A stretch of 64,000 nucleotides of DNA from an uncultured Acidobacteriota bacterium (GTDB lineage Bacteria; Acidobacteriota; Thermoanaerobaculia; Multivoradales; JAHEKO01), in NCBI GenBank assembly GCA_963713825.1, contig CAVQNG010000003.1, forward strand, positions 608,001 through 672,000, written 5' to 3'. The notes below the pieces were generated by a model. That model had not been told where the DNA came from and did not search any database. It saw nothing but the letters and a program-made list of their open reading frames with translations. Positions 1-64,000 of the stretch are shown in pieces; position 1 is the first letter of the stretch; the number at the start of each line of letters is the position of its first letter. The position numbers and the translations under genes are program-made.

Positions 1-2
1 AT

Positions 3-137
3 TCCTCGGCGCCTATCGCCGTCGGGGGTGAAGGGTTCAAGCTCATCTTCCGGTCTTACCCTTCCGGCCTCAAGATTCGCAGCTGGTGGTGGATCAACCA
101 AAAAGGCAAGCGGCTCGGTAAAAAGAAGTCTGGGTAG
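3..137 (+). CDS. 3' end of a gene entering from the left edge; unknown product
   Basis: Frame 3 is open from the window edge: SSAPIAVGGEGFKLIFRSYPSGLKIRSWWWINQKGKRLGKKKSG, then TAG at 135-137. Confidence 0.4.
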   Translation, partial: SSAPIAVGGEGFKLIFRSYPSGLKIRSWWWINQKGKRLGKKKSG

Positions 138-148
138 ATCATTCCGTG

Positions 149-298
149 ATGTCCGTGGTGCGAGATGAGCTCGCCCGCTGGGTGGGGGCTGCGACTGCTG
201 TTGTCTTTCTTCTCTTCGGCAAGGGCTTGACCGACCTCGGTCGAGTGACCTGGTACGGCCTTCTGTGGGCAGCCCCTGTTGTCCTGATCTTCGCGTGA
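149..298 (+). pseudogene. 49-aa hydrophobic ORF, possibly a truncated N-terminus of a Ca2+/H+ antiporter (ChaA-like)
   Basis: MSVVRDELARWVGAATAVVFLLFGKGLTDLGRVTWYGLLWAAPVVLIFA-stop has two hydrophobic segments; the ChaA resemblance is from recall only. Confidence 0.3.
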
Positions 299-311
299 GA
301 ACACAGGCACC

Positions 312-2123
312 ATGAACGAAGTCTTCCTCATCCTGCTGGGCGCAGCGATCCTCTTCGCCAGCAACCGGGTGCGGCCCGATGTCGTGGCGCTGCTGACGGT
401 GCTGGCGCTCATGCTGACCGAAGTCTTGACCCCGCGCGAGGCCTTGGCCGGATTCGGTGACCCCGTGATCATCGTGATCGCCGGGCTTCTCGTGGTCGGA
501 GAGGCTCTGACCCGCACCGGAGTCGCACAGGCCATCAGTCGGTGGATCATGCGGTTTGCCGGCAGCAACGAAACTCGGATTCTCATCCTGCTGATGGCTT
601 CCGCGGGGCTTCTCGGGGCCGTGATGAGCTCGACAGCCGTCGTCGCGATCTTCATTCCGGTCGCTTTGGCGATTGGGCGCAAGAGCGGTGTCGCACCCTC
701 TCGGCTGCTCATCCCGCTGAGCTATGCGTCTCTGATCAGCGGCATGCTCACGCTAATTGCCACGACACCCAATCTCGTGGCCAGCTCCGAGCTCGACAAG
801 GCCGGATTCGAACCCTTCAACTTCTTCGATTTCACCCCGCTTGGCCTGACGGTCTTGGTATTGGGCATCGCCTATATTGTTCTGTTCGGCAGACGCTTCC
901 TGCCGGGTCAAGAGAGAACCCCGGTCGAGACTGTGAGGCAGGGAATGCGAGAGCTCCTCGCCGAATTCGACATTCCGGGCCAGGCCGACCGACTGCGGAT
1001 CTCTCCTCTATCGCCGCTCGTCGGCCGGACCCTCGTCGACTCGGAGATCGGGACCCGCTACGACGCCTGGATCGTCCTGCTCGAGCGAGAGGAGCGCCTG
1101 GGACGGGTCACCAAGGCTTCGCCCAGCGGTGATCTGACGCTGCGGGCCGGAGATGTGCTGGTCGTCGGTGGAGCGCAAGAGAGCATCGACCAACTCGTCA
1201 ACGAGACCGAGCTCGAGCGACTGCCCCTGGAGGATCGACATCGGCGGCGCTGGCTGCGGGATGTTGGACTGGCCATCGTTCTCGTTCACCCTGAATCCCG
1301 GATGTTGGGCAAGTCCCTGAAGAAAGGCCGGTTCCGTTCGCGATACTCACTGAATGTGCTGGCCGTCCGTCGAAAAGGCAAGATCTTGGACTCGTTCCTC
1401 GATAAGTCACTCCAAGTCGGCGACGAGCTGTTGCTGCTGGGCTCATGGGATCTCATTGGAAGACTGCAGCGATTCGGTCATGACTTCGTGCTTCTGGCCC
1501 TGCCTGCGGAGCTTCAGGAGATGGCACCAGCGAGACGCCTGGCCCCGGTTGCTCTGCTGATCCTGATCGGAATGGTTCTGCTCACCGCCCTCGAGATCGT
1601 GCCAATCGTCGTGGCGGTGATGTTGGCCGCCCTGGCCGTGGTCGCAACTCGCACACTGACGATGGAAGACGCCTACAGATCCATCCACCTGAGCAGTCTG
1701 GTTCTGGTCGCAGGCATGCTGCCGGTGGCAGATGCCCTACAGAAGACAGGCGGCGTGGATTTGGTCGTTGGTGGTCTGGTTTCGGGCCTCGGTGACTCAG
1801 GCCCCTACCTGATGCTGTCAGCGCTGTTCTGGATGACGGCTGGTCTGGGGGTGTTTCTCTCCAACACCGCTACGGCTGTGCTCATGGCTCCAATCGCCAT
1901 CGGAGCAGCCCAAGCGGTGGGGGTTTCACCCTACGCCTTCGTCATGACCATCGCGATCGCCGCATCAGCGGTCTTCATGAGCCCGTTTTCCACGCCCGTA
2001 GTGACCCTGGTCGTGGCTCCAGGGGGCTACCGCTTCTCTGATTTTCTCAAGGTGGGGACACCATTGGTAATCCTGACGTGGCTGGTCGCCTTACTGCTGA
2101 TTCCGCTGCTCTTCCCCTTCTAG
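312..2123 (+). CDS. SLC13/DASS family permease with two TrkA-C domains
   Basis: 603 aa; RPDVVAL N-terminus, GMLTLIATTPNLV and FLSNTATAVLMAPIA motifs, central RCK-C-like soluble region, GGYRFSDFLKVG C-terminus. Confidence 0.9.
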   Translation: MNEVFLILLGAAILFASNRVRPDVVALLTVLALMLTEVLTPREALAGFGDPVIIVIAGLLVVGEALTRTGVAQAISRWIMRFAGSNETRILILLMASAGLLGAVMSSTAVVAIFIPVALAIGRKSGVAPSRLLIPLSYASLISGMLTLIATTPNLVASSELDKAGFEPFNFFDFTPLGLTVLVLGIAYIVLFGRRFLPGQERTPVETVRQGMRELLAEFDIPGQADRLRISPLSPLVGRTLVDSEIGTRYDAWIVLLEREERLGRVTKASPSGDLTLRAGDVLVVGGAQESIDQLVNETELERLPLEDRHRRRWLRDVGLAIVLVHPESRMLGKSLKKGRFRSRYSLNVLAVRRKGKILDSFLDKSLQVGDELLLLGSWDLIGRLQRFGHDFVLLALPAELQEMAPARRLAPVALLILIGMVLLTALEIVPIVVAVMLAALAVVATRTLTMEDAYRSIHLSSLVLVAGMLPVADALQKTGGVDLVVGGLVSGLGDSGPYLMLSALFWMTAGLGVFLSNTATAVLMAPIAIGAAQAVGVSPYAFVMTIAIAASAVFMSPFSTPVVTLVVAPGGYRFSDFLKVGTPLVILTWLVALLLIPLLFPF

Positions 2124-2154
2124 CTAGCAACTTCTCGGCGGCCGACTGGGGGGT

Positions 2155-2340
2155 TCAGGCGGGGTCGGTTGGATTCGAGGAGTCAGCACCGGGCTCGGCC
2201 TCGGTGTCGTTTGGACTACATTCCTTCCGGCGACCTGCCGGATTGGGCACCCCTCACGTAGGCACCCCCAGGCGCGGCAGTACCACGTACTGCAGCAGGA
2301 TCCAGCCCACGATGATGCCGATGAAAAGGAGATTATCCAT
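2155..2340 (-). CDS. Candidate small membrane selenoprotein (61 aa, UGA=Sec at codon 29)
   Basis: MDNLLFIGIIVGWILLQYVVLPRLGVPT-U-GVPNPAGRRKECSPNDTEAEPGADSSNPTDPA; ATG at 2340, in-frame TGA at 2256-2254, SECIS-like hairpin 11 nt downstream, final TGA at 2157-2155; missing from the ORF track. Confidence 0.7.
2226..2242 (-). promoter_or_regulatory. Bacterial SECIS-like element
   Basis: Minus strand reads UGA-GGGGUGCCCAA-UCCGGC-AGGUC-GCCGGA: a perfect 6-bp stem starting 11 nt after UGA, with apical GCAGGUC as in the E. coli fdhF SECIS (GCAGGUCUGC). Confidence 0.7.
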
Positions 2341-2522
2341 AGTTCTCGCTCTCGTCCTTCACCTTAACAGGCTGGACGCCTGTTTCATTCCAGATACGGT
2401 CCTGGGGTCGTGAGGTCTTGGAGTCCTGCAACATGCGGGAGTAGGGACCTAGGTGAGCAGGGGGGCGAATGAGACCGCGGGTTGCTTTGGGGCAATGGAC
2501 CGTGAGGGAGGGGGTCCCACTG

Positions 2523-2646
2523 CTCAAGGAAGCGGCCGGCAGAGGCGCCGGCCGCTTCTGTCCTCAAAGATCAGCCGAGGCACGCCGGCTGCCTCAACCC
2601 CAAGCCCTCAGAGAACGCCCGGCGGTGAGCCGGGCGCCTCGACCCT
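2523..2646 (+). repeat. Linker-plus-hairpin intergenic repeat, copy A (three hairpins)
   Basis: AAGCGGCCGGC-N6-GCCGGCCGCTT, CAGCCG-N8-CGGCTG and CGCCCGGC-GGTGA-GCCGGGCG, separated by CCTCAA-containing linkers including CCTCAACCCCAAGCCCTCA. Confidence 0.8.
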
Positions 2647-2738
2647 GACGACCCGAGCCGATAGCAATCGCTAGCGGTGAAATCGAATACACTTGCGCCG
2701 ACTCGAAGCAGGGGCATAGCCCTCGAGGGAGGCTGACA

Positions 2739-3604
2739 ATGCAAGAGATGTTCTCGAAGCGATGGTTCCGAATCCTCATTGGCGTTCTGGCCGTGTTGGC
2801 GTCGGTGTTCATGGGCCGCTATCAGCGCCAGACAGGGCCTACGTATCCGGTTCCCGTGAGTGAAGAGCTCGCCGGTTCGAGCATCTCCGGCAAACTGATA
2901 CGCACCCACGGCGGGGCAGGAGATGCCCATGTCACGTTGAGCGTCGCGTCCTCCACAGCCGAGGGTGAGGTTCTCTGGCGACGCTATCCCACCAACGAGG
3001 ATTGGGGCCGGCTCCCCATGCAGCGCGAGGGGGGGAGCTCGCGGCAGACCTGCCTCATCAGATCCCAGCAGCGAAGCTCGAATACTCCGTGCGACTGACC
3101 GACAGTGGGCAGGAGGTAGTCCTCCCGCACGGCGAGACGGCAGTCATCCGCTTCCGTGATGACGTACCGGCCTGGGTTCTCATACCTCACATCATTTTCA
3201 TGTTCGTATCCCTGGCCATCGTCTTCAGGGCAGCGTTTGGTGCTTTGCTGGGGGAGGACAACGTACGCCGCTTCATTCCCTGGGCTCTCGGATTCCTGCT
3301 GCCGGGGGGATTCCTGCTGGGGCCCCTCGTTCAGAAGTTTGCCTTCGACGCTTACTGGACGGGCTGGCCCTTTGGTGGCGACTGGACCGACAACAAGACA
3401 CTCGCCGCACTGGTAGCCTGGTTGATCGCCTGGTACATCTGCCGGCAATGGCCTCGCTTCGAACGACTCGCCATCCTCTTTGCCTCCGTCGTCATGCTGG
3501 GGGTCTATCTGATTCCCCACAGCATTCACGGCAGCGAGCTGGATTGGTCCCAAATGGAAGCGGTAGCAACCGAGCCAGCCCCCGAGGCGGCCGACGGAGG
3601 CTAG
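2739..3604 (+). pseudogene. Membrane protein split by a frameshift in a G7 run (true pseudogene, phase variant or sequencing error)
   Basis: ORFs 2739..3098 and 3002..3604 join as ...MQREGG/ELAADLPHQIPAAKLEY... if one G is added at 3029-3035; GGAGG RBS; C-terminal TM helices with the FDAYWTGWPFGGDWTDNKT motif. Confidence 0.75.
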
Positions 3605-3640
3605 ACACAGATTCGCTGTTGCAAGGCGTCAGGATCTCGA

Positions 3641-3741
3641 GACCCCTACGCCCTGAAGCCCCTGAGCCTCTATTGCCCAGGACCCAAGCCCTCAAGGACC
3701 GGCCGAGACAAAGTCCGGCCGCCTCAACCCCCAAGCCCTCA
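3641..3741 (+). repeat. Linker-plus-hairpin intergenic repeat, copy B
   Basis: CCCCTACGCCCTGAAGCCCC...TATTGCCCAGGACCCAAGCCCTCAAGGAC-CGGCCG-N10-CGGCCG-CCTCAACCCCCAAGCCCTCA, between convergent genes. Confidence 0.8.
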
Positions 3742-3746
3742 TTGCC

Positions 3747-5294
3747 TCAGTGCTTGTGCACGTCCTTGTGCATCAGGCGCCGGCTGGCCTTCAGGCGCTC
3801 ACCGGCGGGTAGAGCCTTCAATCGGGCATTGAGCCCTTCATCGGACTCACCTTCGAGCTTGCCGATCACGAGATCGATGAGGCGAGGCGACAAACCCCGT
3901 GCCTCGAAGAACTCCCGATTCTCGCCAAGGCTACGAGCGGCGGCCACGGCGCTTGCCGGTAGCTGGTCCAGAGAGTCTCCTGCTTCCGGTGTCTCAGCCC
4001 TGCCGTCGCTGACTTCGAGCTGGCGAGCCAGATCCTCCGACTCGGCCGATGAAAGTCCCTCTTCGACACAGAGAGTCACGGCAGCCAAAAGGAGCTGCGA
4101 GAAAGCACTTCCATCTGGGCTTCGATACTCCACCGTCGTCCGCGCCAGGCTCTCGGGGTAAGAACCGGTTTCTGCCGAGTTCGTGACCTGATCCAAGCGA
4201 CCCTCGGTGGCGAAATCGAGGGGAACTCGGATGAGACTCGTGCGATTCCGCTCTCCCCAGCAGACGTTGGTCGGCGCTTCCTGTCCCGGTACCAGTCGCA
4301 GATAGCTCGCCGCCACGGTGTTACCGAAGGCCGTCAGCGGTGCCGCTCTCTCGAGCAAGCCGCCGATCATGCGGAGAGATTCTCCTGAGAGCTCGCCACC
4401 AGCATCGCGCATGACGCTCTCACCAGACCGCTGTAAGGCCAGGTGAAGGTGCAGACCGCTGCCAGCCATGCCCTGATCCAGTTTCGGCACGTAGGTCACC
4501 GACGCATCGTGGCGATCGGCGATCACCCTGACCAACCAACGCGTGACGGCCAGCCAGCAGGCCAGGTCCTCGACCGGCATGAGGTCGAACTCCAACTCGT
4601 ACTGCTCTACTCTGCGGCCATCGAGCTCGGCCTCCTCGGACTCCAAACGATCGATGTAGCCCACCTCGCTGTGGCAGTACTTGACCTTGCCGGAAACAGC
4701 CGACGCCACACGCAGGATCTCGTCGGCCACGGTATGACCATGCAAGTAGGGCGCACTCTGGTGATAGTTGCGCTGCGATTTGCCGGTGAACCTGTCGTCG
4801 GATCGCTCGAGGACCAGGTAGAACTCCAGCTCGGCCAGGGCCTCCAATTCGAGGCCGGTCCTGTTGCGTAGGCGCTCGGCCGCGGTCACCACGACATTGT
4901 CAGGTGTGCTGACACAGGGTTGCCCCCGATGGTCGACGAAGCGACAGACGATGTCCAGCTCATCGTCGGCGAAGGGGTTCAAGAAGGCCCAGCGATAGAC
5001 CGGCACGGCGTAAAGATCACTCTCCCCAGTGGGGAAGAGCCCGGGGAAGAGACTCGACCCATCGACGCGCTCACCACCCGCCAGGATCCGCTCGAGGTAT
5101 GCACGGTTGTTCACCGGCAACCTCAACTCCCTCAGCTTGCCGTCGAACGAGGTGTAGCGGAAGTTCACCACCTGAATGCCATCGGCCAGGCAGAGCTCCA
5201 GCAGATCGGAGCGCTGCCATTGCTCCGGAGGCTTACCCAGCCGGCGTACCAGAGGCCGGATATCCCACGTCAGATCCCCTGATTTCGATTCCAT
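3747..5294 (-). CDS. glnA: Glutamine synthetase family protein
   Basis: DGSS, ELEFYL, HSEVG, GSGLHLH, SYLRLVPGQEAP, NRTSLIRVP and EYRSPD motifs; start placed at ATG 5294 (GGAG RBS) rather than 5480. Confidence 0.85.
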   Translation of the reverse strand: MESKSGDLTWDIRPLVRRLGKPPEQWQRSDLLELCLADGIQVVNFRYTSFDGKLRELRLPVNNRAYLERILAGGERVDGSSLFPGLFPTGESDLYAVPVYRWAFLNPFADDELDIVCRFVDHRGQPCVSTPDNVVVTAAERLRNRTGLELEALAELEFYLVLERSDDRFTGKSQRNYHQSAPYLHGHTVADEILRVASAVSGKVKYCHSEVGYIDRLESEEAELDGRRVEQYELEFDLMPVEDLACWLAVTRWLVRVIADRHDASVTYVPKLDQGMAGSGLHLHLALQRSGESVMRDAGGELSGESLRMIGGLLERAAPLTAFGNTVAASYLRLVPGQEAPTNVCWGERNRTSLIRVPLDFATEGRLDQVTNSAETGSYPESLARTTVEYRSPDGSAFSQLLLAAVTLCVEEGLSSAESEDLARQLEVSDGRAETPEAGDSLDQLPASAVAAARSLGENREFFEARGLSPRLIDLVIGKLEGESDEGLNARLKALPAGERLKASRRLMHKDVHKH

Positions 5295-5624
5295 TTTTGT
5301 CTCCACCCGAGCGAGCTTAGCAGGGTGGTTCATATTTCTGCAGCGCGGCATCCCACATTCTTGAATCTGCACCAGCCCATGAAAGTCACCACCATAAGTT
5401 GCTTCTTTACAGCTATTTACACTCCCATCTCTCGATGGGCCGGCGACAGGGTCCGTCACTTCGGAGGAGAAATTCTTCAAGATTCTGCACCTGCACTAGG
5501 AAGTTCCAGTCACCTGAATCCCTGGGTACACGCTTCACGAAATTGAATCCGTGTCCCGAATCGTCAATGTTCCTCTTGCTCCTCAGCCAGATGCGGCCAG
5601 TCGTTCGCTCGAGCTTTCGGCGTT

Positions 5625-5640
5625 TGGCACCCTCCTTGCT
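5625..5640 (+). promoter_or_regulatory. Sigma54 (RpoN) -24/-12 promoter upstream of the TonB receptor
   Basis: TGGCAC-CCTCC-TTGCT matches the consensus TGGCAC-N5-TTGCW exactly, about 110 nt before the start codon. Confidence 0.7.
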
Positions 5641-5748
5641 CTAGGCCCACCTGACGAGAGCGATTCACAGCGCGCAGATCCACGTGGAGTTCCGTTCTCG
5701 CGAGCAGCACGCAGCCACATCGATCCAACTACCCAAGGAGGATCACCC

Positions 5749-8700
5749 ATGAGAACAAACAGATGGTTATGGCCGCTAGCGTTGGCATTTGCACTACTGC
5801 TGAGCACAGCGGCAATCACAAATGCACAAGAGGAGACCGGGAACATTTACGTCCAGGTCACCGACACCGCAGGACAAACTCTGCCAGGCGCCAGTGTTGA
5901 AATGGTGGGTGGCGGAGCGCCCAGACTCGGGATCACCAGCGCGCAGGGTGAAACGCGTTTCCTCGGTCTGGCCCCAGGCAATTACAGCCTGAAGGCCACC
6001 CTGGACGGTTTCTCCACCGTTGAGTACCCGAACGTCAACGTCAGGGTCGGCCGTAACACCACGATCCAGGTGCAGCTCAGTGCTGCCATTGGTGAGGTGA
6101 TCACGGTGACTTCTGAGAGCCCACTGTTGGATGAGCGCCGGCTCACCGCCGGTACCACGATCAGTCAGGTCGAGCTCGAGAGCATTCCGAGCGCGCGTGA
6201 CCCGTGGGCCATCGTGCAGCAGGCTCCCGGAGTCATGACCGACCGCATCAACGTCGGTGGTAACGAGAGCGGCCAGCAGGCCGTCTTCCGTGGCCAGGCC
6301 AACAACGGCGACGAGAACGACTTTCTTGTCGACGGTGTCCAGATCACGGACATGTCCGCCATCGGCTCCTCACCGACCTACTACGACTTCGACCAGTTCT
6401 CCGAGATTCAGCTGGCAACCGGTGGTCCCGATGTAAGCAAGGGCGCAGCCGGTGTCTCGGTCAATATGGTCACCAAGCGTGGTACCAACGAGTTCCGCGG
6501 CACGGCACGCTTTCTGCTGACGGATGCCGCTGGTTACTTCGGCGCGCTCGAAGCCGCGGATCCGGGTTACTCGGACAGCGACCTCGGACCGGGCCAGGAC
6601 AACTACTCCGGTGACACGGTCGATCGGATTCAGGAATTCGGCTTCGAGGCCGGTGGTCCGGCGTGGCGGGATCGCGTCTGGCTGTGGGCTTCGTGGGGTC
6701 AGAACGACATCAATCGGATCGTCGGTAGTGGCCAGTCCGACCGCACGATCCTCGAGGGCACCGCGGTCAAGTTGAACGCCCAGTTCACCGCGGCCAACTC
6801 CTTCGTTGCCTCCTTCAACAACGGCGACAAGGTCAAGTTCGGCCGTGGTGCGTCGCCGGACAACGATCCGTCGTCGACCCGTAACCAGCGTGGTCCGACG
6901 GGGATCACCAAACTCGAGGACACGCACGTCTTCGGCTCGAACCTGTTCCTGACCGGTCAGTACTCCTTCGTCGATGGCGGTTTCTCGCTGACGGCGCTGG
7001 GCGGCTCAGGCCCAGACCTTCCCGCGATTCCGTTCCCTGGCGGCGAAAAGTACACCAACGGCGACGGTTTCGTGACCAACAACTCTACCGGCGGCAACAG
7101 CCGTCCGACCGAGGAGTTCAAGATCGACGGTTCCTACTTCTTCACCACCTCGAGCTTGAACCACGAGATCAAGTTTGGTGGTCGAACGCGCGAAGCCTCG
7201 ACCGAGAGCGCCTGGTCGTATCCTGGCCGCAACATCTTCCACTACGACGGCACCTATGCCGGCGTGGCGGGCGACAGGGAACTCGGTGCCTCGCTCGGAC
7301 TGCCTGTGGCCCGTGCGGACGACTACGCTGCGGTCTACGCCTACCGTCAGGGTCCCGTACCTGTCATCACGAACTACGATTCGTTGTGGGTGCAGGACAC
7401 GATGACGATGGGCTCCTGGACCTTCAACGTCGGCTTCCGTTGGGACGATCAGTCGGGTGAGAACACGGCTGGCGTCGTGGATGCCAACCTCGGCTTCCCG
7501 AATGAAATGCCGGCCCTCGACTTCGCGGGCAACAACGCCGACGGCCTCAACTGGTCGAGTATCACTCCTCGCCTGGGTGTCACTTACGCCCTCGGTGAGG
7601 AGCGCAAGACACTCATCCGCGGTAGCTTCTCGCAGTTCCCGGATGTCATGTCGTTGACCAACATCAGCCGCGTGAACCCCTTGTCCGGACAGTTGGCGTA
7701 CATCGTCTTCGTCGACGATCCGGCTGGTTTCCCGGGCTTTTACGATGACGGCGAACAGTACGCAGTGGCAGCCGGCTACTGGGGCTACAACCCGAACGAC
7801 CCGGCGGCTCTGTCGTCCTCGAACAAGAACGATCCGGGCATGGATGCTCCGCTCACCAACGAGTTGATCCTTGGTGCCGAGCATGCCTTCCTGCCTGAGT
7901 TCGTGGTCAGCGGTACCCTCACCTGGCGTAAGGTCACGGATGTACAGGACTTCCAGCGGTTGTTCACGCCGCTCGGCAACGACAACGCGACACCGCAGAC
8001 GATTCCGGCCAGCGAGTACATCACGGACCCGACACCACTCGTGATCACGATCCCGGGTATTGGCGGCCCTGCTGCAACCGAGTCGTATACCACCTACTCG
8101 GCGGATCCGTCGAAATGGAACTACACAGGTGGTCAGCTGTTCACCAACGGTGATCGTGAGATCGACTACCTCGGTGCAACCATCGGCTTCACGAAGCGAC
8201 TGGCGAACCAGTGGATGATGCGTGGCTACGTCCAGTACAACTTCGACGAGTCCTGGAGCGTGCCGGGTAGCTACTTCAACAACAACGATCCCAACCGAGT
8301 GCTGCCTGGTGTGGCGTCCGGTGCTGTCATCGATGGCTCGACCTACGTCATCCAGTCGACCGGTTCCGGCCGCGACGAGTCCTGGCTGCAATCGGAATGG
8401 GGTTGGAACTTGAACGGCATGTACCAGGTGGCGCCCGACAGGCCCTGGGGCTTCAACGTCGCCGCCAACATGACCGGCCGTCAGGGCTATCCGATTCCGT
8501 ACTACCGGAACAGAACCGGTCTGGACGGAATTTCACGGTCGATTCAGGCTGCACAGAACATCGACGACTATCGCATGGACGATCTGTTCTCGATGGATAT
8601 GCGGCTCGAGAAAGAGTTCAGGACGGCGGGCAACCTCGGCCTGACCTTCTCGATCGACGCCTTCAATATCTTCAACAACGGCGTCGTGCTGGACCGCAAC

Positions 8701-8790
8701 CGCAACACCACCTCCGGCAACGTGGGGTGGATCAGTACCTCGCTGGCACCGCGGGTCTTCCGACTCGGTGTCCGCTTGAACTGGCGGTAA
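5749..8790 (+). CDS. TonB-dependent receptor (Oar-like) with N-terminal carboxypeptidase-regulatory-like domain
   Basis: AAGGAGGA RBS, signal peptide MRTNRWLWPLALAFALLLSTAAITNA, plug region (ARDPWAI...VNMVTKRGTNEFRG), C-terminal PRVFRLGVRLNWR beta strand. Confidence 0.9.
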   Translation: MRTNRWLWPLALAFALLLSTAAITNAQEETGNIYVQVTDTAGQTLPGASVEMVGGGAPRLGITSAQGETRFLGLAPGNYSLKATLDGFSTVEYPNVNVRVGRNTTIQVQLSAAIGEVITVTSESPLLDERRLTAGTTISQVELESIPSARDPWAIVQQAPGVMTDRINVGGNESGQQAVFRGQANNGDENDFLVDGVQITDMSAIGSSPTYYDFDQFSEIQLATGGPDVSKGAAGVSVNMVTKRGTNEFRGTARFLLTDAAGYFGALEAADPGYSDSDLGPGQDNYSGDTVDRIQEFGFEAGGPAWRDRVWLWASWGQNDINRIVGSGQSDRTILEGTAVKLNAQFTAANSFVASFNNGDKVKFGRGASPDNDPSSTRNQRGPTGITKLEDTHVFGSNLFLTGQYSFVDGGFSLTALGGSGPDLPAIPFPGGEKYTNGDGFVTNNSTGGNSRPTEEFKIDGSYFFTTSSLNHEIKFGGRTREASTESAWSYPGRNIFHYDGTYAGVAGDRELGASLGLPVARADDYAAVYAYRQGPVPVITNYDSLWVQDTMTMGSWTFNVGFRWDDQSGENTAGVVDANLGFPNEMPALDFAGNNADGLNWSSITPRLGVTYALGEERKTLIRGSFSQFPDVMSLTNISRVNPLSGQLAYIVFVDDPAGFPGFYDDGEQYAVAAGYWGYNPNDPAALSSSNKNDPGMDAPLTNELILGAEHAFLPEFVVSGTLTWRKVTDVQDFQRLFTPLGNDNATPQTIPASEYITDPTPLVITIPGIGGPAATESYTTYSADPSKWNYTGGQLFTNGDREIDYLGATIGFTKRLANQWMMRGYVQYNFDESWSVPGSYFNNNDPNRVLPGVASGAVIDGSTYVIQSTGSGRDESWLQSEWGWNLNGMYQVAPDRPWGFNVAANMTGRQGYPIPYYRNRTGLDGISRSIQAAQNIDDYRMDDLFSMDMRLEKEFRTAGNLGLTFSIDAFNIFNNGVVLDRNRNTTSGNVGWISTSLAPRVFRLGVRLNWR

Positions 8791-8822
8791 GTCGTCCATT
8801 CAAACCAGGCCACACGCTTCAC

Positions 8823-8852
8823 CGCCGGGGGGGCAACTCCCCGGCGCTTTTT
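8823..8852 (+). terminator. Rho-independent terminator
   Basis: CGCCGGGGGG-GCAA-CTCCCCGGCG hairpin followed by CTTTTT, just after the TonB receptor stop. Confidence 0.8.
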
Positions 8853-8883
8853 GTTCCCGCCTAGCCGATGGCTAGGCAGTCAA

Positions 8884-8983
8884 GGGTTGAGGCGTCCGGT
8901 CGTTCCTTCCGGACGATCTATGAGGGCTTGGGGGTTGAACCGGCCGCACTCCGTGTCGGCCGGCCTTTGGGGCTTGGGGGAAC
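8884..8983 (-). repeat. 100-bp two-hairpin repeat, inverted partner of 12978..13077
   Basis: The reverse complement differs from 12978..13077 at 5 of 100 positions (manual alignment). Confidence 0.9.
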
Positions 8984-8999
8984 AGCCGACAAACAACCC

Positions 9000-9205
9000 T
9001 CGCGCCCCTACTGTCCTATGCCCTTACGCCCCCCTTGGTGCCAAAGGTTCGTCCGGGTGGTTCGGCAGGGGGGGCTCGACAAGCGCAGCGCAAGAGCCGT
9101 CGAAGTTCACGGCCCATCCGGCGCGCCGGAGAGCGCAGGTGGCGGCCAAACCCGTCAAAGCCTGAGTAGCCGACGCCGTCCCCCGGCGAACCACCTGGGC
9201 GCGGA
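9000..9205 (-). repeat. MITE-like element with imperfect terminal inverted repeats; homolog of 48514..48710
   Basis: GGTTCGTCCGGGTGGTTCGGCAGGGGG at one end and CCCCCGGCGAACCACCTGGGCG at the other; internal blocks GGACGGCGTCGGCTACTCAG and GGCCGCCACCT are shared with the 48.5-kb copy. Confidence 0.7.
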
Positions 9206-9299
9206 CCCCCACTACCAGTTTCTCGATAGGATCAAGTGGACCGATCAGCGTCCCAACAGACGCTTTCAGCTCACCAGCATCTGATCGAGGAGTCACCCC

Positions 9300-10418
9300 A
9301 TGTCCGACCCCCGTCACACCAAGCTGTCCGAGATCCTGGTCCACTACTCCTGCGAACTGAAGGAGGGAGACAAGGTCCTCATCGAGGCCGTCGACATCCC
9401 GCACGCCTTCACCACCGAGCTCATCCGTGCCGCTAGCGAGGCCGGAGCCCAGCCCTTCGTGACGCTCAAGAACCAGTCGGTCTGGCGAGCGTTGCAGCTG
9501 GCTGGCAGCGAGCCGCAGATGCAGCTCATCGCCGAGATCGAAGCCAAACGCATGGCGGAAATGGATGCCTACATCGGTGTGCGGGGCACCGACAATGTCT
9601 CCGAGTGGTCCGACATCCCGACTGACAAGATGGGTCTCTATGAGTCCAACGTCTGGAAGAAGGTCCACATCGACATCCGCGTACCCGACACCCGGTGGGT
9701 CGTGCTGCGTTGGCCCAGCCCTTCGATGGCGCAGCTGGCTCAGATGTCGACGGAGAGCTTCGAGAACTTCTACTTCGACGTCTGCAACATCGACTACGCC
9801 CGCATGTCGAAGGCCATGCAGCCGCTCAAGGAGCTCATGGATGCGACTGACAAGGTCCGCCTGGTAGCGCCGGGCACAGATCTGAGCTTTAGCCTGAAAG
9901 ACATCCCGGCAGTCTGCTGCGACGGGCACCGCAATGTGCCGGACGGCGAGGTCTTCACCGCCCCGGTTCGGGACAGCATCAACGGCACCATCCAGTACAA
10001 CACCCCGACTCTCTACCAGGGAGTGACCCACGAGGACATTCGCTTCGAGTTCAAGGATGGCAAGATCGTCGCCGCCTCGAGCAACCAGACCGAGCACCTC
10101 GAGAAGGTCCTCGATACCGACGACGGCTCACGCTACGTCGGCGAGTTCGCCATCGGCTTCCACCCCAGAATCGTCCGGCCCATGAAAGACATCCTGTTCG
10201 ACGAGAAGATCGCCGGCTCGATCCACTTGACTCCGGGGCAGGCCTACAAGGAGGCCTGGAACGGCAACTCCAGTCAGATCCACTGGGACCTGGTGCTGCT
10301 GATGGATCCGGAAGCAGGCGGCGGCGAGATCTGGTTCGACGACAAACTGATCCGCCAAGACGGCGAGTTCGTAACGCCTGAGCTCGAGGGCCTCAACCCA
10401 GATCAGCTGGGTGCCTGA
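9300..10418 (+). CDS. Aminopeptidase, peptidase M29 (AmpS/PepS/AmpT) family
   Basis: NVPDGEVFTAP, VGEFAIG, DILFDEKIAGSIHLTPGQAY and IHWDLV motifs; GAGGAG RBS. Confidence 0.92.
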   Translation: MSDPRHTKLSEILVHYSCELKEGDKVLIEAVDIPHAFTTELIRAASEAGAQPFVTLKNQSVWRALQLAGSEPQMQLIAEIEAKRMAEMDAYIGVRGTDNVSEWSDIPTDKMGLYESNVWKKVHIDIRVPDTRWVVLRWPSPSMAQLAQMSTESFENFYFDVCNIDYARMSKAMQPLKELMDATDKVRLVAPGTDLSFSLKDIPAVCCDGHRNVPDGEVFTAPVRDSINGTIQYNTPTLYQGVTHEDIRFEFKDGKIVAASSNQTEHLEKVLDTDDGSRYVGEFAIGFHPRIVRPMKDILFDEKIAGSIHLTPGQAYKEAWNGNSSQIHWDLVLLMDPEAGGGEIWFDDKLIRQDGEFVTPELEGLNPDQLGA

Positions 10419-10496
10419 TCACTCGACAACTCGTCCTTGAAGTCCAGCAGGCCTTGCCACTTCTCGGATAAAATGCCCGCGTCCTAGGGGGGATTC

Positions 10497-12248
<1,752 letters not shown>

Positions 12249-12269
12249 GAATCAGAAGAAGCTCGAGCC

Positions 12270-12815
12270 ATGAAACGCATCGCCTACTTCCTCATCACCG
12301 TCAGCTTTCTGGCGGCGGCCTATTTCTCGGTGATCGACCCCGATCTGGTGCCCTGGCCGCAGGTGATCCCCGCTCTGCTCGTCGGACTGGCGGGTGTCGC
12401 CATGATCCAGCTCAGCGCTCGCAGCAAAGAGAGAGCTGTAGACACCGTGCGGTCCAATATCGGCAAGCTCGAGGAGAGCCTGTCGAATATCGTCGCCAAC
12501 GCGATTCAACTCGACGAGGCCAAGGATGGCATCGATCCCTACGAGATCCGGCACCGCATCGACGATCTGTTTATGGACGACCTGGACACCTTCGTTCAGA
12601 ACCGCGAGAGCATCAGCCACGCATTCGGCCTGCAGGCCTACGCCAACGTCATGACGAGCTTCGCCACCGGCGAGCGTTACCTCAATCGTTGCTGGTCCGC
12701 TTCGACCGACGGCTACATCGACGAAGTCCACACCTATCTGACCCGCGCCAAGATCCAGTTCGAGGAAGCTCTCGAACTGCTGCGCACCCACACCGGCACC
12801 GCATCTGAGGGTTGA
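12270..12815 (+). CDS. Hypothetical protein with two N-terminal TM helices
   Basis: 181 aa directly after the OPT gene; conserved-looking FATGERYLNRCWSASTDGY; the stop codon lies inside a repeat. Confidence 0.8.
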   Translation: MKRIAYFLITVSFLAAAYFSVIDPDLVPWPQVIPALLVGLAGVAMIQLSARSKERAVDTVRSNIGKLEESLSNIVANAIQLDEAKDGIDPYEIRHRIDDLFMDDLDTFVQNRESISHAFGLQAYANVMTSFATGERYLNRCWSASTDGYIDEVHTYLTRAKIQFEEALELLRTHTGTASEG

Positions 12816-13077
12816 GGCATCCGGTGCGCTGCACCGACTGACCCTTGAGGGCTTGGGTCCTGGGCCCTGAACAGATGACCTTCTTCTCGTAGAGGTCCGG
12901 CCGGGTGGTCCGCAGAAGGCAATAGGGGCGTAGGGGCTTAAGGGCGTAAGGGACGATCCCAAGGACACAGGCCATCAGTTCCCCCAAGCCCCAAAGGCCG
13001 GCCGACACGGAGTGTGGCCGGTTCAACCCCTAAGCCCTCAAAGATCCTCCGGAAGGTACGACCGGACGCCTCAACCC
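12806..13077. repeat. Composite repeat cluster (reverse linker-hairpin unit, GTCCGGCCGGGTGGTCCGCAG module, CCCCTACG-type tract, forward 100-bp unit)
   Basis: Modules match those at 3641, 8884, 9000, 14204 and 48514. Confidence 0.8.
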
Positions 13078-13122
13078 CAGGCCAGAGGGCCTCCGCCTGA
13101 GGCCCTCGGCTAAAATGCCCCC

Positions 13123-14184
13123 ATGAATTACGACCTACAAGCTCTGATGGAACGATGGGACGGCCTCTCAGTCGTTTGCCGATTTGACCACCCGACCCAA
13201 ACATGGGTCTTCATCTGCATGCACGACAACACCCTCGGGCCCTGCATGGGGGGTACCCGCATCAAGGTCTACTCCAAACCCGGAGAGGGCCTTTTGGACG
13301 CCATGCGGCTGGCGGAGGGAATGACGAACAAATGGGCCGCGATCGATGTCGCAGCAGGAGGCGGCAAGGCAGTTCTGGCAGTGGAGAGGCCTTTGGAAGG
13401 TGAAGAACGGCGAGGGCTCCTACTGCGCTACGGAAGGCTCATTCAATCGCTAGGCGGTGGGTTCCGAACCGGCGAAGATATGGGCACCTCGTCCGAAGAC
13501 ATGCAGGTGATTGCCGAAGAGGCCGACTACGTGCATGGCTTCCACCCCGAGGACGGCACCAAGGTAGACCCCAGCCCCTATACTGCCCGGGCGGTATTTG
13601 CCGGAATCCGCAGTGCTGTGGCGCAGGTCTTCGAGGGAGAAACGCTACGAGGTCGAACGGTTTTGATCCAGGGAGTAGGTAGCGTTGGCGCCAATCTGGG
13701 ACTCTTTCTGAAGGAGGCCGGCGCAGAGCTGCTGGTCAGCGATATCGATGCGCCACGCTGTCAGCGCGTCGCCGATCAACTCGAGGCACAGTTCGTACCC
13801 AACAGTGAGGTCTACGCAACACCCTGCGATGTCTACGCTCCCTGCGCCGTGGGCGCAACTCTCAACCCAGAGACCGTTCCTCAGTTGCAGTGTCGCATCG
13901 TCGCCGGCTCGGCCAACAACCAACTCGCGACCCCCGCCGACGCAATGCGATTGTTGGAACGAGGCATCGTCTACGTTCCCGACTACATCATCAATGCCGG
14001 GGGTGCTTTGGCCTTCTCATTTCTCGACAAGAAGTTTGGCAACACCGACGCTCTGCTCGAGAAGATGGACGTGGTCGGTGTCTCCGTCACCGAGATCCTG
14101 CAGGAAGCTGCTTCCAAGAACGAGTCGCCGGTCGTTGCAGCGCAGCATCGCGTCGACCGCACCCTCGCCAAGGCACGCACCTAG
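13123..14184 (+). CDS. Leu/Phe/Val dehydrogenase
   Basis: LGPCMGGTR, GMTNK, GGGKAV, GEDMGT, IQGVGSVG, PCAVG, GSANNQL and PDYIINAGG motifs. Confidence 0.92.
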   Translation: MNYDLQALMERWDGLSVVCRFDHPTQTWVFICMHDNTLGPCMGGTRIKVYSKPGEGLLDAMRLAEGMTNKWAAIDVAAGGGKAVLAVERPLEGEERRGLLLRYGRLIQSLGGGFRTGEDMGTSSEDMQVIAEEADYVHGFHPEDGTKVDPSPYTARAVFAGIRSAVAQVFEGETLRGRTVLIQGVGSVGANLGLFLKEAGAELLVSDIDAPRCQRVADQLEAQFVPNSEVYATPCDVYAPCAVGATLNPETVPQLQCRIVAGSANNQLATPADAMRLLERGIVYVPDYIINAGGALAFSFLDKKFGNTDALLEKMDVVGVSVTEILQEAASKNESPVVAAQHRVDRTLAKART

Positions 14185-14203
14185 ATCTGACCAACCACCT
14201 GCA

Positions 14204-14364
14204 GAGACCCGTCCGGATGGCCCGCAAAGGGACGGCGTCGGCCGCTTCAAGACCTCAGGACCCGGGTCCCAAGCCCTCGAAGACAGGCCGGAGGTACGAA
14301 CGGCTACCTCAACCCCCAAGCCCTCAAAGAATGCCCGGCGGTGAGCCGGGCGCCTCAACCCTCA
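14204..14364 (+). repeat. Linker-plus-hairpin intergenic repeat, copy E
   Basis: CCGTCCGGATGGCCCGCAAAGGGACGGCGTCGG module, then CCCAAGCCCTCGAAGA-hairpin-CCTCAACCCCCAAGCCCTCAAAGAA-TGCCCGGCGGTGAGCCGGGCG-CCTCAACCCTCA. Confidence 0.85.
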
Positions 14365-15773
14365 GGGAGGGTGGGAGGGAGTCTGTCGCCCCAGACTTCT
14401 GTGTCGGGGTAGAAGCCGTACCAGCCGAACCAGAACGCGACGTGCCCCGGCAGGCGCTTCAGTGGCGCCACCGATCCGCCGCCGTTCGTCAACGTCAGCG
14501 CTTCCTCGGTCAGACTCCATATCCTACCTTTGTCGTCTGCCAACTGGTCGTCTTCATTCCAGCGGAAGCTCCTCTCGCCCCTCTCGTATGCCCTGATCGA
14601 GCCGCTCCTGGAGTCGGCCACCAGCACAACAGGCAAATCGCCGACCACCTCGTTGACGACTTCCGCCGCGAGCGCGGCCTCCACCACGAAGGCCTTGGCG
14701 CGCCCACCGAAACGAAGGACGTAGACCTCGGTGTTGCGTTCCAACCGATTGCTCTTCTTCCACACGGGAAAGGAGACACCGGTCCGCGCCTCATCGGCAG
14801 CCCCGGGCTGGTAGTCGAACGGATAGTAGAAAGCGAGCGGTTCCAGATCCAACACCGTCGTCGTCGGATGGCGCCATCGCCACTCACCCCAGGTGGTCAG
14901 AGTCAGTGGCAGGACTTCGAGCCCGACCGGATCCTCCGCCAGTTTGCCGACAACCGGCTCGCCAGTCAGGTTGCTCCAGAGGGACTCCGTCTCGTGGTCG
15001 AACATGAGCTTGTTGCTGCGATAGAGCAGGCCAGAGGTGCCGAAGACGATTCGCCCTCCATCGGCCCGCCGCGTGCGAAACAGCACTCCTGACCGGCAGA
15101 GGGTGCAGTAGGACAGCGCTACAGGCTCCCCTCCAATCTCGTCGTTGAGCAGCTCGTGCCAATCCATGATCCGCAGAGGGTAGGCGCGGTACTCACCCTC
15201 GACTGAGGCTCCGAAGACGAGCTCCCCGTCACCGAGATACTCGGCTTCACCGGCGGGGATCGTGTCGGGGTTCATGAGCGTCGGGATCTCGTCGACCCTG
15301 ACGCCGCCCCAGACGACCTCAGTCAGCCGGACTCGCGCTGGAGCGTCTTCGTAGAGGATCTCCGTGTAGCGGGGATCGATGCGCGACAGCAGCTTCGCCT
15401 TGAACTGGGCGTAGCCGTCAAGGGGCTCGATCTCCGGATGCGCACCCACCCATTCCACCCAGTCGAAGTAGCGCACTCCGAGATTGGCGCCCGTGAGGGC
15501 CTCGAGCACCTCGAGCGCCTCGGCACGCTGCTGCCGCGGAATGAAGAACAGGCTGTCCACCAGACCGGGTACGAGGGCAGGATCGCCAGCCTCGATAAGA
15601 GCCTTCTGGGCCTTCTTGCGCTGTTTCCTCTTCTCGGACTGGAGTTCTTGGACCGTGTCATAGCCCACAGCCTCCAAGTCTGCGGCAACAACCGCACCCA
15701 CCGGTACCAGCAGCAGGACCGCACCAAGAGCGGCGGACCAGCCCATGGTGCGGAAAGTCAGAGCCTGATCCAT
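14355..15773 (-). CDS. DUF3179 domain protein with N-terminal helical (HEAT-like) region, probably secreted
   Basis: WGGV..DEIP, RAYPLRIMDWHELLND, YCTLCRSG, FGTSGLLYRSNKLMFD and FWFGWYGFYPDT motifs; start uncertain (15791/15773/15746). Confidence 0.85.
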   Translation of the reverse strand: MDQALTFRTMGWSAALGAVLLLVPVGAVVAADLEAVGYDTVQELQSEKRKQRKKAQKALIEAGDPALVPGLVDSLFFIPRQQRAEALEVLEALTGANLGVRYFDWVEWVGAHPEIEPLDGYAQFKAKLLSRIDPRYTEILYEDAPARVRLTEVVWGGVRVDEIPTLMNPDTIPAGEAEYLGDGELVFGASVEGEYRAYPLRIMDWHELLNDEIGGEPVALSYCTLCRSGVLFRTRRADGGRIVFGTSGLLYRSNKLMFDHETESLWSNLTGEPVVGKLAEDPVGLEVLPLTLTTWGEWRWRHPTTTVLDLEPLAFYYPFDYQPGAADEARTGVSFPVWKKSNRLERNTEVYVLRFGGRAKAFVVEAALAAEVVNEVVGDLPVVLVADSRSGSIRAYERGERSFRWNEDDQLADDKGRIWSLTEEALTLTNGGGSVAPLKRLPGHVAFWFGWYGFYPDTEVWGDRLPPTLPEG

Positions 15774-15797
15774 AGAGAGCCCCACCTTCACCAGCCC

Positions 15798-16316
15798 CTA
15801 GAACCAGGGCCTCGTCGGCTCCTCGAGGATCTCCAGCAATTCCACGAAGTCGATCTTCCAGTCGCCTTCCTGCTCCACCCAATCGATTCTGAACCGGTAG
15901 GCCTCCCTGCCTGTGATGTCTCGGGCCTTGGTCACAAAGTCCGCGATCAGGTAGGTGGAGGCTCGTCGATGTTCCTCGTCGACCGTCAACTCCTTGTCCC
16001 GAACCCGCATGGCGATGGCCTGGCTGAAGGAGCGGTACTGATGGACTCCAGCCGCCAGCCGCTGTCGATCGCGGGTGTAGAAGTCGAATCCCTCGGCGCG
16101 AAACTCGAAACTGTCAGCGAACATCTCGCTAATGTTGCGTGCCTTGCCCAACCCCACGAGATCACTCTCACCCGGGGCCTTGGACACGATCTTCTGCATC
16201 CTCTTGATGCTCTTACCGATCTGGCGCTCGGGACTCACCCACCAGCGCACCGTCATCCAGCCAGCGATCACCAGCAAAGCCAGTGCCACCGTCGCCTGCA
16301 GTCTCTTGCGGCTCAA
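15798..16316 (-). CDS. Membrane-anchored NTF2/SnoaL-like hypothetical protein
   Basis: N-terminal TM helix; C-terminal ...WVEQEGDWKI strand typical of the NTF2-like fold. Confidence 0.65.
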   Translation of the reverse strand: MSRKRLQATVALALLVIAGWMTVRWWVSPERQIGKSIKRMQKIVSKAPGESDLVGLGKARNISEMFADSFEFRAEGFDFYTRDRQRLAAGVHQYRSFSQAIAMRVRDKELTVDEEHRRASTYLIADFVTKARDITGREAYRFRIDWVEQEGDWKIDFVELLEILEEPTRPWF

Positions 16317-16366
16317 AATGACGTCTTCCCTTCTTCGGGCTTCACCGGGCCACGCCCGGTATCAGA

Positions 16367-18136
16367 TCAGCCCGCCACTCCCTGGTTTTCGATCAGAGCG
16401 TCGATCTGGTCCTCCAGCACCGTCAGGGGAACCGGACCGTTCATGAGAATGACCTCGTGGAACTCGCGAATGTCGAAGTTCTCCCCGAGCGCCTCCTCGG
16501 CACGCTGCCGGAGCTCGCGGATCTTGATCTCCCCCATCTTGTAGGCCAGGGCCTGCCCTGGCCAGGAGATATAGCGATCGGTTTCGGTCGTGATCTCGTG
16601 CAATGACAGCGCGGTGTTCTCCGCCAAAAAGTCCAAGCCCTGTTGCCGACTCCAGCCGAGGTAGTGCATCCCTGTATCGACGACCAGGCGGGCGGCTCGC
16701 CACATTTCGTAGGTCAGACGACCGAAGTGCTCGTAGGGGGTGTTGTACATCCCGGCTTCGACACCGAGCTTCTCGCAATAGAGGCCCCAGCCTTCACCAT
16801 AGGCGTTGATGCCAGAGAAACGACGGAAGTTCGGCAGATCCTCCAGCTCCTGGCGCAAGGCGTTCTGCAGGTGATGCCCCGGAACGGCTTCATGGAGCGT
16901 CAGTGCCGGTAGCGCCCACAGCGGGCGGCTTTCGAGGGCATAGGTGTTGACCCAGTAGTAGCCCGGCTGAGTGCTGCCGAGGGGGGCCCCAACGTAGCGA
17001 CCTGCCGTGTACTTCGGTGCGATGTGCTCCGGCACCGGCGCCACACCATAAGGCAGCCGTGGCAGGGTCTTGAAGTAGGTGGGCAGCTTGCCATCCATGG
17101 TCTTGGCGATGAAGGAGGCCTCCTTCAGCAACTCCTCGGGCGTATCGACGAAGAACTGCGGGTCGGTGCGAAGGAAGTCGAGGAACTCTGCGAAGGTCCC
17201 CTCGAATCCGACCTCTTCGATGATCGCTTCCATTTCGGCACGGATTCGAGCCACCTCTGCCAAACCGGTGTCGTGGACCTCCTGGGGTGTGATGTCCAGC
17301 GTCGTGTGATGCCGAACCAGAAACTCGTAGTACTCGCGCCCGTTGGGTAGCTCGGAGGCACCGATGATCGGGCTGGCGCTGGGCACGTACTCGTCGAGAA
17401 TGAACCGATACCAGGCCCTATAGGCCGGAATTACGTCGTCGAGAATCGCCTCCTGCCCCGCTTGGCGCAGTCGCTCGTGCTCGGCTTCGGGCACCGAGTT
17501 GGGAAAGCTCTCGAACGGCTTCCAGAACACACTTTGACTCGTCTCCTCGACCAGATGGGGTTCGATGGTGCTCTCGTAGCCCTCCAGCACGACTCGCGGC
17601 AGCACATAGCCGTTCGCAATCCCCTCCCGCATGATGTCGATGTGCTGCTCGGTGTAGAGCGGATAGGCGCGCAGGCGCGCAATGTAGTTCTCGTAGTCCT
17701 GAACCGTACGCAGGGGAACGCGCTCCGGAAGCCGGGCGAATCCCGTGTGGAAGCCCGATTCCGCGGTGATGGGTATCAGGTACTCCTTGAACTCGAACCC
17801 GGTGAGCCAATCGCTCAGCCGACGCTCGAACATGTCGTAGTTGATCTTCTCGGCGGCGTCGAGCCCCTCTCGATCGATGGCGTGAAGCCGGTCGAGCACA
17901 CCCTGGTAGTACTCGGCTCGCCGCTCCTCGTCCTCGATCGACAGCGAGGGCAATTGGTCGTCGTAGTCGTGGAGCCCGACGGCCGTCGCCCACAAGGGGT
18001 TCTCCCGCATCTGGAAATCCCACGCCTCGTCGAACAGGGCATGCAACTCGTCGACCGAGGTTTCCTCCGGAGGCGCCGCGCACGCGACAACCATGACGGT
18101 GGTGCAGATCAAGCCTGCGAAAAGAAGCTGTTTCAT
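16367..18136 (-). CDS. DUF885 family lipoprotein (putative metallopeptidase)
   Basis: Lipobox VVAC; HEAVPGHHLQ, EGWGLYCE, RAARLVVDTGMH and PGQALAYKMG motifs. Confidence 0.92.
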   Translation of the reverse strand: MKQLLFAGLICTTVMVVACAAPPEETSVDELHALFDEAWDFQMRENPLWATAVGLHDYDDQLPSLSIEDEERRAEYYQGVLDRLHAIDREGLDAAEKINYDMFERRLSDWLTGFEFKEYLIPITAESGFHTGFARLPERVPLRTVQDYENYIARLRAYPLYTEQHIDIMREGIANGYVLPRVVLEGYESTIEPHLVEETSQSVFWKPFESFPNSVPEAEHERLRQAGQEAILDDVIPAYRAWYRFILDEYVPSASPIIGASELPNGREYYEFLVRHHTTLDITPQEVHDTGLAEVARIRAEMEAIIEEVGFEGTFAEFLDFLRTDPQFFVDTPEELLKEASFIAKTMDGKLPTYFKTLPRLPYGVAPVPEHIAPKYTAGRYVGAPLGSTQPGYYWVNTYALESRPLWALPALTLHEAVPGHHLQNALRQELEDLPNFRRFSGINAYGEGWGLYCEKLGVEAGMYNTPYEHFGRLTYEMWRAARLVVDTGMHYLGWSRQQGLDFLAENTALSLHEITTETDRYISWPGQALAYKMGEIKIRELRQRAEEALGENFDIREFHEVILMNGPVPLTVLEDQIDALIENQGVAG

Positions 18137-18273
18137 CGGACTCCCCCCAAGAGTGACGGCCCGATTGGGCCAGTATGAACCGCGTTGACTCGAGGATCCT
18201 ACAACAGAGCCGGCCAGTCGCTAACGCTATACTGCGAGGCTCGAAAGCAACCGCTGAAGCGAAGGAGAAGCGC

Positions 18274-19242
18274 ATGATCTACGACAACATCCTGCAGGTC
18301 GTCGGCAACACGCCGGTCGTCAAGCTACACCGTGTCGGAGCCGAAAGCCCTGCCGAGCTCTACGCGAAGTGTGAATTCCTCAATCCCGGAGGTTCCATCA
18401 AAGATCGCATCGCGGTCCGCATGGTCGAAGGACTCGAGGAATCCGGCCGATTGGGGCCCGGCACAACGCTCATCGAGCCCACTAGCGGAAATACCGGCGC
18501 CGGACTCGCAATGACGGCGGCAGTCAAGGGCTATCCACTGATCATCACCATGCCTGAAAAGATGAGTCAGGAAAAGCAGGTGGTCATGGAGGCTCTCGGG
18601 GCGGAGATCATCCGAACCCCCACGGAGGCGGCACATGACGACCCGGAGAGCCTCCTGGGCGTGGCGAAGCGCCTCAACGACGAGATCGCAGATTCGGTCA
18701 TCCCCGATCAGTACGAGAATCCGGACAATCCCGACGCGCACTACTATGGAACCGGGGCCGAGATCTGGGAGGATTTCGGCGCATCCCTCGATATGGTGGT
18801 CATCACCGCCGGTACCGGAGGGACCATCACTGGAGTGGCGCGTTACTTGAAAGAGAAGAACCCCGAGATTCTCGTTGTGGGTGTCGACCCGGAGGGCTCG
18901 ATCCTGGGCGGTAGAGAGGATGTCTTCACCTACCAAGTCGAGGGCATCGGCTACGACTTCATTCCTGGAGTGCTGGATAGGGACCTTGTCGATCGCTGGA
19001 TCTACGTCAGCGATCAGGACAGCTTCCGGATGGCCCGACGCCTCATTCAGGAGGAAGGTCTATTGGTCGGGGGAAGCTCCGGTTCCGCCATCTGGGCGAC
19101 CCTGGAAGCCGTCAAACTCTACCCGGAAGCAAAGAAGGTGCTGACGCTCCTACCCGATTCGATCCGCAACTACCTGACCAAATTCGTCAGTGACGACTGG
19201 ATGCAGCAGCAGGGATTTCTGGAGTCGGACTCCGAGACCTGA
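18274..19242 (+). CDS. PLP-dependent cysteine synthase / cystathionine beta-synthase family enzyme
   Basis: GNTPVV, KCEFLNPGGSIKDR, EPTSGNTG, GTGGT and YQVEGIGYDF motifs; AAGGAG RBS before ATG 18274. Confidence 0.92.
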   Translation: MIYDNILQVVGNTPVVKLHRVGAESPAELYAKCEFLNPGGSIKDRIAVRMVEGLEESGRLGPGTTLIEPTSGNTGAGLAMTAAVKGYPLIITMPEKMSQEKQVVMEALGAEIIRTPTEAAHDDPESLLGVAKRLNDEIADSVIPDQYENPDNPDAHYYGTGAEIWEDFGASLDMVVITAGTGGTITGVARYLKEKNPEILVVGVDPEGSILGGREDVFTYQVEGIGYDFIPGVLDRDLVDRWIYVSDQDSFRMARRLIQEEGLLVGGSSGSAIWATLEAVKLYPEAKKVLTLLPDSIRNYLTKFVSDDWMQQQGFLESDSET

Positions 19243-19257
19243 TTCTCGGGCGTCGCT

Positions 19258-20172
19258 CTACTCCGAGATCGGCAGACAGGGGTCCCCCACCTGCCCATCG
19301 AGCTTTTCGAGCGCTCGATCGACCAGAGCCTCGTTCATGCCGCTGGCAGAGTAGGGCCTGCCCTTCCAGCCAGTACCGCCGGAGACCTTCTTCTTCCAGG
19401 CCAGGACCCCCTCCGGCGTGTAACACTCGACAAGGACCTTGGCAAGACTCTCGAAATTCGACGTGACAAGAAGCAGACTGTTGGCGCCTTCCTCTTCGAC
19501 GTGCCGCAGCAGCGCTGGAATCACCATCGTGGACTTCTCGACCACCGGCACTCCCTTGGTGGCGGACTCGGCTGCAACTCCTCGTGACTGCAGATGCTCG
19601 ATAACGACCTCTGCCGCCCTTTGAGCACCGTCGTAGGGCTTGCCGCGCCCCGCAACCAGGACGAGGTTCGCACGTGCGGGTTGCTGTTCGGGGGCGACGG
19701 GCGCTGCTGGCTCCGCTTCCTCCACGGGTTGGGAAGCGACCGCCTCGGTCGACACTTCAACCGGCGTCGTTGCCGGAGCAGGGGCTGTCGTTTCGGCCTC
19801 GATTGGAGCTCTGACCTTTTCGGGTTCTGGCACCGTCGATCGTGCCTCGTTCAGGTCCGTGGCCAGCGATCGTTTGGTTCTGGCCTCTGCCGCTTCCGGT
19901 GAATCCGGGAAATCGCTGATCAGCCTGTCCCACACAGCAGCCGCCAGCTCCAAATCACCTTTGTCGACCGCGATCATCCCAACGAGATCCAGCGCCTGAG
20001 CCCTGACCGCACCATCCGTTTCCAGGGCCAGAATCTCGATGAGGACCTCCCGAGCCGCGAGCTCGTCACCCTTTTGATAGAGCTGGCGAGCCTCTTCCAC
20101 AGAGGTCGCCTGGACCAGGGCAGCAGCCGCCCAGAAAAGGGCCAGGATCACGAGAATCTTGCTTCTGGGCAT
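19258..20172 (-). CDS. Secreted TPR-like protein with a Pro/Ala-rich linker
   Basis: Signal peptide, TPR-like segment ending LISDFPDSPEA, low-complexity linker, C-terminal alpha/beta domain. Confidence 0.7.
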   Translation of the reverse strand: MPRSKILVILALFWAAAALVQATSVEEARQLYQKGDELAAREVLIEILALETDGAVRAQALDLVGMIAVDKGDLELAAAVWDRLISDFPDSPEAAEARTKRSLATDLNEARSTVPEPEKVRAPIEAETTAPAPATTPVEVSTEAVASQPVEEAEPAAPVAPEQQPARANLVLVAGRGKPYDGAQRAAEVVIEHLQSRGVAAESATKGVPVVEKSTMVIPALLRHVEEEGANSLLLVTSNFESLAKVLVECYTPEGVLAWKKKVSGGTGWKGRPYSASGMNEALVDRALEKLDGQVGDPCLPISE

Positions 20173-20247
20173 ACAGTGTCTCCTCTGTCGCCCTGAGTAT
20201 ACGCGCGCCAGCAAGGCGGAGACCGCTTCTGCTGTCCGGCAGCTGGA

Positions 20248-20634
20248 CTAGGAAAACGACACGTTCTGGGTAGCGGCCGTTACCACGAAGACCTTCTCGT
20301 TGTTGCTGTCTGGGTCGGAGGGAAAGACGAAAAAGCCAGCCCGGTCTGGCGAATAGCCCGACGTGTAGCCGATCAACTCCTCGCCGTCTTTGAACTTGAC
20401 CTGAATCCGCTTGCCGAGTCCTGCCCTTTCTAGGTCCTTGCGCTCATGATGAGCCGGATTACCCTCGAAGGTCTTGACGAAGAAGATGCCTTTGAGGTCG
20501 GAAACCTCAATCTCGCGGGTCTCGCTCGAGGTCTTCTCGGCCAGGTGAAACGACGGTTTGTTGGGGAAGAAATCAGTCGCAAAGCCCTTCACGAGCCTGC
20601 CGTCAACAAAGTGGACGACGACCTGAAATTGCAT
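20248..20634 (-). CDS. DUF6982-like protein (internally duplicated domain)
   Basis: VVVHFVDGRLVKG...LKGIFFVKTFEG and IQVKFKDGEELIGYT...GFFVFPSDPDSNN; AGGAGG RBS. Confidence 0.75.
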   Translation of the reverse strand: MQFQVVVHFVDGRLVKGFATDFFPNKPSFHLAEKTSSETREIEVSDLKGIFFVKTFEGNPAHHERKDLERAGLGKRIQVKFKDGEELIGYTSGYSPDRAGFFVFPSDPDSNNEKVFVVTAATQNVSFS

Positions 20635-20777
20635 ATCGGACCTCCTTTCGAAACGCCTCGACTCTCTCGATTATGGACCTCGGCCGCTGTCGGGACTGTG
20701 ACCTGCACCACCGGGGCCGCGAGGAGGTTCGTCTGGGTGGTCCGCAGGGGGACGGCGAGATGAGAGACTGTCTCTCG

Positions 20778-21824
20778 ATGTACGAACCGCCTACTGGTCC
20801 CCGCGGTCGTGGAGCCGCGACCAATCCGCAGAGTCGCTTCGAGAAGCTCGAGGTGGTCGCCGAGGGCGCGCCTCCAGATCGCGTGCCGACGCTGTTCCTG
20901 AGAGACGACAGTCGCTCGATCATCGCTCGCAACGAGAGTCCGGACGTTCCCTTCAATGCCTCCATCAACCCCTATCGTGGCTGTGAGCACGGCTGTATCT
21001 ACTGCTATGCCCGCAACTACCACGAATACCTGGGCTTCTCGGCCGGTCTCGACTTCGAGACCCGAATTCTGGTCAAACAGCAGGCTCCAGAGTTGCTCCG
21101 ACGCGAGCTCGGCTCCGACCGCTGGCGGCCCCAGGTGCTGGGCATCAGTGGAGCTACCGACCCCTATCAACCCATCGAGCGCAAGCTGGAGCTCACCCGC
21201 CGCTGCCTGGAAGTTCTGGTCGATTACCGCAATCCGGCTTCCATCGTCACCAAGAACGCCCTGGTCACGCGCGACGGTGACCTGCTCGGTGACCTGGCTC
21301 GCTACGATGCGGTCTCGGTCGCCTTGTCGATCCCTACTCTCGATGCGGAGTTGGTCAGGGTCATGGAGCCCCGGACGTCCCACCCCCGTGAACGGCTCAA
21401 AGCGATCCGTCGACTGACCGCTCGAGGCATTCCCTGCGGCGTCATGGTCGCACCGGTCATCCCTGGGCTGACCGATCACGAGATCCCAGCTGTCATCGAG
21501 GCAGCGTCCGAAGCTGGCGCCAGCTTCGCGATCTGGTTGATGCTCAAGCTACCAGGGGCTGTCAGTGAGCTCTTTCAGAATTGGTTGGAGGTCCACTATC
21601 CCGACCGCCGAGACAAGGTCCTCAACCGAATCCGCTCTCTGCGTGGCGGCCGCCTGAGCGACAGTCGCTTCGGCAAGCGAATGAGAGGAGAGGGAGCCTT
21701 CACTGAGCAGGTTGCCGCCCTCTTCGACTCGGCCTGCAGACAACACGGCGTGAGCGGCCCTGGCCCGACATTGTCGGTATCCGACTTCCGCCAGGCCGGC
21801 GTCCATCAACTTCCACTTTGGTGA
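20778..21824 (+). CDS. PA0069/Rv2578c-family (SplB-like) radical SAM protein
   Basis: GRGAATNP, SINPYRGCEHGCIYCYAR (CxxxCxxC), TDPYQPIE and APVIPGLTDHE motifs. Confidence 0.92.
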   Translation: MYEPPTGPRGRGAATNPQSRFEKLEVVAEGAPPDRVPTLFLRDDSRSIIARNESPDVPFNASINPYRGCEHGCIYCYARNYHEYLGFSAGLDFETRILVKQQAPELLRRELGSDRWRPQVLGISGATDPYQPIERKLELTRRCLEVLVDYRNPASIVTKNALVTRDGDLLGDLARYDAVSVALSIPTLDAELVRVMEPRTSHPRERLKAIRRLTARGIPCGVMVAPVIPGLTDHEIPAVIEAASEAGASFAIWLMLKLPGAVSELFQNWLEVHYPDRRDKVLNRIRSLRGGRLSDSRFGKRMRGEGAFTEQVAALFDSACRQHGVSGPGPTLSVSDFRQAGVHQLPLW

Positions 21825-21877
21825 CAGGATACGCACTTGAGAAGAACCCGGAACCCCATGGAGAAAGAGGAGCTACG

Positions 21878-23041
21878 ATGACCACCTCACGCAGAGATTT
21901 CGTGCAGCTGTCCCTCCTGGCGGGCGGCGCAGTCGGCCTCGGTCTTGCCGGGCGGGCCCGAGCCGCTCAGAACGAAACAGAGAAAGCCACCACCCCCCTG
22001 AAGATCCTCGTTCTCGGAGGCACCGGGCTGATTGGCCCACCGATGGTCGAGCGCGCGATCGCTCGAGGCCACGAGGTCACGCTCTTCAATCGGGGCAAGA
22101 CCAATACCCACCTCTTCCCAGACCTCGAGAAGCTCAAGGGTGATCGCAATGACGATCTCTCCTCGCTCCAGGCCGAGGTCGATTCCGGCCGCCTCTGGGA
22201 TGCCGTCGTCGACAATACCGCTTCGATCCCTCGCTGGGTCACCGAGTCTGCCGGGCTGCTCGCCAATGCAGCCGACTTCTATCTCTACACCTCTTCCATC
22301 TCCGCCTATGCCGACAGTTCGACTCCTGGCGCCGACGAGACAGCCCCCGTTGGCCAGATCTCACCCGAGGACGAGGCCAAGGTCCTCACAACCAAAGACA
22401 TTACCGGCGAGAACTATGGGCCGCTCAAGGCGCGGTGCGAGGAAGAGGCCCGCAAGGCTTTTCCTGATCGGTGGTGCGTAGTTCGCCCTGGCCTCATCGT
22501 CGGCCCCGGAGACTACTCCGACCGATTCACCTACTGGCCTGTCCGGATTCACGAAGGCGGAGAGGTCATGGCGCCCGGCAACCCATCCGACCCGGTGCAG
22601 TTCGTCGACTGCCGGGATCTAGGCGAGTGGTATGTCCGGCTGGTCGAGACTGGCACGACCGGCGACTTCAACGGCGTCGGACCGCGCTCGCCGATGAGTA
22701 TCGCCGGCATGCTCTACGGTATTCGCGCCACGGTCGACAACGAGATCTCCTTCACCTGGGTCGATGCCGACTTCCTCGAGGCCAACGAGGTCCAGGCGTG
22801 GATGCATATGACAGTGTGGGTGCCTCCCATCGGTGAGTATGCCGGCTTCAGCTCGTCGAACATCGACCGGGCACTGGCAGCGGGGCTCACGTTTCGGCCC
22901 CTGGCCGACACCGCCGCAGCCACCGTCGAATTTTGGAACTCTCTTCCCGAGGACCGACGAGCCAATCCCAAGGCCGGCTGCCCTCCGGAGCTCGAAGCCA
23001 AGGTGCTAGAAGCCTGGCACGCGAGGGAATCGTTGGGCTGA
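21878..23041 (+). CDS. NAD-dependent epimerase/dehydratase (atypical SDR) with a twin-arginine signal peptide
   Basis: MTTSRRDFVQLSLLAGGAVGLG...ARAA Tat signal; LVLGGTGLIG, FNRGKT, YGPLK and RPGLIVGP motifs. Confidence 0.88.
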   Translation: MTTSRRDFVQLSLLAGGAVGLGLAGRARAAQNETEKATTPLKILVLGGTGLIGPPMVERAIARGHEVTLFNRGKTNTHLFPDLEKLKGDRNDDLSSLQAEVDSGRLWDAVVDNTASIPRWVTESAGLLANAADFYLYTSSISAYADSSTPGADETAPVGQISPEDEAKVLTTKDITGENYGPLKARCEEEARKAFPDRWCVVRPGLIVGPGDYSDRFTYWPVRIHEGGEVMAPGNPSDPVQFVDCRDLGEWYVRLVETGTTGDFNGVGPRSPMSIAGMLYGIRATVDNEISFTWVDADFLEANEVQAWMHMTVWVPPIGEYAGFSSSNIDRALAAGLTFRPLADTAAATVEFWNSLPEDRRANPKAGCPPELEAKVLEAWHARESLG

Positions 23042-23098
23042 CTACCCGCAGGTAACGGGGAATTCGCCGCGTCGAGTCACTCGCGGTCCAGGATATCC

Positions 23099-24406
23099 AT
23101 GGGCTTTCTGAATCGGATTGTCGCCGTCGAAGACAAAGAGGTCCGGCCCATGCTCTGGGCCACCCTCTACTACTTCCTCGTGTTGGCGGCCTACTTCGTC
23201 ATCCGTCCCATCCGGGACGAAGCCGGCGTTGCCGGTGGTGTGCGCAATCTGCCCTGGCTTTTTCTGGGCACACTGCTCGGCATGCTGCTCATCCATCCTC
23301 TGTTCGCGGCGCTTGTCTCGCGGCTGCCGCGGAATCGGTTCATTCCCCTCACTTACGCCTTCTTCGCTCTCAACCTCGTCGTCTTCTGGGTCTTCTTCCA
23401 ATCGTTGACGCAAGAGGAGGGAATCTGGGTCGGCCGCATCTTCTGGGTCTGGACCAGTGTCTTCAACCTCTTCGTGGTGTCGATCTTCTGGTCGTTGATG
23501 GCTGATCTCTTTCGGCCCGCTCAGGCCTCCCGGCTGTTCGGCTTCGTCGCGGTCGGTGGCACCATCGGAGCCGCCGTCGGCTCGACTACAACCGCCTTTC
23601 TAGCCAGCCGTATCACACCAACTCACCTCCTTCTCGTCTCGGCGGTGTTGCTGGTTCTTGCCATGCTGGCAGCTCGCCAGCTCGCCAGTTCGGCCTCCGG
23701 AGCGGAGGAGCAAGAGCCCATCGGTTCCGATTCGGCCGCTAATGAGCCCGTCGGCGGCGGCCTGCTCGATGGAATCCGTCTCGTCCTCTCGTCGAAGTAC
23801 CTTCTCGGGATCGTCGGCTACATGTTGCTCTACACGATCACCGCGACGTTCCTCTACTTCCAGCAGGCCGAGGTCGTCGAGGTGAGCTTCACCGACCGGG
23901 CCGCTCGCACCGTCTTCTTCGCCCGCATCGATGTGGTGGTCAACAGCCTCACCGCACTGATCCAGATCTTTTTCTCTGGCCGCATCATTCGGCAGCTGGG
24001 CATCGCACTCTCCCTTGCGGCCCTTCCCCTGGTCTGCGTTCTCGGTTTCGCCGCCGTCGGGATTGCTCCGACCCTGGTAGCCATCGCGGTCTTCCAGATT
24101 CTGCGACGAACCAGCAACTACGCGATCGCCCGCCCCTGTCGCGAGATGCTGTATACCGTGCTGCCGCGGAACGCGAAGTACAAGGCGAAGAACTTCATCG
24201 ACACGTTTGTCTATCGGGCCGGCGACCAGGTGGGAGCCTGGTCCTACGCGGGATTGGGCGCTCTGGGATTCGGGGCCGCAGCCATCTCTCTCGTCGCGTT
24301 ACCTCTCGCCGCTGTCTGGCTCGGCATCGGGCTGTGGCTTGGCCGGCGGCAGACGTCTCTCGCCAACACTGAAAAGTCGAGTATTCTCGCTTCGAAATCA
24401 CCATAG
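23099..24406 (+). CDS. MFS transporter, NTP/NDP exchange (TLC/Npt-like) group
   Basis: YFVIRPIRD, FNLFVVSIFWSLMAD...RLFG and RPCREMLYT...KYKAKNFIDTFVYRAGD motifs. Confidence 0.85.
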   Translation: MGFLNRIVAVEDKEVRPMLWATLYYFLVLAAYFVIRPIRDEAGVAGGVRNLPWLFLGTLLGMLLIHPLFAALVSRLPRNRFIPLTYAFFALNLVVFWVFFQSLTQEEGIWVGRIFWVWTSVFNLFVVSIFWSLMADLFRPAQASRLFGFVAVGGTIGAAVGSTTTAFLASRITPTHLLLVSAVLLVLAMLAARQLASSASGAEEQEPIGSDSAANEPVGGGLLDGIRLVLSSKYLLGIVGYMLLYTITATFLYFQQAEVVEVSFTDRAARTVFFARIDVVVNSLTALIQIFFSGRIIRQLGIALSLAALPLVCVLGFAAVGIAPTLVAIAVFQILRRTSNYAIARPCREMLYTVLPRNAKYKAKNFIDTFVYRAGDQVGAWSYAGLGALGFGAAAISLVALPLAAVWLGIGLWLGRRQTSLANTEKSSILASKSP

Positions 24407-24416
24407 GAGAGCTCAG

Positions 24417-24887
24417 ATGGCCATCCAAGAAGGCAAGGCAGCACCGGCATTCACACTGGTGAATCAAGACGGCGAGAAGATCTCGCTCAAGGAGCTTCGC
24501 GGCCAGAATGTCATCGTCTACTTCTATCCAAGAGATGACACTCCCGGTTGCACCAAAGAGGCCTGCGGCTTCCGCGACTTCAACAAGGAGATCCAGGCAC
24601 TCGACACAGTGATCCTAGGCGTCTCGCCAGACAGCCCGGAGAGTCACCAGAAGTTCATCGACAAGTACTCACTCAACTTCGACCTGCTCTCCGACCCCGA
24701 CCGCAAGGTCATGGGCCGTTACGAGGCCTTCGGTGAGAAGAAGATGTACGGCAAGACCGTACAGGGGGTGATTCGATCCACTGTCTGGATCGGTCCCGAC
24801 GGCAAGGTGAAGAAGCATTGGCGACGGGTCCCCAAAGCGGCGGACCACCCTGAGAAGGTTCTGCAGGCCCTTCAGGCCGCGACCTAA
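24417..24887 (+). CDS. bcp: Thioredoxin-dependent thiol peroxidase Bcp
   Basis: YFYPRDDTPGCTKEACGFRD; AGGAG RBS before ATG 24417. Confidence 0.92.
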   Translation: MAIQEGKAAPAFTLVNQDGEKISLKELRGQNVIVYFYPRDDTPGCTKEACGFRDFNKEIQALDTVILGVSPDSPESHQKFIDKYSLNFDLLSDPDRKVMGRYEAFGEKKMYGKTVQGVIRSTVWIGPDGKVKKHWRRVPKAADHPEKVLQALQAAT

Positions 24888-25969
24888 CCGGCGGGCGAGC
24901 CCGCAACATCGGCCCCGGAGGCGATGCTCACCGCCTGCCCTGGCCGCAGGCGTTCGCCGCCACGCACCACAATCTTGTCGCCCGAACCCAGGTCTCCACG
25001 CACTTCGATGAGGGAGTCGTGACCCATGCCTGTCAACACCGTCACCTTCTCGGCTGTGCCGTCATCCGTGACCTTGTAGACATAGATCCCCTCGCTGCGG
25101 AGGATCAAGGCATCCCGGGGGACAGCGAGAACTCGCCGCGATTCGTCGGTCGGCAAAGCAACCCGCACCGCAGTACCGATGATGGAAGGCTCCGTGTCCA
25201 CAGCCACCCGAATCTCGAACATGCGCGAGCGCTGATCTCCAACGGAGATAATCCGCCGCAGCTTGCCCTGCACTTCGCGACCCTCCGCCTCTACCATGAC
25301 CGGCATTCCTTCGCTCAAGTGAGGAGCGACTGACAGCGGTGCCTGGGCGAGCACCTCGACCTCTGCCGTATCGACCAGGAAGACTACTTCCTCGCCCACC
25401 GAACTGTAGCTTCCAGGCTGCTGCAGGCGACGCACGACCTCACCGGCAAAGGGGGCCTTCACCTTGGTGCGATCCAACTCGTAGAGCGTTCTCTCCTGGG
25501 CGACTTTGGCTTGCACCAACTCCTGCTCGACCGCCTGATGCTGCGACTGCGCCTCCTCCAAGTCGTTGGCCGGAACGACCTGCTGCTCGGTCAACCGGAC
25601 CAGACGCTCCAACTGCTGCTCGAGATAGTTCAGCTGTGCTTCCAGCCGCTTGATGGTGGCGGCATCGTTTCTCAGCTGGAGCTGCAGAGAAGCGTCGTCG
25701 ATGCGCGCCACCGCCTGGCCCCTCTCGAGTCGATCTCCGACATCGGCAACCCAGGTCAGCTGACCTGCGACCTGGGTGGCAATGGGAGCGACATTGCGGC
25801 TGACTACGGTGCCCGGTACCCACAGGTAGGGAGCCATGTCCTGCTCCAGCGCGTAGCCCACATGCACCGGCGCGGGAGGTGGACCTTCCTGTCCCAGGAT
25901 GGGTCCTGTTGCGAGAAGAATCAACGCCAAGGTGCAGAGGAATCCGGCGATTTGTCTCTTGATCGACAT
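24884..25969 (-). CDS. RND efflux periplasmic adaptor subunit
   Basis: Signal peptide, lipoyl half-motifs (VGDRLERGQ, KAPFAGEV), coiled coil, AVPRDAL, GDKIVVRG. Confidence 0.9.
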   Translation of the reverse strand: MSIKRQIAGFLCTLALILLATGPILGQEGPPPAPVHVGYALEQDMAPYLWVPGTVVSRNVAPIATQVAGQLTWVADVGDRLERGQAVARIDDASLQLQLRNDAATIKRLEAQLNYLEQQLERLVRLTEQQVVPANDLEEAQSQHQAVEQELVQAKVAQERTLYELDRTKVKAPFAGEVVRRLQQPGSYSSVGEEVVFLVDTAEVEVLAQAPLSVAPHLSEGMPVMVEAEGREVQGKLRRIISVGDQRSRMFEIRVAVDTEPSIIGTAVRVALPTDESRRVLAVPRDALILRSEGIYVYKVTDDGTAEKVTVLTGMGHDSLIEVRGDLGSGDKIVVRGGERLRPGQAVSIASGADVAGSPAG

Positions 25970-25999
25970 GGGTCTAAGCTCCAGTCTCTCGTCCTCGAG

Positions 26000-28900
26000 T
26001 CATGAGACCTGCCGCAGATCGACAGGCTCGGTCTTGTCTTCTTGTCTGGGCAACCGTGCAACACGGGCCGGTTCACCGAGCCTCAAGAGACTCGGCAGGA
26101 GTAGCAGTGTGAAAATCGTGCTGACGCTCATTCCACCGACGATCACCACGGCGAGACCGCGGTAGATGGCGCTGCCAGCGCCCGGCATGAGCAGCAACGG
26201 CAACATGCCGAAGATGCTGGTCAGCGTGCTCATGAAGATGGGCCGCATCCGGAGGCGAAGTGCCTGGGAGACCGCACCGCGACGACTGATTCCTTCGCGT
26301 TCAGCGGTCCGCGTCTGATGCACCAGCAGAATCGCGTTGTTGACCACCAGACCCAGCAGAATGATGAAGCCGATCATGGTCAACAGATCCAGCGGCTGGA
26401 AGGTCAACAGGTTCAGCAACCGGAGCGCCACGACTCCACCGACGGTTGCCAGAGGGATCGCCAGTACGACCAGCAGGCTGTCTCGCATGGACCCGAACAG
26501 GGCGCTCATCAGCAGGAAGAGAACCAACAACGCCACCAAGAAGTTCTCGGTCATGTTTCTGACGGCGTTGCGCAAGCTGTCGGCACCACCGCCATACTGA
26601 ACTACTCCGTCGGCAGGCAACAGAGCCTGAATCTCCGGCTCCACATCCTCCTGCAAGGCAGTCAGTGTTTCCTCGAGCGACAGACCTTCGGGCGGCGTGA
26701 CATTGAGGGTGACGGTTCGTCGTCGGTCGATCCGGTGCAGGCTGCTCGGGCCCACGGTGCGCTCGATGTCCACCAGCTCGCCGATTTGGACTACGCCGCC
26801 CGCCGGTGTCGCAACCGGAATGCCAGCCAGCTCTTCGGGATTGCTCCAACCGTCGGCACGCAGGATGATGTCCATTCGCTTCTCACCATCGAAGTGCTCA
26901 CCAACGAATAGGCCATCGCCCATTGCGCGCACGATGCCAGCCACTCTGGCTCGGGTCCACCCCACCTCGAGGATGCGTCGGTCATCGGGGTGGAGTCGGA
27001 GCTCGGGCTCTGCCATCTCGGTTCCGGGCCAGGCCTGCACCTGCGCTCCGGGGATCGCCTCTTGCACCCGCTCCATGCCGACCCGCGCTGTGTCCAATAG
27101 CGTCTCGACGTCGGCGGACTGCAGATGCATGGCGATGTTCCGGCCACCTCCGAAACCCCCGAAGAGGTTGCCCTGAAAGACGAAAGCCTGTGTGTCCGGA
27201 AATCCGGTCACCACCTCATCTCGGACGATGGCTTCGAGCTCTTTGACTCGACCCTGATCCTTCGCCCGTACGCCGATCGTGCCGCCACCGGGCCAGAGGA
27301 GAACGTAGTAGTTCTTGAGCGCCGGCTCCTTGTCCCCGTCCATGTAGGGGCGCAACCGCTCGACCATGACGTCGATGATCTCGGTCTCGATCGTCTCGAT
27401 GTTCGCTCCCGGTGGAAAGTTGAAATAGGCATCGACCGCGTCCCGCTTCACAGGCGGCAGGTAGTCGAGCTTGGGGATCAGCATCCAGGTCGTGATCAGC
27501 GGAATCGACATCAGCAGAACGATGAGCACCAGGCGGCGAACAGGTGGGTCCGTCAGTCGGGTAATCCCCTCGGCCAGCCGATTCCAGAAGGCAGCGTGGG
27601 TGTCCTCCAAACCCTTCTTCGGCAGCCACTTCTTGGCGGCCGCCGGCAGGATCGTCACGGCCACCAGAAGGGAAATCGACACTGCAATTGCAATGGTCAG
27701 GGCCAGGTCGGCGAAGAGCTGTCCCTCTACATCCTTGAGGAAGATCACCGGCAGAAAAATCGCTACCGTTGTGGCCGTCGAGGCCAGCAATGCTCCCCAC
27801 ACCTGACTGCTGCCCAGGGCAGCGCTCTCATGGGCGTCGTGCCCCTCTTCCCGCAGACGGACAATGTTCTCCAACACTACGATCGCCGCGTCCAGCACCA
27901 TTCCGACCGCGAAGGCGAGACCCGCCAATGAGATGACATTGAGGGTCCTGTCGGCCAGATTGAGCACCACGAATGTGCCCAACAGCGAGATGGGGATGGC
28001 CATGGCCACCAACAGGGTGGCCCGAATGCGACGCAGGAACCACCAGAGAATCCCCACGGCCAGAACAATGCCGAGCATCAAATTGCTGGTCACCAGACCG
28101 ATGGCCCGATAGATGAACACCGAAGCGTCGAAGCTCTGAGCGATGGTCAGACCCTGCTCCGCGAGTGGCCCGTCCCGGAGCTCGGCCACCACTGCCTTGA
28201 CGTTGTTCAGAGCCTCCAGGACATTGGCACCGCTTTCCCGGTCGACGCGAATCGCCATGGCCGGATTGTTGTTCTGCAGGGCATAGTTGGTGGTGTCACC
28301 GCGACGAATCTCGATGTCGGCCACATCGCCCAGCTGAACCGGGCGGCCATCCCGCCACTCGATGACCAGGGCGGCCAGCTCCTCGGGCTTGTACCGACCC
28401 GCAAACCGCAGCGTGTATTGGCGACGGCCGACATCCACGAAACCACCGGAAACGTCGTCTGCACCGCCGGCAATGGCGGCCAGCTCTGGGATCTGGACCC
28501 CCAGCTGGGCGGCCCGGTAGGGGTCGAAGCGGATCTGCAGCTCCTCTGGAGCTCCGGCCATGACCTCGACGCCCGCGACACCAGGCACGGTCTCGATGCG
28601 CGTCGCCACCACGTCATCGACGAATCGCTGGTAGCTCTCGATGGGGCGGTTGTTGCCGGGCAGCAGCTGGATGAAGAACCAACTCAAAGCCTGGTTGGCG
28701 CCGCCGCCACCACCACCGCCGAGTTGGAGCACCGGCGGATCGGCGTCTCTCGGGAGGGGAGGCAGCCGATTGAGCCGGCTGATCACCTCGATGACCGTCT
28801 CCTGCATATCGGTCTCGAGATCGAAGGTCAGGTTGATCCAACTGCCACCCGGATTGGCGTTGGCGTTCATCTCCTGCAGGCCCGGTAGACCCTCCAGAAC

Positions 28901-29107
28901 GTCCTCTTGCGGCTCGAGGAGCTCGGATTCCACCTCACTGGGCGAAGCGGCCCGCCAGCCGGTCCAGATGGAGATCTGCGGCCGCTCGATATCGGGAAAC
29001 AGTTGCACCGGCAGCTTTGCCAGACTGAACATCCCAAAAACGATGATGATGGCGACGCCGACCGCCACTCCAGACGGGTTCCTGAGAGACATCTTGGTGA
29101 GATTCAT
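26000..29107 (-). CDS. RND efflux permease (AcrB/AcrD/AcrF family)
   Basis: LPVQLFPDI, GMVLDAAIVVLENI, GLVVNNAILL and RMRPIFMSTLTSIFGMLPL motifs. Confidence 0.93.
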   Translation of the reverse strand: MNLTKMSLRNPSGVAVGVAIIIVFGMFSLAKLPVQLFPDIERPQISIWTGWRAASPSEVESELLEPQEDVLEGLPGLQEMNANANPGGSWINLTFDLETDMQETVIEVISRLNRLPPLPRDADPPVLQLGGGGGGGANQALSWFFIQLLPGNNRPIESYQRFVDDVVATRIETVPGVAGVEVMAGAPEELQIRFDPYRAAQLGVQIPELAAIAGGADDVSGGFVDVGRRQYTLRFAGRYKPEELAALVIEWRDGRPVQLGDVADIEIRRGDTTNYALQNNNPAMAIRVDRESGANVLEALNNVKAVVAELRDGPLAEQGLTIAQSFDASVFIYRAIGLVTSNLMLGIVLAVGILWWFLRRIRATLLVAMAIPISLLGTFVVLNLADRTLNVISLAGLAFAVGMVLDAAIVVLENIVRLREEGHDAHESAALGSSQVWGALLASTATTVAIFLPVIFLKDVEGQLFADLALTIAIAVSISLLVAVTILPAAAKKWLPKKGLEDTHAAFWNRLAEGITRLTDPPVRRLVLIVLLMSIPLITTWMLIPKLDYLPPVKRDAVDAYFNFPPGANIETIETEIIDVMVERLRPYMDGDKEPALKNYYVLLWPGGGTIGVRAKDQGRVKELEAIVRDEVVTGFPDTQAFVFQGNLFGGFGGGRNIAMHLQSADVETLLDTARVGMERVQEAIPGAQVQAWPGTEMAEPELRLHPDDRRILEVGWTRARVAGIVRAMGDGLFVGEHFDGEKRMDIILRADGWSNPEELAGIPVATPAGGVVQIGELVDIERTVGPSSLHRIDRRRTVTLNVTPPEGLSLEETLTALQEDVEPEIQALLPADGVVQYGGGADSLRNAVRNMTENFLVALLVLFLLMSALFGSMRDSLLVVLAIPLATVGGVVALRLLNLLTFQPLDLLTMIGFIILLGLVVNNAILLVHQTRTAEREGISRRGAVSQALRLRMRPIFMSTLTSIFGMLPLLLMPGAGSAIYRGLAVVIVGGMSVSTIFTLLLLPSLLRLGEPARVARLPRQEDKTEPVDLRQVS

Positions 29108-29354
29108 GGAGTCAGAGCCCTCCTGGCCCGCTGGCAACAAGTGGCTAGACCGCCCATCGGCAGCTGGTTCATGACAGACAGTTACGGAGGAATCCCGCTA
29201 AAGGTTGCCTAATCTCGCGGTTGCCTGCTTCCAGCCGGGTGAGTCCTGGGCGTGGCCTGTGAGAGGATAGTCACGCACCCGAGCTCAACACCCACAACCC
29301 GACCGGGCTCGACCCCGAGTCCAAGGCCGAGACGATGAAAGGAGATGGAAAGCC

Positions 29355-30092
29355 ATGACGGAAAGCGGAGCCGGCGAGCAATTACGCTGCCCACGCTGTG
29401 GCCATCTGGCTGCGGAGGGTGACAAGTTCTGCGCCGAATGTGGCATGTTCCTGCGCGATGCGTTCACCGATCAGCGCCTTCTGCTGGCTCTGGTCCACGA
29501 CAAGGAAGGGCGCAGCAAGGAGGCACGGCACGAGCTCGAGCGACTGCTGGAGCTGGAGCCGGATCATGCTCTCGCCAATCATTTGTTGGGCAACCTCTAT
29601 TTCCACCAGGGCACCCTCGAGCTGGCCATCGAGCGCTATGAGAGGGCCCTGGCGGCGGCACCCGAATTCGTCCTCGGTCACTACGACCTGGGCGTGGCGT
29701 GGTATCACCGCGGCAATATGCCGCAGTCGATTCGAGCTTTTCGGAGCTGCCTGGAGATCGATCCCCATTACAACGCGGCCCATTACCGGCTAGCGTTGGC
29801 GCTGTTTCACGCCGGACAGCTCGATGAAGCCCTCGAACACTTCGAGCAGGCCATCACCTTGACGCCCGAGTACCTCATGGCCAACTACCATCTCGGCGTC
29901 ATTCACGAGCGTCTTGATGAGTTACCGGCCGCCGAGCGCTCCTTCCGTCGGAGTATCGACGAGGCGGTAGGCGAGGTAAGCAGCCTCTATCACCTGGCAA
30001 TGCTCTTCAAAGCCCGCGGCGACGATGCGCAGGCCGAAGATCTGCTCGAGAGCGCCCGGGAATTCGGCAGCAAATACAAGATCAACGACTAG
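29355..30092 (+). CDS. TPR protein with N-terminal zinc ribbon
   Basis: CPRCG...FCAECG followed by several TPR repeats; AAGGAG RBS. Confidence 0.85.
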   Translation: MTESGAGEQLRCPRCGHLAAEGDKFCAECGMFLRDAFTDQRLLLALVHDKEGRSKEARHELERLLELEPDHALANHLLGNLYFHQGTLELAIERYERALAAAPEFVLGHYDLGVAWYHRGNMPQSIRAFRSCLEIDPHYNAAHYRLALALFHAGQLDEALEHFEQAITLTPEYLMANYHLGVIHERLDELPAAERSFRRSIDEAVGEVSSLYHLAMLFKARGDDAQAEDLLESAREFGSKYKIND

Positions 30093-30109
30093 TCAGCGAG
30101 CCGTATACC

Positions 30110-31352
30110 TTGACCCGCCCCGAAGAGACCGACCTCATCCACGACTGGGCTGCAGACGGACCCCACCGCGCAGCGTGGCCGGACCACGTGATGTTGGATG
30201 ACGAGACCCTGCGGGACGGCCTGCAGAGCCCGTCGGTCACCGATCCGGGGCTCGAGGTCAAGGTCGAGCTGCTTCATCTGATGGACTCGTTGGGTATCGA
30301 GACCGTCGATGTCGGCCTACCGGGCGCTGGGCCGCGACAAGTCGAAGCCGTGACGCGCTTGTGCCGAGAAATAGTCGACCAGAAGCTCAGCATTCGTCCC
30401 AATTGCGCCGCCAGGACCCTGATGGTCGACATCCAGCCCATCGCCGAGATCTCTCAGCGCACGGGGATCCCGATCGAGGCCTGCGTCTTCATCGGCAGCA
30501 GCCCGATCCGGCTCTATGCCGAGGAATGGGACCTGAATCACATCCTGCGCCACACCACCGAGGCGGTGAGCTTCGCAGTGAGCGAGGGCTTGCCGGTGAT
30601 GTACGTCACCGAGGACACCATCCGCGCTTCACCGGAGCACTTGCGCGTTCTATCTGACTGCCGCCGTCGATGCCGGGGCACAGCGGGTCTGCTTGTGCGA
30701 CACGGTGGGCGCGGCCGTTCCCGAAGGGGTCATGAATCTCGTCACCTGGGTTCGTGACTTGCTCGACGAGGCGGGTGGCGACATCGGGATCGACTGGCAC
30801 GGCCATCGGGATCGAGCCCTGGATGTCGCCAACACCCTGGCGGCCATCAAGGCGGGCGCCAGCCGGGTTCACGGCACGGCCTTGGGAATTGGCGAGCGGG
30901 TCGGCAACACTCCCATCGAGCAGATCCTGGTCAATCTCAAGTTGCTCGGCGTCCGCCACGACGACCTCACACACCTTTCCGAGTACCTGGAACTGGTTGC
31001 CAAGGCGACGGGAATGCCCATACCCATCGGGACGCCCATCATCGGCCGGGACGCCTTTCGAACGGCCACCGGCGTCCACGCCGCGGCGGTCATCAAAGCC
31101 CAGAGGAAGGGAGATGCCTGGCTGGCCGATCGGATCTACTCGGGGGTACCGGCGAGTTGGATCGGCCGGGAGCAGGAGATCGAAATCGGCCACATGTCGG
31201 GCATGTCCAACGTACAGCACTACCTGGAGTCTCGAGGTCTGGACAGCTCCCACGAAATAGCCCAAGCCGTCCTACAAGCTGCCAAGAAGTCAGCCCGCGT
31301 GCTTGCCGAAGAAGAGATCCTGGAGATCGTTCACTCCCACCTGAAAGAGTAG
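30110..31352 (+). pseudogene. 2-isopropylmalate/homocitrate synthase-like (DRE-TIM) enzyme lacking the regulatory domain; frameshifted near 30650
   Basis: DETLRDGLQ and VTEDT in frame A continue as CLCDTVG, HGHRDR, GIGERVGN and TATGVHA in frame B; junction GTTCTATCTGACT. Confidence 0.8.
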
Positions 31353-31614
31353 AACCTTTCGAGCCACCGGCTCGGTGCCTTATCCTGCTCAGCGCTTCCC
31401 ACCTGTTCGGGTAGGGTCACTACCCCCACGGACGGGTATTGCCGGACTTGGCCGGCTCCCCGTAGCTTCTATACAGGTCTTGACAAGTCCGTTGCGCCAC
31501 GGGACTGGCCGGTAGAGGGCCCAGGTCCCCTATCCGCCACAGCCGAAGCACTCGGCACCTCACTCAATCTGCCAGTACGGAGGCGATCCCGCTCGCACAG
31601 AGAGGAGAACCGAC

Positions 31615-34600
31615 ATGCGCAAGTTGGCTTCGCTGGCCCTACCGATCAGCCTCGCCCTTCTCGCCTTCCCCGCGCTCCCGGCTTCAGCAGCACAGCCCGA
31701 GAACGGGCTTTCGTCTCTTCCATCACCTCTCGACCCGCGCCTCGAGATTCTGAGGTCCGAGCTCGCTGTTACCGAGAGGCAGATCGAAGACTTCCAGCGA
31801 GACAGGGTCGGCCGACTCTCCTCGATGGGCACTGCTCGTCCGAGACTCTCGAACGCGGACATGTACCCCGATCGCCTCGAAAGACTGGCTGAGCGCCTGA
31901 CAGCCTTGCGATCCGACTGGAAAGCTCTACCGGAAGCGGAGGCATCCGAGCTATTCAATGCTCTCCGAGGGCAGGTGCGCCGTTTGCACCGCGATGTGTC
32001 GAACTCTCGGTTTGCGCTGCAGAGACTCGCGAGTCGAAGTTCTGCTTTCTCTGCTACAGGGGTGGCGGCTCCGGGCACCGGTGCGATCACAGGGACTGTA
32101 ACGGAAGTGGGTAGCGGCACGCCCCTGTCGGGGACCTATGTCGAGATCTACAACTCGTCCGGCTCCTATGTCGAGGCCACCTTCACCAATGGTTCAGGGG
32201 TGTACACCTCGACAACCGGACTCGATACCGGTGACTACTACGCCCGGACCTACAACCAGAGTGGCCACATCGATGAGCTCTACGACGATATTCAGTGTGT
32301 TGGTTGGTGCACGGTTACCACTGGTACTCCGGTAGGCGTGACCGACGGGCTGACGACCAGCGGCATCGATTTCGCTCTGACCCCTGGCGGCCGCACTTCC
32401 GGCACGGTCACCGAGGAGGTCGGCTTCAGTGGGATCTCCGGGGTCTATGTCGATATCTACGACTCGACTGGCAGGTACGTATCCGAGGGCTATACCGACG
32501 GGGCCGGCAACTACATCAGCGATGCCGGACTCCCGACGGGTAACTACTATGCCCGCACCTATAACGGCGACGGCTATATCGACGAGCTCTATGACGACAT
32601 TCAGTGCGTGGGTAACTGCGACAAGACCAGCGGTACGCCCATCGCTGTAACCATCGGCGTCGAAACCACCGGCATCGATTTCGAGCTCGCGGAAGGCGGC
32701 CTGATCTCAGGGTCCGTCGAGGATGGCAGCACCCACCTCCCGATCTCTTCCGCCTGGGTGAACGTCTACAACAGCAGCGGCAACTACGTCTCTACCGAGT
32801 ACCCGGATGGGGCTGGGATCTACACCTCGGAAACGGGTCTGCCTACAGGCACCTACTACGCTCGCACCAACAACGATGACGGCTACCTCAACGAGCTCTA
32901 CGATGACATCCTCTGCACCAACGACTGTACTGTGACCACTGGAACGCCCATCGCCGTCACGAAGGGAGCCACGACCTCGGGCATCGACTTCGAGCTCGTG
33001 AAGGGTGGCGCCATCGAGGGAACGGTCACTGAAGAGGGAACCGGAACACCTCTGGACAGCGGCTTCATCAGGATCTACAACGCCTCCGGAGACTATCTCG
33101 CCAGTTCCTACCCTGACGGCGCCGGGAACTACAAGACCTCCGCCGGTCTGGTCTCTGGCACCTACTACGCTCTGACCCGGAGCTTCGAGGGCTACCTCCA
33201 TGAGCTCTACGACGACCTGCCCTGCTACTTCGGGTGCACCGTGACGGACGGAACACCCATCAACGTCACCGCCGGCAGCACGACCTCCAACATCGACTTC
33301 GCCCTGGTCCAGGGTGGCCTAATCGCCGGCACCGTCACGGAGGACGGCACCAGCAACGGGCTCGATGAAGGCTATGTCGGGATCTACGATGCGTCCGGAG
33401 ACTGGACAATTGATACCTATCCAGAGGCAAACGGCGACTACGTTACTTATGCAGGTCTCCCCGCCGGCACCTATTACGCTCGTACCTGGAGCTTCGAGGG
33501 ATATTTCGAGGAGCTGTACGACGACATTCCCTGCGACGGCGGCTGCACTGTCACCGATGGGACTCCGATTGTCGTCACTGCAGGCAACACCACTTCCAAC
33601 ATCGACTTCGCTCTTCTCGAGGGCGGCTCGATCACCGGCACCGTGACAGAACAGGGTACCTCCACGAAGCTCGCCAACATCGACGTGAACATCTACGACA
33701 GCGGGGGAACCTGGGTCGCCGAGGGCTGGACGGACGCCAACGGTGACTATGCAAGCTCGGTGGGCCTGACGACCGGTACCTACTACGCCAGGACCTACAA
33801 CTCGGACAGCTACATCAACGAGCTCTACGACGATCTGCCCTGCGCCGGCGGCTGCACTGTCACCGATGGCACGCCGATCGCCGTCACCATCGGAACAACC
33901 ACTTCGGGCATCGACTTCGCGCTGGTGAAGGGCGGGACCATCTCCGGCACAGTTACCGCCGACGGCTCGGGAACCCCTCTCGACAGCGGTTACGTCAGAA
34001 TCTACGACTCGAGCTCCAACTCTCTGTTCAGGGCCTACCCGAACACCTCCGGCGTCTATGAGACCGACACAGGACTCCCGTCGGGCACCTACTATGCCAA
34101 GGCGCAGAGTTTCGAGGGCTATGTGACCGAGCTCTACGATGACATCCCCTGCGCCTTCGGATGCACCGCCACCGACGGCACTCCGATCGCTGTCACAGGG
34201 GGTGCTACCACAGCCGACATCGACTTCGCGCTCGACGCAGAGGCTTCGATCTCCGGTGCGGTCACCGACGACACCACCCACGCTGGTCTCGATACTGGCT
34301 ATCTCTACTTCTACGATGCGAGTGGGAATTCGCTGACGAGCGTCAATCCGGACGCCAATGGCGATTACAGTCTCGGGGGCCTCCCTGGCGGCACCTTCTA
34401 CGCTAGAACCTTCAGCTTCGAGACCTACTATGAAGAGCTCTACGACGACATCGACTGTTCCGACGGCTGCACGATCACCGATGGCACGCCGATCGTGGTC
34501 ACGGCAGGCGCCACGACGAGCGGAATCGACTTCGAGCTCACCAAAGGAGGCTCCATCTCCGGCACCGTCACCGAGGGCAGCGGCCACGCCGGCCTCGACA

Positions 34601-35535
34601 CCGGAAGGGTCGACATTTACGCCGACAACGGGGACTGGGTTGCCCGAGGGTACCCGGACGTCTCTGGTTTCTATACCTCAACCAAGCCCCTGGCTGCTGG
34701 TACCTATTTCGCTCGGACCTACAGCTTCGAGGGTTACCAAGACGAGCTCTATGACGACATCTCCTGTGTGGGCGGCTGCACGATCACTTCGGGCACCCCC
34801 ATCGTCGTCACTGCGGGCGCAACGACGAGCGGGATCGACTTCGAGCTGGATGTCGGAGGCTTCATCTCAGGCACCATCACCGACGACACCTCCCACGACC
34901 CGCTCGATACGGGATACGTCGACATCTACAACGCTGCAGGAAGCTGGGTGTCCAGCGCCTATCCCAATGCCTCTGGAGACTACATCTCGAACAACGCCCT
35001 CCCCACCGGCTCCTACTACGCCCGCACGGGGAGTTTCGAAGGCTACTTCAACGAGCTCTACGACAACCTTCCGTGTAACGACGGGTGCACCGCGACCGAC
35101 GGAACGCCCATCCTGGTCACAGCCGGCCTGACCACCTCGAGCATCGACTTCGAGCTCGCTGCGGGAGGGCTGATTTCCGGGACGGTCACCGACGCTAGGA
35201 CCGGATCGCCACTGGATTTCGGGCGGGTCTCCATCTACAACGCCACCGGCGGCTACGTGACCAGGGGCTATCCCGATTCGTCGGGGGACTACACCGTGCA
35301 GAAAGCGCTCGAGGCGGGCACCTACTACGCCCGCACCTCGAGCTTTGAGGACTACTTCGAGGAACTCTACTCGGAGATCTCCTGTGCGCTGGACTGCACG
35401 ATCACGAATGGCACGCCGATCTCGGTGACCCTCGGCTCCGAGACGACCGGCATCGACTTCACCCTGGACCGGTCGGTCTTCGCCGATGGTTTCGAGTCGG
35501 GCAACCTGTCCTCCTGGTCCGCGACTGTGCAGTAG
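31615..35535 (+). CDS. Large secreted protein with 11 tandem carboxypeptidase-regulatory-like beta-sandwich repeats and a C-terminal FADGFESG motif
   Basis: Signal peptide; 11 copies of G.I.GTVT...Y.ART...ELY(D/S)..CxxxC....GTP...IDF.L; ends VFADGFESGNLSSWSATVQ; GAGGAG RBS. Confidence 0.9.
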   Translation: MRKLASLALPISLALLAFPALPASAAQPENGLSSLPSPLDPRLEILRSELAVTERQIEDFQRDRVGRLSSMGTARPRLSNADMYPDRLERLAERLTALRSDWKALPEAEASELFNALRGQVRRLHRDVSNSRFALQRLASRSSAFSATGVAAPGTGAITGTVTEVGSGTPLSGTYVEIYNSSGSYVEATFTNGSGVYTSTTGLDTGDYYARTYNQSGHIDELYDDIQCVGWCTVTTGTPVGVTDGLTTSGIDFALTPGGRTSGTVTEEVGFSGISGVYVDIYDSTGRYVSEGYTDGAGNYISDAGLPTGNYYARTYNGDGYIDELYDDIQCVGNCDKTSGTPIAVTIGVETTGIDFELAEGGLISGSVEDGSTHLPISSAWVNVYNSSGNYVSTEYPDGAGIYTSETGLPTGTYYARTNNDDGYLNELYDDILCTNDCTVTTGTPIAVTKGATTSGIDFELVKGGAIEGTVTEEGTGTPLDSGFIRIYNASGDYLASSYPDGAGNYKTSAGLVSGTYYALTRSFEGYLHELYDDLPCYFGCTVTDGTPINVTAGSTTSNIDFALVQGGLIAGTVTEDGTSNGLDEGYVGIYDASGDWTIDTYPEANGDYVTYAGLPAGTYYARTWSFEGYFEELYDDIPCDGGCTVTDGTPIVVTAGNTTSNIDFALLEGGSITGTVTEQGTSTKLANIDVNIYDSGGTWVAEGWTDANGDYASSVGLTTGTYYARTYNSDSYINELYDDLPCAGGCTVTDGTPIAVTIGTTTSGIDFALVKGGTISGTVTADGSGTPLDSGYVRIYDSSSNSLFRAYPNTSGVYETDTGLPSGTYYAKAQSFEGYVTELYDDIPCAFGCTATDGTPIAVTGGATTADIDFALDAEASISGAVTDDTTHAGLDTGYLYFYDASGNSLTSVNPDANGDYSLGGLPGGTFYARTFSFETYYEELYDDIDCSDGCTITDGTPIVVTAGATTSGIDFELTKGGSISGTVTEGSGHAGLDTGRVDIYADNGDWVARGYPDVSGFYTSTKPLAAGTYFARTYSFEGYQDELYDDISCVGGCTITSGTPIVVTAGATTSGIDFELDVGGFISGTITDDTSHDPLDTGYVDIYNAAGSWVSSAYPNASGDYISNNALPTGSYYARTGSFEGYFNELYDNLPCNDGCTATDGTPILVTAGLTTSSIDFELAAGGLISGTVTDARTGSPLDFGRVSIYNATGGYVTRGYPDSSGDYTVQKALEAGTYYARTSSFEDYFEELYSEISCALDCTITNGTPISVTLGSETTGIDFTLDRSVFADGFESGNLSSWSATVQ
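32080..35466 (+). repeat. Intragenic tandem repeat, about 309-nt period, 11 units
   Basis: GAGCTCTA anchors at 32275, 32584, 32893 and onward (309-nt spacing). Confidence 0.9.
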
Positions 35536-35542
35536 CCGGAGA

Positions 35543-35743
35543 TCAGTCGTGGTGATCGGCCGGGCTCAGGTTCTCGGCGCCGGGTAGGAGACCGATCAAC
35601 TGGGACGGGTCGTGGATCAGGATCGGCAGATGCTGTGGACAGATCCAGAGTGGTGAGTCCTGGTATTCCAGGTGGACCAACGGTGTCTCATCGGTGCCTC
35701 GCTTACAGGCCAGGCATTGCTTGTCGCTAGCTTCGTTCGTCAT
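35543..35743 (-). CDS. Small putative zinc-binding protein (66 aa)
   Basis: MTNEASDKQCLACKRG...WICPQHLPILIHDP...DHHD; AAAGGAG RBS; CxxC...CxxH. Confidence 0.75.
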   Translation of the reverse strand: MTNEASDKQCLACKRGTDETPLVHLEYQDSPLWICPQHLPILIHDPSQLIGLLPGAENLSPADHHD

Positions 35744-35789
35744 GAGCTTCTCCTTTTGGATTTCGAGACTCTCGCTTTGACCGGAGAGC

Positions 35790-36878
35790 TCATTCCGCCT
35801 GAGTACCCTGCACGTTGGAAGATCCCGGATGGCCGTACGCAGGGTCGTCCATGTTCTGGATCCGATGGACATACTCTTCGTCGCTGATGTCGTTGGCCCA
35901 CTGGCCGGTCAGTCGCGCCGCCGAGTACCCAATCACGAACAGCATCAGAATCGCCGCAGCATAGGCCGGGATGCTCATTCGGCGACCGGCCGCCTTGAGG
36001 GCGAGCGCATCGTCAACCGGGCAGACCGCCACACAGTCCACACAACCGGTGCATTCCACGCTGCGAACTACCGTTGATCTCGAAATGGGAAGCCGCGACA
36101 TGCACACCTTGTCGCACAGGCTGCAATCGATGCACTTGTCCGCGTTGCGCTCTACCCTCACTGGCGAGAGCCATGAGAAAAACCCAAGAAGGGCGCCGTA
36201 GGGACACCCATATCGGCACCAGAAACCCTGGATGAAGACCGAGCCCACCGCCAACCCAACCATAACGACGATCCCGACCTGGCCCAGATTGAGGAAGAAC
36301 AGACCCATCTTGATGTCCGCTACCTTGTTATAGGGCGACTCGATGAAGGCCTGTAGCGCCGCGCCGCTCATGGTGAAGATGGCCCAAACGAAAAATCCCA
36401 GAATCAGGTACTTGAGGCTCTGCAACGTCCAGTCGAGCCACTTCCAGGGACGGAAGTTGTGGCCGCAGATCTTGCGTCCCAGTTTGGCCAGGTACTCGGA
36501 CAGCATCCCGACCGGACAGATCCACGAGCAGAAGGACTTGCGAAGCAGCAAAGCCATGAGCAGGACGACGAGTACGAGGATCGTCGCCGCCGGATGAATG
36601 CGATTGAGCGTCCCCTGATAGACCCAGTCGAGAATCCCCATCAGCCCGCTGATGGGCAGGAAGCCCTCGACCCCTGGTGGGCGCTGCGGTAGTGGCAACT
36701 GTCCAGCTTTCGCCGCCAGATAGAAGCGAGTGAGCTGGAAGCCCAGCAAGACACAGATCCCGGCAAAAAGCCACTGCACCAGCAGACGAATGCGATAGGT
36801 CCGATGGCGCTTGGGTCCGGAAAGGCCAAACAGCCAATCGCTAGCCCTATCTTTCAGTGCACTCTGTTGTTTCTGCAT
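35790..36878 (-). CDS. Membrane 4Fe-4S binding protein (NapH/YccM-like polyferredoxin)
   Basis: VEGFLPI, FCSWICPVG, WCRYGCPYG, CIDCSLCDKVC and CTGCVDCVAVCP motifs. Confidence 0.9.
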   Translation of the reverse strand: MQKQQSALKDRASDWLFGLSGPKRHRTYRIRLLVQWLFAGICVLLGFQLTRFYLAAKAGQLPLPQRPPGVEGFLPISGLMGILDWVYQGTLNRIHPAATILVLVVLLMALLLRKSFCSWICPVGMLSEYLAKLGRKICGHNFRPWKWLDWTLQSLKYLILGFFVWAIFTMSGAALQAFIESPYNKVADIKMGLFFLNLGQVGIVVMVGLAVGSVFIQGFWCRYGCPYGALLGFFSWLSPVRVERNADKCIDCSLCDKVCMSRLPISRSTVVRSVECTGCVDCVAVCPVDDALALKAAGRRMSIPAYAAAILMLFVIGYSAARLTGQWANDISDEEYVHRIQNMDDPAYGHPGSSNVQGTQAE

Positions 36879-37112
36879 TTCACACTTCTCCTCCGCTGTC
36901 GGGCACCCTCGAGGCCAGGGGCCACACGTCGGCGAGTCGTCTTGGTCAGGTGCGCTTCGAGGCCAGCGGTGAGCGACTCCAACAGCGTTCTGAAACAGCC
37001 TAGCCGATTCTGCACGCCACCGAAATGACGAATATCAGGTCTCTCGGGCTAGCCTACGGACCTACGAACCACGGCCGGTTGTCGCTACAATCACCCGCAG
37101 GAGGTGGGGTGC

Positions 37113-37439
37113 ATGACAGAAACGAAGAAGATTCCCGAGACCTACCTACGCTTTCGCAAGAATTACCCGGAGATCGCTTCCAATTACGAGGCGCTTGGCA
37201 AGAGCGTCAACGAGTTGGGCGCGCTCGACGCCAGAACCGCGGCGCTCGTCAAACTCGCGCTGGCGGTTTCCCGACAGCGTGAGGGAGGCGTTCATTCCGC
37301 GGCGCGCAAGGCGTCCGACGTCGGGCTCGAGCCCGACGAGATGCGACAGGTGGCGCTGATGGCCATCACAACCATCGGGTTTTCCTCTGCAATGGCGGCC
37401 TATACCTGGATCGAGGACGTCGTCGGCACCAAAGAATAG
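37113..37439 (+). CDS. Carboxymuconolactone decarboxylase (CMD/AhpD-like) family protein
   Basis: GALDARTAALVKLALAV...GGVHSAARKA...TTIGF; GGAGG RBS. Confidence 0.85.
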   Translation: MTETKKIPETYLRFRKNYPEIASNYEALGKSVNELGALDARTAALVKLALAVSRQREGGVHSAARKASDVGLEPDEMRQVALMAITTIGFSSAMAAYTWIEDVVGTKE

Positions 37440-37475
37440 GGCCTCGCCGCCCCACTGCCTCGAGGCCCAGCTGCC

Positions 37476-38219
<744 letters not shown>

Positions 38220-38240
38220 TCCCTCCAGCTGACCGTGGCC

Positions 38241-38633
38241 TCAATCCTGACGAGTGGCGTGGATGAGCGCCTCCATGTGGTCCAGATAGCGCTCGAGCGC
38301 TCGTCGCCCCTTCTGGGTCAGCTCGAACTCGGTCCTCGGATAGCGACCCACGAAGCTCTTCTTGCAGTCCACGTAGCCCGCCTCTTCCAGTTTGCGGGCG
38401 TGCACGCTCAGGTTACCGTCGGTCGTTTGTAACAACTCTTTCAATTCGGAGAAGGTCAGAGAGCTGTTGACGGTCAGGGCGCTCATCATGCCCAATCTCA
38501 CCCGCTCGTAAACGAGCCGGTCGAAATCTCGTGCCGTCGGATCCGCCAGATAGCCGGCCAGGCCCTCGAGGTTCTTCTTGGCCTTCTGCCGATGGTCTTC
38601 TGCCGTGTGCCTAGCCACTTGTCTCTTAGCCAC
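38241..38633 (-). CDS. Winged-helix transcriptional regulator (MarR/ArsR-like)
   Basis: DRLVYERVRLGMMSAL...TDGNLSVHARKLEEAGYV..K.F.GR.PRTE. Confidence 0.88.
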   Translation of the reverse strand: MAKRQVARHTAEDHRQKAKKNLEGLAGYLADPTARDFDRLVYERVRLGMMSALTVNSSLTFSELKELLQTTDGNLSVHARKLEEAGYVDCKKSFVGRYPRTEFELTQKGRRALERYLDHMEALIHATRQD

Positions 38634-39240
38634 CGTAGCGCCTCGCGATGATCGCTCCGAACAGGATGTGAAATCCGCCGAACCCGGCCACCAGCAGGAG
38701 GTTGGCCCACGACACCGGCGCCCAGAGAGTCAGCGCGCCGAGTGCCATGAAGCAGAGCCCCATGATGGGGACGGGCCGGACTGAAAAGGTGCCACCGCTG
38801 ACGACACCACTGCCGTAGAGGAGCAACCAGAGCCCCGGGATCCAGCGGGCGGTCGCCGAGTCGCCAAGCGCCACTGTCAGGATGACCGCCGCTACCAGCG
38901 GCGGCGTGACGCTGAACAGGAACCGCCGGCCCACACCCTGCGACAGGCTGACTCCAAGCCCCTTCGCTTTCCGAGCCATGAACCAGCCGCCCACCATCAG
39001 TGCAACGACGGCATCGCCAACCCAGATGGCCAGCCAGTGCTCAGCCAGCGGGGGGGTGGCGGCCAGAAGGCCAGCGATGATCGCCGTGCAACCGATCACG
39101 ATCGCCCCCCAACCGGGAACCGAGGTGAAGGCGGCCGACGACTCCATCGCAAGCCGAATGAAGCGCAGGTTGTCCATGGCATGCGAATGCATGTCCACGG
39201 GTTCCTTTTCTCTCGGCGGTATCGGTGCAGCAGCTCGCAT
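38626..39240 (-). CDS. Multi-TM membrane protein, first gene of the regulator-uppS operon
   Basis: HAMDNLRFIR.AME...FTSVPGWG, PGLWLLLYG and GFGGFHILFGAIIARRYGG; overlaps the regulator start. Confidence 0.8.
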   Translation of the reverse strand: MRAAAPIPPREKEPVDMHSHAMDNLRFIRLAMESSAAFTSVPGWGAIVIGCTAIIAGLLAATPPLAEHWLAIWVGDAVVALMVGGWFMARKAKGLGVSLSQGVGRRFLFSVTPPLVAAVILTVALGDSATARWIPGLWLLLYGSGVVSGGTFSVRPVPIMGLCFMALGALTLWAPVSWANLLLVAGFGGFHILFGAIIARRYGG

Positions 39241-39248
39241 GGCGCGCA

Positions 39249-39295
39249 ACGGTAGTGGATCGATTCCGTCTTGTCAAGTACTTTACAACAAAAAG
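39249..39295 (-). promoter_or_regulatory. Sigma70-type promoter with a putative operator
   Basis: Minus strand TTGACA (39277-39272), 17-nt spacer, TACCGT (39254-39249); the AAGTACTT palindrome and CTTT-N7-AAAG abut the -35. Confidence 0.6.
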
Positions 39296-39426
39296 CATAG
39301 ATTCGCACCTGTGCATGAATCGATATACGCGCCAGCCTCGTCGGCTCGCCACGAGTCGCTCTCGAACCCGGTCCGTCGATGCTAGGATCGCTGCGTTTCC
39401 TGCCTGCCAGGTACGAAAGGAGAGCG

Positions 39427-41394
39427 GTGGAAGGATCGATCGATTACGAGCAAGTAGGGCTGCGGGTCGGGTTGGAGGTTCACCAGCAGCTCCTCACCGA
39501 CCAGAAGATGTTCTGCCGGTGTCCTGCGGGGCTCTACACAGAGACTCATGACGGCGTCATGTTGCGCCACATGCGCCCCACGCTGTCCGAGTTGGGCGAG
39601 TACGACGGCACGGCTCTGATGGAGTTCAAGACGAAGAAGAACATCGTCTATCTCCTCCACAAGAGCAACGTCTGCACCTATGAGATGGACGACACACCCC
39701 CCTTCATCGTCAATCGGCGGGCCATCGACATCGCCATCGAACAGTGCCTGATGCTGGGCTGCGATGTCGTAGACGAGGTTCACATCGCCCGCAAGCAGTA
39801 CCTCGACGGGTCGATTCCCACCGGCTTTCAGCGTACGGCCATCGTCGGTGTCAATGGCCGTCTGCCCTTTCGCGGTCGCGAGTTGACGGTCATCCAGGTG
39901 AGTGTCGAAGAGGACAGCTGCCGCGAAGTCCAGGACAGGGGACACCTGGCGGTCTGGCGCACCGATCGATTGGGCATGCCCCTGATTGAAACGGTCACTG
40001 GGCCAGAGCTCACGACGCCGGAAGAGGTGGAGGAGGCCATTCTGCTCATCGGGCGCGTCTGCCGCTCCACCGGCCATGTTCGTGTCGGCATGGGGGCTAG
40101 TCGCCAGGATGTCAATGTCTCCGTCAGGGGTGGCCGCAGAGTGGAGATCAAAGGCGTCCCCAAGGCCAGTCATGCCCGCCAATTGGTCCACAGCGAAGCC
40201 GTGCGACAGGTCGAGCTACTCAAACTGCGCGACGAGTTGCATCGTCGCGGTTTCGAGAAGCCCTCCGATATCGTCATGGAACACGTCGACATCACGACTC
40301 TCGTCGCCGACTTCCAACTCGATTCCCTGCAACGGGACAACTGGCAGCGCTTCGTCGAAGCTGAAGAGATGCGACGGGGCATGGAGCTGGCTGAAGGCCC
40401 TTTCAGCGTGCGAGCCATCCGCCTGCCGCGCCTTGCCGGCACGATCGGACGACCCTGTCAACCAGGCAGGACTTTCGCGCACGAGCTGGCGGGGCGCGTC
40501 AGGGTCATCGCCACCCTCGATCAGCCACCGATCCTTGTCGACTCTGACGACTGGCCTGACTATCCGGGCGGCATCGAAGAGTTGGAGGAGATCCGCCAGG
40601 CAGCCGCCTGCACCCCCGAAGATGCGCTGGTGGTGGTGTGGGGCATCGAAAGCGACACCATTACTGCCGCCAAGGAGATCCAGCTGCGCTTCGCGGAGGC
40701 CACCGAGGGCATCCCTCACGAGACGCGCCAGGCGCTCGACGACGGCTGCACCGACTTCGAGCGCATCCTCCCCGGCCCCGACCGCATGTATCCGGACACC
40801 GACAGCCCCGCCCAACTCGTCACTCGCGAGCGCGTACACGGCCTGAAGGTCGATCTACCCGAGCCGCCTTGGCAACGAGAGGAGCGCTACAGCGCCGCCG
40901 GTGTATCGACCCCGACGATCCACTTCCTGATTCGGCGAGGTGGAGCCGGCTTGGTGGATCGGGTCGTCGAGGACACCGGATTCGACCTGCGGCGAGCCTG
41001 CCTCTTCTTTGGTGAGGAGCTCAAGGGCCTGCGACGCTCGAGCCTCGCCGTGGACAAGATCACCGAGAATCGGTGGTGTGATCTCTTCGCGCACCTCCAG
41101 AAGCAGCCGGTGCTCTGGGAAGTCCGCCGACAGCTGGTGGAAGGCCTGGTGTACGAGCCCAAAGCCTCCGTCGATGCAGTGATCGCTGCGGATCACCTCG
41201 GTGAGGAGCCGGCTGGCTGGCAGGCAGACGTGACCAAAGCCATGAAAACCACCGCCGCCCGAGGACTCGAAGGGGACAAGCTCGTCGGCACGGTCATGGG
41301 GCTGGTCCTGAGCACCCTGCGTGGCCGAGTGCCGGCAGTGCGAGTCCTCCACGTGATTGACGAGCTGCAAGCGAGGAAGAACGAGAATGACTGA
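39427..41394 (+). CDS. gatE: Glu-tRNA(Gln) amidotransferase subunit E (archaeal type)
   Basis: IDYEQVGLRVGLEVHQQL, LRHMRPTLSELGEYD, DGSIPTGFQRTA, DRLGMPLIE, RQDVNVS...RVEIKGV, AspRS-like insertion, PGPDRMYPDTD; GTG start after AAGGAG. Confidence 0.9.
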   Translation: MEGSIDYEQVGLRVGLEVHQQLLTDQKMFCRCPAGLYTETHDGVMLRHMRPTLSELGEYDGTALMEFKTKKNIVYLLHKSNVCTYEMDDTPPFIVNRRAIDIAIEQCLMLGCDVVDEVHIARKQYLDGSIPTGFQRTAIVGVNGRLPFRGRELTVIQVSVEEDSCREVQDRGHLAVWRTDRLGMPLIETVTGPELTTPEEVEEAILLIGRVCRSTGHVRVGMGASRQDVNVSVRGGRRVEIKGVPKASHARQLVHSEAVRQVELLKLRDELHRRGFEKPSDIVMEHVDITTLVADFQLDSLQRDNWQRFVEAEEMRRGMELAEGPFSVRAIRLPRLAGTIGRPCQPGRTFAHELAGRVRVIATLDQPPILVDSDDWPDYPGGIEELEEIRQAAACTPEDALVVVWGIESDTITAAKEIQLRFAEATEGIPHETRQALDDGCTDFERILPGPDRMYPDTDSPAQLVTRERVHGLKVDLPEPPWQREERYSAAGVSTPTIHFLIRRGGAGLVDRVVEDTGFDLRRACLFFGEELKGLRRSSLAVDKITENRWCDLFAHLQKQPVLWEVRRQLVEGLVYEPKASVDAVIAADHLGEEPAGWQADVTKAMKTTAARGLEGDKLVGTVMGLVLSTLRGRVPAVRVLHVIDELQARKNEND

Positions 41395-42781
41395 GACGAA
41401 CGATCCTCTGAAGGGCTATCGTGGCAGAGCGCGGGAACGGCTGCAAGAGTGGGGGGTACGAGTGTGGAGCGAGGTCCGCATCCGCAACGACGAAGACAGC
41501 ACCTTCGAAGGCGTCATCCTGCCTCGCAGCGAGACCTCTGACGATCTGCACGTTGTCCTGAAACTGGCGACAGGCTACAACGTCGGTCTCCATATCGATC
41601 GCATCCGCGAGGTCGAGGAGTTGGGATTCAAGGAGGCCGTCTACAAGATTCCGGAACAGGAGTTTCCTCACAGCCCCGACCTGCCGAAGGTCACCCTTCT
41701 GGGCACCGGCGGCACCATCGCCTCCCGCCTGGATTATCGAACAGGAGCGGTCATTCCGGCTTTCACCCCTGGTGAGCTTTACGGCGCCGTTCCCGAGTTG
41801 GCAGATCTCTGCAACCTGACGACCCGAAAGATCTTCGGGGTCTTCTCCGAGAACATGGGCTGGGAGGAGTACGCCACCCTGGCGCAGGCCATCGGCGACG
41901 AGATCGAGGCCGGCGTCGACGGCGTCGTCATCGGGCACGGCACCGACACCATGGGCCACACCGCCGCTGTGCTCAGTTTCATGGTCCAGAACAGCCCTGT
42001 TCCCATCGTCGTGGTAGGGAGCCAGAGAAGCTCCGATCGCCCCTCGAGCGACGCAGCGCTGAACCTGATCCACGCCGTGCGCTCGGCGGCCTACGGAGAC
42101 ATCGCTGAAGTCCAGATCTGTATGTTCGGTCCGACTTCCGACCAATACGGCTTACTGCATCGCGGCACCCGCTGTCGCAAAATGCACAGCTCGTATCGCA
42201 GCACCTTTCGCACCGTCGGCGATATTCCCCTTTGCCGGGTAAGCGCCACCGACTTCGGCACGCTGACCCATGAGTACCTACCCCGCAATCCTCACAGACG
42301 GGTGAAGATCGACCCTCGCTACGACGATCGTGTAACGATTCTCTACTACTATCCGGGAATGAAGGCCGATGTCGTGGATGCCCTGGTCGAACAGGACTAC
42401 AAGGGCATTGTCATCGCCGGCACCGGTCTCGGCCACGTCAACAAACCGGTCTTTCCGGCGCTCGAGCGAGCCATCGCCAAAGGTGTCCACGTAGTCATGA
42501 CCGTACAGACTCTCTGGGGCTATGCCCAAATGTACGTCTATGACACGGGTCGCGACCTGCTGGACATCGGCGTCGTGCCGCTCGACAACATGCTGCCGGA
42601 AACGGCACTCATGAAGCTGGGGTGGGTGCTGGGTCATACCCACGATCACGACGAGGTGCGGGAGATGATGCGGCACTCCTACAGCCATGAAATCACCGAA
42701 CGGGAACCCCACAATGGGTATCTCATCCTGCAGGGAGGCCTCCCCGAGACCGAGGAATACATCCTCAGTCAGTGGAAGTAG
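41387..42781 (+). CDS. gatD: Glu-tRNA(Gln) amidotransferase subunit D (asparaginase-like glutaminase)
   Basis: N-terminal VLKLATGYNVG domain, TGGTIASRLDYRTGAV, HGTDTM, GSQRSSDRPSSD, RKMHSS, VYDTGRDL and MLPETA; 8-nt overlap with gatE. Confidence 0.92.
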   Translation: MTETNDPLKGYRGRARERLQEWGVRVWSEVRIRNDEDSTFEGVILPRSETSDDLHVVLKLATGYNVGLHIDRIREVEELGFKEAVYKIPEQEFPHSPDLPKVTLLGTGGTIASRLDYRTGAVIPAFTPGELYGAVPELADLCNLTTRKIFGVFSENMGWEEYATLAQAIGDEIEAGVDGVVIGHGTDTMGHTAAVLSFMVQNSPVPIVVVGSQRSSDRPSSDAALNLIHAVRSAAYGDIAEVQICMFGPTSDQYGLLHRGTRCRKMHSSYRSTFRTVGDIPLCRVSATDFGTLTHEYLPRNPHRRVKIDPRYDDRVTILYYYPGMKADVVDALVEQDYKGIVIAGTGLGHVNKPVFPALERAIAKGVHVVMTVQTLWGYAQMYVYDTGRDLLDIGVVPLDNMLPETALMKLGWVLGHTHDHDEVREMMRHSYSHEITEREPHNGYLILQGGLPETEEYILSQWK

Positions 42782-42797
42782 GAATTTTCCTCAGAAC

Positions 42798-45032
42798 TCA
42801 ATCTTGGATCGTGAACTTTGTGGTGCGGGTCTGGGCGGTGTCATTTCCCGGCCCGTTAGCCCTGACTTCGAGTCGGTAGTCACCCGCTTCCAACCCTTGC
42901 GTCGAGAAGGTGCCGGGAATCCACCGAGTGCCACCGAAACCGGTTGGCAGGGATTCGTGCCAGCGCACCTCTGGCGTCTCGACCGGCTCGCCGCCCAGAG
43001 TCAGGATCCGGGCCTCGATACCTGGGCGTACGTTTCCCGAGGTCAAAACCGGTACCAGAATCGAGGCCTGAGTGCCGGTTCCCAGCGCCGGGCTCACCCA
43101 GGGCATGAACCGGCTCTCACCAGCAACCAGGAGATCGCCGCTCCCGGCGCTCTGGGTTGAAGGGTCCGTCACCATGAGCCACTGTCCAGAGTCGTCGACA
43201 AACAAGGGGGCGCCAACATGAAGCGCCAGCTCTGGCGCCTCGGGGACCAACAACCGGGTCGTCGATAACGAAACTTCGCCACTCCTCAGGTTGCGAACCA
43301 TGACTCGGAGCTGGTAATCACCCGGAGGCAAGTCGAGCTCGCCGAAAAACCGCACTCCTCCATTGCCCAGGTGCTTCTCCAACTCCCCCAGGTCGAGCTG
43401 AAAACCACTGGCGAAGAAGCCCTGTACTTTCCAGTCCCCGTCGATGGCAAAAACCTGGATCTCGAGAGCCGACTTGTCTTTGCTCCGCTTGCGCTCCGGC
43501 GAAAGGTCTTCCCATGGCAGATCCACCAGCACTGGCACACGCCAGCGACCGTCCTCCAGCACCAAGGGCTCAGCGAGCGTGGCAATCTGCAGCTCCTCGA
43601 CCTCTTCGGCGGTCAGCACCATCTCGGCGGCATCGACGCGCCACTCCGACAATAATCGGTCCCGAGTCGGTTCGGGTGCATAGTAGCCCGGCCGATGAAA
43701 AATCTTGGCGCGGCGCAGGGGGGTCGCGAGCCGCACCTCGATCTCGTGATACTGCCCATCCCATTCCAGGTCCTGCGGCTGAAAGCTCAAGACGTAGCTC
43801 GCCCCGGTTCGCCGCAGCACCCGTGCTGTGGCCTGGCTGAGGTCGTTGAAGTTCTCCTGCAGCTCACCCCCTGTCTCCTTGGCCAGGTAGAGCAAGGAAT
43901 CGGCAGAGTAACCTCGCCGCTGTCGGGCCTCGGGAATCCCGCTCACATCCACGGCATAGACAGTCCAGCCGCTATTGCGAATGCCGCGGAGCAGCTCCTG
44001 AAGGTAGCCGAGACCCAGGGCGTCCCTCAAGAGACTGTTGTCGAAGCCCTCGGACAAGAGAACGAACTGCTTCTCGCCCGTGATCTCTCTCAGTAGCGTG
44101 AAGAGCTCCGCCAGAGACCGAGACATCGCTCGCAGATTGCTCATGTCGGGCCCACCAGCAAGCTGCGGCGCCAGGTCGATTGGCTTCTGCGCGGCAATCT
44201 GAACCCATCGGACCTCTTTCTTGTAGGCACCGACTGACCCGCCCTGCTCCCCCGCGCCCGGGACCTCCGGGCCGCCACTCGTCGGCACGGCGATGGCTAC
44301 GGAGGGACTCACCAGGGCCAGAGCCGCCGTCGCACCGAGCTCCTCGGTCAGGCGTTGAAAGACCTGCACCGAAGAATCCGCAGCCCCGTCGTTGGCGCCG
44401 AAGCGAAGCTGATTCAGGTGCTCGATGATCGAGCGCTGTGCCTGTCGATCTGCTTCCAGGATCGCTCCGACCAGATCGAGGGCGGCCGATAGCTCCTCCG
44501 GTTCGTTGGTAAAGCCGATCAGAAGAGTCAGACCCGAGAGCTTGCCATAGGTGGCGACTGCCACCCGATCCATGGGATGAAGCTGGCTCGAGGCCATTTT
44601 CCGGACCGCCTTCAGGGAACGCGCGAGATACTGCCGGCGAGTGCTGCTGAAATCGAAGAGGACCAAGAGGCGGCGACCTGCCGCCCGAGTCTCCAGAGGC
44701 TCGCTTGTCGGCGGCAGGCTCTCGAACCGAGCCAGCACCTGTGACTCGAAGGCCGTGATCTCCTGCAACTCTCCCTGGTCGTAGATCTCGAAGTCGTCCT
44801 TCGTCAGCCCGGCGATCGGCTCACCCTTGACGAGAACTCGGACCGGAACCTCCACAACCGTCACTTCAAGTGTTTCGGAGTACTGATCCGAGGACAGAGG
44901 TGAATCCTCAGGGGTCACCTGGGCGTCGAGCAGAGCGGGCAACACCCCGGCTGAGATGCAAAGTGCACCGAGTCCTATCGTGACCACATCTCTCCACCTA
45001 GATCCCATATCAGCTGGCTTCATGCAATCCAT
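42798..45032 (-). CDS. Acidobacterial VWFA-related domain protein
   Basis: EVTVVEVPVRV...GLTKDDFEIYDQG, LFDFSS, KQFVLLSEG, LAKETGG, YHEIEVRL...HRPGYYAP; start uncertain. Confidence 0.85.
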   Translation of the reverse strand: MDCMKPADMGSRWRDVVTIGLGALCISAGVLPALLDAQVTPEDSPLSSDQYSETLEVTVVEVPVRVLVKGEPIAGLTKDDFEIYDQGELQEITAFESQVLARFESLPPTSEPLETRAAGRRLLVLFDFSSTRRQYLARSLKAVRKMASSQLHPMDRVAVATYGKLSGLTLLIGFTNEPEELSAALDLVGAILEADRQAQRSIIEHLNQLRFGANDGAADSSVQVFQRLTEELGATAALALVSPSVAIAVPTSGGPEVPGAGEQGGSVGAYKKEVRWVQIAAQKPIDLAPQLAGGPDMSNLRAMSRSLAELFTLLREITGEKQFVLLSEGFDNSLLRDALGLGYLQELLRGIRNSGWTVYAVDVSGIPEARQRRGYSADSLLYLAKETGGELQENFNDLSQATARVLRRTGASYVLSFQPQDLEWDGQYHEIEVRLATPLRRAKIFHRPGYYAPEPTRDRLLSEWRVDAAEMVLTAEEVEELQIATLAEPLVLEDGRWRVPVLVDLPWEDLSPERKRSKDKSALEIQVFAIDGDWKVQGFFASGFQLDLGELEKHLGNGGVRFFGELDLPPGDYQLRVMVRNLRSGEVSLSTTRLLVPEAPELALHVGAPLFVDDSGQWLMVTDPSTQSAGSGDLLVAGESRFMPWVSPALGTGTQASILVPVLTSGNVRPGIEARILTLGGEPVETPEVRWHESLPTGFGGTRWIPGTFSTQGLEAGDYRLEVRANGPGNDTAQTRTTKFTIQD

Positions 45033-45101
45033 GGGCCGGCCTCCTCACCAAACCTATACCCCTCCCAGGAGGACCAGCTCCACGCGGAGTAGAATGAGAG
45101 C

Positions 45102-45371
45102 ATGAAGACCATCGTCAACAAGACGCCGTCACCGGTTCGGGTGCCGTTGCCCAGGGGAAAGGTCCTCCACCTCGGACCGCTCAAGAGCGGTCAGGTCTCT
45201 CACAAGGTTCTCGATCATGAACCCCTTCGCGAGATGATCGAAGCAGGCCAGATCGAGATCCAGGGCGACGGCCCGGGGGTGGACGCGACTCACGAGCGTT
45301 CGAGAGGTCCCAACGTGAAGACTCGGGGGCATCACCCTGCTACCAGCTCGCCGGTCAAAGGCGACCGCTAG
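45102..45371 (+). CDS. Hypothetical protein (89 aa)
   Basis: MKTIVNKTPSPVRVPLPRGKVLHLGP...; fills the gap, with plausible codon usage. Confidence 0.65.
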   Translation: MKTIVNKTPSPVRVPLPRGKVLHLGPLKSGQVSHKVLDHEPLREMIEAGQIEIQGDGPGVDATHERSRGPNVKTRGHHPATSSPVKGDR

Positions 45372-45383
45372 CCACCCTGACCG

Positions 45384-45767
45384 CTAGCCACGACGAGCCA
45401 TCACCAGAAGCGCGCCGGTGATGTAGGCAATGACCCACCAGCTGTAGGCGAGGCGTGAGTAGCGGTGCAGCCAGTCGGGAACGAGGGCTTCCCCCGCCTC
45501 GAGGCGATACCTCCAGGCAAAGAAGGTCTCGAGCAACATCGCCGCCAACGACGAGTAGCCGAGAAACCCATGGGCCGTAAACGGACCCTTCGAGGAGCCT
45601 GTGATCATGCAGGCCGTGGCGATGATGTCGAAGGTCACCCCCGCTGTCAGAAAGACAAGCACGCGCTTGGTGATGCGGCGGCCGCGCTGCTCCGAAACGA
45701 TGCCGATGGTGTAGAAGATCAGCGCCAAATTGACGATCAGGGTGCCAGCCATCAGTACGGGGCTCAT
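45384..45767 (-). CDS. Four-TM membrane protein (HsmA/TIGR03987-like)
   Basis: ALIFYTIGI.SE, GVTFDIIAT..M, HGFLGYSSL and WWVIAYITGA. Confidence 0.7.
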   Translation of the reverse strand: MSPVLMAGTLIVNLALIFYTIGIVSEQRGRRITKRVLVFLTAGVTFDIIATACMITGSSKGPFTAHGFLGYSSLAAMLLETFFAWRYRLEAGEALVPDWLHRYSRLAYSWWVIAYITGALLVMARRG

Positions 45768-45823
45768 CGTGGGTCTCCTGGGAACTTGCGGACTTGGGGG
45801 CTTAGGGGCTGCAACAGCGTGGC

Positions 45824-46294
45824 CTACTCCTTCTTGCCGAAGAAAGCTGCGACAAGAAGACAGGCGCCGATCAGCACGAGAATGAGCTGCCAGTTCTCGA
45901 ATAGATAGGAGGCCACGTCATCCGTCTGGGGAATCGAAGTGAGAATCAGGGCGGCACCCGGAATCAGGGGCCAGAACTGTCGCCGCTTCTCAATCAGAAA
46001 GCCCAGTACCCAGATCGCGACAAATCCCAATCCCAGGCCGAGAAGCGTGCTGTCGGCCGAGGGGTCGATCCACCCCTCTCCAGTGCTTCCCAGACCCAGG
46101 CCGAGGAGCAGGCAACCGGGGATCAGCAGCCCGAACTGTCGCTTGTAGAAGTAGCCACCCAGAAAAGCGGCACCAAGGATGAGCAGCACCGCCTCATCCC
46201 CGATGCTGGTGTAGTGTTGCTGAAGATAAAGGCCTACTCCGACAACGATCAGAACCAAGCCGGCCCCGATCCGTCGTTGCCTCAAGTCGCCCAT
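45824..46294 (-). CDS. Membrane protein (LiaF-TM-like)
   Basis: Repeated GLLIPG/WPLIPG hydrophobic segments. Confidence 0.7.
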   Translation of the reverse strand: MGDLRQRRIGAGLVLIVVGVGLYLQQHYTSIGDEAVLLILGAAFLGGYFYKRQFGLLIPGCLLLGLGLGSTGEGWIDPSADSTLLGLGLGFVAIWVLGFLIEKRRQFWPLIPGAALILTSIPQTDDVASYLFENWQLILVLIGACLLVAAFFGKKE

Positions 46295-46301
46295 CGCCAG
46301 C

Positions 46302-46835
46302 CTAGTCGACGGCCGTGATCGTCACGGGAACAGCCAGCTTCTCCCATCGAAGCACCACGTCGGACTCATCGATCTCGAACATCATGCTCTCGACGAATTC
46401 CGCGGCTTCCGGCTCCACCGTCACCCTGAGGGCATCCTCACCTTCGTCGTATTTCATAGCGCCCCATTGCTCCGGCACCTTGTTGAAGATGACCACCCAC
46501 TCGGACTCACCCGGGATCGTGAACAGGCCATAGGTACCGGCGGCAAGCGCTTTGCCCTCGACCATCACGTCCTTGTTGATGGAGATCGTGGTGGCCTCGT
46601 TGGCACCGGTCCGCCAGACCTTGTCGTAGGGAACCAGACCTCCCCAGATGGCGCGGCTCTTGACGTTCGGGCTACCGTACTCCAGTGTCACGTCGATCCC
46701 ATCGACGCTGCCTTCGGTCTTGCCGTTCTTGCTCGCCCGATCCGCGTCGTCTCCCCTCTCGGCCATCGACGGAACGACTGCCAACAGCGAGATCATCACC
46801 AGGACCACAAAGATACTGCTCTTACTGCACCGCAT
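46302..46835 (-). CDS. DUF2911 domain secreted protein
   Basis: YGSPNVKSRAIWGGLVPYDKVWRTGANEAT, GTYGLFTIP and QWGAMKYD. Confidence 0.9.
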   Translation of the reverse strand: MRCSKSSIFVVLVMISLLAVVPSMAERGDDADRASKNGKTEGSVDGIDVTLEYGSPNVKSRAIWGGLVPYDKVWRTGANEATTISINKDVMVEGKALAAGTYGLFTIPGESEWVVIFNKVPEQWGAMKYDEGEDALRVTVEPEAAEFVESMMFEIDESDVVLRWEKLAVPVTITAVD

Positions 46836-46948
46836 ACGACACCTCCTGGGCGTTCAACCCTAGCTTTCTTGAATGTTTCGATTGGTATTCGGCTCTTAGC
46901 TGCTGTCAGTGTAACCTAGGACCGCCTCGAATCCCACCGGAGAATCCA

Positions 46949-48259
46949 ATGCCCGTCAGACTCAAGATCGGATTCAGCCTGGCCGCGCTGCTTGCGCTGT
47001 CGCTCGCCGCCTGCCAGTCGGTCGAGCCACTAGGAGATTCCATGGACGAGATCGCGGAGTCCTTCGTCAAATTGGTACTGGCAGTCGGCCAGCACGACGT
47101 CGACTACGTCGATGCCTACTTCGGGCCCGAAGAATGGCGAACCGAGGCCCAGGAGTCAGCCCTGAGCTTGGAGGAAGTTCGACAGCGAGCGATTGCCGCC
47201 ATGGAGGCCCTACAGTCGCTCGACTCGGAGCCCGATGACGACCTTGCAGCAGCTCGCCGTCTCTTTATGGGCAAGAGCCTCGAATCGCTCATCGCGCGGG
47301 TCGATCTGCTCGCCGACAAACCGATGACGTTCGATCAAGAGTCGGTCGCCCTCTACGACGCTGCGGCCCCAACCCTTTCTGCCGAGCACTTTCAAGCAAT
47401 CCTGGCCCAACTCGGTGCGCGTTTGCCCGGTGAGGGCCCTATCCTCGAGCGTTTCGAAGCCTTCAGAAAGGACTACATCATCCCGCCCGAGCGCCTCGAT
47501 GACGTATTCCAGGCAGCTATCGATGCCTGCCGTCAGGAGACCCGCAAGCACATCGATCTGCCCAAGGACGAGAGCTTCACAGTCGAATACGTGACGGACA
47601 AGTCCTGGAGCGGTTACAACTGGTACAAGGGTGGCTACCAGAGCCTCATCCAGGTCAACACCGATCTGCCCATCTACATCGATCGCGCCCTCGATCTCGC
47701 CTGTCATGAGGGCTACCCGGGCCATCATGTCTACAACCTCCTGCTGGAACGGGAGATGGTCGAGAAGCGCGGTTGGATGGAGTTCACGATCTACCCGCTT
47801 TTCAGCCCCCGCTCCTTCCTGGCAGAGGGCACAGCCAACTTCGGTATCGATGTGACCTTTCCCTCGGACAAGCGTCTCGAGCTCGAAGAGACGGTCCTCT
47901 TTCCGCTGGCCGGCCTCGACCCTGGCCGAGCTGGCGAGTACTACGAGGTTCAGGATCTCGCCAAACAGCTGGGGTTCGCCGGCAATGAGGCCGCACGCGG
48001 CTATCTGGATGGAACCATGGACGCCGAGCAGGCGGTCGATTGGCTGACGACCTACTCCTTGATGAGTCGCCCCCGTGCCGAGCAGCGCCTGCGCTTCATC
48101 GAGCAGTATCGGAGCTATGTGATCAACTACAACCTTGGCCAGGAGATGGTTGCTCGGCACATCGAGAGCCATGGAGGCACCCCGGATCAGCCCGAGGAGC
48201 GGTGGCGGCTGTTCACCAATCTGATCTCGAGGCCGGCGGTGGCCTCGGAGCTCGACTGA
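46949..48259 (+). CDS. Lipoprotein, DUF885-like putative metallopeptidase
   Basis: Lipobox LAAC; YVDAYFGP, WSGYNWYKG, ACHEGYPGHH, AEGTAN and YRSYVINYNLG. Confidence 0.8.
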   Translation: MPVRLKIGFSLAALLALSLAACQSVEPLGDSMDEIAESFVKLVLAVGQHDVDYVDAYFGPEEWRTEAQESALSLEEVRQRAIAAMEALQSLDSEPDDDLAAARRLFMGKSLESLIARVDLLADKPMTFDQESVALYDAAAPTLSAEHFQAILAQLGARLPGEGPILERFEAFRKDYIIPPERLDDVFQAAIDACRQETRKHIDLPKDESFTVEYVTDKSWSGYNWYKGGYQSLIQVNTDLPIYIDRALDLACHEGYPGHHVYNLLLEREMVEKRGWMEFTIYPLFSPRSFLAEGTANFGIDVTFPSDKRLELEETVLFPLAGLDPGRAGEYYEVQDLAKQLGFAGNEAARGYLDGTMDAEQAVDWLTTYSLMSRPRAEQRLRFIEQYRSYVINYNLGQEMVARHIESHGGTPDQPEERWRLFTNLISRPAVASELD

Positions 48260-48282
48260 GAGAATCGTCAGCAATTCGAGTC

Positions 48283-48492
48283 ATGCCACAACCGACCGAC
48301 AGCTACGGCGAATTCGAAGTCAGCGAGCTCTACTGCGCCAAGTGCAAGCGGGCAACGCCCGTGCGCAAGCGTTTGCTCCTGGTACTGCCCTCCGGTAACA
48401 AGTTCGACTATCTCTGCTCGGTCTGCGGTAACTCGGTCGGCTCCAAGATGGACGACGACACCTCCTCCTTTACCATCCTGCCGCCCAAGTGA
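48283..48492 (+). CDS. Small zinc-ribbon protein (69 aa)
   Basis: LYCAKCKRATPVRKRLLLVLPSGNKFDYLCSVCGNSVG: two CxxC motifs. Confidence 0.75.
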   Translation: MPQPTDSYGEFEVSELYCAKCKRATPVRKRLLLVLPSGNKFDYLCSVCGNSVGSKMDDDTSSFTILPPK

Positions 48493-48513
48493 TCGAGCGA
48501 CTCGCCTTCCATG

Positions 48514-48710
48514 AGAGGCCCGTCCGGGTGGTTCGCAGGGGGACGGCGTCGGCTACTCAGACTGCGGCGGGGGGCCGCCACCTCGTCTCGTCATCGCGCC
48601 CCATCTCCTGTGCCCTATCAAGGTCCTTGCGCCGCGCTCGACTCGGCGCCCCCTAGCGAACCACCCGAACGAACCTCTGGCGCAGCTGAAGGCAGTAGGG
48701 GCGTAGGGGG
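48514..48710 (+). repeat. MITE-like element (165-bp core with inverted ends) plus a CCCCTAC-type tail
   Basis: Left end AGAGGCCCGTCCGGGTGGTTCGCAGGGGG, right end CCCCCTAGCGAACCACCCGAACGAACCTCT (ends 48678); homologous to 9000..9205. Confidence 0.7.
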
Positions 48711-48841
48711 TGAGTCAGCAATCCGATTCGTGCTGTGTCTCGAAGGTGGTAGATCGGGCCATGGGTCTCCCTCGTCGGAGGGGCATGGTCGGGTGAGGCC
48801 GCAGACGGGGGAGATCCCTGGGTCGATCGGCCCTCTCAGCT

Positions 48842-48935
48842 CCAAGCCCTCAAGGACCGGCTGGAGCAAGCGACGGCCGCCTCACCCTCAAGCCCTCAAA
48901 GAACGCCCGGAGGTACGACGGGCGCCTCAACCCCC
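48842..48935 (+). repeat. Linker-plus-hairpin intergenic repeat, copy F
   Basis: CCAAGCCCTCAAGGA-hairpin-CCTCACCCTCAAGCCCTCAAAGAA-CGCCCG-N9-CGGGCG-CCTCAACCCCC, ending next to the stop of the convergent gene. Confidence 0.8.
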
Positions 48936-48938
48936 TTC

Positions 48939-51645
48939 TCAGTCCACGATGACGCGGAAGCCGATGTAGGCGGGGTCGGGAGGCTCGGTTTCGGAGGCGC
49001 GGTCCGCGCTCGGCCCGACTGCCTCGCCTTCACCATTCCCATTGGTTGCCCACTCTGCTGCATTGCCGTCGAGATCGAAGATCGGGTCATGGCCCGATCC
49101 TGCCAGACTGCCCACCGGCTTCAGGAGCGAAAGATCCGGATGTGCGGCCAAGGCCTCTAGAATCGCGGCTCGATCTTCCGGGTTCGGACTGTAGTCGGCC
49201 CATCGATCCAGGGTGTTGCCGGAGGTCCCTGCAATTGCCATGAGCTTCTTGGCTTCGGCGACTGCAGGCAGGCGAAAGGGCTGACCCGTGATTCCGGTCA
49301 ACCAGCTCGCATACTCGACCGCCTGAGCATGGGAGACTCCTGTCATCGGCAAGTTCTCCTCTCCCGGCCGACATCTCGGTGGTCGGATCGAACGCTGCAT
49401 ATTGCGCCCGGGTGACTTCGAAACGCCCCACCTCCACGCCGTTGAAACTGACGGTCTCAGGCGTTGGCTTACCGCCCTTCTCCAGGCCATAGGCGTGATC
49501 CATCCGGGCCGCACCGCCCGTCGCCAACAGACCAGCCAACGGGGAGTTCTCCTTGATCGCGCCGCCGCCCTCTTCGTCCACACCAAACAGGTGGAGATCG
49601 AACCAAGCGAGATCCTCTTCGATCTTGCGCCGCTGATGGGCGGGCTTTTGCAGGCTGTGCGGCTCATCCGGATAAAGCAGGAGCTTGGTCGGCGCCTTGC
49701 CTTCCTGTTGGAGCACCCGAAAGAGAGACCACGACTGGTGCGGTGGCACATTGCGATCAGCCGTGCCGGTGTGAACCAGGGTCGGCGTGGTCACCTCGTG
49801 CAATCGGAAGAACGGTGACTTTTCCAGATAGACCTCCGGTTTCTCCCACGGAGTACCACCGAAATAGTAGTTATCGAAGGCTGCCCCGAAATCGACGTTT
49901 GCCCAATCCGAGAACCACTCCACGTCCGCCGCGCCGATGATGGCTGCCCGATAGCGTCGAGTCTCCGTGATGAGTGCCGCCGTCAAGATTCCCCCGTTGC
50001 TCCAGCCACTGGACGCCAGCCTGTCCGCATCGACCAGACCGCTTCGAAGCACCGCGTCGACCCCGAGTTCGATGTCGGGAACCTCGAGATCGTAGTATTT
50101 GCCCTCGCCGATCGACTCCACCCAGTCGAGGCCATAGTTCGAGCTGCCGTGGTAGTTGACCTGCAGCACGAAGGCGCCCCTCTGACGCCACAGAATGTTG
50201 GGGTCGTGCCAGTCGGAATCCCAGGTGTCCCGATCGACACCGGTCGGTCCGCCATGGATATCGAGGAGCAGAGGGTACTTCCTACCTTCCTCCCAGCCGA
50301 GCGGATAGTGGAGGAGACCCTCCACCTCCTCGCCCAGTGCCCCCTTCCAACGAAGCACTTCGGTGCGACCGGTGGTCTTTCCGGCGAAACTCGGATTGAG
50401 ATCGCTGAGCCTCTGAACCTGTTCGACCCGGGCACCATTCAACACGGCTCCGTACCACTGCCCAGGCACGTTCGCTGTCGAGTACTCGTAGGCAATTCGG
50501 GACCCGTCGGGAGAAGCAATCAGCCTGTCCAGATTCGAAATGTGTTCCCCCGTCAGATCGGTTCGGTTCCAATCGGCCCCATGGCGATCGATCCGGGCCG
50601 CCCGGTAACGCACTCCGTCGGCTAGCAGCACCAACACACCACCCTCTATCGCCTCGTAGCTTCGTCCCACCCCCGAGGGCCAGTCCATTACCACGCGCTC
50701 GGGCTCGCCGGTGTCCAGAGGGTAGTACCAGAGCTCATCGATCGTCGCCGTTCTATAGGTTGGATGGCGAGTGAAACGATCGGTGAAGTAGAAGCCCATT
50801 GAATCCGGCGCCCATTGAATTGCGTTCAGAAGCAACCGTCCATCGACCAATAGGCGTTTCTCCTCGCCCGTCGCCAAATCGACGAGCCGAGCCCGAGGAG
50901 GAGTCTTCTGATCGAACTCGTACGACAGGCTCTGATGCGCCGTTAAGACTGCATGGCGACCGTCTGGGGATACTGCCAGCTCGTTGATCCAATCGCTGTT
51001 GCGCGTCAGTGGTTCGACGTCCGCCCCGCCGAGCCACACCTTGAAGAGACGAACTGGTGGCGTATGCTCCGCGTCGTCCACGATCTGGGAGGTGTCCTTG
51101 GCTTTCTTGCGCTGCTGCTCCCAAAGGCTCGGCGCTTCCTGAGCCGCGATCACCAGGGTCTCATCGTCCACCCAGCCGAAGTCCTCGACACTGCGTTCCA
51201 AGCGTGTCACCGGCCTTGCCTCGCCACCCGAGAGCGCCAGCGCCCAGAGCTGGGTCTTACCCGTCTTGCCTTCCTCTCCGCCGGGTACCGAGCGGTTCGA
51301 CAGAAACGCTACGTGGCGGCCGTCAGGTGAGAACGCCGGGCTGGAGACTCTCTCCTGGCCCCGGGTCAGCTGAACCCGGGAACCGTTCTCCAGTCGACTC
51401 AGCCAGAGCCTCGAGACCTCCTTTTCCTCATCACCGACCTTTTCGACGGACTTCTTGACCCAGACCGCGACACTGCCATCCGGAGACAGTTTCCATCCTT
51501 CGGAGGATTCCGCCAGGACCAGGTCCTCCACGGTCCAGAGCTCTGGCCGCCCGACGTCGCTCCACGCAGGGGTGGACCAGAGCAGGACGATCGCCAGCAA
51601 CGCAGGCCTGATCAACCATCCAACGACAGATACAGAACGTGACAT
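48939..51645 (-). CDS. S9 (prolyl oligopeptidase family) peptidase with beta-propeller, fused to a C-terminal FGE-sulfatase-like domain; frameshift near 49365
   Basis: SPDG propeller repeats, IHGGP, GWSNGG (catalytic Ser), DRNV, EPHS; FEVTRAQY continues in the other frame as LPMTGVS..QA, FRLP, GNAAEW, IGFRV. Confidence 0.82.
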
Positions 51646-52124
51646 GGTGATCCCTCCTCAAGAGACACACAAAACGACAACAGCGACAATCTACCACCGG
51701 CCAACTCGGAGCCGCGCAGGGCGGAAGGCCAGGCATGCCCCCAAAAAGACGGCGCGAAGACCACAGCTGGAAACAGGCGCAGTGACGATGAAGGGTTTGG
51801 GAGCTGAGTTCCGAGCCCCTCGTCGGTGGTATTGGGCCACGCACGAGGCTCTCCCCCGTCGTCCTGGGCCTCCGGCTGGAGACCTCGTACGCGGCCTTGC
51901 ACCTCTGTTAGCTCGAGTCCTCATTGCCTCAGGGCCCCAAGGCCTCACTGCCTTGGCCGCTGCCAGGGGTTCGGCGTGGGGACCTCCATGGGGGTTCTTG
52001 CAGCGGAAGGGAGGATAGCCCCCTGGGGGCCCCACGTCGAACCCCCTCACCATCAGGTCCATTGCCCAGGTCCCAAGCCCCAGGACGCTTTCGCGGGCCA
52101 CCCGGACGAATCTCAGAACGGCGG

Positions 52125-53018
52125 CTAGCTGGTGGGCCCTGCGCCCGCGGACTCTGGGGCGGGCGGTTCTTCGATGGTGATGGTGTAGCCCTCACGGAGG
52201 CGCTCGAAGAAGAGCTCGTCGACCTCGCGGCGTCGGGTGGAGAGGAACTCGTCACGAACACTGGGGCTCACCTCCTCGAACGGCGGCAGGTAGGCCTCCT
52301 GGCGACCCTCGACCCGAACCACGTGGATCCCATAGCCCGACTGCACGGGCCCTTCCCAGTTGCCGGGCGCCAATTCGAAGATGGCTTCGGCGAACTGGTT
52401 CCCGAAGTTGCGAGCCACGCCTTGCTGCGTCAGGTCGGCATAGTGGCTCTGCAGCATGAACCGGTCGCCTTCCTGGGTTGGATCGGCCCCTCCCCGCAAG
52501 TCGGCCAGAACCTCGTCCGCGTCATCGAAGACATCCTCGCCCCGCTGATCCAGGTTCAGATAGACGTGAGTGAAGGTCAGGGTGGCCGGCACCTCGAAAT
52601 CTTCGGCGTTCTCCTCGAAAAAAGTGCGCAACTCGGCGGCGCCAGGCTCACCCTGGGTCGCCAGGTCCTGAGCCAGGAACTCGATCTTCTGCGCCAGGCG
52701 TCGTCGAACCACCATGTCGTCCCTGTCCAGACCCATGGCCAGGGCCTCGCGGTACAGAACCTCTTCTCGAATGAAGCTCTGGATCAAGCCCTCGAGTTCC
52801 TGCGGTGTCGGCGGCCGCCTCCACTGCTTCTCCCACATCGACGCCAAGAGCTCGACCTGCTGACTCGAGATGACAATCTCCTTGCTCTCGGTCTCCTGCT
52901 TTTCACCGAAGACTGTGTACAACCCGAACAGAATCAGGCCGAGGACCAGAAACTGGAAAAGGGGCTGACGAAGGATCGATCGCTGGTGCGGTGCTTCGTC
53001 TCCGCCCATGCTGGTCAC
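52125..53018 (-). CDS. Peptidyl-prolyl cis-trans isomerase (PpiC/rotamase type), membrane anchored
   Basis: ILRQPLFQFLVLG, EEVLYREALAMGLD, VRRRLAQK and GPVQSGYGIHVV; GTG start overlaps the upstream TGA. Confidence 0.85.
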   Translation of the reverse strand: MTSMGGDEAPHQRSILRQPLFQFLVLGLILFGLYTVFGEKQETESKEIVISSQQVELLASMWEKQWRRPPTPQELEGLIQSFIREEVLYREALAMGLDRDDMVVRRRLAQKIEFLAQDLATQGEPGAAELRTFFEENAEDFEVPATLTFTHVYLNLDQRGEDVFDDADEVLADLRGGADPTQEGDRFMLQSHYADLTQQGVARNFGNQFAEAIFELAPGNWEGPVQSGYGIHVVRVEGRQEAYLPPFEEVSPSVRDEFLSTRRREVDELFFERLREGYTITIEEPPAPESAGAGPTS

Positions 53019-55228
53019 CGTATGCGTTCCTCGTCGAAGAGCTCGATCGTATGGATCTTCCAAGTGTTGTCCACGGGCAGCAGCTTCACCCGAGCGTCGT
53101 ACCGGTTCTGGCGGAAGTGGCGGTGGCCAAAATGTGTGACTGTGCCACCTACAACCCAAACAGCATCTGCCACGAAACCTCCATTCTCAGCCGGAAGAAC
53201 CTCGCGCACCTCCGGGACCTCCACCGTTTCGACGCGGGCGCGTGCTCCGCCTCGTTCTTCCATCTCGAGAGACCGACGGTGCTCGAGGTAGATCTCGGAC
53301 AGGGTGTCGCCGGTAACGCTGACAGCCAGGCGATCATAGGCGTCGGATTCCTCGCGAAACTCGAAGGCCCGATACACATTGGGCAACACGCCGGCCAGGA
53401 TGCGCCGCGCTTCTCCCGTCGAGGGCGCCGCGCCCAGTGAGGAGGGGAGTGCGAAGGCTATCTCCACCATGGGTGCCACGACGAGGCCGATTGCCAGTGC
53501 CACTCTCGCGAGGGCGAATCGGGTCGCAGACTGCTTGCCCCTCATCGCGGTTACGAACAGAACCATCGAGACAATCCACAGGGGCACGGCCAGGAACGGT
53601 ATCGGGATCTCCAACGGTTCGATGGCTACGGCGTTGACAACCGGAATCGGATCTTCACTCAGGTTGTTCTGCCACTCGAGTGTCGGCGCTTCGGGGGTCA
53701 GGGTCTGGGTCTGGGAGAACTCCGGGTCACTGACCGTGGCCGGGATCTCGGACATGGCACCTTCGAACGACTCCCAGCGCAGGGTCACCTCATCGGGAGT
53801 GCGTGGTGTCAGGTAGACCAAGGTGACGCCGATGAACGCTTCGGCGATCACCTCGGGAACCGGCTCGGGGCGAGGCAGCACTCCCTGGGTTCCAACCGTG
53901 AGGAAGTCCACCCGGTCGACAATCGGCGCCGCACTGTTGCCATCGATCGTGACAGTTGCCAGAGGTACGACCACCGCCTGAAGCCGCTCCTTGACGTTGC
54001 CCTGCTCCTCGATCCCTAGCCTTCCCGTCGCAGCGATCTCGACCTCCTCGGCCACGTCCTTCAGTCGGACCAGAACTTCGTGCCTGACCTCGAACGCCTC
54101 GACGGCGAGAAAGCTCTGCACCGCAGCTTGGGAAGTCTGCTGGGCGACGCGCCGGGAACCCGGCATGGCAGTGCCGGAGCCCGTTCCCGTCGAGACGGGC
54201 AGTCGATTCGTGTCCAAGCCCGGTTCGGCCTCGACCGTCGGAGGACTCAGAACCAATACCAGAGCCGCGGCCACTGCCGTTCCACCCACTGCATAGCTCA
54301 GGGTTCGACCTAGCCGAACGGACCAGAAACGATCGGCCACGAGCAGCACGAGCCAAGCGGTGCCCAAGGCCAGAATAAGCAACGCGGCATCCATTCCGAC
54401 GACGGCGAGAACCCAGTACAACCACTCGATCCCTTCGAAGCTCGGAGGCGCTGGCAACATGGAGCCGAGCCCCAGACCATGGAGCAGACCGCCAACGAGG
54501 GCGATCCCCCTCAGCTGGCGCCTTTCCCCGGCCGACCGCAGGGATTCACTCGCCAGGAGGACCGCCGCTATTGCAACGCCTCCCTCTGCCAAGACGACAG
54601 GCAGAGACCAGCCCAGGAATGCTGAGAGGACCACCACCACGATCTGGCCCGCGGCAAAGGCCGTGGCGAGACGGACCGAGGTACGAACCCCTCCTACGAG
54701 GGCGACGGCCAACCAGAAGGCGATATGCACCCAGGCGTCGAAGAAATGGCGCACCCCCTGCATCACCGCACGACGAATGTTGGGCCAGAGATTGGCGGTC
54801 AAACCCGCATCGATCTCTGGAACGTCCCACCACATCTCGCCCTCGGCGAGAAGGTGCACCAGCTGCTCTCCCGAAAGGAAATCGACCCGCATGACGGTCG
54901 TCTGACCGGCGTTGACCAGCCGATACTGGATACCGATCCTGTGCCCGGCCAAACCGTCAGGGCAACGGTAGACCTGCCTGTTCAACCAAGCGGCGGGCTG
55001 TTCCTGCAACACCCGCTCGCCCCTGGTGCGACAGGACTCGGGCAGTAACGGCTCGGGCATCGCCTGAACCGGGTAGAGCTTGGGAACCTGCCACTGCACC
55101 AGAAAGGTGTTCGGCTCCTGCTCTTTCGCCTGCAGGTTGACAGGCTGCACGATGTCCGCCGCGGCGTGTCCAGCCACGAACAGCAACAGCGCCAGGGCAC
55201 AGAGGGATGCTCGATCCAGCCATCGCAT
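53015..55228 (-). CDS. HupE/UreJ-family protein fused to a second membrane-associated domain
   Basis: Signal peptide, GVRHF...HIAF, ATAF and GLLHGLG motifs; C-terminal NVYRAFEFREE..YDRLA and GTVTHFGHRHFRQN. Confidence 0.75.
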   Translation of the reverse strand: MRWLDRASLCALALLLFVAGHAAADIVQPVNLQAKEQEPNTFLVQWQVPKLYPVQAMPEPLLPESCRTRGERVLQEQPAAWLNRQVYRCPDGLAGHRIGIQYRLVNAGQTTVMRVDFLSGEQLVHLLAEGEMWWDVPEIDAGLTANLWPNIRRAVMQGVRHFFDAWVHIAFWLAVALVGGVRTSVRLATAFAAGQIVVVVLSAFLGWSLPVVLAEGGVAIAAVLLASESLRSAGERRQLRGIALVGGLLHGLGLGSMLPAPPSFEGIEWLYWVLAVVGMDAALLILALGTAWLVLLVADRFWSVRLGRTLSYAVGGTAVAAALVLVLSPPTVEAEPGLDTNRLPVSTGTGSGTAMPGSRRVAQQTSQAAVQSFLAVEAFEVRHEVLVRLKDVAEEVEIAATGRLGIEEQGNVKERLQAVVVPLATVTIDGNSAAPIVDRVDFLTVGTQGVLPRPEPVPEVIAEAFIGVTLVYLTPRTPDEVTLRWESFEGAMSEIPATVSDPEFSQTQTLTPEAPTLEWQNNLSEDPIPVVNAVAIEPLEIPIPFLAVPLWIVSMVLFVTAMRGKQSATRFALARVALAIGLVVAPMVEIAFALPSSLGAAPSTGEARRILAGVLPNVYRAFEFREESDAYDRLAVSVTGDTLSEIYLEHRRSLEMEERGGARARVETVEVPEVREVLPAENGGFVADAVWVVGGTVTHFGHRHFRQNRYDARVKLLPVDNTWKIHTIELFDEERIR

Positions 55229-55253
55229 AAGCAGTGGAATTTTACCTCAGCGA

Positions 55254-57191
55254 CTACTGGCCAGCACCTTCACTCGCTGCCGCCTGCGGTGCACTCGGCG
55301 GTCCCGCCCACGGCACCGTCTGCTCCTCGTACCACTGCAGGGGCTTGCGCAGGCGGAAGTCGTTCTTCTCCCCACGCATGTCCAGAGCAAACGGAATGCC
55401 GTGAAATTTCGTGTAGAGGATCCCTTTGGCTTTCTTGTCTTGGATCTGGAGGTTCGCCTTCAGCTTGAGACCCTCGCTGTCGATATCGAAATTCTCGATC
55501 TCCAGTCTATTGGCGGCCACCTCGAGATCCGCTTCGGCCTCCAGGTCCTCGAAGTTGAGAATGCCCTTGAGTCGATCGAAGATCTTCTTTTCCTGCCCGA
55601 GGATCGCGATCAGCGGCCTGGTGTCCTTCATCCTGATCTCGGCGCTACAGAAGATCTCTCCGGGATCCTTCAAATGCAGCCAACCTTCGGTCATGTCGAG
55701 ATGGAAATACCAGTTCGTGTCGGACTTCTTTCCGTCCTCGAAGGAGACCATGTCGATCTTCAAACCGCTGTCGGTGAAATCGAACCTCTGGTCGCGCACA
55801 TCATCGGTGGCGACATTCAGGTCCAGGGACAGGTCACCCTTCATGGCCACCTCTCCGTAAGAGGCGTCGATCCCCTTCCCATGGACGTCGATCGTGGCCT
55901 CCCCCCCATTTTCGCGAGTGAGGGTCGCGTGGGTTTCAACCAGGACTTCGCCAGAATCGAGAGTGAAATCGTCGACGGCCGGAATCGGAAAGCGGGTGAT
56001 GTCCGCGACGTGCGCATTGGTCAGATCGAGAGAGATCGCCTCGAGGGACGAGGCGAGCCCTTCAACGCCGCCAGAGATGTCGAGCTCCCCCGCGTCCGCA
56101 TGCAGCTCTAGCTCGGCCCCTGCGAGCAGGGGCTCAGGGACCTCCCGGTCGGCGACCGCCACATCGCTCAGGGTCACAGCCACTCTCGTCGCAACCCCCT
56201 CCTCCGCCTGCTCGACTTTCGATTGAACCAAGAGTTGGCCAGTCGCTCGCCAGTCCATCATGTCCACCCAGCCCCCTTCGGCGCTGAATGTCATCTCCGT
56301 CCCGGGCGCCAGGATGCCCTGCTCGATCTGGATCGAGCTGTCGATCTGACCCCCCGAGCTATCGACCTCGACGGCTTCGATATTGGCGAGAAGACTATTG
56401 ATCAGGGCCGCGCCCCTGGAGGTTCCCGACAGATTCACTGTACCCGTGAGCGATTTCAAGATGTCGAGGCCCTTGGCATCCTTGGGGAGAAACGGTTCCA
56501 TTCGGGCATCGATGCCGAGCTGCAACTCCTGGATCACCGGGTTTCCCATGGTGAGGAACTCCGCCTCGGTGAGATCCATGCGGACACGCTTCATCGACAG
56601 GGCACCACCACCCAACTCGATGCTCATGTCTGCATCGATGCTTCCTTGCGCAGTGAGCCGCATCGCGAGGATCCAGAGTTGCTCGAACTCGTCGATGTGG
56701 ACGTCGTGAAGGACGATCTTCCATGGGCTCTTCTCTTTCTTCTTTTGCTGCTTCGGAGGAAAGGGCGGCTCATCCACAGCGAGTCCCGGAATCTCTGGAG
56801 CGAACTCGGCTGTCTTCAACGGTGGATCCTCGGGGAGTTGCCGCTTGCGGAGGCGAAAGTCGAGACCCGAGCCGTCGAAGCTGTAAGTCTTGAAAGTTTT
56901 TGTGGCAAGAGCCAGCAGGCTCATGTGGACACGACCGCCTGTCAGCTCCACATACCACTGCTGTTTCCGACTCTGGCCGCGAACGGACAGGCCCTCCAGA
57001 TGGATGATGCCCGGGATCAGCGTACGGGCCTCGTCCCACTGGACCTGCATCTTCTCGGGCTTGTTGTTGATCTTGGCCGTAACCCACTCCGAGCCCAGTG
57101 CCCAGTTGGCGCCAAAGAACCAGATCAGCTCGATGCCAACCACCACGACGATCACAGAGATCCAGAACTTCCGAGATCTCAGAATTCCCAT
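55254..57191 (-). CDS. Membrane-anchored beta-rich hypothetical protein (possibly AsmA-like)
   Basis: 645 aa; N-terminal TM helix followed by extended beta-strand-like composition; GGAGG RBS. Confidence 0.7.
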   Translation of the reverse strand: MGILRSRKFWISVIVVVVGIELIWFFGANWALGSEWVTAKINNKPEKMQVQWDEARTLIPGIIHLEGLSVRGQSRKQQWYVELTGGRVHMSLLALATKTFKTYSFDGSGLDFRLRKRQLPEDPPLKTAEFAPEIPGLAVDEPPFPPKQQKKKEKSPWKIVLHDVHIDEFEQLWILAMRLTAQGSIDADMSIELGGGALSMKRVRMDLTEAEFLTMGNPVIQELQLGIDARMEPFLPKDAKGLDILKSLTGTVNLSGTSRGAALINSLLANIEAVEVDSSGGQIDSSIQIEQGILAPGTEMTFSAEGGWVDMMDWRATGQLLVQSKVEQAEEGVATRVAVTLSDVAVADREVPEPLLAGAELELHADAGELDISGGVEGLASSLEAISLDLTNAHVADITRFPIPAVDDFTLDSGEVLVETHATLTRENGGEATIDVHGKGIDASYGEVAMKGDLSLDLNVATDDVRDQRFDFTDSGLKIDMVSFEDGKKSDTNWYFHLDMTEGWLHLKDPGEIFCSAEIRMKDTRPLIAILGQEKKIFDRLKGILNFEDLEAEADLEVAANRLEIENFDIDSEGLKLKANLQIQDKKAKGILYTKFHGIPFALDMRGEKNDFRLRKPLQWYEEQTVPWAGPPSAPQAAASEGAGQ

Positions 57192-57379
57192 AACGTTCCC
57201 CTCCTTCGTGTCCAGTCCTGCTTCTCCCCGATGATATCCGGGTGTTCCCGAGCCTATTCGGCGACGGGATTGAGTGGCGGTAGAGGATCCTGTCGACCAA
57301 ACCTCTTTGCATCACCCTCGAGGAATGTTCGCCTGCCGCGCCGTACGGCTTTGTAGAACTCCGACCCCGACCAAGCCGA

Positions 57380-57530
57380 CATGGCTGCCGAATTTTCGAT
57401 GGTCATCGTCACGCGGCGCTCGAAAGAGTCACCCACTCGCAGCCCGTCTGTAAACCGGCTGTACTGTTCGCTCATCGTCAGGCGCGGCGTCGATAGCACC
57501 AAACCGTGGCCCTCGGCTCCGCTCGGCAAG
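57380..57530 (-). pseudogene. Gene fragment resembling a BatD-family segment
   Basis: LTMSEQYSRFTDGLRVGDSFERRVTMTIENSAAM resembles the BatD 'VGD.I.R.IT' region (recall only); no proper start or continuation. Confidence 0.35.
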
Positions 57531-57559
57531 CGAGCCTCGAGAGCGACGGGCTTCCTGCG

Positions 57560-58213
57560 TTAGAGCTCTGTTCGACGCCAGGCGCTGGCCAGGCTGTCGG
57601 CATACTCGTTCCAGCGGTAGCCGTTGTGCGCTGCGATCCACTCGAGCCTGCACCCCGGGTGACGGCGGTAGAGGGCCAGCAGCTCCTTGACCAGATCGAG
57701 GTTCTTGAGCGGGCTTCCCTTGCGCTTCCAACCCTTGCGCTCCCACCCCGGCGCCCACTTGGTGATCGTGTCCAGACAGAGCTTGCTGTCGGTGTATACG
57801 GTGATCTCGGCCTTCTCGGGCAGAGCCTTGAAGGCCGCGATCAGCGCGGTCAGCTCCATCCGGTTGTTCGTTGTCTCCGGATCGTGTCCATGAGCCTGGT
57901 CGCGAATCTCGCCATCCTCGACCCAGACCATGCCCCAGCCGCCCGGACCAGGATTGGGGTGCGAGCCGCCATCGGTGAAGACGCCGGTCTCCGGACCCTC
58001 GGCGTAGCGCTCCAAGACCTCCTCGAGGGTCAGGTTCTCTTCGCGAGTCGCCGACCTCGGGCGAGTCCGCGACGTGGCGGACTTGGCAGTCTTCTTCTTC
58101 CGGTTCGGTGAGTGCTCGCGGCAGTACTTCGGTGTCCACCCCGGGTACTTGTCCAGAGCTGCCTGAGGAACATCGATGGACTGGCCACAGACGGTGCACT
58201 TGAATTTGGGCAT
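57560..58213 (-). CDS. rnhA: Ribonuclease HI with an N-terminal putative zinc-binding domain
   Basis: FTDGGSHPNPGPGGWG, TTNNRMEL, YTDS, KNLDL and WIAAH...NEYADSLA; N-terminal CTVC...CREH. Confidence 0.88.
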   Translation of the reverse strand: MPKFKCTVCGQSIDVPQAALDKYPGWTPKYCREHSPNRKKKTAKSATSRTRPRSATREENLTLEEVLERYAEGPETGVFTDGGSHPNPGPGGWGMVWVEDGEIRDQAHGHDPETTNNRMELTALIAAFKALPEKAEITVYTDSKLCLDTITKWAPGWERKGWKRKGSPLKNLDLVKELLALYRRHPGCRLEWIAAHNGYRWNEYADSLASAWRRTEL

Positions 58214-58229
58214 GGGCTCAGGTAGAGAA

Positions 58230-58264
58230 CCGGGCCGCATCCGGTGAGTACGGATGCGACCCGG
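58230..58264 (-). terminator. Hairpin after the arylsulfatase gene (putative terminator)
   Basis: Minus strand CCGGGTCGCATCCG-N7-CGGATGCGGCCCGG followed by TTCTCT. Confidence 0.5.
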
Positions 58265-58284
58265 CGTTGTCGTTCAGCGCGGCG

Positions 58285-59838
58285 TTACTTGTCGCCCGCG
58301 CCACGGGTAATAGATTCCATGACCCGATCGAGGTTGAAGCTGCCGGGCTTCTGCCGCGGCGGAAACTCGCGGAAGCTCTGCAGCCACTGGCCAACATAGG
58401 CGGCGGAAGGCGCAATCACGAACATGTGATCTACCCACCACTTGTCGTAGCCGATCGCTTCATGCTCGGCGCGCTCGAACGGATCCATGCGCAGGTTCGC
58501 CACCATCGGCGCGCGCAGGGCGGTAAACGGATTGCGCCAGACGTCGATTCCCTCGGCCTCCTGCTTCAGAAATGTGATCTTCCAGTTGTTGTAGCGCAGC
58601 GCCGCAACGTTGCCGTCATCGGTCCAGTACAGGAACTCCTTGCGCGGCCAATCACCCTCTCCCTTGAGCGCGGGCAGTAGGTCATAGCCGTCGAGATGCA
58701 CCTTGTAGGTCATGTCGCCGACCCCCTTGCCCTTCAGCAAGTCTTCTTTCACGGATGTGTCGCCCGCCGCCGCGAGCAGCGTGGGCAGCATGTCCTCATG
58801 CGCGCCGATCTCGTTGATGACGGTGCCGGGCTCGATGACGCCGGGCCAGCGAATCGCGGTCGGCACACGGAAACCACCTTCCCACTGCGTGGCCTTCTCG
58901 TTGCGGAACATCGTCGTGCCACCGTCGGGCCAGGAGAAGAACTCCGCGCCGTTGTCCGTGGAGTACATGACGATCGTGTTGTCCGCCACGCCCAGTTCAT
59001 CCAGCTTGGCGAGCAGCTGACCGACCATGCCATCGTGCTCGACCATGCCGTCGGCGTAAACACCTAGACCGGTCTTGCCGTCGGACTCGGGCTTCAAGTG
59101 CGTCCAGATGTGCATGCGGGTGCTGTTCCACCAGACGAAAAACGGCTTGTCAGCCTGGACCGCCCGGTCCATGAAGCCCAGCGCGGCCGTTGTAACTTCC
59201 TCGTCCACCGTTTCCATGCGCTTCTTCGTCAGCGGGCCGGTATCTTCGATCTTGCCGTCCGCATAGGAGTGGATCACTCCGCGTGGACCGAACTTCTCGC
59301 TGAAGCTCTTGCCGTCCGGGAACATGAAGTCGCTTGGATAGTCCGGGTTCTCCGGCTCCTCTTCGGCGTTCAGGTGGTAGAGATTGCCGAAGAACTCATC
59401 GAAGCCGTGGTTCGTCGGCAGCATTTCGTCGCGGTCGCCGAGGTGGTTCTTGCCGAACTGACCGGTCATGTAGCCGTGCTCCTTGAGCAGCCCGGCGATG
59501 GTTGGGTCTTCCTTTCTCATCCCTTCCGGGGCGCCGGGGAGTCCGACCTTGGTCAGGCCAGTGCGCATCGGTGACTGGCCGGTGATGAAAGCTGCGCGGC
59601 CGGCCGTGCAGCTCTGCTGGCCATACCAGTCGGTGAACACGGCACCTTCCTGGGCGATGCGATCGATATTGGGCGTCTTGTAGCCCATCATCCCCATGTT
59701 GTAAGCGGAAACGTTGAACTGACCTATGTCGTCACCCCAGATAACGAGGATGTTCGGCTTGTCCTGGGCTATTGCCGCAGTGGCCGCGACAAGACCCGCC
59801 ACGAGGACCACAGCCATTATGAAGTTATTGCGTTTCAT
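58285..59838 (-). CDS. Arylsulfatase (Cys-type formylglycine-dependent sulfatase)
   Basis: Signal peptide, KPNILVIWGDDIG, SCTAGRAAFITG (CxAxR), GKNHLGD, STDNG and WEGGFRVP. Confidence 0.93.
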   Translation of the reverse strand: MKRNNFIMAVVLVAGLVAATAAIAQDKPNILVIWGDDIGQFNVSAYNMGMMGYKTPNIDRIAQEGAVFTDWYGQQSCTAGRAAFITGQSPMRTGLTKVGLPGAPEGMRKEDPTIAGLLKEHGYMTGQFGKNHLGDRDEMLPTNHGFDEFFGNLYHLNAEEEPENPDYPSDFMFPDGKSFSEKFGPRGVIHSYADGKIEDTGPLTKKRMETVDEEVTTAALGFMDRAVQADKPFFVWWNSTRMHIWTHLKPESDGKTGLGVYADGMVEHDGMVGQLLAKLDELGVADNTIVMYSTDNGAEFFSWPDGGTTMFRNEKATQWEGGFRVPTAIRWPGVIEPGTVINEIGAHEDMLPTLLAAAGDTSVKEDLLKGKGVGDMTYKVHLDGYDLLPALKGEGDWPRKEFLYWTDDGNVAALRYNNWKITFLKQEAEGIDVWRNPFTALRAPMVANLRMDPFERAEHEAIGYDKWWVDHMFVIAPSAAYVGQWLQSFREFPPRQKPGSFNLDRVMESITRGAGDK

Positions 59839-59934
59839 TCAGATGTCTCCTTTCAAATCAACTGACTTCCTTGACTTCTTCTGAGATCGAGCCTGCTGCA
59901 TCTGCGTGATGCAGAAACTCGGAGCATACTGTTG

Positions 59935-60280
59935 TCAACGCTGGCAGGAGATGCCTTCGTCGCTGCGGGTCTCTCGGATTTCGAGAATCGCCTGGTCCGC
60001 CGCGACGCTCGCCTGCTGAACGGTGTCGACATCGTCGTCGAGGTCGACTAGTTCAGCGAACAGGCTCTCCGCTGCGGCCTGGTCTTTGGTGTCGACGGCT
60101 ACGAGAGCCTCGAGCCAGTAGCCAGCGAGAGCGAAGTCCGGGTTCTCCGACGTGGCCCCAGCCTTGGCGAGCAGCTCCGCACGATCGTGCTGGCAGTCCA
60201 CCAGGGCATCGAGTGCATTGGTGTTGTCCTGGCCGATGGCCGCGATCCACTCTTCCTCGGTCTGCGGCAGATCGTAGGGC
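59935..60280 (-). pseudogene. 5'-truncated gene remnant
   Basis: The frame PYDLPQTEEEWIAAIGQDNTNALDALVDCQ...EGISCQR is preceded by an in-frame TAG and has no convincing start; it lies next to a palindrome. Confidence 0.45.
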
Positions 60281-60303
60281 TATAGCGGCCAGGCGTTTCA
60301 TGA

Positions 60304-60358
60304 AAAGAGGCGACAGGCACCGATTTCCCGGCAGGAATCTGGTGCCTGTCACCTCTTT
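60304..60358. repeat. REP-like palindrome
   Basis: AAAGAGGCGACAGGCACC-N19-GGTGCCTGTCACCTCTTT: 18-bp arms with one mismatch. Confidence 0.7.
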
Positions 60359-60365
60359 CGCCACA

Positions 60366-60947
60366 TCACTTTCCCTTGCGATACATCGAGTCGAACTTCT
60401 TGCCGATCTTCTCGACGGCCTTCTCGATCTGCTTGGCCTCTTTCTCGGGCTTGTCCTTGACCACTGCCTCGGCCGTGCCGCGGAAGATCGCCTTGTTTGT
60501 CTTGGCGTCCCAGATGTCGATGATCAGGGTGCCGCGCTCGTAGGTGTGGGAGGTCGTTGTCGAGGGGCCCATCCCCATACCGATGCCACCGTAGCCATCC
60601 CAGTAGGGATCCCACCCCCAGTCATCACCGTAGCCGTAGCCCATGTGGCTGGTGTTGAACTGAACCTCTTCCTTCGAGCTGGTGTGATAGGTGACCCAGA
60701 GGTCAGGGCTTTGGACGTCCTCCGCGAGGCCACCACTCTTGAGCTGGGCCTCGATGGTGTTCTCGACCCGCTCGTGCATCAACGGTGACTCCTCGGTCAG
60801 AGAGGCTTCGGTGGGCGCCTTCCAGGCGAAGGTTTTGTACTGACTGAAGTCCACCGACTTGTCGTAGTCCACGTAGACCTGCTGGGCCAAGGCGGGCAAG
60901 GCCAGAAGAGTTGCGACAACAAGCACTCCCAAGATTCGCTGTTTCAC
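60366..60947 (-). CDS. DUF4136 domain secreted protein
   Basis: Signal peptide; VDYDKSVDFSQYKTFAW, G/Y/W-rich loop, YERGTLIIDIWDAKT; AGGAG RBS, GTG start. Confidence 0.88.
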   Translation of the reverse strand: MKQRILGVLVVATLLALPALAQQVYVDYDKSVDFSQYKTFAWKAPTEASLTEESPLMHERVENTIEAQLKSGGLAEDVQSPDLWVTYHTSSKEEVQFNTSHMGYGYGDDWGWDPYWDGYGGIGMGMGPSTTTSHTYERGTLIIDIWDAKTNKAIFRGTAEAVVKDKPEKEAKQIEKAVEKIGKKFDSMYRKGK

Positions 60948-61168
60948 TTCTTTCTCCTTTTGAAAAACTTTGATCCATCGTCACCCCAGGGACCCAACTG
61001 TCCGATCGCCAATGCGATCCGTTGGGCTCGGGCCTGAGTGAAGAAGTCCATTAGCGGATCGTGTCCGATTTCAAGATCCAACACCTTGATCAGATCGAAG
61101 CGATTCCCATCGCGTTTCCTCCTATGGACCCTGCACGGCAATAGCAGCCTTCGTTCCTGATTCCTGAC

Positions 61169-61313
61169 CCGAGATTTCCCATTTGGCTCTCAGACGAGCC
61201 TCTCCGACGCGGGATGGGAAGCGAGAATACCACGTTCCCTGCGGCGTCTTCGGCGAGACTGCCTCCGGCGGGCGGAGCCGGGAGATGCGGCGGAGGATTG
61301 CCCGGAAGAGCCG
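61169..61313 (-). mobile_element. IS1380-like remnant (transposase C-terminus plus right end)
   Basis: The minus frame encodes LFRAILRRISRLRPPEA, like IS1380-family C-termini, followed by AAATGGGAAATCTCGG; family call from recall. Confidence 0.5.
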
Positions 61314-61330
61314 CTGAATCCCCGTCGTCT

Positions 61331-61402
61331 GTCCTCGGTGGGCTGCTGAACTACCCCTTCCGGGAGGCTGTGTCAGGCGCGGGCCGATTATCAGCACCCC
61401 AC
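61331..61402 (+). mobile_element. Remnant of an rve/integrase-core IS transposase C-terminus and end
   Basis: Encodes VLGGLLNYPFREA, a degenerate LGGLLxYYxREAA, followed by an end-like GATTATCAGCACCCCAC. Confidence 0.45.
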
Positions 61403-61423
61403 CCCGACGGAAGTAGTTGCACC

Positions 61424-61477
61424 CTGCTGTCGTCCACGGCCATCAGTTGTAGTTCAGTGTTACCAAAACTGTTACCT
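61424..61477 (+). repeat. 54-bp direct repeat 1 with tandem TGTTACC (putative integrase arm sites)
   Basis: 45/54 identical to 61690..61743; contains TGTTACC-AAAAC-TGTTACC. Confidence 0.75.
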
Positions 61478-61548
61478 GGCGCCACGAACGATGCCTAGCT
61501 CAAGCTCGCCAGGAACGCTTAATGCCTTTTGTTTTGTTGAAGTTAAGC

Positions 61549-61606
61549 TGGTGCCGGAGGCGGGATTCGAACCCACAACTCCTTGCGGAGGGGGGATTTT
61601 AGGTCC
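61549..61606 (-). tRNA. 3' fragment of tRNA-Leu(TAA); att-site duplication, not a functional tRNA
   Basis: Minus strand GGA-CCTAAAA-TCCCC, long variable arm CTCCGCAAGGAG, T-arm GTGGGTTCGAATCCCGC, acceptor CTCCGGC-A-CCA; no 5' half or D-arm present. Confidence 0.85.
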
Positions 61607-61689
61607 TTTGAAAACTCACAATCCACAACAGATGACAGCACGCAACCACAACAAAACAGGCGACTTACGCCGGCAGGCGTAAATGCAGT

Positions 61690-61743
61690 CTGCTGTCATT
61701 TGTGGCCTTCAGTTGTACTTCATTGTTACCAAAATTGTTACCT
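61690..61743 (+). repeat. 54-bp direct repeat 2 with tandem TGTTACC
   Basis: Partner of 61424..61477; TGTTACC-AAAAT-TGTTACC. Confidence 0.75.
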
Positions 61744-61844
61744 CTCTGTTATCGGGTGCTGTCGTTGATGGCTGCCTTGAGCCAGTCGAAGCGCCTCTCG
61801 TCTCTCGAGTCCGTGGACGCTCTGTCGGCCGGTGCGCTCGGTTC

Positions 61845-62717
61845 ATGCCACGCCTCTTGGTCCTCACCACTCTCCCCCATCGCCGGCCTAAGAGCCATCA
61901 ATTCGAGCGAGTCAACGGTCGGCACTCCCTTCGTATGTGTGCTCCTCGACTGGTGGGGCTACCCTACGGTTCGTATCCCCGGCTGCTTCTCGTCTACCTG
62001 ACCACTGAAGCGGTTCGTACCAAGAGCCCAGAGATCTATCTCGGCGCTACACCCAACGGTCTGGCTCGCAAGCTCGCTCTGTCGACTATTAGTGGGCCAC
62101 GAGGCACCGCGCAGCGGCTCGCGGATCAGCTCCGCCGGCTCCTATCGACACGATGGGGCTGGCGATCGTATGAGGACACTTGCACCGGGGCCCGAAGTCA
62201 ACGCTTCGTATCCACATCCAATCCGTCCTTGCAAGCACTCGCCTCAAGCCTTCTCTTGCGTCGATCGACTTGGGATCCCAGGGTGGTTCTCGACCGTCAC
62301 TTCTTCAGGGAGATCACCCGTTCCGCGGTCCCCGTGGATCTGCGAGCGATCCGCCGCTTGCGCGGCTCACCCCTGGCAATCGACCTCTACGTGTGGCTTA
62401 CCTACCGGATGAGCTATCTAAGAAAGCCGACGTCGATTCCCTGGGAGAGTCTCGAGGCCCAGTTCGGAGCCGACTATTCCCGCCGGCGAGACTTCCGGCG
62501 CAAGGCCTTGGTGCATCTCGAAGATGTCCTTCGGGTCTACCCCACTGCCCGACTTGGCCAGGTTGATTCCGGACTGCTTCTCCATCCATCTCCTCCGCAC
62601 GTCCCGCCCTCGAAGGGCCCCCTTTCCCTACCATTCACTCATCCGTCTGGGAATTGGGGACTTCTTCCAGGGGAAAGAGAATCCTCCTCGATTGGGATCC
62701 CGGCAATGAACCAATGA
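61845..62717 (+). CDS. repA: Plasmid-type replication initiator (RepA_C family), possibly degenerate
   Basis: GLPYGSYPRLLL.YLTTEAVRTKS, SPLAIDLYVWLTYR, IPWESLEAQFGADY...RDFRRK and LLLHPSPPHV; start uncertain (frame open from 61683). Confidence 0.75.
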   Translation: MPRLLVLTTLPHRRPKSHQFERVNGRHSLRMCAPRLVGLPYGSYPRLLLVYLTTEAVRTKSPEIYLGATPNGLARKLALSTISGPRGTAQRLADQLRRLLSTRWGWRSYEDTCTGARSQRFVSTSNPSLQALASSLLLRRSTWDPRVVLDRHFFREITRSAVPVDLRAIRRLRGSPLAIDLYVWLTYRMSYLRKPTSIPWESLEAQFGADYSRRRDFRRKALVHLEDVLRVYPTARLGQVDSGLLLHPSPPHVPPSKGPLSLPFTHPSGNWGLLPGERESSSIGIPAMNQ

Positions 62718-62720
62718 ATC

Positions 62721-62864
62721 TCAAGGCGGATGAGGTTTTGACCAGGGACACCTACAGAGTTGACTCGTTTCCCGCAGCCAGGCGGGCTGGCAAACTCGAC
62801 GGACCCAGACTCCTGGCCTCACCAGCCACCCACTTCAAGGCAGACGGGGTTTTGACGAGGGACA
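62721..62864 (+). repeat. Two direct 30-bp copies of an IS-terminus-like sequence
   Basis: TCAAGGCGGATGAGGTTTTGACCAGGGACA (62721-62750) and TCAAGGCAGACGGGGTTTTGACGAGGGACA (62835-62864), 26/30 identical; both end in ACA (TGT on the other strand). Confidence 0.6.
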
Positions 62865-63106
62865 GCTTGAGCTTTCGAGCGTACTGAGCACCAAACTTCC
62901 GAGACCACTGTCGGATGGTCTCGTAGGACACGATGACGCCCCGCTTGGCGAGGAGGTCTTCGACATCTCGGAAGCTCAAACAGAATCGGTAGTAGAGCCA
63001 AACAGCGTGGCTGATGACCTCGGGCGGGAACCGGTATTCGCGGTAGCTCGGTGTTTTGGCGTTCATCGGCGCAGTCTGCCAGGCAACGCCTCAACTTGAC
63101 ACTACC
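62865..63106 (-). mobile_element. Truncated IS6-family element (left IR plus transposase N-terminus)
   Basis: YRFPPEVISHAVWLYYRFCLSFRDVEDLLAKRGVIVSYETIRQW..KFG (ATG 63066); IR GGTAGTGTCAAGTTGA at 63106-63091; cut at the 62864 IS end. Confidence 0.85.
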
Positions 63107-63423
63107 GTGCAAACCGTCGGACCAGCGGTTTTCCCGCCTCTGGAGGCGCTTTGGGAGACTCGCTGGGGGCGGGCTCGTCCGAGACACGGCGGGGAGTTCG
63201 GTAGTATGGCCTCCAATCCTGGGTCTGGAACTGGAAGAGGGAGCCAAATGGCAAATCTCGGATTAGACGAAGGCTGGTATACCGCGTTTCGAGCCTCAGA
63301 GAGGTCACGTGGGTTCGAATCGCGTTTAGGACACAAATACACACCAAGATTGGGTACACGAAGATGGTGTATCTGAATTTGACTGGTTGAGTGCGCTCGG
63401 CGGAGGCCTCGGAAGGGAGTGCA

Positions 63424-64000
63424 ATGTCGATGAACAAGTCGGAAGAAGAGCCGGTCCCGATCGGCGCGGGACGGGGGGCGCACTACTGGGGTCGCTTCTA
63501 TGCCCTGCTCAGCATCGCGGCGATCGTGGCGACGATCGGACTCCTTTCCAACTCCGGTGCGATCGTCATTGCCGGCATGCTCCTCGCGCCGCTGATGGAG
63601 CCGATCCTCGGGATCTCCTCCACGCTGGTTCAGGGCTATCTCGGACGGGTTGTTCGCCTGCTCGGTGCAACGCTCGTGGCCGCGATCGTCACGGTCGCCT
63701 GGGGCTACGTCATCCTGGTGGTCTTCGACATCCCAAGTGGCGTGGAGATCCCCTCCGAGGTGATGTCGCGTACCAGTCCGGGCCTCCCGGATCTCCTCGT
63801 GGCGCTCGTGGCCGGCATCGCTGGGTCCTACGTACAGATGCGCCGCGAGGAGGCTGGCCTGCTACCGGGCGTCGCCATCGGCGTATCCCTCGTGCCGCCG
63901 CTGGCGGCTTCGGGGATGCTGCTGTACTTCGACCAGCCCGCGCTCGCCGGGGAGGCGGCACTGCTCTTCCTCACCAACCTCGCCGCCATCGTGCTTTCGG
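63424..64000 (+). CDS. DUF389 domain membrane protein (runs off the right edge)
   Basis: IVATIGLLSNSGAIVIAGMLLAPLMEPI, SRTSPGLPDLLVALVAGIAG, LPGVAIGVSLVPPL and LLFLTNL; GGGAG RBS. Confidence 0.88.
   Translation, partial: MSMNKSEEEPVPIGAGRGAHYWGRFYALLSIAAIVATIGLLSNSGAIVIAGMLLAPLMEPILGISSTLVQGYLGRVVRLLGATLVAAIVTVAWGYVILVVFDIPSGVEIPSEVMSRTSPGLPDLLVALVAGIAGSYVQMRREEAGLLPGVAIGVSLVPPLAASGMLLYFDQPALAGEAALLFLTNLAAIVLS

Follow-up and report, generated by a model that had tools for sequence, protein, structure and literature searches.

A putative single-pass membrane mini-selenoprotein with an fdhF-like hairpin in an uncultured Acidobacteriota bacterium, and its bacterial family

Closest described systems and layout of the gene

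In Escherichia coli MG1655, the TGA of fdhF is followed by 11 nt and then by ggttGCAGGTCtgcacc. The window analyzed here, a stretch of 64,000 nt from the genome of an uncultured Acidobacteriota bacterium, contains on its minus strand a small gene with a similar arrangement, and the match to fdhF in spacing and in the GCAGGUC sequence claimed in our initial annotation was confirmed. Both genes have a 17-nt minihelix 11 nt past the UGA, with bases 5-11 reading GCAGGUC, so that the loop G and U are equally far from the UGA. In fdhF-type minihelices the loop G and U stand at positions 23 and 24 when numbering starts with the U of the UGA, and the window agrees with this. The stem of fdhF has a bulged U (ggTtgc pairing gcacc), while that of the window is a perfect 6 bp, and the small protein is unlike formate dehydrogenase. 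Unlike fdhF, the other subtype of the family described below has stems that begin 14-18 nt past the UGA, with loops G(G)UC, GGA or GGC.

The outline of the small protein is like that of the eukaryotic SELENOK and SELENOS, in which a single membrane helix at the N-terminus is followed by a disordered tail in the cytosol, rich in G, P and charged residues, and which have one selenocysteine (Sec) that may pair with a Cys. Pfam holds models for both, and a Pfam-A scan with the Sec form (E up to 10) gave a sub-threshold DWORF match only and no homology to SELENOK or SELENOS. The small protein differs from them in having Sec at the helix end and not near the C-terminus, in a SECIS of bacterial type located inside the ORF, and in being about half the size. 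For SelS, a Sec188-Cys174 pairing is proposed in the available part of PMC3628699.

The family also resembles DUF2892 (YgaP-like, PF11127), likewise a small inner-membrane protein in which a conserved Cys lies close to the end of a helix on the cytoplasmic side, and whose C-terminal tail I-L-R-K-L-G-V-P recalls the I-L-P-R-L-G-V-P-T-[U/C] of the family (hhalign, 16 columns, probability 72%). However, the family has one helix, not two, and lacks the W-C-P motif, and PF11127 matched neither the Sec form (E up to 10) nor 14 Cys forms (E up to 1). DUF2892 is absent from the selenoprotein table of a 2026 review (PMC13188914). Small motif-defined selenoproteins catalogued in the same review are TsoA (LULAxC, NF045695), dual-CXXC (NF041197), KCU-star/DUF466 (NF033934) and FmdB-family UxxU (TIGR02605). 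Like the present family, these are short and have a defining Sec/Cys motif, and their prediction relied on TGA/Cys pairs together with a SECIS of bacterial type (PMC13188914); the U-x3-C spacing of TsoA is close to the U-x4-C found here. However, that table presents none of the four as a membrane protein with a single helix, and none of their models was matched by the Sec form in hmmscan against NCBIfam release 20.0 (E up to 10).

In scans of NCBIfam and Pfam, neither the Sec form nor any of 14 Cys forms scored above a family cut-off, and the few matches were to unrelated families; for the 14 Cys forms against NCBIfam (E up to 1), these were four sub-threshold matches. No single-helix T-U-x4-C or LPRLGVPT-U family is among the 119 families in Table 1 of PMC13188914, a table mostly keyed to Pfam, NCBIfam or other InterPro models and compared in full; the model scans covered Pfam and NCBIfam. 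Literature searches found no work on selenoproteins or SECIS elements in Acidobacteria with a transmembrane topic and nothing linking YgaP with selenoproteins, and there was no selenoprotein title among the matches listed for DUF2892 and DUF302. On bacterial small membrane selenoproteins, the retrieved titles and opening lines of abstracts were those of Ribo-seq annotation studies only, and none of these concerned the family. None of the selenoprotein catalogues or model libraries compared contains this family, which is widespread in bacteria.

The features of the gene are listed in Table 1. The initial annotation had described an ORF with one transmembrane helix ending LPRLGVPT, an in-frame UGA and 32 further codons including a Cys, together with a perfect hairpin starting exactly 11 nt past the UGA; all were found at their proposed places, and the hairpin was borne out base for base. 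Twenty-eight codons precede the UGA and encode MDNLLFIGIIVGWILLQYVVLPRLGVPT (minus-strand translation).

Table 1. Features of the small gene, in window coordinates
Feature	Position	Strand	Basis or detail
Whole gene, putative 61-residue selenoprotein and terminal TGA	2155..2340	(-)	Reads MDNLLFIGIIVGWILLQYVVLPRLGVPT-U-GVPNPAGRRKECSPNDTEAEPGADSSNPTDPA
Start ATG	2340-2338	(-)	Sequence inspection
Predicted single transmembrane helix, residues 2-23	2272..2337	(-)	AlphaFold2 on family alignment
Family signature L-P-R-L-G-V-P-T, residues 21-28, directly before the putative Sec codon	2257..2280	(-)	61-sequence alignment
UGA as putative selenocysteine, residue 29	2256-2254	(-)	TGA conservation; Cys in the same column of homologues
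Spacer from UGA to hairpin, 11 nt, ggggtgcccaa	2253-2243	(-)	fdhF spacer of equal length
SECIS-like hairpin	2226..2242	(-)	UCCGGC / AGGUC loop / GCCGGA; doubles as codons P34-A-G-R-R38
Hairpin, first arm, tccggc	2242-2237	(-)	Perfect 6-bp stem
Hairpin, loop, aggtc	2236-2232	(-)	
Hairpin, second arm, gccgga	2231-2226	(-)	Perfect 6-bp stem
Predicted hydrophilic tail, 32 residues after putative Sec	2158..2253	(-)	Open frame, composition, model
Cys41 (TGT), in tail	2220-2218	(-)	
Terminal stop, TGA	2157-2155	(-)	

Conservation of the UGA and of the hairpin

UGA-aligned homologues were sought and found. Among 61 related genomes, 17 contained strong matches (19 in all), every one with an in-frame TGA, and in a sample of the phylum 75 of 401 genomes had a match, with TGA after …GVPT in 75/75. 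Species genomes were scanned with degenerate DNA patterns of the family motif over the genome contigs, and at least 120 loci had the motif with TGA versus none with TAA or TAG after the same motif. Among the TGA matches listed, 120/120 were confirmed as family members, and the phyla named in their record titles number more than a dozen. Geomobilimonas luticola JCM 17780 is a cultured carrier of the family. True terminal stops are mixed, both in one set (TGA 55, TAG 21, TAA 10) and in another (TGA 68, TAG 32, TAA 14), with a TAA/TAG share of 36-40%.

Cys homologues, which the initial annotation had suggested, do exist as …LG[VI]PTCMSGAC… proteins (e.g. P0004, P0183, P0202 and P0205). Lacipirellula limnantheis I41 is one carrier of a Cys form. 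Cys patterns matched 50 genome loci, 49 of them confirmed family members. The exact window-type motif with TGY (Cys) in place of TGA occurred at 0 loci, and the Cys forms matched their own motif only. The protein sequence is also conserved past the UGA, in two main subtypes: that of the window has T-U-[AG]-V-P-x-P-A-G-R-R, in many cases followed further on by a Cys, and the second reads T-U-[ML]-x-x-x-C, with cysteine forms that read C-M-S-G-A-C. The Cys at +5 is encoded by both TGC and TGT.

The machinery for Sec insertion is present in the source genome, where selA (461 bits), selB (320 bits, or 353 with neighbouring pieces), selD (340 bits) and tRNA-Sec (69 bits) were all found above curated cut-offs. 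The selD gene has its own in-frame TGA, with a G-looped hairpin after the UGA. Since selA is present in 59 of 61 relatives, its co-occurrence with the family is uninformative within this order. Of five Sec-form genomes from other phyla, four had selA above the cut-off and one had it in fragments; it was above the cut-off in two of five Cys-form genomes.

Of 85 distinct Sec forms, 81 had a hairpin with a stem of at least 5 bp starting 10-18 nt past the UGA. Every one of these was G-looped, and together they had 60 distinct 5' arms. By the same rule, hairpins were found in 12/49 Cys forms, in 21/86 regions after terminal stops and, among the matches listed, in 112/120 cross-phylum loci; the Sec forms without a hairpin under this simple rule were 4/85, and 8/120 among the cross-phylum matches listed. 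Sec forms had a mean fold z-score of -1.04, compared with -0.23 in Cys forms and -0.16 downstream of terminal stops. In one helix register of 51 sequences, 67.5% of cells were paired versus 51.4% in shuffles, and there were 62 double-sided changes versus 27.9. None of 500 shuffles reached the pairing or the double-change value, and slid controls were lower. RNAalifold gave no consensus helix from the ungapped alignment of the 51 sequences, because the hairpins occupy several registers. In the window's subtype the stem hardly varies and also encodes P-A-G-R-R, so that RNA and protein constraint are inseparable there.

The genome contains 146,686 TGA triplets, of which 61 are followed by 11 nt and a perfectly paired 6-bp stem that closes a 5-nt loop (15 of the 61 with GG in the loop), and GCAGGTC occurs at the window's offset after 44. 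The hairpin as a single site is therefore not beyond chance, and it is the comparative data that make the case. There is no T-run 3' of the window's hairpin, which is thus not terminator-like. A promoter and terminator scan found nothing at the small gene, and an Rfam scan of 1900-2700 (E up to 10) gave seven matches, all far under gathering scores and none to a SECIS family.

In the available text of PMC1088965, the field criteria for bacterial selenoprotein genes are a TGA in at least two homologues, at least two Cys homologues aligned at the TGA, a stable stem-loop directly past the TGA with G in a small apical loop, Sec machinery and selenium in the protein; set beside this list, the family has a conserved TGA, Cys homologues, a G-looped stem-loop and Sec machinery. 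With sel machinery in the genome, Cys and UGA homologues at this position and conservation downstream of the UGA all found, the Sec reading is supported. We estimate a probability of about 0.88 that 2155..2340 is a genuine selenoprotein gene with a single-pass membrane product of 61 residues, a figure that refers to the genuineness of the gene and not to its function. The case for this putative selenoprotein is comparative or computed throughout.

Protein features, expression and gene neighbourhood

In the AlphaFold2 model, the first three 10-residue blocks, which cover the predicted helix, have mean pLDDT values of 91, 89 and 76, and the tail is modelled as coil with pLDDT 56-60. Among 61 aligned Sec and Cys forms, P22, G25 and the U/C column are invariant, and W13, L16, L21 and T28 are nearly so. 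The N-terminal part is much more conserved than the tail. Tails contain 35% charged residues and 37% P/G/S/T, and their length is tightly distributed (19-34 codons from the 5th to the 95th percentile, 86 members). At least 15 codons are open after the UGA in 86/86 members, versus 70/86 and 52/86 for the other two frames, so that the post-UGA frame is only modestly more open than the alternatives. Thirteen of 85 tails are without any Cys, and a U…C redox pair therefore cannot be universal; two tails bear a CxxC…CxxC extension of their own. More K/R residues lie C-terminal of the helix than before it in 80/85 members. This distribution of positive charge puts the short N-terminus outside and the predicted Sec at the cytoplasmic face directly after the helix; it agrees with the membrane-surface position proposed in the initial annotation and adds that the side would be the cytoplasmic one. 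The nearest ESM Atlas cluster is a 56-residue 'hypothetical protein' (score 0.88), no more than a lead.

Two contigs of a single metatranscriptome study match 2117-2338 and 2114-2339 without difference. These RNA-library contigs, of 222 and 228 nt, span 2114-2339 and not the flanks; they are strandless, and DNA carry-over is possible. RNA runs X19 and X20 cover part of the gene only, at depth 2-3. A variant strain in an RNA run has four changes before the UGA, all third-position and synonymous, and three replacements after it, and its sole indel lies past the second stop. Gene callers list hundreds of 28-30-residue products ending …GVPT, and otherwise miss the gene.

The commonest upstream operon partner is DUF2892, found on the same strand in 22/86 Sec loci. 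An FmdB-type zinc ribbon (Zn_ribbon_8) lies downstream on the same strand in 16/86, thioredoxin is beside 12/86 on the same strand (11 immediately downstream and 1 upstream), and DUF302 is near 11/86, one of the 11 on the opposite strand. At least one recurrent neighbour (these four or one unnamed upstream gene) occurs in 41/86 Sec loci; at the other 45/86 all five are absent from the same strand. Of the 86 loci, 45 were covered with flanks of only about 300 nt per side. Among Cys-form loci, DUF2892 is found in 9/49, overlapping the start of the small gene by 8-20 nt, and DUF302 in 4/49. In the window's own genus none of the recurrent neighbours adjoins the gene, and a permease or a CDGSH/Fer4_19 protein is found instead. 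A complex prediction that paired a DUF2892 protein with the small Cys-form protein encoded in its operon scored 0.01, which counts neither for nor against an interaction. In the available parts of PMC5358917 and PMC5037610, DUF2892 shows about tenfold sulfide induction in one organism, and DUF302 occurs within sox clusters. The recurrent neighbours would point to a cytoplasm-facing selenol/thiol site, and thioredoxin, DUF2892, the zinc ribbon and DUF302 lend some support to the redox or metal-binding function suggested in the initial annotation.

Possible roles and significance

In the mechanism that we propose, one N-terminal membrane helix would be translated before the ribosome meets the UGA at codon 29. 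The hairpin 11 nt downstream would recruit SelB with Sec-tRNA(Sec), a step modelled on known bacterial Sec decoding, and selenocysteine would be inserted in place of termination, after which the 32-residue hydrophilic tail would complete the protein. The sequence features that this mechanism requires are present. The membrane-tethered selenol may then cycle with a Cys of its own tail or of a partner, candidates being the DUF2892 membrane protein, thioredoxin, the FmdB-type zinc ribbon and DUF302, which share an operon with it in many members. On the inner side of the membrane it may deal with reactive forms of sulfur or selenium, or with a soft metal. Such cycling of a selenol with Cys, and the task given to it, are put forward only tentatively. 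Equally speculative is the more specific idea of a functional counterpart of SELENOK and SELENOS, whose Sec would act in a thioredoxin-recycled selenol relay with DUF2892, for sulfide, persulfide, selenide or a soft metal.

Other explanations are possible to very different degrees. The gene might encode only a 28-residue membrane peptide, with the UGA an ordinary stop and the hairpin a 3' RNA element (terminator, stabiliser or regulator). Bacterial Sec insertion is inefficient, so the short peptide is probably made too, and callers already list such …GVPT products in their hundreds. As a full account, however, this is extremely unlikely: although the N-terminal part far outdoes the tail in conservation, TAA or TAG never stands in for the TGA of at least 120 loci while real stops are TAA/TAG in 36-40%, the Cys forms continue into a conserved C-x4-C, the +5 Cys is kept with synonymous TGC/TGT variation, and the hairpin, which has no T-run, goes with the UGA forms (81/85 Sec versus 12/49 Cys). 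A selenium-dependent translational switch, in which read-through of a leader ORF couples ribosomes to a downstream thioredoxin or zinc-ribbon gene and the peptide is of minor importance, is also highly unlikely. The downstream gene does begin about 10 nt or less from the stop of the small ORF, or in frame with it, at several loci, but many members, that of the window included, have no same-strand downstream gene; and the poor conservation of the tail, which would suit a switch, must be set against the strong protein-level constraint on the helix and LPRLGVPT (the four pre-UGA changes of the variant strain are synonymous) and against the Cys forms, which have no UGA and yet retain the architecture and the DUF2892 and DUF302 neighbours.

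A genuine selenoprotein might alternatively use its Sec to bind a soft metal or metalloid (Hg, Cu, Cd, As), as an efflux chaperone or sensor and not as part of a thioredoxin-linked relay. FmdB-type zinc ribbons are metal sites, two tails have the CxxC…CxxC extension, and some loci adjoin the end of an AcrB/CzcA-type RND pump, a P-type ATPase, a ferritin or a CDGSH iron-sulfur protein, but these metal-related neighbours are scattered single cases. Thioredoxin immediately downstream in 11/86 loci argues for a relay instead, as do the sulfide induction of DUF2892 and the presence of DUF302 in sox clusters, as given in the available parts of PMC5358917 and PMC5037610. We consider metal binding of this kind rather improbable.

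If the selenol relay is the right reading, it would give a first mechanistic context for DUF2892, DUF302 and FmdB-type zinc ribbons, and the present account would be the first of a widespread class of bacterial mini-selenoproteins that span the membrane once. The selenoprotein itself, if genuine, has wider consequences. The window's SECIS has the spacing and loop sequence of fdhF, and so E. coli SelB may decode the window's UGA. At only about 50-60 residues, a bacterial selenoprotein anchored in the membrane would be of a kind absent from the 119-family table (PMC13188914), and selenium would gain a link to DUF2892, DUF302 and the FmdB zinc ribbon, all three of them domains of unknown function. 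Counts of bacterial selenoproteins would then have missed a family that occurs in at least 120 species genomes.

Structure of the small gene and its presence in RNA libraries

The ORF list holds a 28-residue frame at 2254-2340 on the minus strand (MDNLLFIGIIVGWILLQYVVLPRLGVPT). Reading the strand through the TGA at codon 29 confirmed every detail of the initial annotation, namely the ORF, the in-frame UGA, a hairpin at 11 nt and 32 further codons with a Cys.

Features of the small gene on the minus strand of the window
Feature	Position	Strand	Basis
Start codon ATG	2340-2338	-	strand reading
In-frame TGA (codon 29)	2256-2254	-	strand reading
Spacer ggggtgcccaa, 11 nt	between TGA and hairpin	-	strand reading
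Perfect hairpin tccggc-aggtc-gccgga	2242-2226	-	strand reading
32 more open codons, then second TGA	2157-2155	-	strand reading
Cys41	2220-2218	-	inside post-TGA frame

The claimed likeness to fdhF also held on the DNA of E. coli MG1655. There, fdhF reads TGA, 11 nt and ggttGCAGGTCtgcacc, and the window gene TGA, 11 nt and tccgGCAGGTCgccgga; the spacing and the seven apical bases (GCAGGUC) are identical, but the bulged U of fdhF is missing from the window stem. The single site is not beyond chance. The genome of the window (G000, 61.3% G+C) has 146,686 TGA triplets on both strands. After 61 of them an 11-nt gap leads into a perfect 6-bp stem closing a 5-nt loop, which carries GG in 15 cases. 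GCAGGTC stands at the window's offset after 44 TGA triplets. The case therefore rests on comparison. The others among the 15 sites that share the window geometry, GG loop included, may include further unannotated selenoprotein genes.

AlphaFold2, run with the family alignment, predicted one helix (residues 2-23; mean pLDDT 91, 89 and 76 in the first three 10-residue blocks) and a coil tail (pLDDT 56-60). Tails in the family are 35% charged and 37% P/G/S/T. In family members the N-terminal flank is acidic (mean 0.18 K/R and 0.93 D/E), the 20 residues around Sec carry 3.0 K/R, and K/R are richer on the C-terminal side in 80 of 85. Because of this C-terminal excess, Sec would face the cytoplasm by the positive-inside rule.

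Two metatranscriptome runs of one study contained contigs of 222 and 228 nt (depth 17 and 12) matching 2117-2338 and 2114-2339 with no difference. Each runs from the start codon region through the UGA, hairpin and tail to a point about 40 nt beyond the second stop and does not reach the flanking genes. The contigs are strandless and DNA carry-over is possible; they show presence in RNA libraries, not translation. Their ends at 2338 and 2339 fall inside the ATG, and if the contig ends were transcript ends, they would imply a leaderless mRNA of only about 225 nt. A scan at the small gene found neither a sigma-70-like promoter nor a terminator.

Conservation of the UGA and of the tail

The read-through protein served as query against the window's genome and those of 60 relatives, translated across stops. 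There were 19 matches (E 1e-9 or better) in 17 of the 61 genomes, an in-frame TGA being present in every one; the unpublished genome G006, included among the 61, contributed none. Translation revealed conservation on both sides of the TGA, W..LLQ..vLPrLGVPT-U-[AG]VPxPAGRR. A profile search of 401 genomes of the phylum matched 75, spanning 48 of 227 genera, and TGA follows …G[VI]x[TS] in 75 of 75. When all species genomes were scanned for the motif W-x7-L-P-R-L-G-V-P-T with each class of codon after it, at least 120 loci had TGA, all 120 being family members; no locus had TAA or TAG, and none combined this window-type motif with TGC or TGT. Among the matches listed (80 titles) were Acidobacteriota (Thermoanaerobaculia, Vicinamibacteria), Myxococcales-type bacteria, Geobacter, Geomobilimonas, Desulfomonilia, Planctomycetota, Nitrospirae, Armatimonadota, Gemmatimonadota, Spirochaetes, Zixiibacteriota, KSB1, Rokubacteria, Anaerolineae and Acidimicrobiia. 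The terminal stops provide an internal control, with 55 TGA, 21 TAG and 10 TAA in 86 members and 68 TGA, 32 TAG and 14 TAA in the cross-phylum set. At codon 29 an ordinary stop would be expected to vary likewise rather than be TGA throughout.

The tail after the UGA is coding. In all 86 members the reading frame continues for 15 codons or more past the UGA, against 70 and 52 for the other two frames, and tail lengths fall in a narrow range of 19-34 codons (5th-95th percentile). Conservation 3' of the UGA takes the form of protein, as [AG]VPxPAGRR in the subtype of the window and as [ML]-x-x-x-C-[DG]… in the larger subtype (U-x4-C), where the Cys codon is TGC or TGT. By the analysts' own codon assignment, a variant strain in one RNA run has four changes before the UGA, all third-position and synonymous, and three replacements after it; the sole indel lies beyond the second stop. 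A second Cys is found at +5 in 51 of 85 members, elsewhere in 21 and is absent in 13. Seventeen of the 114 complete tails among the matches listed (loci L127-L246) end in Cys (…GC, …EC), and 16 of these belong to the window-like subtype, which lacks the +5 Cys; the terminal residue may be an alternative partner for Sec. At two loci (L057 and L239) the tail is extended by a C-x-x-C…C-x-x-C stretch resembling a zinc ribbon; this would be a naturally occurring fusion, reminiscent of the FmdB-type neighbour. At two others (L029 and L178) the small ORF runs without a stop, in frame, into the downstream FmdB-type gene, with 113 codons open after the UGA; a fusion protein is possible, or else a missing stop.

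The Cys homologues suggested in the initial annotation exist. The family profile had 301 and 534 matches in two large protein collections, most of those listed being stubs of 28-30 residues ending in …GVPT, because gene callers end at the UGA. In many of the longer proteins examined the residue aligned with the UGA is Cys, typically within …LG[VI]PTCMSGAC…, and a DNA pattern for this Cys form retrieved 50 genome loci, 49 of them confirmed, mostly in Planctomycetota, Omnitrophota, myxobacterial lineages and Terriglobia. When 61 Sec and Cys forms were aligned together, P22 and G25 were invariant, as was the U/C column. A few full-length database proteins have W, G, R or S at this position, each one base from TGA (P0002, P0003, P0018, P0060, P0124, P0126, P0130, P0139, P0145, P0149, P0152, P0154, P0173, P0247 and P0259); the W and G variants could, we presume, stem from gene calls under codes reading TGA as a residue.

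The hairpin and the Sec machinery

In 81 of 85 distinct Sec forms (those with the in-frame TGA), a perfect stem (5 bp or longer, 3 or more G-C pairs) begins 10-18 nt after the codon; its loop contains G in every one of the 81 and GG in 52, and 60 different 5' arms occur. The same rule picked out a hairpin in 112 of 120 cross-phylum loci among the matches listed, in 12 of the 49 Cys forms and, downstream of terminal stops, in 21 of 86 regions. The mean fold z-score of the 39 nt from +7 was -1.04 for Sec forms, -0.23 for Cys forms and -0.16 after terminal stops (Mann-Whitney p 4e-5, the sequences not being independent). Covariation was counted in one helix register of 51 sequences of the U-x4-C subtype. 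Paired cells made up 67.5% vs 51.4% in shuffles, cells changed on both sides numbered 62 vs 27.9, and the covariation score was 0.387 vs 0.175; in 500 shuffles none of the three was attained, and slid controls were all lower. RNAalifold found no consensus on the ungapped 51-sequence alignment because the hairpins occupy more than one register. In the subtype of the window, RNA and protein constraints are confounded, since the stem CCGGC/GCCGG is nearly invariant and doubles as code for P-A-G-R-R. With no T-run behind it, the hairpin does not resemble a terminator. Across the family, these comparisons indicate that the hairpin goes with the UGA.

The initial annotation had read the UGA as Sec, and G000 contains selA (461 bits), selB (320 bits, 353 with an adjoining piece), selD (340 bits, with one in-frame TGA) and tRNA-Sec (69 bits), all above curated cut-offs. 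This selD, outside the window (G000:C25:839157-840080), is itself a selenoprotein gene, with an 8-bp stem and GGG loop 9 nt after its UGA. In five Sec-form genomes of other phyla, selA was above the cut-off in four and broken into fragments at a single locus in the remaining one; it was above the cut-off in two of five Cys-form genomes tested. Among the window genome and its relatives co-occurrence says nothing, since selA is nearly universal (59 of 61).

Given the conserved UGA, the UGA-linked hairpin with its G-rich loop, the Cys homologues, the coding sequence downstream and the Sec machinery, we consider this a genuine selenoprotein gene with a probability of nearly nine in ten. By the established bacterial SelB mechanism, the hairpin would recruit SelB with Sec-tRNA, and Sec would be inserted at codon 29.

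Neighbouring genes, possible function and novelty

The window gene is solitary between a CitMHS/TrkA-C permease (convergent), replaced in close relatives by a convergent CDGSH/Fer4_19 protein, and a protein of unknown family (divergent). On the plus strand, ORFs at 2739-3098 and 3002-3604 (119 and 200 residues, no Pfam family) overlap in different frames, and in genus relatives the corresponding position is occupied by one long open frame (about 290-335 residues), likewise without Pfam family; a frameshift or assembly error may have split a membrane protein gene of unknown family (2739-3604).

Neighbours were counted at 86 Sec loci with Pfam confirmation, the counts being lower bounds because 45 loci had only about 300 nt per side. 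At 41 loci at least one of five recurrent partners is present, all on the same strand except one DUF302 copy: upstream, a DUF2892/YgaP-like membrane protein (22), whose gene often stops only a few bases short of the small gene; just downstream, an FmdB-type zinc ribbon (Zn_ribbon_8; 16); thioredoxin (12, of which 11 just downstream and one upstream); DUF302 (11, one on the opposite strand); and, upstream, an unnamed protein with a C-E-x-x-P-C motif and about 100 residues (5). The last, found in distant lineages (L072, L089, L102, L107 and L117), has about 95-100 residues and no Pfam family, ends in …G-x-C-E-[IV]-x-P-C… and directly adjoins the small gene on the same strand. Of the 49 Cys-form loci, 9 have DUF2892 upstream, its gene running 8-20 nt into the start of the small gene, and 4 have DUF302 downstream. 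In sequence, the tail of DUF2892 (I-L-R-K-L-G-V-P) is similar to the family signature (hhalign, 16 columns, probability 72%), which hints at a shared origin or a shared contact motif. A passage of PMC5358917 describes an Azospira DUF2892 gene induced about tenfold by sulfide, and a passage of PMC5037610 places DUF302 genes in sox clusters.

From neighbours and motif, we tentatively propose that a selenol at the inner membrane face might cycle with a Cys, either in the protein's own tail or in a partner protein, be reduced by thioredoxin and handle reactive sulfur or selenium species or a soft metal, a reading we hold to be somewhat less likely than not. The main competing idea on function is that the protein binds metal on behalf of an efflux or storage system, and some loci do adjoin the end of an RND pump, a P-type ATPase or a ferritin.

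The Sec form (with C for U) and 14 Cys forms reached no cut-off in Pfam-A or NCBIfam (release 20.0), the few sub-threshold matches being unrelated families. None of the 119 prokaryotic selenoprotein families tabulated in a May 2026 review (PMC13188914) has the same motif or architecture, and passages of the deep-Sep (PMC12013277) and BSepDB (PMC13326102) papers mention no membrane family. We regard this as a new selenoprotein family with a canonical bacterial decoding signal. It is widespread, missed or shortened by annotation, unusually small and membrane-anchored, and is directly testable in E. coli and in cultured Geomobilimonas.

What the first reader, a model, noticed from the sequence alone, without database searches (positions are those of the whole stretch)
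39427..42781. Archaeal-type GatDE amidotransferase operon in a Gram-negative bacterium
Seen: full-length, translationally coupled gatE and gatD with their family motifs, GC-rich like their neighbours and among clearly bacterial genes. Known: GatDE is the characteristic archaeal Glu-tRNA(Gln) amidotransferase, whereas bacteria use GatCAB or GlnRS. Inferred: an old inter-domain transfer. The GatE C-terminal tRNA-binding region looks divergent, so it may be adapted to bacterial tRNA(Gln) or repurposed to amidate another substrate.
Basis: partly seen in the sequence, partly recalled or inferred. Interest (0 to 1): 0.75.

Follow-up and report, generated by a model that had tools for sequence, protein, structure and literature searches.

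The report
Bacterial GatDE operon beside GlnRS
This sediment bacterium carries an intact, conserved copy of GatDE, the two-protein enzyme that textbooks call archaea-only for making glutamine-charged tRNA, but hundreds of bacterial species have the same pair and nearly all of them also have the direct enzyme GlnRS, so what the pair is for in bacteria is unclear.

Summary
Window 39427-41394 (+) is gatE and 41387-42781 (+) is gatD. They overlap by 8 nt, score above NCBI's GatE and GatD equivalog cut-offs, and are under strong purifying selection. The genome is a Thermoanaerobaculia-type acidobacterium, and the same protein lies on a 1.9 Mb public contig, so the contig is not chimeric.

This scan has found such operons on other DNA at least seven times. 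Here too it is an ordinary member of a large, monophyletic bacterial GatE clade that spans many phyla and is already named GatE in databases, although reviews say "only in archaea". That clade is separate from archaeal GatE. Whether it is sister to all archaea or nested beside Asgard lineages is unresolved.

New here:
- The genome has GlnRS, AsnRS, AsnA and AsnB, and no GatCAB.
- Among 42 GatE-positive acidobacterial genomes at least 90% complete, 39 have GlnRS and none lacks both GlnRS and GatB.
- The only GluRS probably keeps the arginine typical of discriminating enzymes.
- Both tRNA-Gln genes carry bacterial U1-A72, not the A1-U72 that archaeal GatDE reads.
- The GatE tail is relatively relaxed in bacteria.

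Best reading: a working Glu-tRNA(Gln) amidotransferase that acts as a second route. A repurposed substrate is not excluded.

The parts
39418..39422 (+). Shine-Dalgarno-like AGGAG, 4 nt before the gatE start codon
   Evidence: Read directly from the sequence.
39427..41394 (+). gatE, 655 aa from GTG 39427. It encodes the kinase/amidation subunit of GatDE: cradle core, AspRS-like insertion, and a helical C-terminal region ending in a YqeY-like tail.
   Evidence: NF003107 scores 462.3 bits (cut-off 456) and TIGR00134 scores 401.9 bits (cut-off 319.55). The best PDB sequence matches are 1zq1_C and 2d6f_C. The AF2 model has pLDDT 94.0, and its best Foldseek matches are 1zq1_C and 2d6f (TMt 0.79-0.82). 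The exact 655-aa product is in public collections. dN/dS is 0.09-0.15.
41374..41379 (+). Shine-Dalgarno-like AGGAAG inside the end of gatE, upstream of the gatD start
   Evidence: Read directly from the sequence.
41387..41394 (+). 8-nt overlap between the gatD start (ATG 41387) and the gatE stop (TGA 41392-41394)
   Evidence: Read directly from the sequence. gatD follows gatE directly in 76 of 80 related bacterial loci; the other 4 end at a contig edge.
41387..42781 (+). gatD, 464 aa. It encodes the asparaginase-type glutaminase subunit and carries the GatD N-terminal domain.
   Evidence: TIGR02153 scores 494.7 bits (cut-off 324). Pfam finds GatD_N, Asparaginase and Asparaginase_C. PDB matches are 1zq1_A at 408.8 bits and 2d6f_A at 385.2 bits, with the TGGTIAS, HGTDTM, RSSDRPSSDA and RKMH stretches conserved. 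dN/dS is 0.04-0.06.

Best explanation
This is a resident, functional gatE-gatD operon of the large bacterial GatDE clade.

Proposed mechanism, inferred from the archaeal enzyme:
1. GatD hydrolyses Gln or Asn to release ammonia.
2. The ammonia passes to GatE.
3. GatE phosphorylates the side-chain carboxylate of Glu attached to tRNA-Gln, using ATP.
4. GatE amidates the activated intermediate to give Gln-tRNA(Gln).

The cell also has GlnRS, AsnRS, AsnA and AsnB, and has no GatCAB. GatDE is therefore not the only supplier. Most likely it is a second or backup route, or a clean-up enzyme for Glu-tRNA(Gln). It would have to be re-tuned, perhaps through its relaxed tail, to bacterial tRNA-Gln with U1-A72.

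Shown: identity, integrity, conservation, clade membership and gene content. Inferred: substrate, physiological role and tRNA recognition.
For: Identity and integrity
- Equivalog scores lie above cut-off for both subunits.
- All 30 columns invariant across 80 bacterial and archaeal GatE sequences are kept in the window protein.
- The GatD catalytic motifs are conserved.
- The GatE model is confident (pLDDT 94.0, pTM 0.91) and matches GatE of 1zq1 and 2d6f best.
- dN/dS against close kin, at unsaturated dS of 0.58-0.90, is 0.09-0.15 for gatE and 0.04-0.06 for gatD.
- gatE and gatD are adjacent in 76 of 80 loci.
- Short metatranscriptome contigs from 4 studies lie on both genes with 0-8 mismatches each. 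This is a weak hint of transcription with no DNA control.

Link to tRNA-Gln
- tRNA-Gln(CUG) sits directly upstream of gatE in 2 of 80 loci.

Second-route reading
- The own genome (96% complete) has GlnRS at 781.5 bits, AsnRS, asnB and AsnA. It has no GatB, and its best GatA-like hit scores 188 bits against a cut-off of 481.
- GlnRS is present in 39 of 42 GatE-positive genomes at least 90% complete. The other 3 have GatB.
- GlnRS is present in 44 of 50 genomes in each of two further GatE-positive sets.
Against: - No source of Glu-tRNA(Gln) is evident. There is one GluRS. In a 38-sequence alignment it keeps a conserved Arg in the motif that matches T. thermophilus R356-P357-R358, as do GatE-less relatives. 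R358Q is what turns that enzyme non-discriminating (PMC2978374, introduction passage). A pairwise phmmer alignment puts Ala at that position instead, so the residue assignment is uncertain.
- A second GluRS copy is no commoner with GatE: 4 of 14 GatE-positive against 7 of 14 GatE-negative genomes, all lacking GatB.
- Archaeal GatDE reads A1-U72 (PMC2330236, section 5 passages), whereas both tRNA-Gln genes here have U1-A72.
- No genome at least 90% complete needs GatDE for Gln-tRNA (0 of 42). The 7 candidate GatDE-only genomes are of unknown completeness.
- The tail that binds the tRNA D-loop is the least conserved part of the protein in bacteria.
Confidence: 0.6

Rival explanations
1. Bacterial GatDE has shifted or widened its substrate to Asp-tRNA(Asn). 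It would then be a GatCAB replacement for tRNA-dependent asparagine formation, or a dual Gln/Asn amidotransferase like bacterial GatCAB.
For: - GatE is enriched in genomes without GatB: 26 of 42 GatE-positive against 26 of 159 GatE-negative genomes lack GatB. This is a hand cross, and the genomes are related, so the counts are not independent.
- In this genome both tRNA-Gln genes and tRNA-Asn begin with U1-A72, the pair that bacterial GatCAB uses for both substrates (PMC2330236 passage).
- One GatE-positive, GatB-negative genome (G003, Mb-size contigs) shows no AsnRS, only AspRS- and LysRS-like hits.
Against: - AsnRS is present in 25 of 25 GatE-positive, GatB-negative genomes at least 90% complete, in 48 of 51 overall over the cut-off (two of the other three hold frameshifted pieces), and in 25 of 27 of the diverse set.
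- The own genome has AsnRS, asnB, AsnA and a single AspRS.
- Archaeal GatDE is Gln-specific (PMC2330236 passage).
Confidence: 0.12
2. The pair has been kept for a job outside routine Gln-tRNA supply. Examples are amidation of some other carboxylate substrate, or a conditional or regulatory role, with tRNA recognition by the tail relaxed.
For: - The pair always sits beside a complete direct pathway.
- The GluRS has the discriminating-type Arg.
- Tail consensus is 0.28-0.37 in bacteria against 0.43-0.46 in archaea, while the bacterial core is more conserved than the archaeal core.
- Pfam's YqeY and GAD models do not fire at E<=0.001.
Against: - The whole cradle active site and the GatD triad motifs are unchanged.
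- The tail still aligns end to end with NF003107 (positions 3-623 of 630) and folds confidently.
- No conserved partner gene points to another pathway: beyond gatE and gatD, no neighbour family occurs in more than 8 of 80 loci once antisense shadow frames are set aside.
- tRNA-Gln lies adjacent in 2 loci.
Confidence: 0.15
3. Artefact: an archaeal fragment mis-assembled or mis-binned into a bacterial genome, or a very recent import.
For: A few labels conflict with clade membership elsewhere. Three Thermoplasmatota-labelled contigs fall in the bacterial clade, and one Chloroflexota-labelled contig falls among Bathyarchaeota.
Against: - The window lies inside a contig whose public version is 1.9 Mb.
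- GC matches the flanks.
- The closest relatives (83-87% identity) are Thermoanaerobaculia/Acidobacteriota MAGs. About 6 of the 80 related loci share the left-flank gene families, by my reading of the clusters.
- The operon's words occur in 14 DNA runs of sediment metagenomes from 10 studies.
- The protein is only 30-35% identical to archaeal GatE.
Confidence: 0.02
4. A decaying relic with no function.
For: By gene content it looks redundant.
Against: Both frames are intact. dN/dS is 0.04-0.15 and the catalytic columns are invariant. The pair is retained across many phyla.
Confidence: 0.03

Closest known systems
Archaeal GatDE (Methanothermobacter thermautotrophicus, PDB 2D6F; Pyrococcus abyssi, PDB 1ZQ1)
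   Same: - Same two subunits and the same domain order.
- Equivalog-level HMM scores.
- GatD matches at 385-409 bits and GatE at 281-303 bits over the full length.
- Best structural match, TMt 0.79-0.82.
- All invariant cradle residues and the GatD catalytic motifs are kept.
   Different: - The host is a bacterium that has GlnRS.
- The protein belongs to a separate clade, about 30-35% identical to archaeal GatE.
- The resident tRNA-Gln genes have U1-A72, not A1-U72 (PMC2330236 passage).
- The archaeal insertion-domain consensus 'HSDELP.YGI' is replaced in the bacterial clade.
- The tail is less conserved.
Bacterial GatCAB (GatB is the paralogue of GatE)
   Same: Same chemistry and the same cradle fold. 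GatB chains are the next structural matches (TMt 0.52-0.74). GatCAB is the usual bacterial solution and reads U1-A72 (PMC2330236 passage).
   Different: - GatB models score at most 120 bits against cut-offs of 315 or more.
- The ammonia donor subunit is an asparaginase-type GatD, not the amidase GatA.
- There is no GatC.
- GatCAB is not found in this genome.
Bacteria that keep an amidotransferase beside GlnRS and AsnRS (Deinococcus, Thermus, Bdellovibrio with GatCAB)
   Same: A tRNA-dependent amidotransferase coexists with both direct synthetases (PMC4206432, abstract as shown in the listing).
   Different: There the enzyme is GatCAB. It is commonly explained as the route to asparagine; that explanation is recalled, not read here. 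Here the enzyme is GatDE, and AsnA and asnB are both present, so that explanation does not carry over.

Membership tests
GatDE, subunit E (GatE) | Scores above the curated equivalog cut-off and better than GatB models | tested here: met
   NF003107 scores 462.3 bits against 456. TIGR00134 scores 401.9 bits against 319.55. The best GatB model scores 119.7 bits against 338.
GatDE, subunit E (GatE) | Cradle catalytic core with the family's invariant residues | tested here: met
   30 of 30 columns invariant across 80 bacterial and archaeal sequences are kept in the window protein.
GatDE, subunit E (GatE) | AspRS-like insertion domain plus a helical domain and a YqeY-like tail | tested here: met
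   The protein aligns end to end with NF003107 (positions 3-623 of 630) and with 1zq1_C (query 20-658). In the AF2 model the C-terminal helices have pLDDT 90-97. The best folds are GatE, with weak AspRS hits. Caveats: Pfam's GAD and GatB_Yqey models do not fire at E<=0.001. The crystal chains resolve only 485-522 residues, so the tail itself was not superposed.
GatDE, subunit D (GatD) | GatD N-terminal domain plus an asparaginase fold with the Thr/Thr-Asp/Lys catalytic motifs | tested here: met
   PF18195, PF00710 and PF17763 all hit. TIGR02153 scores 494.7 bits against 324. The TGGTIAS, HGTDTM and RKMH stretches are identical to those in 1zq1_A and 2d6f_A. Which residues within these stretches are catalytic is recalled, not tested.
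GatDE holoenzyme | The D and E subunits form a complex (heterotetramer in archaea) | not tested
   Only gene adjacency (76 of 80 loci) and the 8-nt overlap bear on this. No complex prediction was run.
GatDE holoenzyme | Converts Glu-tRNA(Gln) to Gln-tRNA(Gln) and does not act on Asp-tRNA(Asn) | not testable with these tools
   Needs an enzyme assay.
GatDE as described in archaea | The substrate tRNA-Gln has A1-U72, which the enzyme recognises | tested here: not met
   Both tRNA-Gln genes of the genome (UUG and CUG) have U1-A72 and G73. The archaeal rule is taken from PMC2330236, section 5 passages.
GatDE as described in archaea | It is the sole route to Gln-tRNA: no GlnRS, and a non-discriminating GluRS | tested here: not met
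   GlnRS scores 781.5 bits and lies next to gltX. The single GluRS probably keeps the Arg358-equivalent, although a pairwise alignment disagrees.
GatDE as described in reviews | Found only in archaea | tested here: not met
   The host genome and its closest relatives are Acidobacteriota. 77 of 80 clade-A loci carry bacterial titles. The review statement 'GatDE only in archaea' is a passage in PMC8007984.
GatCAB, subunit B (GatB) | Scores above the GatB equivalog cut-off, with GatA and GatC partners | tested here: not met
   GatB models score at most 119.7 bits. The genome holds no GatB apart from gatE itself, and its best GatA-like hit scores 187.7 bits against 481.1. GatC was not searched.

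The most novel reading that the evidence does not exclude
Bacterial GatDE may not be a Gln-tRNA supply line at all. It occurs almost only in bacteria that already have GlnRS and a GluRS with the discriminating-type arginine. It has a relaxed tRNA-binding tail and must face U1-A72 tRNAs. It may therefore have been kept across many phyla for a different task. Candidates are amidating another misacylated tRNA (for example Asp-tRNA(Asn), or one particular tRNA-Gln isoacceptor), or a conditional fidelity or rescue role when GlnRS or free glutamine fails.
Probability: 0.25. Interest if true: 0.75.

Novelty: new member of a known kind. Interest (0 to 1): 0.45.

Why it matters
Reviews still teach that GatDE is an archaeal signature (PMC8007984 passage). 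Four of my five accepted full-text searches listed no paper on bacterial GatDE. The fifth returned a scan summary whose unverified wording I do not rely on.

The sequence data show a large bacterial clade. In the genomes searched here it sits beside GlnRS, and beside AsnRS where GatCAB is missing. That turns a curiosity into a testable question. Why would many bacterial phyla keep, under strong purifying selection, an amidotransferase whose textbook substrate should hardly exist in those cells?

The answer bears on how the direct and indirect routes to Gln-tRNA replaced each other, on translational fidelity, and on how an enzyme re-tunes tRNA recognition (A1-U72 to U1-A72) after crossing domains.

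As a single locus, this window is an ordinary member of that clade.

Tried and rejected
- Chimeric contig or recent island: rejected. GC is uniform, the public contig is 1.9 Mb, and the window scan found no tRNA or Rfam hit.
- GatB plus plain asparaginase: rejected.
- Conserved neighbours that might hint at function: none. The next gene family occurs in at most 8 of 80 loci, and the families seen in 20-21 loci are, by their coordinates, alternative frames inside gatD.
- Promoter and terminator scan: nothing found.
- Link to a second GluRS: none.
- GluRS Arg358 test: ambiguous. The pairwise alignment gives Ala, while the family alignment gives a conserved Arg 3 residues on, in GatE-positive and GatE-negative genomes alike. 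I could not add the Thermus sequence to the alignment.
- Gain versus loss: a same-family, GatE-less genome (G177) keeps UppS, HTH and unk207, but then has M16 peptidase genes. This is a synteny break that does not tell gain from loss.
- Mixture-model (C20) tree: did not finish in two runs, so LG+G4 was used.
- Asgard-sister placement: seen in the quick trees, but the AU test does not prefer it.
- Metatranscriptome laying: only short contigs with no DNA control. Uncovered parts mean nothing.
- A single-protein scan with P0052 gave only 3 loci, so alignments were used instead.
- Sheppard and Soll 2008 (PMC2366055) is not held and was not read.
- No complex prediction was run, because this is a textbook pair.
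Full report
**1. What is at the coordinates**

Two same-strand ORFs fill 39379/39427-41394 and 41357/41387-42781.

- For gatE, GTG 39427 sits 4 nt after an AGGAG at 39418-39422. The 655-aa product from that start is the exact sequence held in public collections, whereas the 671-aa ATG version is not.
- For gatD, ATG 41387 follows an AGGAAG at 41374-41379 and overlaps the gatE stop (TGA 41392-41394) by 8 nt.

NCBIfam equivalog models place both proteins above their curated cut-offs.

| Protein | Model | Bits | Cut-off |
|---|---|---|---|
| GatE | NF003107 | 462.3 | 456 |
| GatE | TIGR00134 | 401.9 | 319.55 |
| GatE | best GatB model | 119.7 | 338 |
| GatD | TIGR02153 | 494.7 | 324 |

- Pfam finds GatB_N on GatE, and GatD_N, Asparaginase and Asparaginase_C on GatD.
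- Against solved structures, GatD matches P. abyssi and M. thermautotrophicus GatD at 409 and 385 bits. The TGGTIAS, HGTDTM, RSSDRPSSDA and RKMH stretches are conserved.
- GatE matches 1zq1_C and 2d6f_C at 303 and 281 bits over nearly its whole length.
- An AlphaFold2 model of the 655-aa GatE, built on an 80-sequence alignment, has pLDDT 94.0 and pTM 0.91. Only residues around 300-320 are weak, and the C-terminal helices score 90-97.
- Foldseek ranks GatE of 1zq1 and 2d6f first (TMt 0.79-0.82, about 530-540 columns) and GatB chains next.

**2. Host, and whether the contig is sound**

- The window is C3:608001-672000 of a 5.42 Mb genome in 38 contigs, 96.4% complete and 0.27% contaminated.
- GC across the operon is 0.616-0.639, against 0.588-0.639 for the whole window.
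- Neighbouring genes are bacterial in type: UppS, a winged-helix regulator, an S9 peptidase and CarboxypepD_reg repeat proteins.
- The closest GatE relatives (83-87% identity) come from Thermoanaerobaculia/Acidobacteriota MAGs.
- The exact protein lies on a 1,903,115-bp public contig.
- Words of the operon occur in 14 DNA runs at shares of 0.54-0.77, from sediment and salt-marsh metagenomes of 10 studies.
- I reject a chimera.

**3. The operon is functional**

- Against close kin with unsaturated dS (0.58-0.90), dN/dS is 0.09-0.15 for gatE and 0.036-0.063 for gatD.
- All 30 columns that are invariant across 80 bacterial and archaeal GatE sequences are kept in the window protein.
- Short contigs from RNA libraries of four studies lie on gatE (for example 39801-40146 with 2 mismatches) and on gatD (42271-42420 with 0 mismatches). 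This is only a weak hint of transcription, because DNA carry-over was not controlled.

**4. It belongs to a large bacterial clade**

- A pattern scan of one-genome-per-species contigs found 377 relatives. The best 80 are all bacterial: Acidobacteriota, Planctomycetota, Myxococcota, Gammaproteobacteria (Woeseiaceae, Chromatiales), Ignavibacteria, Eisenbacteria, Fermentibacteria and Riflebacteria. Several lie on Mb-size contigs.
- gatD follows gatE in 76 of those 80 loci. The other 4 end at a contig edge.
- Among 1.84 billion representative proteins, 3051 match at E<=0.001 and 614 at E<=1e-30.
- I built a tree from the 112 stored proteins of 560-720 aa, which are the query plus 111 of the 150 best representatives. 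It splits with support 99 into clade A (37 rows, holding the window, 37-66% identical to it) and clade B (75 rows, 28-38% identical).
- A scan with a clade-B alignment returned 78 of 80 archaeal titles. A scan with a clade-A alignment returned 77 of 80 bacterial titles, adding Bacteroidota, Aminicenantes, Phycisphaerae, WOR-3, Chlorobiota, Calditrichota, Zixibacteria, Cloacimonetes, Krumholzibacteriota and others.
- In a sample of 201 genomes of the window's phylum, each at least 90% complete, GatE is present in 42 (40 over the cut-off) and in 28 of 135 genera. The distribution is patchy. It is present in the same genus, and not found in the sampled genome of the other genus of the family or in the five sampled genomes of other families of the order.
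- Members of the 90% cluster are already named "glutamyl-tRNA(Gln) amidotransferase subunit E" by JGI/IMG.
- This scan's earlier notes reached the same conclusion on other genomes.

**5. Phylogeny**

- Rows kept were those of at least 560 aa without X. I dropped L111 (a GatB-like hit) and L197 (a duplicate of L187). Eight GatB genes from GatE-bearing genomes served as the outgroup.
- Two trees were built: FastTree on 243 rows, and IQ-TREE LG+G4 (quick search) on a thinned set of 107 rows.
- Both recover one bacterial clade with support 100 and a stem of 0.44-0.53 substitutions per site. Three Thermoplasmatota-labelled contigs fall inside it.
- Both quick trees put that clade next to a Njordarchaeota sequence and other Asgard lineages (support 87-92).
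- That placement is not established. When the 45 archaeal rows are constrained to one clan, the search finds a tree 32.3 log-likelihood units better than the free quick search, with p-AU 0.80.
- The bacterial clade may therefore be sister to all archaeal GatE or nested among them. The C20 mixture run did not finish.
- Within the window's own subclade (17 rows, support 96), five phyla are interleaved at 61-87% GatE identity and 74-95% GatD identity. This points to spread between bacterial phyla.
- "One old origin" is supported. Donor and direction are not.

**6. Gene content: the operon is not needed for its textbook job**

In the window's own genome:

| Gene or family | Result |
|---|---|
| GatB | only gatE itself rings |
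| GatA | best hit 187.7 bits against cut-off 481.1 |
| GlnRS | 781.5 bits, directly downstream of the single GluRS |
| AsnRS | 477 bits |
| asnB | 424 bits |
| AsnA-like | 267 bits |
| AspRS | one copy |

In the phylum sample I crossed by hand.

- 39 of 42 GatE-positive genomes have GlnRS. The 3 without it (one family) have GatB.
- 26 of 42 lack GatB, and all 26 of those have GlnRS.
- None of the 42 lacks both.
- For comparison, 108 of 159 GatE-negative genomes have GlnRS and 26 of 159 lack GatB.
- These tallies include three unpublished genomes flagged by the tool (G195, G098, G073), all GatE-negative.

Two further GatE-positive sets, both of unknown completeness:

| Set | GatB | GlnRS | Lacking both |
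|---|---|---|---|
| 50 window-like genomes | 23 of 50 | 44 of 50 over cut-off, plus one split | 3 (one with a GatB fragment) |
| 50 diverse clade-A genomes | 23 of 50 (22 over cut-off) | 44 of 50 | 4 |

- The sets overlap slightly. By coordinates, G002 is the same genome as G165, and G281 the same as G208.
- The seven genomes lacking both are no more than incompleteness could produce.

AsnRS in genomes that have GatE but lack GatB:

- It is present in 25 of 25 genomes at least 90% complete.
- Overall it is over the cut-off in 48 of 51. Two more genomes hold frameshifted pieces, and one (G003) has none.
- It is present in 25 of 27 genomes of the diverse set.

In the genomes searched, bacterial GatDE therefore sits beside complete direct routes.

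**7. Is there a substrate?**

- PMC2978374 (introduction passage) states that mutating Arg358 of T. thermophilus GluRS to Gln makes that enzyme non-discriminating.
- A pairwise phmmer alignment puts Ala of the window genome's GluRS opposite Arg358.
- A MAFFT alignment of 38 GluRS sequences was built from the own genome plus 14 GatE-positive and 14 GatE-negative genomes, all lacking GatB. It shows a conserved Arg three residues further on, in a motif (RPR, QPR, KPR or RER; GDR in the window genome) that matches the Thermus R356-P357-R358.
- That Arg is present in the main GluRS of every genome, with or without GatE. Only some second copies lack it, and those occur in both groups.
- I judge the family alignment more likely correct. 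On that reading the GluRS looks discriminating, and there is no GluRS difference tied to GatE. The point remains uncertain.
- Second GluRS copies are not linked to GatE: 4 of 14 against 7 of 14.

**8. tRNA side**

- The genome has 49 tRNA genes by ARAGORN. The two tRNA-Gln genes (UUG and CUG) both have U1-A72 and G73. tRNA-Asn also starts with U1-A72. tRNA-Glu and tRNA-Asp start with G.
- Passages in PMC2330236, section 5, state four things:
  - M. thermautotrophicus GatDE recognises A1-U72.
  - It uses the D-loop to reject tRNA-Glu and tRNA-Asn.
  - Bacterial GatCAB reads U1-A72.
  - The YqeY-like tail contacts the D-loop.
- A bacterial GatDE must therefore recognise its tRNA differently.
- In keeping with this, conservation of the tail (residues 561-671) is 0.28-0.37 in the bacterial clade against 0.43-0.46 in archaea. 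The bacterial core is more conserved than the archaeal core (0.74-0.85 against 0.59-0.72). The bacterial sample is enriched in close relatives, which inflates its core values.
- The archaeal insertion-domain consensus "HSDELP.YGI" is also replaced in the bacterial consensus.
- tRNA-Gln(CUG) lies just upstream of gatE in 2 of 80 loci, and tRNA-Asn lies there in one.

**9. Context**

- Beyond gatE and gatD, no neighbour family occurs in more than 8 of 80 loci. The families seen in 20-21 loci are, by their coordinates, alternative frames inside gatD.
- The closest relatives share the left flank.
- A GatE-less genome of the same family keeps UppS, HTH and unk207, but then carries M16 peptidase genes. 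This is a synteny break at the operon edge that cannot tell gain from loss.

**10. Literature**

- Five full-text searches were accepted, and I draw on four of them here:
  - gatde + bacteria + horizontal gene transfer: 18 papers.
  - gatde + acidobacteria: 1 paper.
  - gatde from 2014 on: 32 papers, 30 listed.
  - gatd + gate + amidotransferase + metagenome: 0 papers.
- None listed a paper on bacterial GatDE, judged from titles and abstract starts only.
- Sheppard and Soll 2008 is not held and was not read. Supplements were not consulted.

**11. Verdict**

This is a real bacterial GatDE of old, single origin with a divergent tail. It is common rather than exceptional, and its donor is unresolved.
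- The most likely mechanism is canonical Glu-tRNA(Gln) transamidation acting as a second route (confidence about 0.6).
- The consistent co-occurrence with GlnRS, the discriminating-type GluRS and the relaxed tail keep a repurposed role open (about 0.25 in all).

Noticed in passing
own genome C3:122692-126036 and C3:119078-119151 (outside the window): gltX and glnS are adjacent on the same strand. tRNA-Gln(CUG) lies about 3.5 kb upstream on the opposite strand. The two tRNA-Gln isoacceptors differ markedly in the D-arm and variable region.
   Followed up: partly
L198, L201, L267 (Thermoplasmatota-labelled contigs) and L159 (Limnocylindrales-labelled contig): Three contigs labelled archaeal carry bacterial-clade gatE, near the base of that clade. 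One contig labelled Chloroflexota carries a Bathyarchaeota-type gatE. These are either mis-binning or secondary transfers between domains.
   Followed up: no
genome G003 (holds locus L017): This GatE-positive genome with Mb-size contigs shows GlnRS but no GatB and no AsnRS, only AspRS- and LysRS-like hits. It is a candidate for a genome in which GatDE would have to serve tRNA-Asn, or simply an assembly gap.
   Followed up: partly
genomes G023, G025, G263, G264, G267, G290: These GatE-positive MAGs (two Fermentibacteria, Thermoanaerobaculales, Planctomycetota, Rhodothermaceae, Zixibacteria) have neither GlnRS nor GatB detected. If they are complete, GatDE would be their only route to Gln-tRNA. 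Their completeness is unknown.
   Followed up: partly
loci L306 (G205) and L318 (G103): Second GluRS copies that lack the conserved Arg of the RPR-type motif occur in genomes with neither GatE nor GatB. A GluRS2-like enzyme there would have no amidotransferase partner.
   Followed up: no
window 31615-35535 (+): A 1306-aa protein made of CarboxypepD_reg-like repeats, with hits to MG3, DUF1416 and SdrD_B, plus a Por_Secre_tail match just below Pfam's cut-off.
   Followed up: no
window 38626-39249 (-) and 42798-45032 (-): The genes directly flanking the operon have no Pfam family (207 aa) or only a sub-threshold Y_Y_Y hit (744 aa). The 207-aa gene is conserved next to the HTH and UppS genes in a GatE-less relative.
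   Followed up: partly
own genome C14:13574-13666: ARAGORN calls a 93-nt 'tRNA-Glu(CTC)' with an odd sequence. It is probably a false call or a degenerate tRNA-like element.
   Followed up: no
genomes G013 and G015: AsnRS is split into adjacent frames. These are probably long-read indel errors rather than pseudogenes.
   Followed up: no
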